45,753 nt of DNA from Craspedostauros australis. Its lineage: Eukaryota. The first letter of the stretch is position 1. Each line of letters begins with the position of its first letter. The translations under genes and the position numbers were made by a program. Where the stretch lies: positions 1 through 45,753 of the forward strand of contig JALAGF010005881.1 in assembly GCA_030167865.1 (NCBI GenBank), in the 5' to 3' direction. The notes beneath the pieces were generated by a model. It had not been told where the DNA came from. It was given only the letters and a program-made list of their open reading frames with translations, and ran no database searches. This document shows positions 1-45,753 of the stretch, piece by piece.

Positions 1-1779
1 GCGACATTCGAAGATCTGAAGACGCGGCCATTCCTGGGAATCATCGCCCAGGGCAATGCACGGATGGCTTCCATCTTGATCGATCAAATGTTCCATTCGG
101 GGTTCCTGTACAACAATCCCTATGATGAGATCCGACTGATGTATTTGGTTTTTGACAAGTTCATCAATTCAAATGCAATGGGATCGCTGTGGAGCGGCCA
201 TGAAGGCTCGAACAAAAATGCCGAGCCAGGTGTACCACTAGCGGAAGTCCCAAACTCGCAACATTTGCGGGACAAAGATATCATTGCAGCAAAGGACAGG
301 ATGGCTGCATCATCGCAAGCCTTTACGGCGCTTCTCTATCCAGAGCCCTTCGAACTACCCGCCAATGACACAACAGCACAAGCGAAGGCAAGGGCGCTCA
401 GCTACGGCCCTTCATTCCATAGCTTCTACAACGCGTTCCGTGGAACCGCTGCACCTGCTCCTGCCGAGGAGGACGATGACAGGCCGACACCTATGCGGCT
501 GCTCGTTCGCAGGTACGGGATCGTGGTACCGGCAGAGTTTACAGGCAAGTGGACCGAAACGCAAACACTATCACAGCCGTTCATCATGAAGGACGTGATG
601 CGACTACTGTGCATCTGGCTTGCGAGCAGTGGAAAACGGTCGAGGGAGGCCAATGCGTTGTTGGGAGTCCATTCGTTTGGGTTCGAGGTGCTGTCAACTC
701 AGCTTGTGAGTAGTGCCATTACAGCAGCCATGACCATCGAGGAGAAGAAACGCAAAGACCTGCACCACATCTTGACAAAGAGCCTCAAAATGTTCCTGAG
801 AGGTTACACCAACGATGGCGACGACACAGCCGAACATGTTGACAAGGAGATCAAAGAGGCGTGGGAGGCATTCAAAGACGTGATTCCTGTCTCAACCGAA
901 TGCGATCTCACCTTGGATGGCATGTACTCTCAGAAATCCGCGATGTGGTTGAACAAGCGAGACGAACACGGGAACACTGAGACGATGGGCGACTTGGATA
1001 AGGTGAAGGGAATCATGGTCACACCAAGTGATGGTGATGTTCCATGCGACCTCTCCAGCGTGGAAAAGCGGGACCTTGATCTCGCGAAAGCAGAAGCGGC
1101 GAACGTGGAGACCCTGTTCATGGACAAACATCAGATGGAAGGTCTTCAACAGTTGGCAGACAACAAGGGGAAACCACCACATACGTTGTTCCCCGCCCTT
1201 GCGACTGTGGCTGGGAGTGACAGCAATCTCGCTGATGGAAGCGTCTCGTTCATCGGTGCGAAGTGGAATGCAGACAAGTCAGAGTTGTTGGATCATGCGC
1301 TGTACACCATCTTCATCCAAAGCAAGACCTGCGTCGACGGCCCCGAACTCGACTCCGAAGAGATCCGCCAAAACAAGGACAGAGTGTGCGATGAGCTCCT
1401 CAAGATTCCTTTTGGGAAGACTGGTCTGTACTGCTTGGCGTACAAGAAGGAGAAGCTGCCAGATACATACAATGGGAATGCAGCAGTCGGCCCTCGAGAG
1501 GACACCCCACACGCCGTGAATGAGGAGAAGGAAATTGGGCGTGCGTCGTATGTGTCTTTCCCAACCGACGAGATGGGGATCCTACCCAACATGATGAAGA
1601 AAATTGAAGATGCCCGCGATCCGCACAAGAAGATGGACGCACATGGTGTCGGGTTGATCCATGGCGAAGACGACAATGCAAACGACATAGACGATTCAGC
1701 CTTCATTGACGATGTACATTACTACTACGATGATTATTTATATGATGCAGAAGACGAAGACGGCGGGTGGGATGAGTAG
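1..1779 (+). CDS. Hypothetical protein, 5'-truncated (C-terminal >=592 aa)
   Basis: Frame is open from base 1 to TAG at 1777-1779. Composition is protein-like with an acidic tail. No domain recognised. Confidence 0.65.
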   Translation, partial: ATFEDLKTRPFLGIIAQGNARMASILIDQMFHSGFLYNNPYDEIRLMYLVFDKFINSNAMGSLWSGHEGSNKNAEPGVPLAEVPNSQHLRDKDIIAAKDRMAASSQAFTALLYPEPFELPANDTTAQAKARALSYGPSFHSFYNAFRGTAAPAPAEEDDDRPTPMRLLVRRYGIVVPAEFTGKWTETQTLSQPFIMKDVMRLLCIWLASSGKRSREANALLGVHSFGFEVLSTQLVSSAITAAMTIEEKKRKDLHHILTKSLKMFLRGYTNDGDDTAEHVDKEIKEAWEAFKDVIPVSTECDLTLDGMYSQKSAMWLNKRDEHGNTETMGDLDKVKGIMVTPSDGDVPCDLSSVEKRDLDLAKAEAANVETLFMDKHQMEGLQQLADNKGKPPHTLFPALATVAGSDSNLADGSVSFIGAKWNADKSELLDHALYTIFIQSKTCVDGPELDSEEIRQNKDRVCDELLKIPFGKTGLYCLAYKKEKLPDTYNGNAAVGPREDTPHAVNEEKEIGRASYVSFPTDEMGILPNMMKKIEDARDPHKKMDAHGVGLIHGEDDNANDIDDSAFIDDVHYYYDDYLYDAEDEDGGWDE

Positions 1780-2775
1780 AATACTCGAGTAATATACACA
1801 GTGATGCACTTCTCTGGAGTTTGCGTATGACGCTCAAGGGTTGATTGAGAGCTATTGCTGTGATGACTGCTTCCGTTGTTGTTGCTTCCGTTGCTGTTGA
1901 ATGTACCGTGCCTGCTGTGACTATCAATGCTGGTATGCTCTTGCGTCCAACTGCTTGATGGAAGGTGTGGTTGGTTCCATCCGCCACAGCAGAGCTGTCG
2001 ATTCCAATGCTCGTCATGGCGATGGTGATGACGGCGTTTTGGGATGTTCCGGAGGGCGGGCCTACCGCTTTCGCTGTTGCGGCCGCTGGCGCACTTGCTG
2101 ATTCTGTTGGTATGGATGCGCTCGATGACACACCAGGACTGACCTTCGTGGTCGCCACAACTGAACCAGGCCCCGCAGTCGTCATGGGCCTAACTGATCT
2201 GCCCAAATGCTGATGCTGCGCCGTCATGAATCGTTGGACGGAAAGGCAGAGGAGACAGAGGAGACAGCGAACAGGGTCACCAGGGTTGTGAACTGTGATC
2301 CCACGGAGGCAGAGGCAGAGGCAGACGCAGAAGATATCTGCCTGATGCGCCTGTGGCCATTGTCATGGCAGCGGATGCTGGATGTCGCGACCCGCATTGT
2401 GCGAAGCCTGTTGATGTTGCTTTGTGATTTGGCGCGAATTGGATTCGACAGAAAACGCGCGAAGATGCCGCCAACATCGTCACCACTTTTCCAATCACGA
2501 CTATTCGGGACAAACCAGATCGACACCATTGACTAGATCGACTTCAAAACCTGAAAACAATTGTGCGGAAGTTCGCCACAACAAGCACGGTGTTGTTGGC
2601 GACCGTGGAGAACGCACAATCGCAGGTCTGCAGCCACACCTTGTCATTCATTTTATAGTTGTCTCCGCAGATCGTGTCCTGCAAGTGCCAACACAACTCT
2701 TGTGCATTGACAATCGAAGAGGAGAGTGGTATTGCAAGCGACAGGAACAGCAACAGCAACGGCAACGGCAGAAAA

Positions 2776-5511
2776 ATGACAAACCAGCCGTCAGCGCTGT
2801 CGACCTTGAGCCTGTCAGGCAATGCCTCGCAAGCGGCGGCAAGGCGGCCCAGGTCCTACGCCGATGTGGCTGCTGGGGCGCCTGTTGCATCAGCAGCGGC
2901 TGCCTCTGCGCCTGCCAACCGCTCTGCCAACCCCTCTGCGGAACCCAAGGCCGTGACGGTCGGTGGGAACGAGGCAGAAGGACAGCTGAGCGAAGAGGAG
3001 CAGCTGAGCAACGACCTGAAGGTGTTTCTGGAGAATCCGCTGCTGAAGCAGCAGCTGGCGGACGGAAGCCTGGATCTGGCCGCTTACGGAGGACAGGTGG
3101 AGGACGAGCTGGCTGTGCTGGAACGCCAGTGCATATCGCTGTACCAGGACAAGGCGAAGGACATCCACACGCTGCAACGGGAGCTGCACGATTGCGATGG
3201 CGTCCTGGCGCTGTTGGAGGAGCTGCTTCTAGGCTTCCAGGCCGACCTAGGCGGTCTGTCCGGTGACATCCGCACCCTGCAGGAGACCTCCAAGGACCTA
3301 AACTACCAGCTCTCCAACCGCCAGCATGCCTGCTTCGGCCTGCGCCAGTTCCTGGAGCACATCGTCATATCGCCGCAGCTGGCGCAGACCATCACGGATG
3401 GAAAGATCAACACCAAGGACTTCGTTTCGGCGGTGCAGCAGCTCGAGCAGCTCGTGCGGGATGTTTACGACAGCAACCCGCAGGTCTGGAGCTGCGACAC
3501 TCCGCCATCGGCCACGGCAGCGGGGAAGGAGATGCAAGAACACGTGTCGCAGCTCAGGTTGCTTGCCGTGCAGCGCATTCGCGAGTACTTCCTGCACACG
3601 CAGATCCAACGCTTCAAGCAGGCCAACACCAACATCCGCATGATCCAGGCGCACGGTCTCATTCCCTACGCCAAGCTATACGACTTCCTCCAGTCCGCCT
3701 CGCCGTCGTCGGCGCAGGAGGTATTCTCCGCCTACTGCGATCGAATGAGCAAGACCATGTACGCGCTCTTCCGCACGTATCACGCTCAGCTCGCGCCCCT
3801 CGACATCACGAGGATCTCCGCGACGCGACAGGATGTCATCGCGATCGACGATGCCGTGCTCAGGGATTCGCTCACCACCAAGGCCAAGAACCGCGTGGAC
3901 GTCTTCTCGCTCAAGACCAGGGCGACCGACGTCCTCAGCGCCATGCGCATCCAACCGGGTCCGCACGGCGCCGCAGCATCATCGTCGTCGAGGCAAGGTC
4001 ACGCTGCATCATCTTCATCCGCAACTCCATCGAAGGGATCCATGTCTCACAACAACCCCAGACGATCGCCGTCGTCATCGTCGCATGGATATCCCAGCAA
4101 GGGGACGGCTGGAGCTCCACCCGGCTCTCTCTCGTCCTCTTCTGCCGCCGGTGCGCCCACCAACGCGGCGTCGACATCCTCAAACTCCATCATATCAGCG
4201 CACGTCGCAGCACGCTCGGGCCACATGTTCCCGTACGAGCGCATATTCCAATCCATCCTGTGCCATTTGGTCAATGCCGTCACCAACGAATTCGTGGTGT
4301 GCCGGCAGCTGTTCAAGCGCGACGCGTTCGATCTCATCTTCCGATCCACCGTCCAGCTCGTGCTTGAGCAGCTGGAAAATTACCTATTCTCCTGCCACGA
4401 CGTGCTATGCCTCCTCCTCATGATCAAGGTCACGCACTCCATGAAGCGGATGGCCCACCACCGCACCATCTACTCCATGGACCCCTTCCTAGAGAGCATC
4501 ACGCAGCTCCTTTGGCCGCGGTTGCAAACCGTCATGGCTGCACACCGTCGCAGCCTGCAGCAGGCAACATCAACCTCGCTCGGCGGCATCGACTTGCACG
4601 GCCACTACGTCTCGCGTCGATTTGCGGAATTGACCTGCAGCATCCTGCTCATCTTGCAGGAGAAGGATGGTTCCACACCGACCATGGGCACGGCAACGAC
4701 TGCTGCCGGCGCGGCTGGTGGCAGAAGAGACAACCACAGAAATAGAACGGGTGCCCCGCGGAAATCACCTTCCGTCACGACCCCGGACGAGGATCCAACA
4801 AGCGCCGCAATCGCAAAGCGTGCTTTCATGAGCAAGAATCCATCGAGCGAGACGGCGTCATTGAACAATGCGACGGCCAACTCTGTCGCAACGGCCGGGG
4901 ATATGCTGCTGCAAGACCTGAACGAGCTGGCGGACGACTTCTTGTCTCTCATGAAGCGCCTTGCCGAGGAGACGCACACATCCAACAAGAACAAAGCGAT
5001 CTTCCTCATCAACAACCTCGATTCCGTGGTCTGCATCTTCCGGGAACGTCGCGTGGTCGGCAAGGAGCTCAACCGCATCCTCGAAGACTTGCTCAAGCAG
5101 CGCGAGCTCTTCGTCGAGGAGGAGCTGCTGTGCCACGGGTTCTCCAAGATGATCGCCTTCCTGCAGCAAACGGAGGCCCACCTCGTCGCGGCCGCCAAGA
5201 ACAAGGACATGAAGCAGGACATGGTGAACGTCCAGGTCGTGGAGGCGCTGGTGCGGGACTTTGCGTCCAACTGGCGTCAGCGATTGGAGGACATGAACCG
5301 CAACGTCCTCAGCTATTTTTCCAACTTTCGCAACGGCATGGAGATCCTGAAGCAGGTCCTCACGCAGCTCCTGCTGTACTACACCCGCTTCCAAGACGTG
5401 CTGCGCAAGGTCTTCGCAGCGCGGGGGCAGGCCATGCCATCCTTCTGCAAGGATCTGGTGCCCACCGCCACCATCCTTGCGGAAATCAAGAAGTACGCTC
5501 TCTCGATTTAA
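2776..5511 (+). CDS. VPS52: Vps52/Sac2, GARP/EARP complex subunit
   Basis: Motifs LLGFQADLGGLSGDIRTLQE, YERIFQS, HYVSRRFAE, FLINNLD and FSNFRNGMEILKQVLTQLLLYYTRF match Vps52. First ATG at 2776, intronless, two Ser/Ala-rich inserts. Confidence 0.95.
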   Translation: MTNQPSALSTLSLSGNASQAAARRPRSYADVAAGAPVASAAAASAPANRSANPSAEPKAVTVGGNEAEGQLSEEEQLSNDLKVFLENPLLKQQLADGSLDLAAYGGQVEDELAVLERQCISLYQDKAKDIHTLQRELHDCDGVLALLEELLLGFQADLGGLSGDIRTLQETSKDLNYQLSNRQHACFGLRQFLEHIVISPQLAQTITDGKINTKDFVSAVQQLEQLVRDVYDSNPQVWSCDTPPSATAAGKEMQEHVSQLRLLAVQRIREYFLHTQIQRFKQANTNIRMIQAHGLIPYAKLYDFLQSASPSSAQEVFSAYCDRMSKTMYALFRTYHAQLAPLDITRISATRQDVIAIDDAVLRDSLTTKAKNRVDVFSLKTRATDVLSAMRIQPGPHGAAASSSSRQGHAASSSSATPSKGSMSHNNPRRSPSSSSHGYPSKGTAGAPPGSLSSSSAAGAPTNAASTSSNSIISAHVAARSGHMFPYERIFQSILCHLVNAVTNEFVVCRQLFKRDAFDLIFRSTVQLVLEQLENYLFSCHDVLCLLLMIKVTHSMKRMAHHRTIYSMDPFLESITQLLWPRLQTVMAAHRRSLQQATSTSLGGIDLHGHYVSRRFAELTCSILLILQEKDGSTPTMGTATTAAGAAGGRRDNHRNRTGAPRKSPSVTTPDEDPTSAAIAKRAFMSKNPSSETASLNNATANSVATAGDMLLQDLNELADDFLSLMKRLAEETHTSNKNKAIFLINNLDSVVCIFRERRVVGKELNRILEDLLKQRELFVEEELLCHGFSKMIAFLQQTEAHLVAAAKNKDMKQDMVNVQVVEALVRDFASNWRQRLEDMNRNVLSYFSNFRNGMEILKQVLTQLLLYYTRFQDVLRKVFAARGQAMPSFCKDLVPTATILAEIKKYALSI

Positions 5512-5791
5512 GCAGTGATGGTGTGGAGTGGCGTGTGGTATTCGGAAGTGTAAACACTCGTATTCGATGATAATAGGCATGAATGGATAGAATACTCCAC
5601 TCTACTCCACAGCACCCTGCTCACTTGACCTCGCCCTTCGAGGATCATTGCGGATCCCTTGCGACGTAGAGTAATGGAAACGCATGATAGAGTACTGTGA
5701 TAATTGTTATATTCGTAGTGTTACATTGCAAAGACCATCCAAAGAGCATATTCCTCCGTCAGTGGCTGTGCGCGGCGCAGATGACAAAAGT

Positions 5792-6939
5792 CTAAAGATC
5801 CGAGTTCATGGACGACGCGTCCAGCGATAAGGAGGAGGACGATGCAAACTCATCGTCATCATTCGCGTCGTCGTTGACCGCGCTGCCGCCACGGCATTCG
5901 TTGATGCTGGGTGGCTTGGGACGGTGCAGGCTGAGCTGGATCATGTCGCCGGATCCGCAGAAGGCACCCAAGACCATGGGCTTGCGTGGCGGGTTTACAA
6001 GGGAGTCGGAAGAGGAGGACGAGATCGTGGAAGAAGATCTGGTCAAGCGCGGTGTCCCTGTGCTTGCGGCCGGGTTGACGTCCTGCGGCGCAGTCGCCGG
6101 GGACGACGGTGTCGGCGACGTGATGAGTGGACCATCGGGGTCGGATTCGTTCATGTCGGTTCCGTTTTGGATACTTTCCGGATTTGGCGCGGTGATGTTC
6201 ACGCCGTCGGCGGTGGGAGTGTCAGTGTCAGCGGCAGTGTCGCTGTTGCCATGCATTTCGGCGCTGTCGCTACCGCCAGTGTTGCCTGCACCATTGCTGT
6301 TGCCTGTGCCGCTGTCGTCGGCGGAATCCGGTCCAAAGAGACCGGTGCCATGCTGCCTGGCGGATTGATGACGATTGAGGCGAATATTCTCCTCGGTGTA
6401 CGGGATTGTGCGCAGCTTGAATCGACAGGTTGGACATGTGGCATTACGCTCCAACCATGGCAGGATGCAGGATGAGGAATGGTAGAGATGGCCGCAAGGC
6501 AGCCTGGTGACGAGGCAGCCAGCGTTCATGCTGTCCGCACAGATGAGGCATTCCAAGGCGCCCTGCTGCTGCTTGGGAATTTGCTTGAGGCGCAGGTGCA
6601 GCAGATCGCAAACGATGCGCTTGTCGACATCGTCCGGGGCCGCATTGGGCGTTGGCGTTGGCGATGTGCCGGTATCGGTATTGGCATTGGCATTGGTGTT
6701 GACGTCAGTGTTGGTGCTCACACTTTCGGTTGGTGTGGACGCACTTCTGACGAGCGACCTGGGGATCCGACGGTCGCGGTTGCGACTGCCACTGCGGCTG
6801 GATGTAGCTGCCGATGATGACGAGGGGGAGGATGACAATCGGCGAAGACGAAATAGTCTTGATGGTCTCCTGAGGGAAGATGTCGATAGGCGCCTTGGCA
6901 TTGGTTGTGAAAGCATCTGCGTTTGTTGCTGCTGCTGTG

Positions 6940-6977
<38 letters not shown>

Positions 6978-7258
6978 ATTTGGGTCTGATTGATATCGCC
7001 GTTGGAACCGTTGGCATCATGCGGCGCATTCCTGCTCTCTGACTCTTCCATCAAGGTCGGAGGAGCCGTGGAACTGCGACGGAAAAGACGCCGGTTCCTG
7101 GTGCTGGATGAACCATTGCTTGTGCTGGCATTGCTTGTGCTATTGGCAGCACTGTTGCCTCTGTTGCCTCTGTTGTTGCTCGCATTGGATCGCCTATTGT
7201 TGCGGCCGCTGCCATTGTTGCTGGATCCCGACAGAGCGGACTTGAGGAAGGACATCAT
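5792..7258 (-). CDS. RING-H2 finger E3 ubiquitin ligase with disordered flanks and polyQ
   Basis: CLIC-x14-CGHLYHSSSC-ILPWL-x5-CPTCR at about 6425-6550. Confidence 0.85.
6927..6978 (-). repeat. (CAG)n-rich polyQ-encoding tract
   Basis: Interrupted (TGC)n on the + strand inside the RING gene. Confidence 0.9.
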
Positions 7259-7403
7259 GGTGGAGCGATGGTGCTGATGCTGGTGTCGGTGTTAGAGTTG
7301 TTGCTGCCTTTAATGAGTTCTGCTGCACTATGAGGCCCAATATTCTACCAGTGTGGCTTCTTCCTTCGGGGTTTGTGTGTGATTGTGGCTTTGTTGGCTC
7401 GCG

Positions 7404-7821
7404 GATGTGATGTGATGTGATGTGATGTGATGCGTCGTGACACGCTTCGGTGGATGGACGGGTGTGGGTCTGCGCAATGACTTTGATGACTTGATATGGC
7501 GTCTGCCTTGATTTGTGTGCCGAGACGTTTGTTCTGTGACCAGTACCTTGTTGAGAAGAGGAAGACGCTCGGTTCTCTGTTGGGGTATTGCGATCGCCTT
7601 GTCTTGCAGCGTCCTTGTTTGGTCTTGGATAGATGAGCGAGGCAGGCCGGGGTTATCAGAACATGGAGATGCCACAGAACCGAGAGGCAATGACGTTACG
7701 AGAAAGCAAATTCCGAAAGAACTTTTCGATCCAGAGAGTTGTGTGTCACGATCGTGCTCGTCCTTCTCCTTGTCCTCGTGATGTGATGTGATGTAATAGC
7801 CGTGATGTGATGTGATGTGAT
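7404..7821. repeat. (GTGAT)n pentanucleotide microsatellite clusters
   Basis: Arrays at about 7404-7431 and 7778-7821, upstream of the RING gene. Confidence 0.8.
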
Positions 7822-9106
7822 AGTTGTGAGACGATGGGACGCAATCCAATGCGAGTGGGATGCAATCCAGAAATGGAAGAAGGTGCGATACTTCCTGCGA
7901 TTTGAATGAGCTTTGGTGATGCTCTTGTGATGCTTTTGTGTGCTTTCCGTTTGGCCTCTCAATCAATCGTCGTCCTATCGAGCATTGGGCGACGCGGTGC
8001 GACACGATGGAGCACCTCCAACGATACAGCAGTGGGGATTGTGTGGGATTCGTCGTTGGCACTTCCTGCACTTCGTTGTGTCGCTGCGATGGTTGCTCAC
8101 TCCCTTGCTCGCTCACTCTCACTCCGTCTGTTTGATGGCCCGTCCGAACTTGTGGTCGTGCAACGTGTGACCTTCCCAATGCGATTGTATGGAAGGTTGA
8201 TTGGCTTCCTTCCGTCTTTCTCAACTCCCTCTCGCAGAACAGAAGAAAAACAAATGAACGCGTCGCAGTCATCATGTCTGCGCATCATTGTGTGATGTCA
8301 TCTCGATGATTCATGGAGCAAATGTTTCGCGTCGCAGCGCAGGCGCGTAATTCGCCGCAGTCCACCCGTGCCAAATTCCCACGGTCAACAAAGTCCGTGC
8401 GGACAACCGCCACATTCGGAACAATGCCGTGACGCGCCGGGCCATATCAAGAAATGTCAATGACACAATTCCTACGACCAGAAAACTCCGTTTGTCGCCA
8501 TTCGAAAATCGACTAACATGACTACCATGATTTAATCGTGCTTGTGTTTCGCTTTGGCGCCATTCTTATCCGTCTGGCCGTCTTCCGCAATGATACCAAC
8601 AACCAATCCCCACAAAACCGTCGTTGCGTTCTCCCTTCTCTCTCTTCTCTTCGTCTGTTGTGGACAGAGCATCAGAGATACGGGTGCTGCGCGAGTTGCA
8701 ACCAGATAGGCGGCAGCTGCATCATGCCGGGGCGTGTGGAGAGTTGATGCCGAAGCGAGAAGCAACAATCGGTCAGGACGCTCGACAGGAGATTAGCACA
8801 CGGCAAGAGATAGGGCAAGTGGGAACAACAAACAGCAGGAAGAATCCAATCGAGTTGTTCTGAACAGAGACCAGTGAACGCCGATTTCGGAGTTCGAAGA
8901 AGACTGTGCGACTGGCATGGAACTGAAAGTGGGAGTGGACATTCGAAAGCAGCACGAAGATATCATCAGTGGAGGGCCATACACTCGACTACTATCAAGT
9001 ATTACATCATAATACCTTGCTGCAAACAAGACAGGCGCTCGGACCATTGACAAGAACGGCTTCGCAGCAATAACACAACACAGCAACAGCACAACACAGC
9101 ACAATC

Positions 9107-9804
9107 ATGAGGTTGCTCACGCACAACTCGATGCGCAACAATTCCTTGGAGGCGGACGGGAAGGGATACCCCTTGCGGATAACTCCCGTGGATGTGCAGG
9201 TGGTCGATGATCCTGCCGCGCAAAATGTTGGGGCACGGGAATTGGAATTCATCAAGTCCGCGCTGCCCAACTTGGATTGGAATGCTCTGGTGAAGGTACG
9301 TGCCGATCATGTGCGGAATTGCGCAGCTGAACTAGTGCATCTGCTCGCCCTGTTTCCTCAATAGTATTATGTGATGATGGTGATGGTAGTGATGGTAGTG
9401 GTGTTGGTGGTGATGGTGGTGGCTGGCTTCCAATCCCACGCATAGGTGCTCGTCTCCCACATTCGTATGTGTCGCACTTGGATTTGGAAACGTGTCTCAC
9501 TCACTCGCTCAATTATCCATGCATCCATCCACGCACGCATCCATCCATCCATACACCCGTCCCCTCAACCCATATTGTTTGACAGGCTGCATCCGAGATG
9601 GGACTGTCCACGCTGCCTCCCACAGTGACGGAGGAGATGGCATCCAACGTTGCATTTCAGAAGGCTCTGTACCACGTTCTGATGAACGTCCGCCTCGTGA
9701 AGGGCATGCTGACGTGCCCCGTGACAGGACGCGAATTTCCGGTCACCAATGGCATCCCCAACATGATGCTGGCGGAGGCTGAATGCGAGAAGGTCAGGCT
9801 GTAG
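9107..9804 (+). CDS. TRM112: Trm112 methyltransferase activator subunit (2 exons)
   Basis: Exons 9107-9295 and 9586-9804, intron GTACG..GACAG in phase 0. Motifs MRLLTHN..GYPL, LDWNAL and GMLTCPVTGREFPVTNGIPNMML. Confidence 0.95.
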
Positions 9805-10393
9805 CACGGCCATGGTGTGCGTTCGTACTTCAAGTAGGAGGATCACCCTGTCGTGGTCCATATGCAAAATAGAGAGTACTAATACATGGCAATATACTCG
9901 TACCATCTGTGAACGTGGAGTATAGTAGAGTGCTCGGGAGACTTTATTGAACAACGCGGAGTGCGGCACCGCGAAAAGTGCTCTTGTCATGCGATGGGCC
10001 ACTGCCGCTTCGGCTACAATTGTTATATGTGGCTCCCAGTTCGTACATCCAACTCTCGCCATGTCTACTCGCACGCACGTGCACGACTATTATTGCATGC
10101 ATTGTTACATGAATGACACGTCTGGGCAATCACAGTTTTGTGTTGTCATAGTTTGGCACTGCCAATGTGATTGTCTGGCCTTCATGCAGTTCGCAAATGA
10201 TACGACCACGAGTAGAATCGGCAACCTCGATCAGTGTGCATCAAAACACAAGAGTCAACCGGTTGGTGCACCATACTCATACACGTACGTACGTGCGGGT
10301 GAACTGATTGTTGTACAGGATCCGCTAACAAATTATGACTCCGCAACGCGCAACCAGACAAGCACTGCGCCGTTGCGTGTGGATCGAATGGTC

Positions 10394-11638
10394 TTAGCAC
10401 TTCTCCTCGTACATTCCCATCTTGATGAAGACGAAGGATGGATTTATTCCCTCGTAGAAGCCGAAGGCCATGCTGCCATCTGGGTCCATGGAGGAGGAGG
10501 TGAAAAATTGCATGTCGTTGTACTTGGACAAGATCCACTTGCAGAAGCCTGGGGCGGACTGGGTGAAGGCCTTGACCTCTGGTCCTGGGACCTTGTCGTC
10601 GTCCTTGAGCTTCTGGCGCACCTGCTTGCAGTATGCCTGGAGGTATTCCTTAACGTCCTTCTTGGACATTGGGATCTCGTGGAGATCGAATCCGATGGTC
10701 TCGTCAACCACGTTGTTGACGAGCTCGGCACCATCATCGAGGTCGTCACCGCCACCTCCGAATTCGTTTCCGCAGCCGATATCAACAGAACCGCCGGTGT
10801 CCTGTTGGTTTGTCAAGAGTTCATGTCGTGGCACCACCATGCATTCATATCAGTATGGCAGCACGATACAGACCGATATTGTTGTGCGTAGATTTTGTGG
10901 TTCATGCATTTGATTTTCGCGCGTGGCATATTTCGCAGTGGTTGTGGCCGTCGCAAATGTAGTCGCGACCACACATGCGTATGGGGTACGCACGTATGAG
11001 TGAATGCGAGTCCACCATAGCATAGCACAGCATGGAATGGTATAGAATGGCATGGTGCAGTCCCGGTGGCAGTACCAACCACCGCAAGGTCAGTTTGATG
11101 TCGTTGATCGTTGGTTGTTGCATTGCATTCGCAGTTCCAATTTGAGCGATATGAGCGCAGACCAAGAAGAAGAGTCAAGAATGAGGTATTGCACGGCGGT
11201 CGCAGAATGATATCATCCCAAAGAAGACGCCACCAGTGAAGACGCCACCAGTGAAGACGCCACCAGTGAAGACGCCACCAATGAGGATGGCAATGAAAAT
11301 ACCGACAGAAAGTCATGAAAAAGATGGGTGAGGATGCGATTTGGGGCGTTTGCGGAGATAAACAACGCAGTGTTCGCAGCATGGAGCGAATTGATGCGAT
11401 TGCCGGCCATCACCAAAAACCAATGGGAACAAAAACAGTGGCAACAGGCTTCTCGAATGCACTGCAGAGACGCAGGATTGCGGAGGAGATCAGCCAGGGA
11501 ACGCACCTTGTTGACCTTCTGGGATTCAATGCGGATCAAACCAACGACCTCTTCACCATCATCGCCCTTGACTGGGACTGGCTTGAATGCATCGGAGAGC
11601 ATCTCATCGTTGGTGAATCGGCACTTGTAGATGATCAT
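10394..11638 (-). CDS. TCTP: Translationally controlled tumour protein (2 exons, 179 aa)
   Basis: Exons 11638-11507 and 10801-10394, intron GTGCGT..AACAG of 705 nt. Motifs MIIYK..DEMLSDAF, VDIG, QFFTSSSMDPDGSMAF and GMYEEKC. Confidence 0.95.
11223..11282. repeat. 15-bp tandem repeat GAAGACGCCACCAGT x4 in TCTP intron
   Basis: Three perfect copies plus a fourth with one mismatch. Confidence 0.95.
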
Positions 11639-12374
11639 CTTGTCTGTCTTTCTTTGATGTCTTGTTTGCGGCAGAGAACTTGGGAGTGTTGTGGGGAGTT
11701 GCGATTGTGGACGTGGCGATCATTCAGTCGCAGGTCGCTCTCTTCTTGGTGGGATTCATGCGCATTGCTGTTGTTGGTGGCAAACAGCGCAAGCAACGCG
11801 TGACTGTTCTCGTTGACGCCCTGCCGAAGAATCCTTCGTTGCGTTGCGAATCTCCCCATGATTTCCAGTCGTCGTTGCCGCACAAGTCCTCTTGTCCACG
11901 ATCGTGGAGTTTCGTGGTCATCGTCTTGTGGCCACAACAGCAATGACGCCGTCGCTAAATTCCGAATTCCAAATTCTGCTGATGTTTCAGTCCATGTAGT
12001 CAATGATGGCCTGGCGCCAATTTGCGCCGACTTGCATGTCACACCGTGACAACATCAACCACACAACAAACATCACGAAAGATACGTTTTGTGTCACCAT
12101 GATGGCGCAAATGCCAGACGCACATTGATGTTCTGCGACAGGGTCCCGATCCACCAACAGTAAGGCGACAGTTGGATTGGGCTACTCTACACCGCATCCA
12201 CTCTCTGCTCTTCATAGTCGTAGTCGTACCAAACTTTGGTCGTATTCCGCAGCACATCAGCGTGATTCTCACAGTACGAGTACAGATCGCACACGTGCCA
12301 ATAAAGCATAATATTCCATTCTATTAGACAGTATAGCACAATAATCTCGTGCCAGTGGGTCGTACACTAACGGC

Positions 12375-13337
12375 ATGACTGCCATGAAGACGATTGCCAT
12401 TGCAGGCTTGGTGCTGCTCGTTGGGGCGTCGCATGCGTTCGTTCCCTCCGTTCCACGCAGGTCACATCCATCACGGCCGTCATGGTCGTCATGGTCGTCG
12501 CAGTTGCGAGTACAATCGCCGTCGTCAACGCGATCATCTTCGTCGCTGTGGACAGCCACGGCAGCCAACTCCGCAGTCCTGCCACGCATTTCGCAAAGGC
12601 ACCTCGATGACTTGGACCGCAGCGGGTACGTCATCATCGACGACTTCCTCCCACCGCACCTGCAACAGGAGCTGCGCAGCGACGTGCAGAACCTGCGCGC
12701 GGCATCCAAGTTCAAGACGGCCAAGATCGGCCAGGACTCCACCAACGCGCTCAACACGCAGATCCGGGTGGCGGAGACCTGCTTCCTCGGAACCGACAAG
12801 CTCGGCGACGTCCCGGACGCGTCGCGATCGACCCTCTACGACATCCTGGATCGGGTGCGCCAGGACCTGCCCAAGACGTTGGACCGCAACCTGTCCGAGC
12901 TGCTCTACGCGTACTATCCATCGGGCGGTTTCTACCGGCGCCATCGCGATGCTATTCCCGGATCGGCGTCGACGTTGCGGGAGTACTCGCTGCTCCTCTA
13001 CCTCAACGAGGATTGGCAGGAGAAGGATGGCGGCCGTCTGCGCATGCACTTTGACTCGGGCGGCGACGCGTTGCCCGAAGGCGAGCAGCCAAACTTTAGC
13101 GATGTGGATCCGCTGGGCGGCACGCTGGTGCTGTTCCAGAGCGACAAGATCCCGCATGAGGTCCTTGACACCAACGCAGAGCGAGTCGCCGTGATCGGGT
13201 GGTACAACCGTCCCGTCTCGGCTGGCGATATTGCGGCCCTGTCCGCCGATGGAGGTGGAGGCGACAGTATCCGTGTTGTGGCGCTCGCCGTCGCCCTTGG
13301 TCTCATCACGGTCGGTGTGCTCAACATCCTCAACTAG
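12375..13337 (+). CDS. 2OG-Fe(II) oxygenase (EGLN/PHD-like prolyl hydroxylase family), plastid-targeted, C-terminal TM helix
   Basis: YRRHRD (HxD), LLLYLNEDW..DGGRLR, GGTLVLF, IPHEV..R. Signal peptide ends ASHA-FVP (ASAFAP motif), followed by a Ser/Arg-rich transit peptide. Confidence 0.88.
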   Translation: MTAMKTIAIAGLVLLVGASHAFVPSVPRRSHPSRPSWSSWSSQLRVQSPSSTRSSSSLWTATAANSAVLPRISQRHLDDLDRSGYVIIDDFLPPHLQQELRSDVQNLRAASKFKTAKIGQDSTNALNTQIRVAETCFLGTDKLGDVPDASRSTLYDILDRVRQDLPKTLDRNLSELLYAYYPSGGFYRRHRDAIPGSASTLREYSLLLYLNEDWQEKDGGRLRMHFDSGGDALPEGEQPNFSDVDPLGGTLVLFQSDKIPHEVLDTNAERVAVIGWYNRPVSAGDIAALSADGGGGDSIRVVALAVALGLITVGVLNILN

Positions 13338-13345
13338 AAAGTGTT

Positions 13346-13399
13346 TGTGTACATATGTGTACATGTGTGTACATGTGTGTACATGTGTGTGCGTGTGTG
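13346..13399. repeat. 10-bp tandem repeat (TGTGTACATR)n / alternating purine-pyrimidine tract
   Basis: Immediately 3' of the oxygenase stop codon, about 4.5 units. Confidence 0.85.
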
Positions 13400-14188
13400 A
13401 GAGAGATGGAAATTGAGCTAGAGACAGTGAATGGACTTGCATGTATTCTCTTGAGACTGCAACTTCTTTCGAGTGCGTCATTTCGCTCTCCTTGTGCGAG
13501 CTTGGAACCCGCCAACTCTCGACACTCACTCGTATTCGTATTTGTACCAGTGCACAGTTGCTAGTGATGTATTATGTTAGCACTCCGCTCAACTTGCGTT
13601 CTATAATACCAGATCCACACTGTTGGGCGGCGGCGATTGCGGAATGGCGGCTACCAACGAATGATCATGGATGGTGCAAGCGGCACATGGTGTTCCCGAT
13701 GGTCCAAACCTCGGTAAAGTATAGCATAGTGCATACATTGTGAGAGCACGATCTACAAAGCGTGCGTGCAAACTAGAATCCGTGGACAACTCAAACCAAA
13801 CAATGCGAGCAGTGTCTTGACAGTATGCACGAGTAGTCTTACAAGATGAAGACGATGCGTCGTCGTTGTGGCAGCCCACCAATGCATACCCCCCATCGAG
13901 AAGGCAATACGAGTCGAGCAGACGATCAGACAACAAATTGTGACCACAGAGACGACTTGATTTGGCGCCACCAGTTCCAGACATCCGCGCTACACGAGCA
14001 ACGTGGAGATGGTATCTTTTTGTGCGCGTGGTTTCGTTGGTTGAGGCAAAACAACGGACAGCGCCAAAAATCCCTTTTTGCGAAGGCTGCAGGCACAAAG
14101 CACGTCGTGTCAAACAGCAGATTTTGAGGTCCCGAAATCTACCGACACCGCAACGCAACGCCATGCAGGTCAGTTGGGGAAGGCCACC

Positions 14189-17100
14189 ATGACGACGGAC
14201 CCCACGCTCATGGATCTGGGCCAATGCGCCCGGTCCTTGCACACACTTGCAGACTACCACTCCATCACCTCAACCAAGACCCTGCGGGAGGTCTACCTCG
14301 CAGCGTTGACCCTTTTGTGCCATCTCAAGCAAGATCAGCTTCGGCTGCAAGAAATACGGTGCGTGACCACCTCTCGAATACCAAATTTGGATCTGCAATA
14401 CGGAAATTGATGCAACGCGAATCGGCCTGTTCCTTTGGTGGGCGTTTGATGTCTTTGCCTCACATTTTTGCAACGAACAGCCACAATTTGCTGCCTGATT
14501 GTCGGCACCAGCGGCCACAGCAATTGCATCATCATAAGGAGCAGCCACTTCTGCTGCCAACGGCACTGCCAATATGATCGCCACTGTCTTCGATGGATCC
14601 ATACGTGATCGAGAACAATCCAACCTCATTTGGTCTTTCGCATTCTCGTTCTCATCCACGTTCTTTACCTCCATCACATCAACGCATCGACGCATCAACG
14701 CATCAATGCCTCACCAAACCAATCATTTCAATCAATTCATCAATCCACGCACTGCCACTTGTTGCCCACTCGTGCCACCAACATGCCCATTGAATACATG
14801 CAAATGCGCGAAGAGAGCGAATCGCTGATGATACCAGCAACACCGACAAGGATGGCAACGACAGCGACGATGATGAGCACGACCATGCTTTCCCTGAGCC
14901 ATCTGAGGTTCCTGCCATCTCTGCGGTTGTGCACGACCAGCGGCTCTTCCAAGCTCTGATTTCCTGCTTGTCCACTGCGCAAGGCGCCAGCGGGGAAAGT
15001 GACACCTCGGCCGACTCTCAAAGACATCATCACCACCTTCACAACAACCACTCACACCATCACAGCCACCACCATCACAACAAGCACGGTCATCACCCGC
15101 ACCATCATGCATCGGGACAGGCATCCAGCAGAAAACGAGCATTCTCCATGTCCGATCCTCCTGATGGCGTGCCGTCCAAGGCAGCCAAAATCGGCATGTC
15201 GCCAATGGTTGGGAAGCGCAGCAGCATCAACGCACCCATATCTTCGGCTTCATCATCATCATCGGCCGCAGATGCCAACAAGAAGGACAGAGAAACTGGA
15301 TTCAACGCCAGGGTTCTATGCGCCACGATACTCTACATCGCGTTCGAGGCGCTGGATCATTGGCCAGCCTCCTTGGTCAAGGTGTACGCGGAGGATTGTT
15401 TCGGTGCGCGCCTGTGGGTGGACGACCCCTGCTGCAAGCCCCTCGTCCAAAACCTGGCTCTCTGCCATGGACCCCGTGCCGCATCAGATTCCACCAGCTC
15501 CTCGCAGGAAGACCACGAGAACGAGCAGGATGACGGCGGCGACGACGATGACATTTCTCAATCGGTCCAAGACACCGCCAACAAGGTCGCAAATTTCTAC
15601 CGAATGGAGCTGAAGAAACTGGAAGCCACAATGCCAACCCCGTCCGTGTCTGCCTTGGAATTGAAATCATTGGTTCCACCAACTGCGCAACATCTTCATA
15701 GCAATGCATCGAACCCAAACAGCAACATCACAATGGCGACCAAGCAGGACGGCAACATACCTGTGAGACGAGGCAGTGGGGAATCTTCTGGAAAGTTCGG
15801 TTCGGTCAGCAAACTGCCGTCGCCGCATCAAGTCGGCGGTCATAGGATGCGCCGTCAACTATCCGATGGATCGGCAAAGTCCAATGCGACAACGGCGAGC
15901 CTTTCGGAATCGATTTCAAGGCAAAGGAAGGGCGGCGCGAAGCCACTGGGAATCTCGCCGACGCTGCCACAACGAGTCATCCAACGAGCGTCCATCCAGT
16001 CCAAAAACACCACGCACGGCAACCACAACATCAAAAGCAAGCGCGTCGCGACCGCCGGCAACATCAACAACAACAACAACAACAATAGTCATAACAGGAG
16101 CAACAGGAAACACACCAAGGCGCATCAGGCACACGGTGATTCTGATTCCGACTCGGGGGACGAGGTCGAACAAGTGGAGATCAAGCCGAACGTTTCGAAA
16201 TCAACTGCAGCAGCGCCTCCACCGCCTCCAGCACCAGGAGCTACAGCAACAACAATATCAACTGTCGACAGTAAATCCAACACCGTCGTCAGACGTTTCC
16301 AACCACCGGCAAAGGATGGCGACTCGTCATCTTCCGGAGAGGAGGAGGACGAAGCAGTGGCGGTCATGAGCACTTCCAAGCGCTCGTTCGAAGAAAGCAT
16401 GGCAGATCGGGAACCACCAACCAAGATTACCAAGATCGCACCAGCCGATTCACCATTCCAGGCCACCTACCCTGCAATGCCGACGAACCTAAAATTGGCA
16501 GCTGTGCGGTGTCGGTACTTTGCCAACAACCTGCAAGATGCTCACAGTGCCATCGCCGCATCTCTCATCCAGCGGTTGGATGCAAAAACGAAGCAAAATT
16601 CTGGTCTTCTGCAGACGCTGCCATCCTTCACCTCTGTGCCGGCCGTTCGTGATCTGGTGACGAGTCATCTGCAGAAATGGCTGCAATCTCCCGCGCTGTC
16701 CGGACTCGCAAGGTCTCTCTTCTCGCAGACGGTCAAGCAATTGCGAAGCACTGCGAAACTCCATGACGCTGATGTGGCAACGATCACCAACGTGTTGTCC
16801 ATGCGATTGAAAGCCAACCAGGTAAGACCAATGAAGATGAACCGATGTCTCTGCAAGCTGTGGATATTATCACGCTGCAAAACCACAATGTTGTCAACCG
16901 ACCAAGCACATGGTGTGCTAGTCTTTTGTCCTTTCTTTCCTCTCCATGCTGGTGTTGCCCATCTACTCCTTGCGGTTGCCGTGACATGCCTTGCAAGTCA
17001 TTTGCTCACCTTTATTCTTTGCCATGCTCCTCTTGTCTCTTCTGTCTTGTTCTGTCCTGTTCTGTTCACCACGGTTGGAAATGGACAACAACACTTCCAC

Positions 17101-20100
17101 CTCCACACTCCAACCTTCTCTAACCTCCACATTCCAATCACGCACGCCAATACTCATGGATGTCACCAATTCCACTACTACTCGTATACTCTGCAGCTCA
17201 ATGCGCACATTGAAAACATCAAAACGATCGCGGATGGCAACACAAACAAGCAAGTGTCGTCGCAAATATACATGCACCTGCTCCGAGACGTGCTGAACAA
17301 CTTCGAGAGCGACCCATCCGCTGTGCAAGATCGCCTACGGATGCTAGTTGCTGTCTACAGCGCTTTCCCAAAGCAAACGTCCGCGGAGGGCATCGCATCC
17401 ACCTTGCTCATCATGCTGACACAGCCACCTGAACAGCTGGCCATCACCGTTCCAAAAAACATGATCTCGAAGAGGGTGCGGTCTCTGCTTCTGCTCATCG
17501 CCAACAAGCTAGGCTCGGCCTTCGATGCGTTTCTTCTGCTAAGGGCTACCCGCAAATTCAAATTCAGTAACGGGGCACAGACCATGGCAACCGAAGAGGC
17601 CAGGGCACGCATGATGTACCAGTGCTGCGTTCTGTTGGTCCCAGCTAGTCCAGCAGCACCGGCCAAAACGGATGGCAGCACGTCAGTTGAACCCAACGAC
17701 GATCTTCGAGCCACCTTCCTCAGCGCACGCAAGCTCGTGCTCGGCTGGAGCTGCATGCACTACGCACCACTGTACTTTGCCAACACCGATTCGCAAAGCG
17801 GAGACAAGAATGGGAGCAACAGAAAACCTGGAGAAGAGGTTGGGGCGGGCGCTCCAGAATACGCCTCGATCTTGGATGGGATGGAACAGAAGAAGGTCCC
17901 TCCATGGCTCGCATTCATCCGCTGCATGCTCTTCCTGGAAAATCATGGCTCGGAGAGATTCGACGTCTTCTGGAAGACAACGACGTCCATACTCACCAAA
18001 ACATCTACGACGACGTCAACATCGCAACCTGGTGGGAACCCGTCTGACGAATGGGCAGCACAAGCCCAACGAATAAATGCATTCGTGGAGTACGGAACCG
18101 ATGTGGACGACGAGATGATTTTCATGATCATCAAGAGCGTCAAGCGACGCCGGATGACGAGCAAACCGGCCTTGCAGCTGTTGGAGCACTTGTTCCATGG
18201 ATGCAGATCGACGACGAAAGCACGGTTGCTGTTAGAAGATGACTCGCTGATTGAGGAATTGTACACGCTCGTCGAGTACAAGCCGCCCAAGGAGGTCCTC
18301 GCGTGCCTCTCAGGTCCTGCGAGGAATGAAAACGACATGGAAGTGGAAACAGAAACAGAAGAAAAGGGCAACTCTCTTGGTGCAAGAGCCGGCACCAGCA
18401 CAGAGCGAAAGCAAAAGGAGAAGCACAAGGGACAGGATCAAGACCAAGGCCAGGAGCAAGCGCCAATGCCTGAAGTCCCACGGTAAGCAACAAAATTGGA
18501 TGGAGAACATGTGATTGATACGTGCCAAGCGAAGAAATGCACACAGCTGAACTTGCACTCCCATCGTCGACCACTGCACTCGCAAATCATCTGTTTCTGT
18601 CACAACACTCACACCAATCCAAATTCGAACACTCACACACAAACATAAACACACCCGCCCACGCCCTGATTGTGTCTGCATACGTGCGCTATGCCCACCA
18701 ACCATTTCGTAGACTTGCCTATCCGGGCCTTTGGTGGCGTGCTACAACGCTGGCGTTGATCATGTGCGGAACGTCACCCGAAACTATTGGTCTCACTGCT
18801 TGGAATGAATTCCCGACCATCAAAGTCCTCATCAAGATGATCACATCGGACAGATATCGCTTCCCAACCATCGATTGCGACAAAGCGGCGCGAGACGAAA
18901 TGAAGAAAGGCGAGCAATCGATGAGAGACACGGTACGTTTCCGCGCCATGTCGCGCTGTGTCCTTCGCTATCAGAGTCACATGCGTCTCTTTTCTTCTTG
19001 AGCACACCTTTCTCTGTCTCCCCAGAGAGCTGGGTCCAATTCTCACTCACTGAATCTTCACTCACGTATGCTTGCCATTTCGTCTGTGATACACCTCATG
19101 TGCTCGCAACCATTTCCACGTACGATCTCGCTCATCTACACATCCACTGATCTCCTGCTTCTTCGTCTGCGTACCTGGTGGTATCGACCAACAACAAACA
19201 ATCCTCGCCGCCGCCATCGCCACCACCACAATTACTACTGCTACAACTGCAGGAAGCGTCGATTGCAGAAATGCTATTCTTCCCAAAGAAGGCAACACAG
19301 AAGAAGAGTAAAGCAGCCCAGCAGCAAACAAGATCAGGATCTCGAACATCGCGGCGGCAACGCGAACAGCGCGAGCGTCATCTGAGGGTGCAGCAAGAGC
19401 GCGAAGCGGCACAGGCACGCGACCGAGAACGACGGCGGAAAAAGATGATCAAGAATGCACAGAAATCAATAATGATACTGGACGCGCACAGCACGCCGCG
19501 CAAGCCACCACCACAGTCAGCAGATCTGCTGCTTTCCGTCAATGACATGTTCTCCGTCGCGAAGACCTTTCAAAAGTGCGATACTCCGGATTACATCCTG
19601 TCCACGATTGGAGGTACATCACGTGGTGCCATCGAACGTGCGTACGATTGGCTGATTCCCATCATCTCCGTCCTTCCCGAAACCATCGACCGGCTGCCGT
19701 CTTCGGCATCGTGCTTCTTGCTTCTGCGTGCCTACGGAACAGAAGGAGAGGAGAGAGCCCAGCTTCAGTCACTTGCTAAGCCTTTGCTCATCAATGTGCG
19801 ACAGTCGTTGATGGGTGAGTTCGGGGAGGCCAATGCAGCTCGATCATTCGATCTGTTGCTCTCGGATGTTGCCAGCCCAAAGTCCAACCGGCGGCGGTGC
19901 GCTCGGAGAGTCCTCTGTGATGCCATCGGGAGCGGCTCTGCTGAAACGATCGAACCAGCTACGAACGGCGGTGTCGATGCTATGAACAACGGTGAAACAA
20001 GTCAAGGGTCACGGGCAGATCATGATCCAACTCTGCCACAGCAGCGGCCCGAAGAGGAACAGGATCACCAGCAACCACTCACCCAAGCAAAGCCCGAGCC

Positions 20101-23100
20101 ACTGCCACCGTCATCGTCGTGGATGACGAACATTCTGCAAGCGAAGAACGCCGCATCGATTGTTGAAATTTCTATCAAGTACATGGTAAGCTCCACACAG
20201 TACTCATTCGGATGTGAACCAAAAGCGAGAATGAGCGCCCATCACTTGTCAGTGCAAGTGTGCAAGTGTTCGATGAGTATGACCCATTACTCTCCCGTTG
20301 CTACGGCCACTGCTGTTGCTGCGACACATGGAAATGCTACGCAGCGTTTGATGCCTTACCGCATTGCATGGCACTAGGTCGCGATGATCATACTACTCGT
20401 AGTACTCACAACTTCCAATTACGTCCGACACAACATTTCGCTCAATTTCCCCAACTTTCTCGGTGCCAAGACCATCGCTGCTGAGTATGAAAGAGGGAAG
20501 AATCTAAAGTCCTTGATCTTTGCATTGCGTGACCACATCGAATTCGCGCACGAGAATCATGTCAAAGGAAAATGGAGCTTTTCCAAGATCCTCGTCGCGA
20601 TGATCTCCACTCGACCCGATGCATCTGCCAGTGCGATGTCATCGTTCGTCGATCTTGAAGCTTTGGCCATCAGCACGATCCATGACGAACTTGTGAAGTA
20701 CTCCAAAGAAGGAGCCGATGAAGAAGATGATGATGCGGAATCTGTATGGATCACATTCTGCCAACATGCAGAGCACTCATCGGATGACTCAGCTCAGGCT
20801 CAGGTCCAGCCTCAAGAGGCGTCCGTGCAGACCAAAACTGCGCTTCCGCTGCAGTTGCTGCAATCTGCTTGCGTTCTGCTCAGTATCCAGAATGATGGAG
20901 CTGAAGATGGCGATGCCGTGGGCAACGACGATGGAACGAGCAAGGGTGACGCCGATGATGTTGCAGGTGATCCGATGGAAGTGGAAGGTTCCCGCATTGA
21001 CACAGGCACAGACAAAGACACTGCAAAGGCAACAAAGCTCGCAACGTCTACAACCCTGAACAGCATCGTGGATATGCTTCTGCACATTCCGGATGCTCAC
21101 GTCAGCACGAAAGACGATGCAGCGAAAGAAGACGACATGAGCAGCGATGGAACAATGTACGGGTTGGCAGGTGCAGAGTTTGCTGACTCGGAAAAGATCG
21201 CAGTCTCTGTGGAATCGGTAAGTTACGATTGAACAGATCAGTTGAAAACGGTCACCAACGCTTTGGAGGTTCTGGTCGCAATGCTCCCAATGTCCACCTA
21301 AAAATTCACCACGTCCAGCCACCATCGCACGACACCATGTGGCATGAAGACGCCCGTTGCATGTATATATCCCATTGAACGCACACGCATGCCATGCTAC
21401 ACTACTTTACTCCACGATTGTGCGTCCACTCATCCCGTAGCATATTGCGCTTGCCTTTTCAAATACCGCACATCCCTGCTTCGAATCAAACCACATATCG
21501 AACCACAACGCCAATGTCCATACTCGTCTCCAATCCACAATTTGCAATTCGCAGTGGGTGATGCTGGCGCGATCCGGGAGTGACTCGATCGCGCGCAGAG
21601 CAGCGATGGCTGCTCCAAGCGGATTTCTCCCTCGTCTACTGCTATGCTCGGGTCTTCCGAAGGGATCATTTTCAACCATGATCGACCGTCTTGCCAAGCT
21701 AGGTGACGAATCTGATGATCACGCCAAGATGTTCAACCAGCTCTTGGTGCCATCTGCCGTTAGCGAATGGGATATTGGTAGACTGGGCCAAAGACGCACC
21801 GTTTCGAGGCGATTGCTGGGGCGAGTAACTGCATACCTCAAGAAATACAACATGCAGACATCACCCGACAAGGACCATGTCCCAAACACCTTTCTGCTTT
21901 GGTTGCAGAAATCCTGCAACGATCCACACAAGGACAAAGGCCGCAGCAAAAGCAAGAACAGAGGAAAGAAAAGAAAGGTTGCAGATACCTCGATCCTCAA
22001 AGGGATCGCATCTGCCTCGGCTTTGTTCGCAGCTCTTGCTGATGAAGCAGATGTGAATGCAGCTGCAAACATCAAGGGTGACGGCGTCCTCGCCGACGAA
22101 AACGGGTCTGACATGACTGCATTCAAAGGAATTGCTCGAAGCCGACACGATCACGTTGCCGACGGTGCTATCCCCAGCGAAGATCTTCAAGCGCTGATTG
22201 CGGATGCGTTCGATGCTAACGAACCTGACCGCGTTGATTGGCTGTTGGAGCGGTGCACACATCAACGGGATGTTGCCTGGGTGACGATCGGTTCCAAAGC
22301 AGCACCATCAATAGCATCATTATCTGCAGCCACAGCAGCAACAACGGAAGCGAAGACGCCACGAGGCACTGTGGACACGACCACAATTGGCACGTTGATC
22401 CTTTCAAAGTACTTCGAGCTCAACCGCAAGCCCCAAGGGTTGGGCATGTGCATCTTGAAATGGATCCCGCGCCTCACAGCATCGGCAGGCTCCGAGGAAT
22501 TATGGAAGATCATGTTTGCCAAACGGAACTCCTTCGCCGTTCCGGTTTGGAACTCGCTTCTCGGCAAATGCGTGGTGCACTGGTCATCGTCGCATATCGC
22601 GGAATGCACAAACTGGATCTTGCGACAGCAGCAACGGCATCAAAGAAGGCTTTTCGAGGAGTACAACGTCGAGCGGATGGTGCGGTACTTGGTGAAGACA
22701 TCGAGCGCAGATTCGACCACTTTCGACATTATGTCGCAAGCAAGCCAGGATATTCGATGGTGCGATTCAGAGAGCGCTGTCGCGGGTGGGACAGCCCTGG
22801 CGATCGCAGCCATTGGGGCCGCCAAGAAGGAATCGTACATCCAGCAGATCGTCATGCGCAACGGCATCCCGGATGAGCTCACATTGATCCTGGTGGTGGC
22901 CAGATGCGGCCGGCCGCATGCAAGGTGCGTTGGGCAGGCTCTCGTTCGAGAAATCAACAGCACGGAAGATAGCGGCAGGCGCGGCATCTACCTCGCAATC
23001 GTTCTCCGGTTGTACGCGTACCTCCCATTCTCCCTGAACCTGAGAGACGCATCGCTGCGCGCGGTGCTGAAGGAAGCGGTGGAAGGTTACTCGGTCGAAT

Positions 23101-23735
23101 GGTTGGAATGGCGGTCGCCGCTCGACGATGCCATGTCGACCATGCTACAAGAACTGACCAAGGGCGGTGCGGTGGCATCCATTCACCAGGCTCTGATGGA
23201 GAATGCCAAGAAGCACCCGCTGCTGCTGTTTCGCAAGATCAACGCCTTCATCCGAGCCCTGCATGACGATGCGTCCAACAAGAACAACCTGTCCACGGAG
23301 GGTGTCGACATCATCAATCAACCGGCCGTCGCGTTGGTGCAGGGACGGTCGATGAAGGTGAGGGTCGCTCACTGGGGATACTACTTCACGCCAAGCCTGT
23401 GGACGTCGCTTCTTCAGATCGTGATGGTGGTGCCAGGCGAGGTCGTGTTCGGCTGCGGTCCAAAGATGGGTTTCACGGCATTCCTGGAGGTGTACGTGTA
23501 CCTGGTGTACGTCCAGTCCCATCTGCGCCCGACCAATGACTTCACCCGCTTGAAGGGCAGGCTGTCAGAGATTCTGAATGGCTTCAAGTTGTCGAATCCC
23601 GAGGCTTGGCAAACGTGGCTGTCCTCGCGCCAAACGCAACTACCGTCGATGGAGACGGTTCGGAACGTTCTCGTCAGATGTGGGTTCGTTGGGTACGATG
23701 AGGCCATGAAGAACATCAAGCAGGGTCCATCTTGA
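14189..23735 (+). CDS. INTS1: Integrator complex subunit 1 (7 exons)
   Basis: INTS1-like motifs WPASLVKVYAEDCFGARLWVDDPCC, LQKWLQSPAL, AWNEFPTIKVLIKMI..YRFP, PRKPP and HPLLLFR. Phase-consistent exons: 14189-14358, ~14838 (or 14814)-16821, 17197-18482, 18713-18932, 19253-20185, 20471-21217, 21555-23735. Exon 1 is the least certain. Confidence 0.88.
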
Positions 23736-24441
23736 GTTGCTGCTGTTGCATGTATGCATGCATACATGCATTTGGGATATGGACGGCACTCTGATCAAGC
23801 AGGTCGGTCGGCAGGGAATCGTGACAGAGAGTATTCAACACGAATGTAGACTAGAGCACAATACGAGTACTATGATGCAATGTGCGAGTACAGCAGGAGA
23901 GCGCCATTTTCTACACCAACTGAACGAAGCATGAAGATGAATAGCGCGGCATCGCAAGCCTGGGCCGCTTCTTGTCATCTTTCCGTGCAAGTCCTCCATC
24001 TTGTTTCTGGTGCCTCTGGAGAGGGGCAGTCGGAGAGTTGCACTCAGTTCTGTTTGCGCGCAACGTAATGGCTGGCAAACTCGTACAGATTATAGAATAT
24101 AATACATGCAATGACTTGCGAAAGCAGTGCACATAGGTCTTACTCTGTATCTGAAAGCGTGTGTTCAGTGCGGTTCCAGTCGGTCGTGCGGTGCAGGCAC
24201 TTGTTAATAGAAAGGAAACGAAAAACGAAGATCGTGAATTTTGGGAAGGAAGGAGGTGATGAGTTCGAACCCATCAAAACACGACCAACGAATGTGCTGA
24301 TGTCCACAGAACAAGAGAATCTCAGTCGTACGTAAAGTATGGTGTAATACGACTGGCCGTATGACAGGATCTCAACCACAAGCCATCACATTCACCATAC
24401 TCTCCAACCTACCGTACTCCACAGTAAAGCACCATCCGACC

Positions 24442-25362
24442 ATGATGCCCGTGGCTGGCCGAATGTCGTGCTGCTCCAGACGCCTTTCGATGATGGCGAT
24501 GCTTTCCATCTGCTCGACCCAATGCGGAGCGTTCTCCACGGCATCCTCGTCTCCTGCAGAGAGGAGGCTGTTGTCAAGCAGTCATCCCATGCGCTTGCAT
24601 CCAAGCGGCAGCAATGCAAGGCAATTGCTCGGATACGTGCCGACCAGACGCAGAACATCAACGTCGTTGAAGTCCGACGCCAACGAAACGGCACAATCGC
24701 GCTGCCCCAGAACGTGGGCGTTGCGACAATCCATGGACGAGGATCTGCCGTATGCCGAACGCACGCTGAGCTGGCTGGAGGACAGCGTCATCGGACTCAA
24801 CCTGTGTCCATTCGCGGACCGCCCGTACCAGCTGGGCAACCTCAAGATCCGCGTGGTGCGTGGAACCGATCAGGTGGAGATCCTGACGAGCGCGCTGGCG
24901 GAATGCTTCATACGGCAGGACAAGCCCGGGACGACGCTGATCGTCTGCCCCGATCTGTTTCCCCACAACTTCGAGGCCTTCCTGGAGGTGTACAACATGC
25001 TGCAGGATGGCGTGCTTGTGGACAACAAGCTGGACACGACGCTTCAGGTTGCGCCCTTCCATCCCAAGTTCCAATTCCAAGACGCGGACCCTGATGACAT
25101 CGAGAACTGGACGAACCGATCCCCGTACCCCATCTTCCACATCCTGCGAGAAGAGGAGGTCAGCGTGGCCGTGGAGGCTCTTGATGGCGACAGCAGCAAG
25201 GTGTGGCAACGCAACATGGATCTGCTGGAGGAGTTTAGCGAGGAGCACGGCGAAAACTTCGTGGCGAATTGGATAGAGAATTCTGCCGAAGCGGAGCCTG
25301 ACAAGAGAGCGCAGGTGCGTGCCTTCGTGAAGGCCTTCAGCAAAGGCAAGAGCAATACCTAG
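24442..25362 (+). CDS. DUF1415 family protein with probable plastid presequence
   Basis: VIGLNLCPFA, FHPKFQF and NWTNRSPYPIFHILRE are typical DUF1415 motifs. N-terminal CGA-FST motif. Start codon uncertain. Confidence 0.85.
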   Translation: MMPVAGRMSCCSRRLSMMAMLSICSTQCGAFSTASSSPAERRLLSSSHPMRLHPSGSNARQLLGYVPTRRRTSTSLKSDANETAQSRCPRTWALRQSMDEDLPYAERTLSWLEDSVIGLNLCPFADRPYQLGNLKIRVVRGTDQVEILTSALAECFIRQDKPGTTLIVCPDLFPHNFEAFLEVYNMLQDGVLVDNKLDTTLQVAPFHPKFQFQDADPDDIENWTNRSPYPIFHILREEEVSVAVEALDGDSSKVWQRNMDLLEEFSEEHGENFVANWIENSAEAEPDKRAQVRAFVKAFSKGKSNT

Positions 25363-25634
25363 ATGAGTATTGGTAGACTGCAGTATTCTACGGCGTGTTG
25401 AAATCCATGTTGACATCCATGTTGGTAACATTTTCTGCCATAGCGGCCATGTTATGGAGTATAATATTGCCACGATACAAGGATTCCCTCAGCACCATCG
25501 CCCCAAGTATGACAGGAATGGTGGAAGTGGCAGACTATCACGGTGTGCAACCATTTCACACAAAGATGCTGCTGCAGTTCAGCCTGAGCGATGTACGTCA
25601 TTTACATATAACAACGAGACCTTTCGGACGCGGG

Positions 25635-26537
25635 TTATCGCTGTGTGCCATTGCCGTCGCTTGCATCGTCACGATCACTGTCGTCACCACCGCTGCTCAT
25701 CGCTTCGAGGTGATCGCCGCCGATCTCTTCCAGAACTTGACCCAATGGCTTTTGCATGGCATTGGGCACGGCCATGGCGCATGCCAGCGATATCGTCCCC
25801 AGGCTCTCTCGGTAGATCTCCGAACCAATGATATTGTAGGACTCCATCATCTCGGACTGCTGGAAACCAGAGAACAGAAGTATCGGGGTGCGCTGGTTGG
25901 GTTGAGAGGCGTCGGCAGTTCCCGCGCTGTGGTCGTCGGCATCATCGTCGTCGACAAGGAGAGGCGATCGCTGCAATGCGTCCAGGGTCTGAGACTCTCC
26001 AAGTGCCTCCTGATCTGATTTCCTCGCGACGATGTCCTCCAAAGCCTCCTGCAGCGGCTTTTCCAGCAACCCATCCAGGTCCCCCAATTTGGATGTCGAC
26101 GACAGCCTCTTGCACACAATGCCCTTTGCCGATGCTTGCGGGGCGCCGTCTGCCAGCATGTCCATGATCTCGGCATCGTCAATGCCACGCGGCACGTTGT
26201 ACAGCAGGATTGCGGGACCAGGCCCGAATTCAGCACGGGCGGAGTCCAGCTTGATGAAATCGCCCTTGCGATCCGACAGAAAGTCGCCGATGGCATCGAA
26301 CAGTCCCATCCGGAGCTGCGTTGCATGTGAAGACGAGAGCGCCTTGCCCATCGCCCGTGATGGATGGTGATGGAAGCATGTGCAAGCGAAAGCAGCCGGA
26401 TTTGAGAGAGAGGGCCACAATGGTGGCTGTCGCACTGCTGAAAAGGAGCGGACGGATCCAGCCATCATGGTGACCGAAATGGCCGCAGCTGCTCGTGCAA
26501 TCCGGGATGTTGTGATTGGCATCGTTTGGATCTTCAT
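25635..26537 (-). CDS. DUF3783-like protein, probably plastid-targeted
   Basis: C-terminal LLFSGFQQSEMM..AMAVPNAMQKPLGQVLEEIGGDH resembles DUF3783 proteins. Presequence VRS-FSA. Convergent with DUF1415. Confidence 0.7.
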   Translation of the reverse strand: MKIQTMPITTSRIARAAAAISVTMMAGSVRSFSAVRQPPLWPSLSNPAAFACTCFHHHPSRAMGKALSSSHATQLRMGLFDAIGDFLSDRKGDFIKLDSARAEFGPGPAILLYNVPRGIDDAEIMDMLADGAPQASAKGIVCKRLSSTSKLGDLDGLLEKPLQEALEDIVARKSDQEALGESQTLDALQRSPLLVDDDDADDHSAGTADASQPNQRTPILLFSGFQQSEMMESYNIIGSEIYRESLGTISLACAMAVPNAMQKPLGQVLEEIGGDHLEAMSSGGDDSDRDDASDGNGTQR

Positions 26538-27206
26538 GTGCCCAAGGCGATGATTCGATTACGCGATCGTGGAATGGCGTTGTTGCGGTTGATTTCGACA
26601 GGCAGCACGAGAAGGAGGCCTTGCGATGTGGTGTAATGTGCCATGCAATGCAACGGAACACGATGTGATGCGATGTGATGAACATTCAACTTGGTGACCA
26701 AAAGATCCGTTCGTTGACACATCAAGACACTCGCGCCAAAACTGAAGCAAGTCATCTGTTCACGCATTTGCTACGCTCTAGCTTCGTTCCAGTCACGTAC
26801 CAGTCACGTTCCCGCTGCGTCCAAGGTCGCCTTTGAACGCCGTACAAGCCAAAGGCACAAAGACGTGTTCATCTCGGAGAGGCCCACTTGCTCATCTTTC
26901 CGCAGGAAGTTCCTATTCACATAGGTATGTAAGACCATTGCACAATGTCCTATTCGTAATTACAGATGCGGCAGACTACGAAGTATTATCATGAATGCGT
27001 GCCGCGATTGGTTTGGACTTTGGGTGGCTTCCACGAGACGGAGGGAAGTGTGCGAGATGGAAAACAAGGGGATAGTAGTACATGGCTTTCTTTCCTTTCG
27101 TCAATCGGCGCATTCAGTTTAGCTCTGTCAACGCTGATTCCAACTCCATAGATTCCTGTGTTCTGAATTCCCATCGTTATTGCGCTTGACCATGTTCGCA
27201 GCTCCC

Positions 27207-29903
27207 TTACCCGTGCGGATCCTGAGGAGTGTCGAATGGATGGTGTGTGGGGCGTAGTATACATTATGATGAAATGCGATACGAGAAGATTCGACATGGT
27301 GATGGCATGATGGCATGTGCGTGCATTTGTTAGCACCGGGTGATGGACGTACAGCGGGATGATGAGCGGGCTGCTGGTGCATCGTTTTTTCCACCATCAA
27401 ACCCCAAACATGCAGAACAGCGACAACGGCAGCAGTGTTCGTGGGCATTGCATTCAGACCTTCTGCGCGATAACAGACAAATGGATCTGCATGGTCCATG
27501 ATTTGCAGCATGCCCTCAACGAGCTCGTCACGTGTTCCACTTACCCAAACCCACAAGTTCGTCAACCATTTTTCACCCCGAGTCACGGGCAGGGCTTCGT
27601 GCTGAGAGAGATCGTCGTAGTTGCCATCCGGAAGCTGATTGTAAACTATGATGTTTCATGCGTGAATTCATGTTGTTGTTGTCGCCGTTGTGGATGACGA
27701 TGCGGAGCATTGCACCATGCCTCGTATGTACGAGTATGATGAGCGTGCGGAATAGCACGGTGTTGCAACGGCATGCGGGTAGAGCAAGAGAAGGGTGAGC
27801 GATTCGCAACATTGGGAACACGGCTTCTGTGGGGCAGAGAGCATGCCATGCATTTCACAAGTCCAATGGCTGATGCAGCCCACATCAATACTATCAGTGG
27901 CACTCTGGAACGTTGAGTAGGCGTATTCTCGAGTTGCGACTCCCGCCAGTGTGCACCCACAACCAACAGTAGCGGCAGACATGAGCATGCAACCAGTCCA
28001 GCCAGTAGAGCTATCAAGAGAACGGTTCCAACTCACATAGAACTGCCTTTCCAACCTCTGGAACGACCTTGAGAGTCTTTCCAGACTCTGAATTCATCCA
28101 TCGAGGAAATCCTGTCTCGCCACCGCCCATCCCTTCGTTGAGATAGAACAGGACCGTTGCGAAACGCGATGCTTGTCCGTCGCTGGTGTCAGGGAAGGTG
28201 AAATCCTACGAGTGCGTTTTGAGGTGGGAGATGTGTTGAAGTTAAAAGTCCACGATTGTGTGTAGTCGTGAGGCGAATGGCACCATGCAATTTGCAAGCA
28301 AAGAGACAGAGGGAATGCAATGTCAATATCAATGTGAGCATCGCACATCCACACATACGATCCTGAGGTATCAATCGTTGTCTACGATGCCGGCGTTGTC
28401 CACGCTCCCAACGGTCCATCATCTGAGGATGCAGAGACGTGCTCTTTCGCACGAATCAACCGCACCACAAGCCAAAAGATCACCTCATTTTGTACGGGCA
28501 TGCTCAAACAAACAAACCACGCGCTTTTGCGAACTCACATGATGCGGGGTGTACTTCTGGCCTTTTGCGTAATGCACCAACTGGAGTCGTTCGCAGATCG
28601 GGCCATTGTCGTCGGGGGCAAGCTCGGACTCATCCTTGTGTCGGTACCGGAGCATGGCTTCGTCGATCTTGAGCAGATCGGCAGACCGACGAATGATGCT
28701 GTCAATGATAGGCGAACGACTTCTGGCAATCCATGACCCGCTGGATGTGCGCGTGGTTGCAGGCTCTGTGCTGATCGCCCCGCTCCCACCGCTAGCCTCC
28801 GTGGTGGATCTCGAAAGCTTCATGCCGGCCGCCAACTCGAGAATGTGGTGAGCTTCGGACGGCGACAGGAAATTTCGAATTTCGAAGACGCGCGGCGCCA
28901 CAGACAGCACGGTGATGTTGAGCGTCAGCGATCCCGGGTCTCGGTAGGGATTCAACGCTTCGCGCTGGGCTTGCGTGGCTCCATATCCTGACACCTTGGG
29001 AAGGATGTGATCAGGCGGTATGTCCAGCATGTGCGTCTCCTTTGTCGTCACTGTGAATTGCTGACCGAAGTAGTCGGCAGGCCACATGAAGCTCTTCGGC
29101 GCATGCTTGCGCCCGTACAAAGCGACGTACTGCCGACCTGTGATCCTCTCGTAGATGCGACTGAATGCGAGGCTTTGGAACTGCAACTTGTAGCTGTCGA
29201 GCTGATCGGCTGTCAGCTGTTCGCTGGCTTGTTTGACAGATCCGTACGGATCATGCTCGTACAGCGAGTTGCCTTCCTCAATCTCGAAGATTGCGACGCT
29301 CGTTTTCACGGAAGGAGATCGTTCGTTGGGCTTGACGAAGATAAATCGGTGGGTCGGGAACGTCGCCGTTCCTGCTGCTTCAAAAGGCGGGACATTGGCA
29401 ATGAAGGAAGGGCTCTGGTTCGATGTGCTGGGAACCCAGTACAATCTCAGAGGCTCTGGGCTGTTGTTGATGAACTTTCCAAGTATTCCAGAAAAGTATG
29501 GCTTCTGCAGCCTCCGCCTAATCTCGCGACCCTTCGCGACATGCGTTTCATTGTAGAAGGTTCTGAGCTCGGGTGTCACGTAGGCCCGGAAGGTCCTTTC
29601 TTCCTTGTCACCGTCGAACCTGAACACAATGTCCTTGAAGTTCTTCTCGCGTAGATCCTGCTCGTCTTCGCCCGCAACGTCCGGGGCCATGCAGCCCTTG
29701 TCGTCGCTGTTGGCCGCGCAGGTGTTGTCACCGGCCGCGACCGCAGGCACAGCGAGCAACGTGATGACGGAGCAAAGCAGGAGCGCAACGAGAAGCAGCG
29801 ATCGTCGGAACGGCGATGCTCGTAGGAGCATCCGTTGCGTGGAGATCGCAGCATGGCTGCTGTTGCCTTTCATTGCGCTCTCCATGCCTCTCGTCATCTT
29901 CAT
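27207..29903 (-). CDS. P4H: Prolyl 4-hydroxylase alpha-type (4 exons), signal peptide/anchor, N-terminal VHL-beta-like segment
   Basis: Exons 29903-28539, 28205-28037, 27645-27545, 27221-27207, all GT-AG and in phase. Spliced motifs: PRVFEIRNFLS, RTSS, YTPHH|DF (HxD), RFATVLFYLN..GGETGFP, QHEALPV..GEKWLTNLWVW|DPHG*. Start ATG uncertain. Confidence 0.92.
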
Positions 29904-30942
29904 GAACGCTTCCCTTCTATTATATTTCCCTCCTCTGCCGGTGCACCAGAGACGACGGCCAACTGTGATGCTCTGCACTGACACGAGCATGCGGGTGGAA
30001 CCGAGCCTGTTGCGACCTCGATAGCTTTGTGGCAATCTGGAATGGGCACAACCACAAACACATGCGATTGCCGATCTGTCTGACCCATCGAACGGATCTC
30101 GCTTCCCATCTTCGCAGCTTTTGTTCGGTTTGCACCGTGTTGGTCATGAAGCGGTCATTGCTCTGAGACACTTCGAGTCGTGGTATCGAAGGTTCGGTCA
30201 CGAGTTATCCATTTGGTCCAAGTGATCGTCCCGAAAGCGTTTTGCGCTTTCCAGAAAACAGTCGTCTTCACTGCTTCTTCAACATTCCACCCAGACACGC
30301 GGGCGGGCGAAGCGTTGGGCCCGTTGTCCTTCACGAGCGACCCACACTCTTTGCTTCAATAAATAGTGTAGTCTTGAAACGATCTGTCGAAGCCAGTTTT
30401 CTTTGACCCGAATCCGAACACTTCTCCAAGTGAGTCATTCGTGGTCGATCCCGTATTTTATTTAACCTTGAATGCTGCGGAAAGACATTTCGCTGAGGTT
30501 CCATCAGTCCCAGTGGCATCCATACAGAAACTCGATGTCTTCTCACTATTTAGGGAAGATCGACAAAACTGCCTGCGTTCGTAGGAGATACATATTGTAG
30601 CGTTAGCTTCAATATGTAAACAGTTTTCGGGATCTCAAAACACACGGCCGGAGACAAAGGACTCTGCACACCACACATCAACGTCAGTGTTCACAACAGT
30701 GTTCGCCAGAAAGGCTTGAGCCCACTCCGTCGGGTGTTCGTGGCGGATTTTGCAATCGAGAATAAATACTGCTTGATTTCACGTGCTTTTTTCGCATGCG
30801 AATGAAACTGGTTCCACCAAACACTCGCGACAACACGAGCATCCATCGATCGCAAGCGCATGAGTGGAAGCAACCACAGCAATCGAACTACGAAGCCAGG
30901 TTCAGCAGTTGGTGCGGGTAACTCAAACGGTGTGAATTTGTT

Positions 30943-30946
<4 letters not shown>

Positions 30947-30975
<29 letters not shown>
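30947..30975. repeat. (AC)n microsatellite
   Basis: About 14 units upstream of the DUF6824 gene. Confidence 0.95.
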
Positions 30976-30976
<1 letters not shown>

Positions 30977-31102
30977 CTTTCCTCAACTGCCCATAATTCT
31001 CAAAGACTGCAGTTTTGCAAACGCATCGACCATTCGAGCGCGATACACAACCACAACAACCACAACCACCACCACAACCACAACCGAGCTCCATCCACCA
31101 CC

Positions 31103-32103
31103 ATGGCGAGAAGCACATCTCAAGCATCGAAGACCGCCACCAAGGTGGCTGCGAAACGACGACTTGCGACGCCGACAATCCAAAGACTCCCCAGACGTCG
31201 CGACGTCCTGTGCGGGAGAGGTAAGGACATCCAGAACTGGCCTGGCAACGTCAACATGAGGAGGGTGCTGCGATCGTACCTTGGTCGCTACCGTGAGGTA
31301 GGAAATGCCAATAACGGTGTCAAGGGCGGCATCGTCCGCGAAGCGGCGGAGGAAATTCGCAGGGGCGGAAAGGACGGGGAGGTCCGCATCCTCAAGAAAA
31401 TGGACGGAATTTGGGTGGACGCCAGCGATCAGACCATCAAATCGAAATTCCTCCATTTCTTCCGCGACAACAAGAACCACGATGAGACTGAGGCGGCTGC
31501 CGCTCCAGACGAGCCCGACGATACCGGTAAGTTTTCCTGGATGCTCATGACGATCACCATGAGTCTCAGACAACGAAGCTGCTTCCCTGCAAGCACATCC
31601 TCCTGCTCACACCTACTGACACAATCACTATCCACCACCGTGCGCTGTATATCTTGCAATCATCCAAAATAGACATTGTCGACAGGTCAGCGAACGACAT
31701 CGACATGGACATGGACGGCAATCCGTGCGTCAACCCGCAAGACGAGGCAGTCGACAGTAATGGCTCCACTCTCGCCGTATTTGCCAGACATGAGGAGGGT
31801 GGCCCTGTCCGTGATGCCAACTCGGACGGCGCGGAAGAATCTCCCTTTTTCTGCTTCGACAATGACGAAGTCCTCGGCAACGACGAAGCCCTCGGCAACG
31901 ACGAAGTCCTCGGCAACGACTCGGTCCTCGACGACATGCTTCTGCGCGAAGGTGGTGCGCATCCTGATGCGCATGAGCTGTGGCCAGCCAATCCACCGCC
32001 TGCGGACGATGGCATGCCCCTACCAATTCCGGAGGACCCGCTGTATCTCGATTCGACAAGTCGTGCCCTGCTGAGCGCATGGCTCCGATCTGAGCCGCCA
32101 TAG
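31103..32103 (+). CDS. DUF6824-domain protein (diatom-expanded family) with acidic C-terminus (2 exons)
   Basis: DVLCGRG..WPGN..Y..K..IV..RILK..W..HFFRD. Exons 31103-31526 and 31673-32103, intron GTAAGT..ATAG in phase 1. Confidence 0.85.
31861..31920 (+). repeat. 18-bp coding tandem repeat, (NDE[V/A]LG)x3
   Basis: AAYGACGAAGYCCTCGGC repeated three times plus a partial copy. Confidence 0.9.
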
Positions 32104-33122
32104 CTGCTGCGCCATAGCTTCGGACGCTGCCGACAGAACGGCTCTGTCACCACCTCCTGTACTCGCAGGCACAGCGTAATGCCGCGCTCGGTCTTCGGAG
32201 ATACAGGCCTTCGGAGTTTGGCCCATTGCATACGACGACGCATCATCCCATGCTCGCGCGTGATGCGGATTTGATTGACGCGCAGATTAAGGACGCCGCG
32301 CTCTTCCGCCATCATGCTTTCCGTGTTAATACATTTTGCGTAGAGTACTCTCTCTCTCTATTTATATAGCGATCTCATTTACATATTCTTCTCTACTCCA
32401 TTGCACTCGACGCGATGCATTGCATCTCTCAAGAGTGTCGTGGCGCCTTCAGTCGCACGGTGCGGAATTGTAGATATGGCCGAGCAGAGTAGAGCAGAGT
32501 AGAGTAGAGTGCATTGAGGAGGGCGCATGGAGAAGTGTGCGATCGTATCCATGACGACGAAGCGTGGGTGGATCGATTTGTTACTACCGCCACACGCTTT
32601 CTCTCTCCCCCTCTCTTCGTTGCGGAGACAGACGGAGCGGATTTTGCTCCTCCTTGAACAATCACTGGTGTTCCTCCCATCGAAACATTGTTACCCGAAC
32701 GTAGCAAAGACGGACGATATTTTGTGTTTTTAGTTTGTCGATTTCTATGCGACGATTGTTCAGTGATGTTCTTTTGCGCCTCCCACAAGTAGTCGATTTT
32801 CGCAGTTTTGTTATTAGTCAAATGTTAAGTCCCAACGCCATCCGTCCAAGACCGTGCGATCCAAATCTGTGGCTTCCTTCTCCACCCACCAAAAGCAGCG
32901 GCGGCATCGGCAGAGACACACGCAACGAAAAACACCAACCGCAACAATCCCAAACGACATCGATGATCCCCAAACCACCTCCGGAGACACGGCTGCAGCA
33001 TCGCTTGTGGAACATAGACACCACCGAAGACCCGAGCCATCATCCTCCACAACAGTACAATAGTGCGCTCTACAATACACCATATACCATTGTACAATAC
33101 GGTACACTCCAATAATATCACT

Positions 33123-33599
33123 ATGTCCGACGCAGAGGCCACACCGAAGAAGTCCAGCAAGCGCGAAAGCAAGAGCAGCGGAGGCGGCAAGTCGTACGAG
33201 GAGCGCATCGAGGCCGTGAACGTCATCAGCCATCCGCTGGCCAACAAGAAGTCCACGAAGAAGGCGCACAAGCTCGTCAAGAAGGCGAGCTCCGCCAAGC
33301 ACATTCGCAGGGGCGTCAAGGAGGTCATCAAGGGAATCCGCAAGGGAGAGAGCGGCCTGGCGATCCTCGCGGGCGATATCTATCCTCTCGATGTCATCAG
33401 CCACATCCCGGTATTGCTCGAGGAGAAGGAAATCCCGTACATCTTCGTGCCGTCCAAGCAGGATCTGGGCGCCGCGGCCAGCACCAAGCGACCCACCAGC
33501 GTGGTGCTCATCAAGAAGCCGTCCAAGGGCTTCGAAGGACAGGATCTGTATGACACTCTCGTGGAAGAAGCCAAGGAGTATGTGCCGAAGGGACGATAG
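33123..33599 (+). CDS. NHP2: H/ACA snoRNP subunit NHP2 (L7Ae family)
   Basis: ISHPLA, RRGVKEVIKGIRKGE, AGDIYPLDVISHIPVL, PSKQDLGAAASTKRPTS. Confidence 0.95.
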   Translation: MSDAEATPKKSSKRESKSSGGGKSYEERIEAVNVISHPLANKKSTKKAHKLVKKASSAKHIRRGVKEVIKGIRKGESGLAILAGDIYPLDVISHIPVLLEEKEIPYIFVPSKQDLGAAASTKRPTSVVLIKKPSKGFEGQDLYDTLVEEAKEYVPKGR

Positions 33600-34902
33600 A
33601 GCGAGTACCCTCGCTCGTTCCATTGAATAGTGGAACGGAGTGGGGTGAAGTGGATTGGATTGGACTAGAGTCGAGAAACTCACAATGCCTGTGCCTGTGC
33701 ATATGCACGCATGGGTGCAATTCAGGGAGCCAAACAAAAACTCATGAGGCAATCGAAAAGGAATGAACGGAGTCCAGTATGCAAAGGGCAAAGCGTACGG
33801 GCTGCCGGGTTGATTGTAGGCAGACTGAGTGGGATGTGAGTCCGTCAAGCGACAAACGCACACACACACGCACGACGAGAGACAATGCATCGATTCACCG
33901 CCGCAACGGACAGGTGCTGCGTCAAAGTGTGATCCATCAGAATCAGAATCAGAATGGAAGAGAGAAAGTCGGACGGAGCACTACCATCATCGGCAACAGC
34001 GGTCGCAATCATCGTCATCATCGTCGCGATATATCCTGAAGTGCAGCATTCTCGATATGATGCAGTTGGAAGGATCAACGTGCTGTGCGGTGGATCAACG
34101 TTCATCCCACGGCTATCACGATCTGATCATGCGAATATAATAGTAGATCCGGTCCGACGCGCCAAGCGATGAATCAAGTTAACATGCTGTACGAAGACGA
34201 TCAACGCACACTGCCATGATAATGAAAGGCAGCCTTCCCCATTTATGAAGACTCTGTGAAGCATGCGACATGGCACTCTGCAGTGTCCAGTTGCGTCCAG
34301 AGAATGAGCGGCTCTCCTCCGCTCGTACTAGCGATGGTTTGCAGCCTACTCATGCTCTCTAGTTCTAGTCGAATAGTACGAATGGGAATTCCCAGATTGG
34401 CGCATGTGTTGGTGGTTTGGGTGAGATGTCTGATGGGACTTCTCGATGTCCAATTACCCATTGGCGCCACAAAATGAGAACCCTCATCACCTGTTTCGTC
34501 GACAAATCGCGTCAAAACATCAAACGAGAACAGCAGTTCTGAACACCTGTCACGATGCATGTGACGAACAGAGGCCGCTCATGCATCGTGGGTCACAGCC
34601 ATCCTCACCGTTGGCATCACTACTGCGAACTGCGCGCATCTACGAATGGTCGCGCGCACGGTTCCCACCAACACCAAGGCTTGGCGACAGCAAGATGCGC
34701 ACTGAACAATCGTGTGATTGGTGTCTGGGCGGTGCGCAGCGGAAGTGGAAATGCAACCCCATCAACATCATAAATCAAGAAGGCCGTGTCTCGAACGAGT
34801 ATCCACAGTCGGTGGCGGAGGTCAAAGAAAGAAGGACCAAGCAAGAACGCAAGAAACAGACAACACAAGGAACTCAACCATCTCTCTTCAGAACCACCCA
34901 CC

Positions 34903-35707
34903 ATGCTCCTCTCCGCTGCCCTCATCCCGTGCTGGCTGATGCTCTTCGTGTCAAACGAGAGCATGGTCGCCGAAGCCTTCACGATCCGAGCATCTCCACG
35001 ACAACCAACCACGCGCCTCTTCCTCAAGGACTGGGTCGCCGACATGATCGACAGCGAGCTCGACCGCCAGAACCATCTCAAGGAATTTGAGGATGAATGG
35101 ATGAAGAAGAATCGCGGGGCCATCCTGCACCACATGAACAACGACGTGGACAATGAGAACTTGATGATGGAGTCGTCACCAGAGGACTTCCGTATGCATG
35201 CCAAGGACGTCAAGATGGCCAAAGAACAGCCGGAGAAATACTGCGCGGATCGTTGCGTCACCACGGGCAACTGCGACGTCTTCGAGGATTTGTGAGTGGA
35301 ACGAGGCGCGCTTGATGAAACTGTGTGCATGATGATGTGCTTTATGATGTGTATGGTGTGTGCGTGGCGGCTCTGTGAATGCGGTGAAAACAGACCAATT
35401 GGTTGCATGCGGGCGAGTGCTCTCCCTCGCCTGTTTCCATCTGCTAGGCTCTCTACAATACTGCATCAACGTTCCGCAACTCGTGTGCTTGTCCAACTAT
35501 TATACGTGCAATCACCACCATCGCCTCAACATATTATCGTTCCGCATCGTCTTCCTTCTTGTTGTCTCCTTCGACCATTGGAACGTTGACAGCTTCGAGA
35601 TGTCTCCGGAGGAAGTGCTGTCGTTCTGCAATGATTGTGTGCTGAGCGATGGAGATGAGCCATGCGACGTTCCTGATGGCTTCTACGACCATCAGTTGCA
35701 TCCGTAG
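34903..35707 (+). CDS. Small Cys-rich plastid-targeted protein of unknown function (2 exons)
   Basis: Exons 34903-35291 and 35593-35707, intron GTGAGT..GACAG in phase 2. Signal peptide AEA-FT. C-terminus YCADRCVTTGNCDVFEDFFEMSPEEVLSFCNDCVLSDGDEPCDVP. Confidence 0.85.
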
Positions 35708-37906
35708 TCCCAGGCTTTGCTGCTGCGACCGCTGTTGTTGATGATATCGCAACGGCTTCATTATCGGCATCAGCAACTGTAGCTTCAGCAGCATCAAACG
35801 GAGTAGAATGACATACCAGCTGTTTCCATCCAGCACTGATTAGAAATAATACCGTCATACTGTAATGTTATATAATACTCTATACACAGGCTTCACGAGT
35901 GCAACCACGCTGGGCATGATAGTCACTGATACTAATCTCGTTACAGCAGCCTCAATTGAGGTTATGCTGGCGAATGACACACCTGCCAACAGTATATTTG
36001 AAGAGAATGGTCTCCCACCTTTGTGCGGCCTCGCGTAGGTCGCATCTGCCGGAGCTGCCAAAGCTCCTCCACTGCCACTCCGCGAACTGATCATCGTGCT
36101 GTGAACATTCATCTGACTGGAAGTGTCAGGTGTTGAAGAGAGTGCCTTTGGTAGAACAGAACTGAGCGTTGGTCGGCGGCGCCCATTGATGTCGCCTCTT
36201 TGAATCCTCTTGCATGAAGGCGTTTCAAATGGACTCGTGGCGGATTGAGACATGGGTGAAAGGCTGTCATGTCTCCTGGATGTTGAGGAGAGCCAGGGAT
36301 TCTGCTCATCATCACAAGAGTTCACGTCCATGATGGCATATCCAGGGTGACATATCCATCATGATGATGATCTATCAGAAAGGTCAGAAGGGCGGTGCAG
36401 GTCGCTTTCGTTGTTCCATACCCCCAAACAGGAGCACTCGTATGTCTCTGCCTGAGCACCTGCAATTGAAGTGCTTCGTGCTGTCCGTCGCCATTACGAT
36501 ATTTGCACATTTCGTGCTCAGACGGCTGTCATCTTTGTTGACTGCATCATGATGACGTACCATGACATTAAGGAGAGGAGCATACGAGACGATGGAGGTG
36601 AGAAAGTGAATGAATACTGAGGGAGAGATGGAAACAGATCAGGGGTTGCAAGTTGGCGTCCATCAACAAATATCCATCCATGTCGTCGACATCCATCGCA
36701 ACCACCACCACCACCGCCTCCACCATCACCACCACAACAGGGAAGCTTTACAGACGCATCGAGAGGATCAATTGGAAATATTAATCACGGGTGATGTTTG
36801 CATGGGAGACTCGCAATACTGGATTACGCGCCATCACCAACAAACACCAGTGTCATTGGCACTTTTGAGAACAAGCGCTCGCAAACCGTTTTCGTCATCT
36901 GCGTACGCAAAGCTTCCTTGCTGTTGTTGTTGGTGTTGGTATCGTAGGTAGAGGAGGTGGAGTTGAATTCGAATGCAGGTATCATGTGATGTCTCGTTGC
37001 GATGTATCATTGCTCCGGTGCCAGCACAGACGCACAAGTATGCAACCTGTTGGCTTTGTCATCGTCGACAGGGATGGCAACCAAAGCAGTCATCTTGAGA
37101 GGCCATTGCGCATTATCTATCGCACCACTTGACTTACGAGTTTCGTACCGACCGGCGGCTCGGAGTGCGTGTTGCCTGTTCACGCCATGGTCATACCTTT
37201 TGGGGTCGCCATGTGAGATCTTGTGGTCAGCAACCAAATAAATCAACAGCAAGCCATCATCGCACAACGCACAGCACATTGTCGTCTCCGACAACCCATC
37301 GTGACCCATCACGACCGCACAACGACAGAAACAAGCAACAAAACGCAAAATCCAAAGATCGTGTTTTCGCGCGCTTTTTGGTTGGTTGCGCCGAAGATGA
37401 CGGGGCGAAAGACAGACGGTGAACCCATCACGCCCACTCCACCTCTTCGCACCAGGTGATCGTGTTGCCTGCTGTCCCGCATCTCAGCGCTTCGGCACTT
37501 CCATCCAGACCACTCATCACCACACCAGACCAACGCTCACAGGTTATTGATAGTCGCACAGTCCTATTCTATTATGGAATTGAACTCATCCATCCACATT
37601 CAATAGAATAGATCGCACATCTACATGAATCAAAGGGGACAAAGCTAAGCTGAGCCAAGCTAACGATAGAGATTGAGACGCAGACTGTGGGACTCTTGAG
37701 CAGTCTGCAGTGCCATTGCAGGCAGCGATACAGGCAACGATCTCAGGCAACGATCTCAGGCAACACGACGAAAAGCTGACATCCATTCTCGCACTGCAGC
37801 ATCATTGCAAGCACATATTCTATTATAGAATATACTCCTGCACCAACACTTCTCTGAACTGCAGTCAGCAAGCAACACATCAAAAGAGTACACTGAGCTC
37901 AACAAC

Positions 37907-40087
37907 ATGCCAAAGTCCAAATCACTCAAACGCGATAAGCCGGTGACGAGCTCGCTGAAGAGCGCGCTCAATCGTGCCCCTGCCTCCGACAAGGATGGTG
38001 CCGCCTCGGCAGCCGGTTCAACCGATGGACCTGACTTCATCGCCTCCAAGAAATGGCAAGGTGCCAAGCCTGGCTACTTCTTTGGAACCAACAACCGAAA
38101 GACGGGATACTACAAGGACGTCAACGATCCATCAGCAGCATCCACACAAGCAGGAGGGGCCTCCAAAAAGAGGAGCGTGCAGATCATGGAAGATCAGAAC
38201 GAGCTGCACCTCATCCCTCGCAAACCGCTCACGGGGAAGGAGCTCCTGGAACAGGCCGAGAAGGAGAATGCCTCCAGCGTCGTGCTGGACCTCACACCCA
38301 AGGGATTGCGGTCGGCCACGAACGCCCTCGTCAAGCTCAGCAACAAGAACATCCAGCAACGATCGCAGTACGCCGACGAACCCAAGATGTACATGGAGAG
38401 CGAGCTCAATCTCTACGATCACATCACGTCACTCAAGGCAGTGGCCGCGGCCAACGCGCAGCTGTATCAGAGCATCAGCACCAATGAGAAGCTCCTGTCC
38501 ACCCTGCTGCAGCTGCTGGGACATGACAACACCGATATCGCGTCGTCCGTCACGTCCTTGCTGCTGGAATGGTTGGATCCCGCGTTGCTCACCACCTTTG
38601 AGGAGGCTGGTGCGGATCGCAGCGTCATTCTCAACGTTCTGTCGACGCTGTGCAAGCGGGTTCTGGAAGATTCGTGGGAGACTATCGTGATCAACCTGCA
38701 ACGATTTGACAAACCGATCTCACCTTCATCGTCGTCGGATGGCGGCGATGGTGATGAAGACGGAAAGGGCAAGAAGAGCAGTACCGACGATGACGACGAT
38801 GATGCAGAAGACGATGATGAAGACCTGGATGGAATCAGCAACGTCCTGTCATTGATCGAGAATCTTCTCGACATTGACATGATCATTCCGGAAGGAATCT
38901 TCGCGGACGACGACGATGATGATGATGACAACAACAACACGTCGAAGTCCGCAGCCGCATTCATGGTGAAGGAGAGCAAGACGTTGCTGTCGTGGCTCAT
39001 CCAAAAGCTCGACATTCCTCCCAAACGCGCCATTACGGAGAGCACCATGCGGTACATGGAGATCACCACCATTCTTTCGCAGCGGCAGGATGTGCATGCG
39101 GTGGTCGCGGATTGGTCCAAGCTGCCCAAGAGCAACAGGTCGCCCGACGTTCACGTCATCCCCCACGAACGTCCCGGTAAGAAGGTGAGGATCGCGAAGG
39201 AGGATGCCGAAGATGCAGAGTCAGCCTTTGTCAACGGCATCGAGATCATGCTGCAGGCCATCGGACGCTTCCGAAAGAACCAGCCCAGCAACGAAGATGA
39301 GATTGACTACCTCGAGAATGTCTGCACCACGCTATGCTGCTGCCTGTCCTTCTCGAAAACCAACGACAACATGGAGGCCTTCCTTGAAGGTCAGGGCATC
39401 GAGCTGATCGTCAAATGCCTCAAGGAGCGCACGCACGCGGGAGGTTGCGGACTCAAGCTGCTGGACTTCTTTGGCAGCAGCGACGTGCACCAAAAGGCGT
39501 GCGAGCATCTCGTTGTGGCCGGCGGTCTCAAGTACGTCTTCCCCCTCTTCATGGCTACGCGCGCACCCAAACAGGCGCTGGAATCCAAAAAGTCCAAGGC
39601 CAAACGCAGCTGGTTGCACATGCTGCAGACCCAGATCGTGCGCGTCATGTACGCTCTCACGCGCCATCTCACGGAGGATTCACCGCAGGATGCGCAATCT
39701 CGATTCGTTGCCAAGTTCGTCGACGACAAGAACAAGTGCGACCAGCTCGTGGATCTGCTGATAACGTACGATCAGAAAGCCCGCAAGGCGGAGTACGACT
39801 TTTACCGATCCGATGTGGAAGAGGACATGGCGGAGCAGTCCATCCTGGAACTGGCAGCGCTGGAGGCCAAGCTGAAGGGCGGCGGCGAGATCTTTCACCG
39901 TCTGGGCGCCATCGCTGCCTTCCTGTGCGTGCATTCCAAGCGCTGTCATGAGAACATCGTGTCGCAGCTGCGGTTGCAGCAGTCCGGCATCAGCATCATC
40001 AAGGCGGCGTTGGAGGAGTTCATTTCGGTCATCAGCGACGGGGTCCAGCAGAAAAAGCAGCTGAAATCGTATTTGGATCAGTTGTAG
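37907..40087 (+). CDS. CTNNBL1: Beta-catenin-like protein 1 (PRP19 complex-associated)
   Basis: YADEPKMYMESEL, LLQLLGHDNTDIA, NGIEIMLQAI..F.K..P..E.DYLEN, FLEGQGIEL, GGLKYVFPLFM. Confidence 0.92.
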   Translation: MPKSKSLKRDKPVTSSLKSALNRAPASDKDGAASAAGSTDGPDFIASKKWQGAKPGYFFGTNNRKTGYYKDVNDPSAASTQAGGASKKRSVQIMEDQNELHLIPRKPLTGKELLEQAEKENASSVVLDLTPKGLRSATNALVKLSNKNIQQRSQYADEPKMYMESELNLYDHITSLKAVAAANAQLYQSISTNEKLLSTLLQLLGHDNTDIASSVTSLLLEWLDPALLTTFEEAGADRSVILNVLSTLCKRVLEDSWETIVINLQRFDKPISPSSSSDGGDGDEDGKGKKSSTDDDDDDAEDDDEDLDGISNVLSLIENLLDIDMIIPEGIFADDDDDDDDNNNTSKSAAAFMVKESKTLLSWLIQKLDIPPKRAITESTMRYMEITTILSQRQDVHAVVADWSKLPKSNRSPDVHVIPHERPGKKVRIAKEDAEDAESAFVNGIEIMLQAIGRFRKNQPSNEDEIDYLENVCTTLCCCLSFSKTNDNMEAFLEGQGIELIVKCLKERTHAGGCGLKLLDFFGSSDVHQKACEHLVVAGGLKYVFPLFMATRAPKQALESKKSKAKRSWLHMLQTQIVRVMYALTRHLTEDSPQDAQSRFVAKFVDDKNKCDQLVDLLITYDQKARKAEYDFYRSDVEEDMAEQSILELAALEAKLKGGGEIFHRLGAIAAFLCVHSKRCHENIVSQLRLQQSGISIIKAALEEFISVISDGVQQKKQLKSYLDQL

Positions 40088-40726
40088 AATAGTTATGTGG
40101 ACTACCTACTCGGAAGTACGTGCGCATATTACACCGGGCGACTCCTCCATTCTCTCTCTGAAGAGAGAGAGAGAGTGAGAGGAGTGGAAATGGACAATCT
40201 CCACAGTTGGTAACAGATGGGTGTGGCGTCACGATCAGAGTACTGCCTTCGTAAGAATGCAATCGCTCTCTCTAGAGTATGTTTCATTTCGGGAAAGATG
40301 CAACTGCTGCATTGTTGTTGATGTGTGGATTCTACCTGTCGAGTACTTATTTCGCGAGTTGCGCTGGCTCTGCAGTTTGCACCATTTCGCCGCAAAATCT
40401 TTTCGATAATAATCCACAGTTTGGATCTGTGTGATGTTTGCACTGTCTGGGTAGATGTAGTTCTGCATTAACATCTCGACGAGTTGGACTGCTCGCATGC
40501 TGATGCTTTGCTATGACTTGCTTTGCGGGAGAATCAAGCCTGCGAAGGTCGTTGAAGGGACAGAAGCAGAGAGGTGGATTGTTAGCCTTTCGCCTGTGTC
40601 GTCGAGAGACCGAGTGAAGTTGTATAGTGGTAGAGTTGAACACTTCGCAGAATAGTTTGCGATGCCGTAGTGAGAGTGCTCGACGTGGCATCTAGATTGC
40701 ACCCACATCAAAGTCATGTTCCCATA

Positions 40727-40756
40727 CTCACTCACTCACTCACTCACTCACTCACA
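40727..40756. repeat. (CACT)n microsatellite
   Basis: About 7 units in the 3' flank of the 40796 gene. Confidence 0.85.
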
Positions 40757-40795
40757 CGTACTCTAGCACATGCACACGCACACACGGCCACCATC

Positions 40796-41518
40796 TCAGG
40801 AGGCCTCTTTCTTCTCCTGCTGCTTCCGCCGGATGCCATCCGTTACGCCTTTGACGCCTGCCAACGTGCTGAACCCGATGTACGCATAGAAGATGCCTTC
40901 ACCCACCTTGTTGGGACCCTTCTTCGCATCGATGACGACCCACTTGTTGCCGTCGTTCCAACGGATGCCATCCTGATCCTCGAAACCGAGCGTCGTCTTG
41001 ACAGAGTTGGCTGGCTCCCAAACGCCTTCGTGAATGCCATCGCCGACGCTGACGCGGTTGCCATCCAACACGAAGCCATCGAAGGCACCCTGCCGTAGGC
41101 CAAAGTCCTTGATCTCCTGCGGCGTGCAGCCGCGCAGCACCGTGTCGCCCTTGGGACCCACGGCAGTGCCGCTGTAGTGGAAGGTCTTGCCATCTGCGGC
41201 CACCTCGATCTTGCGTTCGCACAGCGGATGCAAGGGATCGGCATAGTTGTGATTGAGGACAGTCGCATCATCGGCTGCTGCGGCTGGCGAACTGGCGGCT
41301 CCCATCATGCAGGCTGCCAGGAATGCCGAAGCTGCGGCCCTGGTGCATGTCGCCACTATGGAATCCTTGGGTTGGTGTTGCTGCTTGTGCTTCTGATTCT
41401 GCATGGCGTTGCCTCGGCTTGATGCGCTGCCAGGAGTTGGCATCTGCAGTGCAGCACATGGAGACGTCAAGGCGACGACTGTCGCTGCACACATCAACTG
41501 AAATCCGACACACCTCAT
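40796..41518 (-). CDS. Hypothetical plastid (probably thylakoid-lumen-facing) protein with C-terminal TM helix
   Basis: Signal peptide (..CAA-LQ), transit-like segment, second hydrophobic stretch ending AAAA-DD, mature domain NYADPLHPLCERKI..IRWNDGNKW, then TM helix and basic tail. Confidence 0.8.
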   Translation of the reverse strand: MRCVGFQLMCAATVVALTSPCAALQMPTPGSASSRGNAMQNQKHKQQHQPKDSIVATCTRAAASAFLAACMMGAASSPAAAADDATVLNHNYADPLHPLCERKIEVAADGKTFHYSGTAVGPKGDTVLRGCTPQEIKDFGLRQGAFDGFVLDGNRVSVGDGIHEGVWEPANSVKTTLGFEDQDGIRWNDGNKWVVIDAKKGPNKVGEGIFYAYIGFSTLAGVKGVTDGIRRKQQEKKEAS

Positions 41519-41553
41519 CTTCTCAATCGATCGTAGAGTATTGGTATTGGCTT

Positions 41554-41578
41554 TGTATTGTATTGTATTGTATTGTAT
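41554..41578. repeat. (TGTAT)n microsatellite at the retroelement 5' junction
   Basis: Five consecutive TGTAT units. Confidence 0.85.
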
Positions 41579-41836
41579 AATATTTGGTACGAAGGCACAG
41601 TAATGTATCTTGGTTGAACCTATCCACACTTGCAAACGCGAAGAATGTATTGATTCCAGTCCCGCACGTGACCCGACTGACCGGCGTACGCAAAGTGCGC
41701 ACCTCGCGCCCACTTTCCTCCTAGAGCAGATCAAGACACTAGCAGGAGCCAAGACCGCAACTCCTCAGCTCAGCAATGTAATATCTCATAATATTAGCGA
41801 ACAACATTGATTCACACACTACTCGTCTTATTGACA
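41574..41836 (+). repeat. Putative 5' LTR (~263 bp, TG...CA)
   Basis: Inferred from TGT at 41574 and ACA ending at 41836 next to a PBS-position element. No second LTR is available for comparison, so boundaries are tentative. Confidence 0.55.
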
Positions 41837-41904
41837 GTTGTTCGCTAATAGCCAACGTTTGAAAATCTCGGTCACCAAGACCAGCATCACCAAAAATCAT
41901 CACC

Positions 41905-43068
41905 ATGGCCAACAGCCACGAGAAGATCCTCGCCACCTTTCCACAGGCAATCGTCGAACCCATCGTCGGGGTACCCACATACGAGTCCATCGCAGAACTC
42001 AATGTAGTCCTCAACGCCAATGCGGCCTCGGTGCACTGCCCCCTCGGAAACGGTCAGCTTGGATACCTGGTCCTCACCGTCTCCCGAGAGGTGTACCAAG
42101 AACATTCGGCGACAGCATTCGTCGTGCCGGTCAACCCAGGACCACACCCGAACATCCCGAACGCAGCCACTGCAGCCCAGATCAGCGCCGCCACCAGCAT
42201 CCACAAGGAACAGGAGCGCCTTTGGAGAGAGTACCGCGCGGTCGACAATGCCCTCAAGCAACAGCTTCTTGGCGCCATTGAAGACCAATACGTGCGAACT
42301 CTCCGCCACAACATCGTCGGCTACGCCAATGTCACGACACTCGAGCTGCTGACCCACCTGTACTCCACGTATGGCAAGATCACACCACAAGACCTCGACG
42401 AAAACGACAAGGCCATGAAGACCCCGTACGATCCGACGGCGCCGTTCGAAGTGCTCGTCGCCCAAATCGAATCTGCGCGCGATCTTGCGGCTGCTGCCAA
42501 AGCACCGTACGCAGATCACCAGCTCGTCACCACGGCGTACAACCTGGTGTTCCGAACACAAGCGTTCCCCGAAGCATGCCGCTCTTTCCGCGCTCTCAGT
42601 GCCGCCGACAAGACATGGGCTCGCTTCAAGAAGGACTTCGCTGCAGCTCACCAAGACCTCCGCGAGTCGCAAGCCACGGCGACGGGAGCCAACTTCCAAG
42701 GAGCCAATGCGGCAATCACCGCCACTGAAACCGCAGACGCGCTCGCCAACCTCGCATCCGCAACGGCCGCGGATCGCAGCACCGTAGCACAGCTCACCGA
42801 GAGCAACGCCAACCTCGTCAAGCAGTTGTCGGAGATCACGGCAATGGTGTCCCAGCTGCAAGCCAATGCGGCCACAAGCGGCGGCACAGGAAGCAAGAAG
42901 GGAGGGCGCAAGCACAAGCACAACTCCTACTGCTGGACACACGGGTACAAGGTGGGCGTCACGCACACCAGCGCAACGTGCATGAACCCAGCACCAGGAC
43001 ACAAGAAGGAGGCCACTCGCAACAACACGATGGGAGGATCCACCGAAGGCGCCCCGACGAACGCGTGA
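41905..43068 (+). CDS. gag: Gag with atypical C-x2-H-x7-H-x4-C knuckle
   Basis: 387 aa ORF with LGNGQLGYLVL, GYANVT..LLTHL..YG and YCWTHG..HTSATC, directly upstream of the protease. Confidence 0.9.
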   Translation: MANSHEKILATFPQAIVEPIVGVPTYESIAELNVVLNANAASVHCPLGNGQLGYLVLTVSREVYQEHSATAFVVPVNPGPHPNIPNAATAAQISAATSIHKEQERLWREYRAVDNALKQQLLGAIEDQYVRTLRHNIVGYANVTTLELLTHLYSTYGKITPQDLDENDKAMKTPYDPTAPFEVLVAQIESARDLAAAAKAPYADHQLVTTAYNLVFRTQAFPEACRSFRALSAADKTWARFKKDFAAAHQDLRESQATATGANFQGANAAITATETADALANLASATAADRSTVAQLTESNANLVKQLSEITAMVSQLQANAATSGGTGSKKGGRKHKHNSYCWTHGYKVGVTHTSATCMNPAPGHKKEATRNNTMGGSTEGAPTNA

Positions 43069-45720
43069 CAAGCGCGGCAGGACCACAGTAAGCAAGTAGC
43101 ACTCTCTGTTACTACTTCATCATCCTGTGCTCCTGCCCTCGCCATAGTTGACTCTGGTTGCACTAGTCATTTCCTACGGCCTGAAGATCCATGCATTGGC
43201 CAAACACCCGACGATAACCCATTATCGGTGTCGCTGCCCGACGGATCCAACATCCAATCTTCCCACCGAGCCACGGTCAGCATTGCCAATGTACCGCAGC
43301 ATGCGTGCACCGCGCGAGTTTTTCCACAACTTTCCAGCGCGGCGCTTGTGTCGGTGGGGCAACTGTGTGACCACGGCATGACAGTTGACTTCGACCAAGA
43401 ATCCGTGAGAATTCGAAAAAACGGAAACACGATTCATACCGGTTGTCGGCATCAAGTTGACGGCATGTATCGCATCGACATCCAGCCGCCGAAGCCCACA
43501 TCGCCAAAACTGGCCAATCACGTCCATCACACGTCAACCAAGATGGAACTGGCCAAATATTACCACCAGTGCTGCTTCAGCCCCGCGGTATCCACGTTCA
43601 CGGCTGCCATCAAGAAAGGATTCTTTTCATCTTGGCCCGGACTGACCGAGCAATTGGTGCGAAAATTCCTTCCACCCTCAACGGCAACTGCAGCTGGGCA
43701 CCTACGCCAACAGTACCAGAACACGCAGTCCACGCGCAGTCACTGTAACCACGTCACCCAGTCCACCAAGAATCCCACGGAACAACGCGAGATCTTCATG
43801 GATGTTTATCGGCCAACAGGCAAAATCTTCACCGATCAAACAGGCCGGTTCCCAGTGACGTCAAGCCGTGGATACCAGTACATCATGGTGTTGTACGACC
43901 ATGACTCCAACGCGATTCTTTCACGCCCACTACGCAGTCGGCACGCAACGGAACTCACGCGAGCGTGTGACGAACTTTTGACGGTTCTCCTTCGAAGCGG
44001 AATGACACCGCGATTCCACCGCCTCGACAACGAGGCGCCGAAAGAACTCAAGCACCTCATCGAGTCCAAAGGTATCCAGTACCAGCTTGTACCACCGGGC
44101 ATTCATCGGCGCAACGCAGCGGAGAGAGCCATCTCAACTTGGAAAGACCACTTCATCGCAGGACTGGCCACAGCCGACGAAGCATTTCCGCTGCATCTAT
44201 GGTGTCAACTCCTCCCCCAATGCGACATCACACTCAACCTGATGCGACCGTCGCGAGTCAACCCGCACATTTCGGCACATCATGCCCTCCACGGCAACTT
44301 CGACTTCAACGCAACGCCAATGGCACCACCAGGCACCAAGGCCGTCATCCATGACAAACCCAGCAAGCGAGCCACATGGGCACCACACGGATCAGCCGGA
44401 TGGTACATAGCACCAGCACTCGAACACTACCGGTGCTACAAGGTGTATTGCAACAAAACGAGGACGATCCGGATCACAGACACCATCGAACTGATGCCAA
44501 GCAAATGCGCCATGCCCACACCAACCAACGCAGAGATGGCCATCAAGGCGGCAGGCGACCTCGCCACTGCACTCACCAAGCCATGCGCACCACTCCAGTC
44601 CATTGGCGACGAGCAACTCGGAGCACTCCGGCAGCTCAGCGACATCTTCCAGCAGGCGCTCCCCGCGACGCCCACAGCACCACTTCCAAGGGTGCACACC
44701 GAGCCACCTCCGAGGGTGCTCACCACGGCCAGCAGTGACACCAGCAGCAAACGCGTCACCTTCGCGACACCGGCGCGCACACCTCCGAGGGTGCCCCAAA
44801 ACACACCGCAAGTCACAGACGACGAAGCCGACTCCGAACCAGAATCGGACGACGATGACGACGACGACGACGACGGCGACGACAGCGCCAACACGGGAGC
44901 ACCTCCCACAGGCCATACCAAGACGGCACCACGCACACGACTGCGCACCGGCACCATCCAGCGCAAGCAGTGGGCACGCGGAGCCACCACCGCAAACGCA
45001 GTCATCGACGAACGCACGGGGACAGCATACGAATACCGGCACCTCATCGCTGGCAAGGTTCATGGCCACACCCCGCAACAATGGTACACATCCTTCGCCA
45101 ACGAGATCGGGCGTCTCGCACAAGGCGTCGGGACCCGCATCCCAGCATCGGCGGCAACCAACACCATCTTCTTCGTCCCAAGATCGGCAGTGCCACGAGA
45201 TCGCACCGTCACATACGGCCGCATTGTCTGCGCCGTGCGACCGCAAAAAGCAGAAACACATCGCACGCGCCTCACCGTAGGAGGCAATCTCATCGATTAC
45301 CCCTTCGACGTGCACACACCCACCGCCGAACTCACCACTGCAAAATGTTTGTTCAACAGCGTCGTCTCCACACCGAATGCGAGGTTCATGACCATCGACA
45401 TCAAGGATTTTTATCTGAACACCGAAATGGACAGATACGAATACATGCGAATGCCGATGACAATGCTGCCACCAGAGATCGTCGAACAATACCAGCTTCG
45501 GAACTTGGAACACAACGGCAACGTCTACGTCGAAGTGCGAAAGGGCATGTACGGGCTGCCACAGGCGGGCAAAATCGCAAATGTGAAGCTCCAAAAACAC
45601 CTCGCGAAATTCGGGTACAGGCCAGTCCCACACACTCCAGGATTGTGGAAACACGACTGCAGACCCATCACATTAGAGGCCTATCGCATTTCACATTGGG
45701 AGTCCCACGGTACAAAATAA
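43069..45720 (+). CDS. pol: Pol (protease-integrase-partial RT), in frame with gag after a single TGA
   Basis: PR AIVDSGCTSHF. IN DDE: FTDQTGRFP, LDNEA, HRRNAAERAI. RT DIKDFYL and KGMYGLPQAG. RT similarity stops at about 45674. Confidence 0.92.
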   Translation, partial: QARQDHSKQVALSVTTSSSCAPALAIVDSGCTSHFLRPEDPCIGQTPDDNPLSVSLPDGSNIQSSHRATVSIANVPQHACTARVFPQLSSAALVSVGQLCDHGMTVDFDQESVRIRKNGNTIHTGCRHQVDGMYRIDIQPPKPTSPKLANHVHHTSTKMELAKYYHQCCFSPAVSTFTAAIKKGFFSSWPGLTEQLVRKFLPPSTATAAGHLRQQYQNTQSTRSHCNHVTQSTKNPTEQREIFMDVYRPTGKIFTDQTGRFPVTSSRGYQYIMVLYDHDSNAILSRPLRSRHATELTRACDELLTVLLRSGMTPRFHRLDNEAPKELKHLIESKGIQYQLVPPGIHRRNAAERAISTWKDHFIAGLATADEAFPLHLWCQLLPQCDITLNLMRPSRVNPHISAHHALHGNFDFNATPMAPPGTKAVIHDKPSKRATWAPHGSAGWYIAPALEHYRCYKVYCNKTRTIRITDTIELMPSKCAMPTPTNAEMAIKAAGDLATALTKPCAPLQSIGDEQLGALRQLSDIFQQALPATPTAPLPRVHTEPPPRVLTTASSDTSSKRVTFATPARTPPRVPQNTPQVTDDEADSEPESDDDDDDDDDGDDSANTGAPPTGHTKTAPRTRLRTGTIQRKQWARGATTANAVIDERTGTAYEYRHLIAGKVHGHTPQQWYTSFANEIGRLAQGVGTRIPASAATNTIFFVPRSAVPRDRTVTYGRIVCAVRPQKAETHRTRLTVGGNLIDYPFDVHTPTAELTTAKCLFNSVVSTPNARFMTIDIKDFYLNTEMDRYEYMRMPMTMLPPEIVEQYQLRNLEHNGNVYVEVRKGMYGLPQAGKIANVKLQKHLAKFGYRPVPHTPGLWKHDCRPITLEAYRISHWESHGTK

Positions 45721-45753
45721 CCTGATAATGACATTTTTAGAGGGGCAACATGC

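Follow-up and report, generated by a model that had tools for sequence, protein, structure and literature searches.

Self-priming of reverse transcription has been shown experimentally for the Tf1 and Tf2 elements of Schizosaccharomyces pombe and is inferred for the Tf1/sushi group of Ty3/gypsy elements. To our knowledge, it is proven only for Tf1-type gypsy elements. In Tf1, according to the accessible text of PMC7175516, the 11 bases at the 5′ end anneal to the primer site, and the RNase H cut falls between bases 11 and 12. Self-priming has also been predicted for the plant Ty1/copia lineage TAR, which includes Houba and Osr-1 (accessible text of PMC6317226), and for Houba and Osr-1 it had been proposed earlier (Capy 2005, as cited in PMC6317226). 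A sequence-only reading of the locus analyzed here had contrasted Tf1 and related gypsy elements, as self-primed by their own 5′ bases, with copia elements, as tRNA-primed. The statement on Tf1 agrees with the published description (PMC7175516), whereas the premise on copia elements is incomplete because self-priming is already in print for the plant TAR lineage (PMC6317226).

Two further groups of Ty1/copia elements are relevant. The fungal GalEa elements have no tRNA primer site and carry a Conserved Hairpin Site at that position (PMC5445492). According to the accessible text of the same source, both arms of this hairpin are located 3′ of the LTR, and at its start is a 9-bp palindrome in which the last A of the LTR takes part. 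The authors of that source detected no complementary stretch in U5 and reported that the Tf1 model does not apply. The CoDi elements of diatoms (Maumus et al. 2009) have LTRs of 153 to 844 bp, whose ends are TG/CA in most families, and their gag and pol are separated by no more than one stop or frameshift, as far as described in the accessible text of PMC2806351. Priming is not treated in the main text of that paper, where the sole "PBS" is a buffer. A literature search of openly available main texts found nothing that ties self-priming to diatom copia elements. Here we describe a copia element, located in a DNA stretch of 45,753 nt (hereafter the window), in which the nucleotides immediately 3′ of the LTR are the complement of a segment inside the LTR itself.

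A truncated copia element and the sequence at its LTR end

The window carries the 5′ part of a truncated Ty1/copia element, with gag, an in-frame TGA, and a broken pol (Table 1). The gag product has 274 homologues at E ≤ 0.001, the best of which is about 50% identical, and no Pfam family was found for gag. In the pol product, a DSG protease motif is followed by an integrase-like region and then by RVT_2, for which the match is weak (25.8 bits, below the Pfam cut-off of 31.6). This product is 40% identical over 827 aa to the pol (1196 aa) of L032, a complete relative, which has an RVT_2 match above the Pfam cut-off (44.9 bits, residues 786–905 of 1196). The assignment to the copia type therefore follows from the position of the integrase before RT, the weak RVT_2 match, and the identity to a pol whose RVT_2 match passes. 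No Pfam match for RNase H was obtained in the pol of the window or of L032. In 28 of the 30 elements checked (that of the window included), TGA, mostly followed by C, is the stop met first in frame, and in 13 of the 30 pol is open for more than 300 aa behind the gag TGA in the same frame (the TGA of L032 is at 8287–8289). Judged by this pattern of stops, the gag TGA looks like programmed UGA read-through for Gag-Pol.

The DNA upstream of the element contains an ordinary host gene of eukaryotic type, a 726-aa ORF at 37907–40087 (+) whose match to the CTNNBL (beta-catenin-like protein 1) domain is strong (225 bits). An Atlas search with this gene returned clusters from animals and plants only. 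An expressed gene at 40500–41541 (−) contains an intron at 40539–40905 (GT..AG on the minus strand), which is missing from a contig of sequencing run X1 that is otherwise identical to the window. For this reason, X1 is taken to be RNA-derived and to come from the same organism. No Pfam match was found for the ORF at 40796–41752 (−). A TGTAT microsatellite (41542–41588), passed over as a repeat in the X1 comparison, separates the minus-strand gene from the LTR. Run X1 contains 0.04 of the sampled words, and no X1 contig lies over 41838–45673, which is uninformative on expression.

At its other end, the pol of the window stops at about residue 829 of the L032 pol, and approximately 370 aa, the rest of RT and RNase H, are missing. 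Other high-depth X1 contigs match 45674–45753, after the pol break at about 45673, which suggests that the DNA from 45674 onward is another repeated or expressed sequence, or an assembly joint. Because pol stops at this residue and other contigs join from 45674, we conclude that the element is truncated and that its 3′ LTR lies outside the window. No second copy of the LTR is present within the window.

The complementary sequences are TATTAGCGAACAAC, inside the LTR, and its exact reverse complement GTTGTTCGCTAATA, which together form a perfect 14-nt inverted repeat with arms 31 nt apart. Arm 2 starts immediately 3′ of ...TTATTGACA, whose last base is 41836, and the primer-site position after the LTR thus reads GTTGTTCGCTAATA, with no TGG there. 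Throughout the 45,753-nt window, this is the sole perfect hairpin of at least 14 nt with a loop of at most 200 nt, and in 100 block shuffles of the window such hairpins numbered 0.01 on average and never more than 1. The folding energy of the RNA from 41780 to 41905 is −23.9 kcal/mol, as compared with −12.7 ± 2.55 kcal/mol for 200 shuffles (z = −4.39). None of the 200 shuffles folds as well, and the minimum-energy structure is the helix between arm 1 and arm 2. The helix is thus confirmed as real, and its occurrence by chance is unlikely. These results bear out the sequence-only reading, which had noted the 14-nt complement with its 31-nt loop, the lack of a TGG-type tRNA primer site (TGG is likewise missing from the 38 sequences aligned below), and the pairing of the 3′ end of the upstream arm beside the terminal CA (C41805 with G41837, a C-G pair in all 38).

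Table 1. Features of the copia element and its 5′ region in window coordinates.
Feature	Position	Strand	Basis or remark
5′ LTR, 191 nt, TGTATTGATTCC...TTATTGACA	41646..41836	+	Start by likeness to relatives; end by X1 contigs and family LTR-end motif
Initiator-like motif CTCATAA	41785..41791	+	Predicted start at T 41789 (inferred)
Arm 1, proposed self-primer	41792..41805	+	3′ C 41805 pairs with G 41837; co-varies with arm 2
Loop, 31 nt	41806..41836	+	Between the arms, ends at LTR end; would be rest of R plus U5 and strong-stop template (inferred)
Arm 2, candidate primer-binding site, not tRNA-type	41837..41850	+	Complementary to own LTR; no TGG
Remainder of 5′ untranslated leader	41851..41904	+	Between primer-binding site and gag ATG
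gag, 387 aa, C-terminal Cys/His motif (CWTHGY...C...GH)	41905..43068	+	TGA stop 43066–43068
pol, gag frame behind TGA: protease (DSG), integrase, first part of RT	43069..45673	+	Translation; weak RVT_2 match

The exact end of the LTR matters for this interpretation because the LTR repeat is made by reverse transcription and its 3′ boundary marks the start of the minus strand. Two X1 contigs match the LTR to 41836 and 41837, respectively, and then enter two different, unlike sequences. Three relatives define the same boundary independently. The two LTRs of L032 (6878–6996 and 11877–11995) do not differ from each other and lie between the copies of a TAAAC target duplication. A 13-nt complement of an LTR-internal stretch stands immediately after the 5′ LTR, with unrelated flank after the 3′ LTR. 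In L011 (LTRs 664–888 and 5851–6075), where flank likewise follows the 3′ LTR, no base separates the LTR from arm 2, and in L025 the transition from 3′ LTR to flank fixes the LTR end and again puts the start of arm 2 directly behind it. The 3′ LTR copy of L008 is cut by the contig end, so that only its start is usable. The LTR end proposed previously for the window, 41836, is thus supported both by the branching X1 contigs and by the independently defined ends of L032, L011 and L025. Since arm 2 immediately follows the last base of the LTR repeat, the minus strand must be started at this arm.

The LTR start at 41646 was set from the LTR starts of L044, L011, L019 and L006, directly 3′ of the polypurine tract GCGAGGGTG. 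This tract is nearly invariant directly before the 3′ LTR in relatives (for example, at 11868–11876 in L032). Most relatives have LTRs starting with TGT(T/C)(A/G)AT.., and a subgroup without the TG start has TCACA or TAACA. Relatives have very short LTRs of 119 to 225 nt, with lengths of 119 nt for L032 and 131 nt for L008. Note that one X1 contig is an exact match to 41721–41836 and that its 139 nt upstream of 41721 are unlike the window. For that copy, the divergence at 41721 does not fit an LTR start at 41646; the contig may stem from another LTR copy of that organism, one that is truncated or recombinant.

Pairing of the two arms among related elements

Relatives were retrieved from metagenome contigs with a gag alignment (A2), which yielded 78 loci; a wider alignment (A1, 44 sequences) was too diverse for locus search. 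The layout of the 5′ region was scored for the 49 loci that have the gag N-terminus and at least 120 nt upstream, which leaves out three loci with shorter upstream sequence and L055, which starts inside gag. The same layout is present in 48 of the 49, the exception being L057. In order, it consists of CAT(A/T)A, arm 1 with an end in ..AC or ..TC, a loop of 19 to 71 nt, and arm 2 starting with G. The loops of relatives have TTGTCA, TCATCA, TTGTTA or TTGACA at their 3′ ends. Three groups (L006/L039/L048, L019/L026/L034/L049, and L045) were scored by inspection because a mismatch or a stronger unrelated hairpin caused the automatic search to miss the helix. The layout extends to the distant relatives L056, L060, L062 and L013 (33 to 42% gag identity), which have perfect arms of 10 to 12 nt. 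These four are among nine further loci inspected; of the other five, L041, L058 and L077 have no 5′ region that could be compared, the sequence of L053 is not long enough, and L057 has no such layout.

A search with pol found no relatives in viral contigs. The Atlas cluster similar to the gag of the window is mostly Bacillariophyta among its 6 labelled members, and a cluster look-up of four gag homologues returned no names. The clade, large and mostly marine, probably takes in diatom elements. Some of its members share a leader motif, GCCTCTCGAACGC, which was found in 15 to 17 of 37 distinct relatives and is missing from the element of the window. Most often there are two copies, spaced by about 20 nt, and L046 has four (examples are L032 6997–7059 and L046 2950–3089).

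Compensatory change was assessed in an alignment (A3) of 38 distinct sequences, window included, that holds approximately 25 different arm sequences. For the 14-pair helix, 86.3% of cells pair, as compared with 62.5% after shuffling and 17 to 46% when the partner is slid by 1 to 3 columns, and two-sided changes occur in 11 of the 14 pairs; these pair counts lean towards the helix because A3 was cut at fixed offsets from a helix already located, and many of its rows are kin. The covariation score of 0.587 exceeds that of shuffled alignments (0.120), none of 500 of which reached it, as well as those of the slid controls (0.04 to 0.13). RNAalifold, given no structure, recovers 9 pairs of the helix, 8 of which show compensatory changes. 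The junction pair is C-G in all 38 sequences, and the site at arm 2 differs at 13 of its 14 positions.

Two observations reduce the concern about anchoring and kinship. Double changes separate close relatives (L007/L017, L004/L036/L067, and L010/L044), and an unanchored search for perfect Watson-Crick helices of 10 bp was positive for 26 of 39 upstream regions and for none of the 39 gag-coding or the 39 shuffled controls. The complementarity is not perfect everywhere. A.C or A.A mismatches occur at positions 5–6 from the junction in some relatives, even in L011, whose LTRs differ at only 1 of 225 positions. Nevertheless, the compensatory change that the sequence-only reading had proposed to look for across related families was found, in 11 of 14 pairs and with RNAalifold arriving at the same helix. 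To judge from these alignments, the only conserved partner of the arm 2 site is the element's own LTR. Furthermore, because the site has about 25 different sequences, no single host RNA serves all of these elements.

A self-priming model and its alternatives

Given the position and covariation of the two arms, we consider it likely that elements of this clade prime their own reverse transcription in a Tf1-like manner. In the proposed model, transcription would begin within the LTR at the initiator-like CAT(A/T)A, at about 41789 in the window, and the first 15 to 17 nt of the RNA would fold back over a loop of 31 nt (19 to 71 nt in relatives). The last 10 to 14 of these nucleotides would pair with the sequence just after the LTR, which in the window corresponds to the conserved, co-varying complementarity between 41792–41805 and 41837–41850. 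By analogy with Tf1, the element's RNase H would then cut after C41805, and the freed 3′ end, paired at the first post-LTR base, would prime the minus strand through the loop. If the primer remains attached and serves as template when the plus strand is made, each cycle would rewrite the primer site from the primer and thereby keep both arms matched. The pairing of the 3′ C of the arm with the first post-LTR base, seen in 38 of 38 sequences, is the geometry that a primer needs. This position of the junction, together with the compensatory changes, favors the earlier suggestion that a copia lineage may self-prime with a very short R-U5. One consequence of the model counts against it, in that an R plus U5 as short as 19 nt offers little homology for the first strand transfer.

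The predicted transcript start rests on a motif whose distance from the arm is fixed. CAT(A/T)A is found 15 to 17 nt before the 3′ end of arm 1 in 37 of 38 sequences (A3 columns 8–10), the 38th having CACTA, and this spacing is maintained while the loop length varies nearly fourfold, from 19 to 71 nt. An initiator-like consensus of TCAH+1W / CAY+1A has been described for diatoms in the accessible text of PMC4686930, and the CAT(A/T)A of the window and its relatives fits it. This agreement suggests a start at about 41789 rather than at 41792, the position expected from the sequence-only reading, and the predicted primer in the window would accordingly be 17 nt long with its last 14 nt paired. 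A TATA box at CATAAATTAA with a start 25 to 30 nt downstream was also considered. It was rejected because a 19-nt loop would place such a start at the LTR end or past it, with no R remaining.

Conservation and covariation prove a structure and not priming, and the helix might therefore be maintained for some other function of the RNA, for example packaging, dimerization, translation control or presentation of the primer site, with another RNA acting as the primer. Stems formed between U5 and the leader do adjoin primer sites in retroviral leaders, and the self-priming model does not account for the repeated leader motif GCCTCTCGAACGC in the 15 to 17 of 37 relatives that carry it. However, wherever the LTR end is defined, arm 2 starts with the very first post-LTR base. 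The stem thus adjoins U5 too closely to accommodate a separate primer site, and it is the LTR boundary that indicates where the minus strand begins. The approximately 25 different site sequences are also at odds with any single host RNA as the primer, and the invariant C-G pair at the junction (38 of 38) corresponds to the need of a primer 3′ end. For these reasons, we regard a structure with only some other role as unlikely. The more specific proposal that the primer is a host tRNA or half-tRNA, the situation in Drosophila copia and in certain plant copia lineages, with the match to the LTR being secondary, appears highly improbable. A tRNA would hold the site constant, whereas the site differs at 13 of 14 positions and always tracks its own LTR arm. 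TGG starts none of the 38 sites, and Rfam gave no match in 41400–42100. In favor of this proposal, half-tRNA primer sites may start without TGG according to the accessible text of PMC6317226. Searches for tRNA genes in the window and in 26 long loci found none and so offered no tRNA for comparison with the arms. A distal tRNA site at the repeated leader motif GCCTCTCGAACGC was rejected as the primer site because the LTR repeat ends at arm 2 and not at that motif.

A further alternative retains self-priming and changes the source of the primer, in that arm 1 would be supplied by a second packaged RNA or by the 3′ LTR copy in the transcript rather than by fold-back of the RNA's own 5′ end. Arm 1 lies in the LTR and hence would also be near the RNA 3′ end if polyadenylation occurs downstream of it, and use in cis and use in trans look alike in sequence. 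The spacing between initiator and arm nevertheless points to the RNA 5′ end, since it is fixed at 15 to 17 nt against loops of 19 to 71 nt, and the primer described for Tf1 consists of the 11 initial bases of the element itself (PMC7175516, accessible text). We therefore hold self-priming by a route other than the 5′ fold-back to be quite unlikely. Returning to Tf1-like self-priming, its elements can be joined into a single reading, to which we give about an even chance as a whole. In this joint reading, an abundant marine, probably diatom, Ty1/copia clade would dispense with a host tRNA, and its primer would be the capped first 15 to 17 nt of the RNA, set by an initiator at fixed spacing. R plus U5 would span only 19 to 71 nt, and the primer site would be rewritten in each cycle.

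Implications and comparison with described systems

With the clade described here, a rare priming strategy would gain a third setting, in marine-metagenome copia elements, after Tf1-type gypsy and plant TAR copia elements. The approximately 25 matched arm pairs, with loops from 19 to 71 nt, amount to a natural mutational series that could guide tests of the minimal R and U5. Annotation practice may also be affected. A pipeline applied to one diatom genome kept only LTR candidates with a tRNA-type primer site, as described in the accessible text of PMC7466962, and filters that demand such sites could discard elements of this clade. If the model is true, such elements would be invisible both to annotation filters of this kind and to silencing based on tRNA fragments. 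If it is true and the clade is also independent of Tf1/sushi and plant TAR elements, self-priming would either have evolved repeatedly or be ancestral in LTR elements.

Among the described systems, Tf1 resembles the element of the window in having no tRNA primer site and in the size of the helix, which here has 10 conserved pairs and up to 14 in the window. The two differ in superfamily, since the clade of the window has its integrase before RT and an RVT_2 match. In contrast to Tf1, this clade has very short LTRs (119 to 225 nt; 191 nt here) and loops of 19 to 71 nt, and its predicted primer would carry 2 to 4 unpaired 5′ bases. In addition, self-priming in this clade is a prediction from sequence, whereas in Tf1 it has been shown experimentally.

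The plant TAR lineage is closer in classification. It belongs to the same superfamily, and its self-priming, as presented in the accessible text of PMC6317226, is the same kind of sequence-based prediction, but its hosts are green plants. CoDi elements, as far as their published description goes (PMC2806351), resemble the element of the window in being copia elements with short LTRs and at most a single stop or frameshift between gag and pol. GalEa, according to the accessible text of PMC5445492, likewise is a copia element without a tRNA primer site that has a hairpin in its place. However, arm 1 of the window lies inside the LTR, 31 nt upstream, and no palindrome spans the junction. Unlike the GalEa hairpin, this arrangement fits the Tf1 geometry.

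Follow-up and report, generated by a model that had tools for sequence, protein, structure and literature searches.

We propose that the gag and pol genes of the retrotransposon carried by the window (the whole stretch of 45,753 nt analyzed here) are linked by programmed readthrough of a single UGA codon, and that an alphavirus-like stem-loop 3' of this codon stimulates the readthrough, thereby setting the ratio of Gag to Gag-Pol. We regard this reading, which is drawn from sequence, as quite likely. Gag (41905 to 43065) and Pol (from 43069) lie in one frame and are split by the UGA. Most ribosomes would stop there and release Gag, and in a minority a near-cognate tRNA would read the UGA, giving a Gag-Pol fusion that includes the protease, integrase, and reverse transcriptase (RT); the rarity of this fusion would provide the high Gag-to-Pol ratio that such elements require. 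Two features might raise readthrough, namely, the C that follows the stop (UGA-C) and the stem-loop that starts 7 nt past it, which would meet the mRNA entrance of the ribosome when the stop occupies the A site. We infer both the bypass of the stop by readthrough and its stimulation by the stem. Readthrough itself is a known trick, previously undescribed in this group of elements, and the proposal extends the record of a known kind of mechanism without overturning any of it.

The element, which lies on the plus strand, is a Ty1/copia-type LTR retrotransposon of which the 5' two-thirds is present. Its open frame runs from the ATG at 41905 to 45720, spanning 1,272 codons in which the TGA at 43066 to 43068, the proposed recoding site, is the sole stop; frameshifting was rejected because pol continues in the frame of gag. 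The gag open reading frame (ORF) (41905 to 43065, 387 codons) encodes a C-terminal zinc-knuckle-like motif, C-x-T-H-G...H-x-S...C...G-H, plus a GGS motif, and its product has no match in Pfam. The stop is followed by the 7-nt spacer CAAGCGC (43069 to 43075), whose C at +4 makes the UGA-C context, and then by a predicted extended hairpin of 62 nt (43076 to 43137) with 7+5+6 main base pairs (18 bp). This hairpin occupies the linker from the stop to the protease, the active-site codons of which, GAC TCT GGT (D-S-G), are found at 43150 to 43158, 27 codons past the stop; the peptide encoded between the two is QARQDHSKQVALSVTTSSSCAPALAIVDSG. On rechecking the sequence, the positions given in a first-pass annotation for the TGA, the C, the spacer, and the stem arms all hold, and translation confirms its observation that the same frame continues past the TGA with no stop and has no ATG ahead of the protease site.

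The pol reading frame (43069 to 45675) codes for protease, integrase, and RT in that order, with the integrase ahead of the RT, as expected of Ty1/copia elements. The corresponding Pfam matches, Pol_BBD (26 to 103 in pol), rve (248 to 339), SH3_retrovirus (420 to 471), and RVT_2 (731 to 861), are all sub-threshold, and all but RVT_2 are individually weak. The partial RVT_2 match (copia-type reverse transcriptase; 45259 to 45651) scores 25.6 bits, short of the Pfam cut-off of 31.6 owing to truncation of the domain; in a relative with a complete pol (L049), the same domain reaches 32.2 bits, over the cut-off of 31.6. The pol of the window aligns with its relatives along its length, and homology to them is lost near 45675, ahead of the RT catalytic motif; the frame itself stays open past this point to 45720. 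The element either is cut or runs out ahead of the end of the window. Comparison of the window with itself returned no direct repeat of at least 40 nt, no second copy of the element, and no LTR pair. Given the loss of RT homology near 45675 and the lack of an LTR pair in the window, the signal in this particular copy may be a fossil.

The single stop is a shared property of the relatives of this element. We gathered 80 related metagenome loci with a smaller alignment (A2), the larger divergence of A1 having made it unsuitable for a locus scan. One in-frame stop is present at the homologous site in 67 of these, the junction is degenerate or in another frame in 5 and missing in 8, and no locus is uninterrupted. 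This bears out the earlier contention that the TGA is not a disabling mutation; likewise, a sense codon at the site, which had been named as evidence to the contrary, was not seen as an uninterrupted frame in any of these relatives, which share 30 to 56% identity with the window and are not same-genome sister copies. Pairs of gag and protease motifs are in the same frame with exactly one intervening stop in 38 of 41 cases. When the window is counted with the relatives, 62 of 68 junctions are preceded by 100 or more open codons or by a frame open to the contig end, and 65 are followed by 150 or more open codons or by a frame open to the end. The protease motif D[ST]G[ACS][TS] appears 25 to 72 codons past the stop in 57 related loci, and the linker peptide that separates it from Gag is poorly conserved.

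Grouped into 48 sequence clusters, the junctions have TGA as their stop in 33 and TAG in 15, with no instance of TAA. The bases that follow are also biased: C succeeds TGA in 19 of 33 clusters and G succeeds TAG in 14 of 15, and there is a G at +9 in 41 of 48 clusters (background G frequency, 0.19). The first GGG or GGA falls 4 to 9 nt past the stop in 34 of 48 clusters versus 7.7% at control codons. The onset of this G-run lies about 6 nt downstream of the stop in the relatives, and the window departs from the clade consensus at +7 to +9 in having CGG and not GGG. As for the TGA-CAR sequence whose conservation the first-pass annotation had proposed to examine, the single stop is kept, as either TGA or TAG, and CAA directly after the stop is named for the window and for L020, L024, and L035. 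Divergence profiles within clusters, which were too similar or too few, displayed no clear dip past the stop.

The predicted hairpin is placed specifically past the stop. Folding of positions 43060 to 43150 with RNAfold, a check suggested along with the original hairpin claim, yielded exactly that hairpin as both the minimum free energy (MFE) and the centroid structure, at -29.6 kcal/mol (z = -3.14); of 200 dinucleotide shuffles, 1 gave an equally good fold. The stem comprises GGCAGGA (43076 to 43082) paired with TCCTGCC (43131 to 43137), CACAG (43084 to 43088) with CTGTG (43125 to 43129), and AAGTAG (43094 to 43099) with CTACTT (43112 to 43117), to which the MFE structure adds a 2-bp apical helix. 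When the helix is anchored 4 to 12 nt past the stop, the window scores 30, a value reached by only 0.2% of 1,209 other in-frame positions within the element (rank 0.002). The rank of the anchored helix is at most 0.05 in 16 of 46 clusters (binomial p = 3.6e-10) and at most 0.5 in 42 of 46. Its mean score is 19.6 at the true stop, as opposed to 10.3 to 15.8 for 14 displaced anchors, and in 26 of 48 clusters the highest score is that of the true stop. In shuffle-tested folds, z is below 0 in 18 of 20 TGA representatives (mean, -1.76) and in 14 of 15 TAG representatives (mean, -2.17). In nearly all representatives of both kinds, the MFE structure is a single extended stem-loop that begins a few nucleotides past the stop; the arm sequences are unrelated between families and yet complementary within each.

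Some relatives differ on both sides of a pair. L020, the closest relative of the window at the junction and the sole one with the same stem, has TGA-CAATTCC ahead of GGCAAGAU/AUCUUGCC, as against GGCAGGA/TCCTGCC in the window, such that base pair 5 has changed on both sides from G-C to A-U; the loops of the two are unrelated in sequence and length. As MAFFT aligned the 3' arms neither of this pair nor of mixed group A4, the comparison of the window with L020 rests on two separate folds. In the GGAAC group, 75% of the cells are paired, versus 34 to 49% with a slid partner. Changes on both sides are seen in 6 pairs, a count matched by 5 of 500 shuffles. The core helix of this group varies little, and RNAalifold recovered only its 6-bp invariant core. 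Since this helix is nearly invariant and both arms are coding, protein constraint or shared descent could make part of the signal.

These last features are also those anticipated if readthrough were driven by the local context only, i.e., by UGA-C or by CAA at +4 to +6, with the hairpin serving instead in packaging or dimerization of the genomic RNA, in ribosome pausing, or simply as linker-coding sequence. Folding energy taken by itself would be in keeping with such a situation, being ordinary in comparison with other stretches of the same elements: for the 100 nt past the stop, the plain MFE has a mean z of -0.35 and a rank at or below 0.05 in only 1 of 46 clusters, and in the window it is equaled or surpassed by 10.5% of 124 other stretches of the element. 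The presence of CAA after the stop in the four sequences named above points the same way. However, a context acting alone does not account for a helix score that peaks only at zero displacement from the stop, for unrelated arms that stay complementary across families, or for the apparently compensatory change in L020 in a region where the peptide is poorly conserved. Hence, we consider it unlikely that the hairpin has no part in the recoding.

Several parallels are offered by known recoding systems. In alphaviruses, UGA-C, a spacer of 7 to 9 nt, and an extended stem-loop raise readthrough up to about 10-fold, and the same combination is seen in several genera of plant viruses, according to Firth et al. 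(2011, PMC3159437); the statement in the first-pass annotation that UGA-C with a nearby 3' structure boosts alphavirus readthrough is in agreement with that account. The window shares with this alphavirus/furovirus/tobravirus/coltivirus type, UGA-C(GG/UA), the UGA-C context, a 7-nt spacer, and a long imperfect stem-loop as opposed to a compact pseudoknot. It also has the G at +9 that belongs to xxA-stop-CGx-xxx-xxG, a motif given in the same source, and, as in the viruses, relatives conserve the arrangement, with what may be some compensatory changes. In contrast to the viral cases, the window contains a DNA-integrated LTR retrotransposon whose product would be Gag-Pol and not a replicase or coat extension; further, the stem of about 45 to 110 nt fills the whole linker between Gag and protease, and sister families have UAG-G on the same architecture.

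The purpose, that of setting Gag against Gag-Pol, is shared with murine leukemia virus (MuLV), for which PMC3159437 and PMC2194720 describe UAG-G with a purine-rich spacer of 8 nt and a pseudoknot. Both have the two products in one frame and a G-rich 5' arm that comes after a spacer, and the TAG families found here resemble MuLV in having UAG-G and a spacer rich in purines, followed by GGGACGGC. The window differs from the MuLV type in its UGA-C, its 7-nt spacer, and its predicted hairpin, the folding tools used being blind to pseudoknots. Two further precedents had been raised earlier. The copia-type element SIRE1 does provide a case of stop suppression, but not at the gag-pol junction, since the stop lies between pol and an env-like ORF (PMC2829016, PMC2194720). 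The tobacco mosaic virus (TMV)-type CAR-YYA signal is, as had been noted, matched in part by CAA-GCG, which fits CAR and fails at YYA.

Among copia-type elements, the nearest parallel is Tca2 of Candida albicans, described in PMC2194720 as having gag-UGA-pol, an 8-nt spacer, and a pseudoknot; the window is like it in having UGA and a structure after a short spacer. The local sequence of the Tca2 junction did not direct readthrough in a Saccharomyces cerevisiae reporter and held a minor promoter, by the same account. Because of this failure, and because the SIRE1 and CAR-YYA precedents do not fit, the stimulation of readthrough by the stem is something that we infer; with that qualification, the earlier interpretation as structure-stimulated readthrough is supported by the sequence comparisons. 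Tca2 is a single fungal element, whereas the arrangement described here is kept across 48 clusters and thousands of Gag homologues, and this conservation argues for function.

Tca2 further raises the prospect of a conserved stop that is bypassed noncanonically, through an internal promoter or internal initiation, reinitiation, or a trans-acting factor. Of the 48 clusters, 13 have an in-frame ATG, as could be used for initiation, in the first 25 codons past the stop; the other 35 lack one there, and in the window none precedes the protease active site. Moreover, independent initiation would not need the one frame shared by 38 of 41 motif pairs, and the +4 bases enriched after the stop are leaky ones. 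Taking these points together, a noncanonical bypass seems improbable to us and readthrough the better account of the junction.

Splicing that removes the stop from the pol RNA is very unlikely. The sequence GTAAGC at 43088 to 43093 resembles a 5' splice site, but its GT is downstream of the stop, and an intron starting there would consequently leave the stop in place. The sole GT at the stop (43065 to 43066), combined with nearby AGs, delimits introns of only 24 to 35 nt or one of 83 nt, the latter of which would shift the frame and remove part of the protease motif, and the conserved stop-N6-GGG is unlike a splice consensus.

The lost RT homology and missing LTR pair might also suggest a dead, truncated copy in which the TGA is a disabling mutation. 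Against this, the sole stop in 1,272 codons lies precisely where 67 of 80 relatives have theirs, and Gag-only proteins end at the same place: the window Gag terminates 45 residues past the Cys of its C.[TS]HG motif, and, among the 120 listed of 274 Gag-only homologues of similar length (those listed being of 314 to 472 aa), 87 have this motif and 83 of these 87 end 40 to 48 residues past its Cys. We therefore view a disabling mutation as exceedingly improbable. A search without the length filter gave 6,534 Gag matches (E ≤ 0.001, 50%-identity representative library), of which the best 150 are of 209 to 518 aa and none is fused to Pol. Five long proteins (P0002, P0003, P0005, P0006, and P0285) do run uninterrupted across the junction, with W at the expected stop position in three and L in two; they are known from protein sequence and resemble none of the gathered loci closely. 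We give almost no credence to TGA as a sense codon, whether by a variant nuclear code, for which the W in three fused homologues might speak, or by selenocysteine insertion, which requires UGA, given that the homologous stop is TAG in 15 of 48 clusters, that Gag-only ORFs are the rule, and that 4 host ORFs of the window terminate in TGA, which is an ordinary stop in this host since it closes long ORFs of the window (TAG 10, TAA 5, and TGA 5 among 20).

Returning to readthrough, the relatives raise the possibility of a lineage-wide cassette, comprising UGA-C or UAG-G, N6, GGG, and an extended stem-loop that fills the Gag-protease linker of copia-type elements, probably those of diatoms; we put the chances of this broader reading at about even. 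If it is true, the linker would matter chiefly as an RNA element, not as a peptide, and the Ty1/copia superfamily would gain its first widespread system of structure-stimulated gag-pol readthrough. Stop contexts of the alphavirus-like and MuLV-like kinds would then be interchangeable on one structural scaffold. The readthrough reading itself, if right, would add the 48 clusters of naturally varied stop-spacer-stem cassettes to the short list of readthrough stimulators already studied. It would explain how the Gag-to-Pol ratio is set in very abundant algal retrotransposons and would furnish a compact, tunable readthrough element for diatom biology. For annotation, it would mean that the many ORFs of about 390 aa that stand alone in aquatic metagenomes as “hypothetical proteins” encode Gag and that the next ORF is Pol, made as a fusion.

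The copia-type lineage to which the element belongs is frequent in aquatic metagenomes, and its hosts are probably diatoms; scans of genome contig and viral contig collections found no relative of the element. No description of a readthrough signal in diatom copia elements was found in the literature searched, the coverage of which was limited, and the passages seen on the CoDi-type diatom elements (PMC2806351, PMC2774666) contain no analysis of such a signal. The order of protease, integrase, and RT is common to CoDi elements and the window, a likeness of organization and not a phylogenetic placement. The diatom link of the window itself comes from a single Gag cluster: among the atlas clusters nearest to its Gag, one is titled “Gag protein family,” and the nearest with recorded taxa is mostly Bacillariophyta.

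The gag-pol frame of the element runs on the forward strand from the ATG at 41905 to 45720 (1,272 codons) and is interrupted by one stop only, an in-frame TGA at 43066-43068. The base that follows (+4; 43069) is a C, which opens a 7-nt spacer (CAAGCGC, 43069-43075) lying directly between the TGA and an extended hairpin of three stacked helices, GGCAGGA/TCCTGCC, CACAG/CTGTG, and AAGTAG/CTACTT (43076-43137). The protease D-S-G motif follows in the pol frame at 43150-43158, and no in-frame ATG separates it from the TGA in the window. The first-pass annotation had placed the TGA, the C, the spacer, and the stem pairs at positions that all match the sequence, and it was also right that no ATG lies ahead of the protease active site. 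When 43060-43150 was folded with RNAfold, exactly the hairpin that it had proposed was returned as both the MFE and the centroid structure (-29.6 kcal/mol; z = -3.14); of 200 dinucleotide shuffles, one folded equally well. Its comparison with the CARYYA motif holds for the CAR half of CAAGCG and fails for the YYA half.

Metagenome contigs were scanned with a pol alignment, giving 80 related loci at 30-56% identity, and a zinc-knuckle-like gag motif, C.[TS]HG, was paired with the protease motif. In 38 of 41 such pairs, the two motifs share a frame that a single stop interrupts; in the other three, their frames differ. Junctions were located at 57 loci from the protease side, at 7 more from the gag side, and at 3 more via a deeper pol motif. 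A single in-frame stop thus stands at the junction in 67 of the 80 loci, with degenerate or frame-shifted junctions in another 5 (several stops in L015, L053, and L076); 8 do not include the junction, and an uninterrupted gag-pol frame was found in none of the 80. In the remaining two of the five, L038 and L057, which belong to one family, gag and pol lie in different frames around the junction; this is due to a degenerate indel, or else the family is a frameshifting one inside a readthrough lineage. With the window included, 62 of 68 junctions have an open frame upstream of the stop that spans at least 100 codons or reaches the contig end; downstream, the frame stays open for 150 codons or more, or until the end, in 65. 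A protein search recovered 274 Gag-only homologs of near-query length, the 120 listed being 314-472 aa long. Among these 120, 83 of the 87 bearing C.[TS]HG end 40-48 residues past the Cys (45 in the window Gag), and the rest, for the most part, have a CWSCG variant and end just after GGSxxNK. Without the length filter, the Gag search gave 6,534 matches at E <= 0.001, the best 150 of which are 209-518 aa long and include no fused Gag-Pol. As the single stop of the relatives and the Gag-only proteins agree, the TGA is a lineage-wide feature and not a lesion of the window copy; that it is programmed is, in our assessment, almost certain.

The 68 junctions form 48 clusters (<20% difference over 100 nt), of which 33 have TGA, 15 have TAG, and none has TAA. 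The +4 base is C after TGA in 19 of 33 clusters and G after TAG in 14 of 15; ahead of the stop, no base preference was detected in the junction set. After about six variable bases past the stop, a G-run begins. G occupies +9 in 26 of the 33 TGA clusters and in all 15 TAG clusters (the frequency of G in the loci being 0.19), and in 34 of 48 clusters a GGG or GGA first occurs 4-9 nt past the stop, versus 7.7% at control codons. GGGA stands at +7 to +10 in 15 of 15 TAG clusters, followed in most by CGGC. The window matches this pattern only in part, with CGG at +7 to +9 and then CAGGA. The TAG clusters (L021, L023, L025, L029, L033, L034, L037, L039, L041, L042, L045, L047, L050, L073, and L079) share one layout throughout, namely, UAG, usually G, a purine-rich hexamer, and GGGA. 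Many of them also conserve, downstream, a GC(Y)(Y)(S)CTCCCCGCC coding for A-S/R-S-P-P just ahead of the protease, which is predicted to pair with the GGGA element as the closing stem of a 55-110-nt structure; these paired elements could reflect either an RNA or a peptide constraint.

The position of the downstream structure was assessed by an anchored-helix score, that is, the best helix with its 5' arm 4-12 nt past the stop and its partner 30-115 nt away, and the score at each junction was compared with those obtained likewise at all other in-frame positions within its locus. In 16 of 46 clusters, the true junction falls within the top 5% (binomial p = 3.6e-10), in 42 of 46 it falls within the top half, and the rank of the window junction is 0.002. 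With the anchor displaced by -90 to +126 nt, the mean score was 10.3-15.8 versus 19.6 at the true stop; in 26 of 48 clusters, the true stop scored highest among the 15 anchors. Fixed windows from the stop were also folded against shuffles for 20 of the 33 TGA representatives, picked before folding, and for all 15 TAG representatives: z is below 0 in 18 of the former (mean, -1.76; <= -2 in 8) and in 14 of the latter (mean, -2.17; <= -2 in 6). The MFE structure in nearly all of these representatives is one extended stem-loop reaching from a few bases past the stop to just before the protease motif. Two observations weigh against the structure reading. For the 100 nt past the stop, the plain MFE is only slightly low relative to other windows of the same locus (mean z, -0.35; p = 0.007), with a rank of <=0.05 in 1 of 46 clusters and the window at 10.5%; further, divergence profiles within clusters display no clear dip past the stop.

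Arm sequences are unrelated between families yet complementary (GGGAGAGTAGACGA/TCGTCTACTTTATCC, GGGAACAAA/TTTGTTCCC, GCTAGGAACTAAA/TTTAGTTCCTAGC, and GGCGTCCA/TGGACGCC). The locus most like the window at the junction, L020, reads TGA-CAATTCC-GGCAAGAU...AUCUUGCC, its window counterpart being TGA-CAAGCGC-GGCAGGA...TCCTGCC; base pair 5 of the stem, G-C in the window, is A-U in L020, and the two loops share neither sequence nor length. MAFFT left the 3' arms of the two unaligned, and hence the comparison rests on two separate folds. In an alignable set of 10 related loci, the GGAAC group, 75% of cells are paired versus 34-49% with partners slid by 1-3 columns, and 6 of 12 pairs have changes on both sides, a figure reached by 5 of 500 shuffles. 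The 6-bp core of this helix is nearly invariant and both arms are coding, so that the signal may partly reflect descent or protein constraint.

Taking the conserved stop, the +4 bias, and the positioned helix together, we infer, in agreement with the original interpretation, that programmed stop-codon readthrough is the most likely mechanism at the junction. Most ribosomes would stop at the UGA, releasing Gag, and a minority would insert an amino acid there and continue into Pol, yielding a fused Gag-Pol protein. Stimulation would come from the C at +4 and from the stem-loop 7 nt downstream of the stop, and stem-assisted readthrough is the probable mechanism. The layout of the junction and its conservation are observed, and the readthrough event, the part played by the stem, and the efficiency are inferred. 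The gag-pol product of MuLV is made by readthrough, and the TAG families are like it in combining UAG-G with a purine-rich spacer but unlike it in that their predicted fold is an extended hairpin. In RNA viruses, UGA-C readthrough with structural assistance is an established process: the class described by Firth et al. in 2011, from alphaviruses and several plant virus genera, combines UGA-C, a spacer of 7-9 nt, and an extended stem-loop, with up to ~10-fold stimulation of readthrough by the stem as reported there (PMC3159437). The window resembles this class in its UGA-C, 7-nt spacer, and predicted extended stem-loop, as well as in the G at +9 that is conserved in the pattern xxA-stop-CGx-xxx-xxG given by the same source (PMC3159437). 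One copia-type element with a known in-frame UGA and downstream structure, Tca2, is described as gag-UGA-pol with an 8-nt spacer and a pseudoknot (PMC2194720); the window shares with it the UGA between gag and pol and a predicted structure past a short spacer. SIRE1, to which the first-pass annotation had pointed, is described as suppressing a stop that sits between pol and an env-like ORF and not between gag and pol (PMC2829016; PMC2194720). No earlier description of this junction signal was found in the literature searched, and what it adds to the known systems is a cassette conserved over a very large lineage in both UGA-C and UAG-G forms.

A serious caveat comes from Tca2, whose authors propose a non-canonical bypass of the stop and whose junction, by their account, failed to direct readthrough in an S. 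cerevisiae reporter (PMC2194720); by analogy, the window junction might be crossed in the same way. Alternatively, the stop may be read through with no contribution from the stem, which would then have some other role. Against separate initiation of pol, 35 of 48 clusters, like the window, have no ATG ahead of the protease site, and gag and pol are kept in one frame, for which an independent start would have no need. Splicing could remove the stop from the RNA, but the only splice-like GT (GTAAGC, 43088-43093) lies downstream of it, and an intron whose donor coincided with the stop would either be 24-35 nt long or shift the frame. Against a reassigned code or selenocysteine at the TGA, this codon terminates four host ORFs within the window and is replaced by TAG in 15 clusters. 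A disabling mutation, which the first-pass annotation had already rejected, is ruled out because the relatives keep the stop at the homologous site.

Five long homologous proteins are continuous over the junction. Three of these (P0005, P0006, and P0285) have W at the expected stop position, 6 residues past GGS, and two (P0002 and P0003) show L following ...KE, at the point where the Gag-only proteins end; the W and L could stem from a gene caller reading TGA or TAG in another code or from a true sense codon one base from a stop. Elsewhere in the window, 19151-21232 holds two long, contiguous open frames (408 and 284 codons) in the same frame, split by a single TAG (20375-20377) followed by GT. 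No Pfam family was matched by either frame, and the region is most likely a host gene whose intron begins at TAG|GT and not a recoding site.

The pol frame of the window aligns lengthwise with long polyproteins from public metagenomes. Its RVT_2 match is partial (25.6 bits versus a cutoff of 31.6), with the complete pol of one relative, L049, scoring above that cutoff at 32.2 bits. Sub-threshold Pfam matches in the window pol run from a protease barrel through an integrase core and an SH3-like domain to RVT_2, which is the Ty1/copia order. No Pfam family was matched by the window Gag; one nearby atlas cluster is named "Gag protein family protein," and another has few recorded taxa, mostly Bacillariophyta, a lead toward the diatom "CoDi" elements as described by Maumus et al. 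in 2009 (PMC2806351) and Llorens et al. in 2009 (PMC2774666). The window copy is incomplete: similarity to the relatives ceases at ...RPIT near 45675, inside the RT and ahead of its catalytic motif, and the 77 bases from there to the window end (45676-45753), within which the frame closes at 45720, are unrelated to them. Either the copy is truncated or interrupted, or the assembly breaks here within a repeat. A repeat search found no second copy or LTR pair within the window. Two gag zinc-knuckle motifs lie several kilobases apart on each of the contigs of L030 and L071, one copy being intact and one degenerate in the latter, which suggests that these elements are inserted in tandem or nested. 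Within an acidic tract (..SEPESDDDDDDDDDGDDS..) of the window copy, nine Asp codons occur in a row (44848-44874), in a poorly conserved integrase-RT linker where the sequence of the relatives is unrelated. A (TTGTA)5 microsatellite (41553-41577) lies between a minus-strand host ORF (40796-41764) and the element, close to its expected 5' boundary, leaving a short interval for a 5' LTR. In the presumed leader, ~55-110 nt upstream of the gag ATG, a perfect 12-14-bp inverted repeat (TTAGCGAACAAC/GTTGTTCGCTAA, 41792-41805 and 41837-41850) could form a hairpin for priming, packaging, or dimerization.
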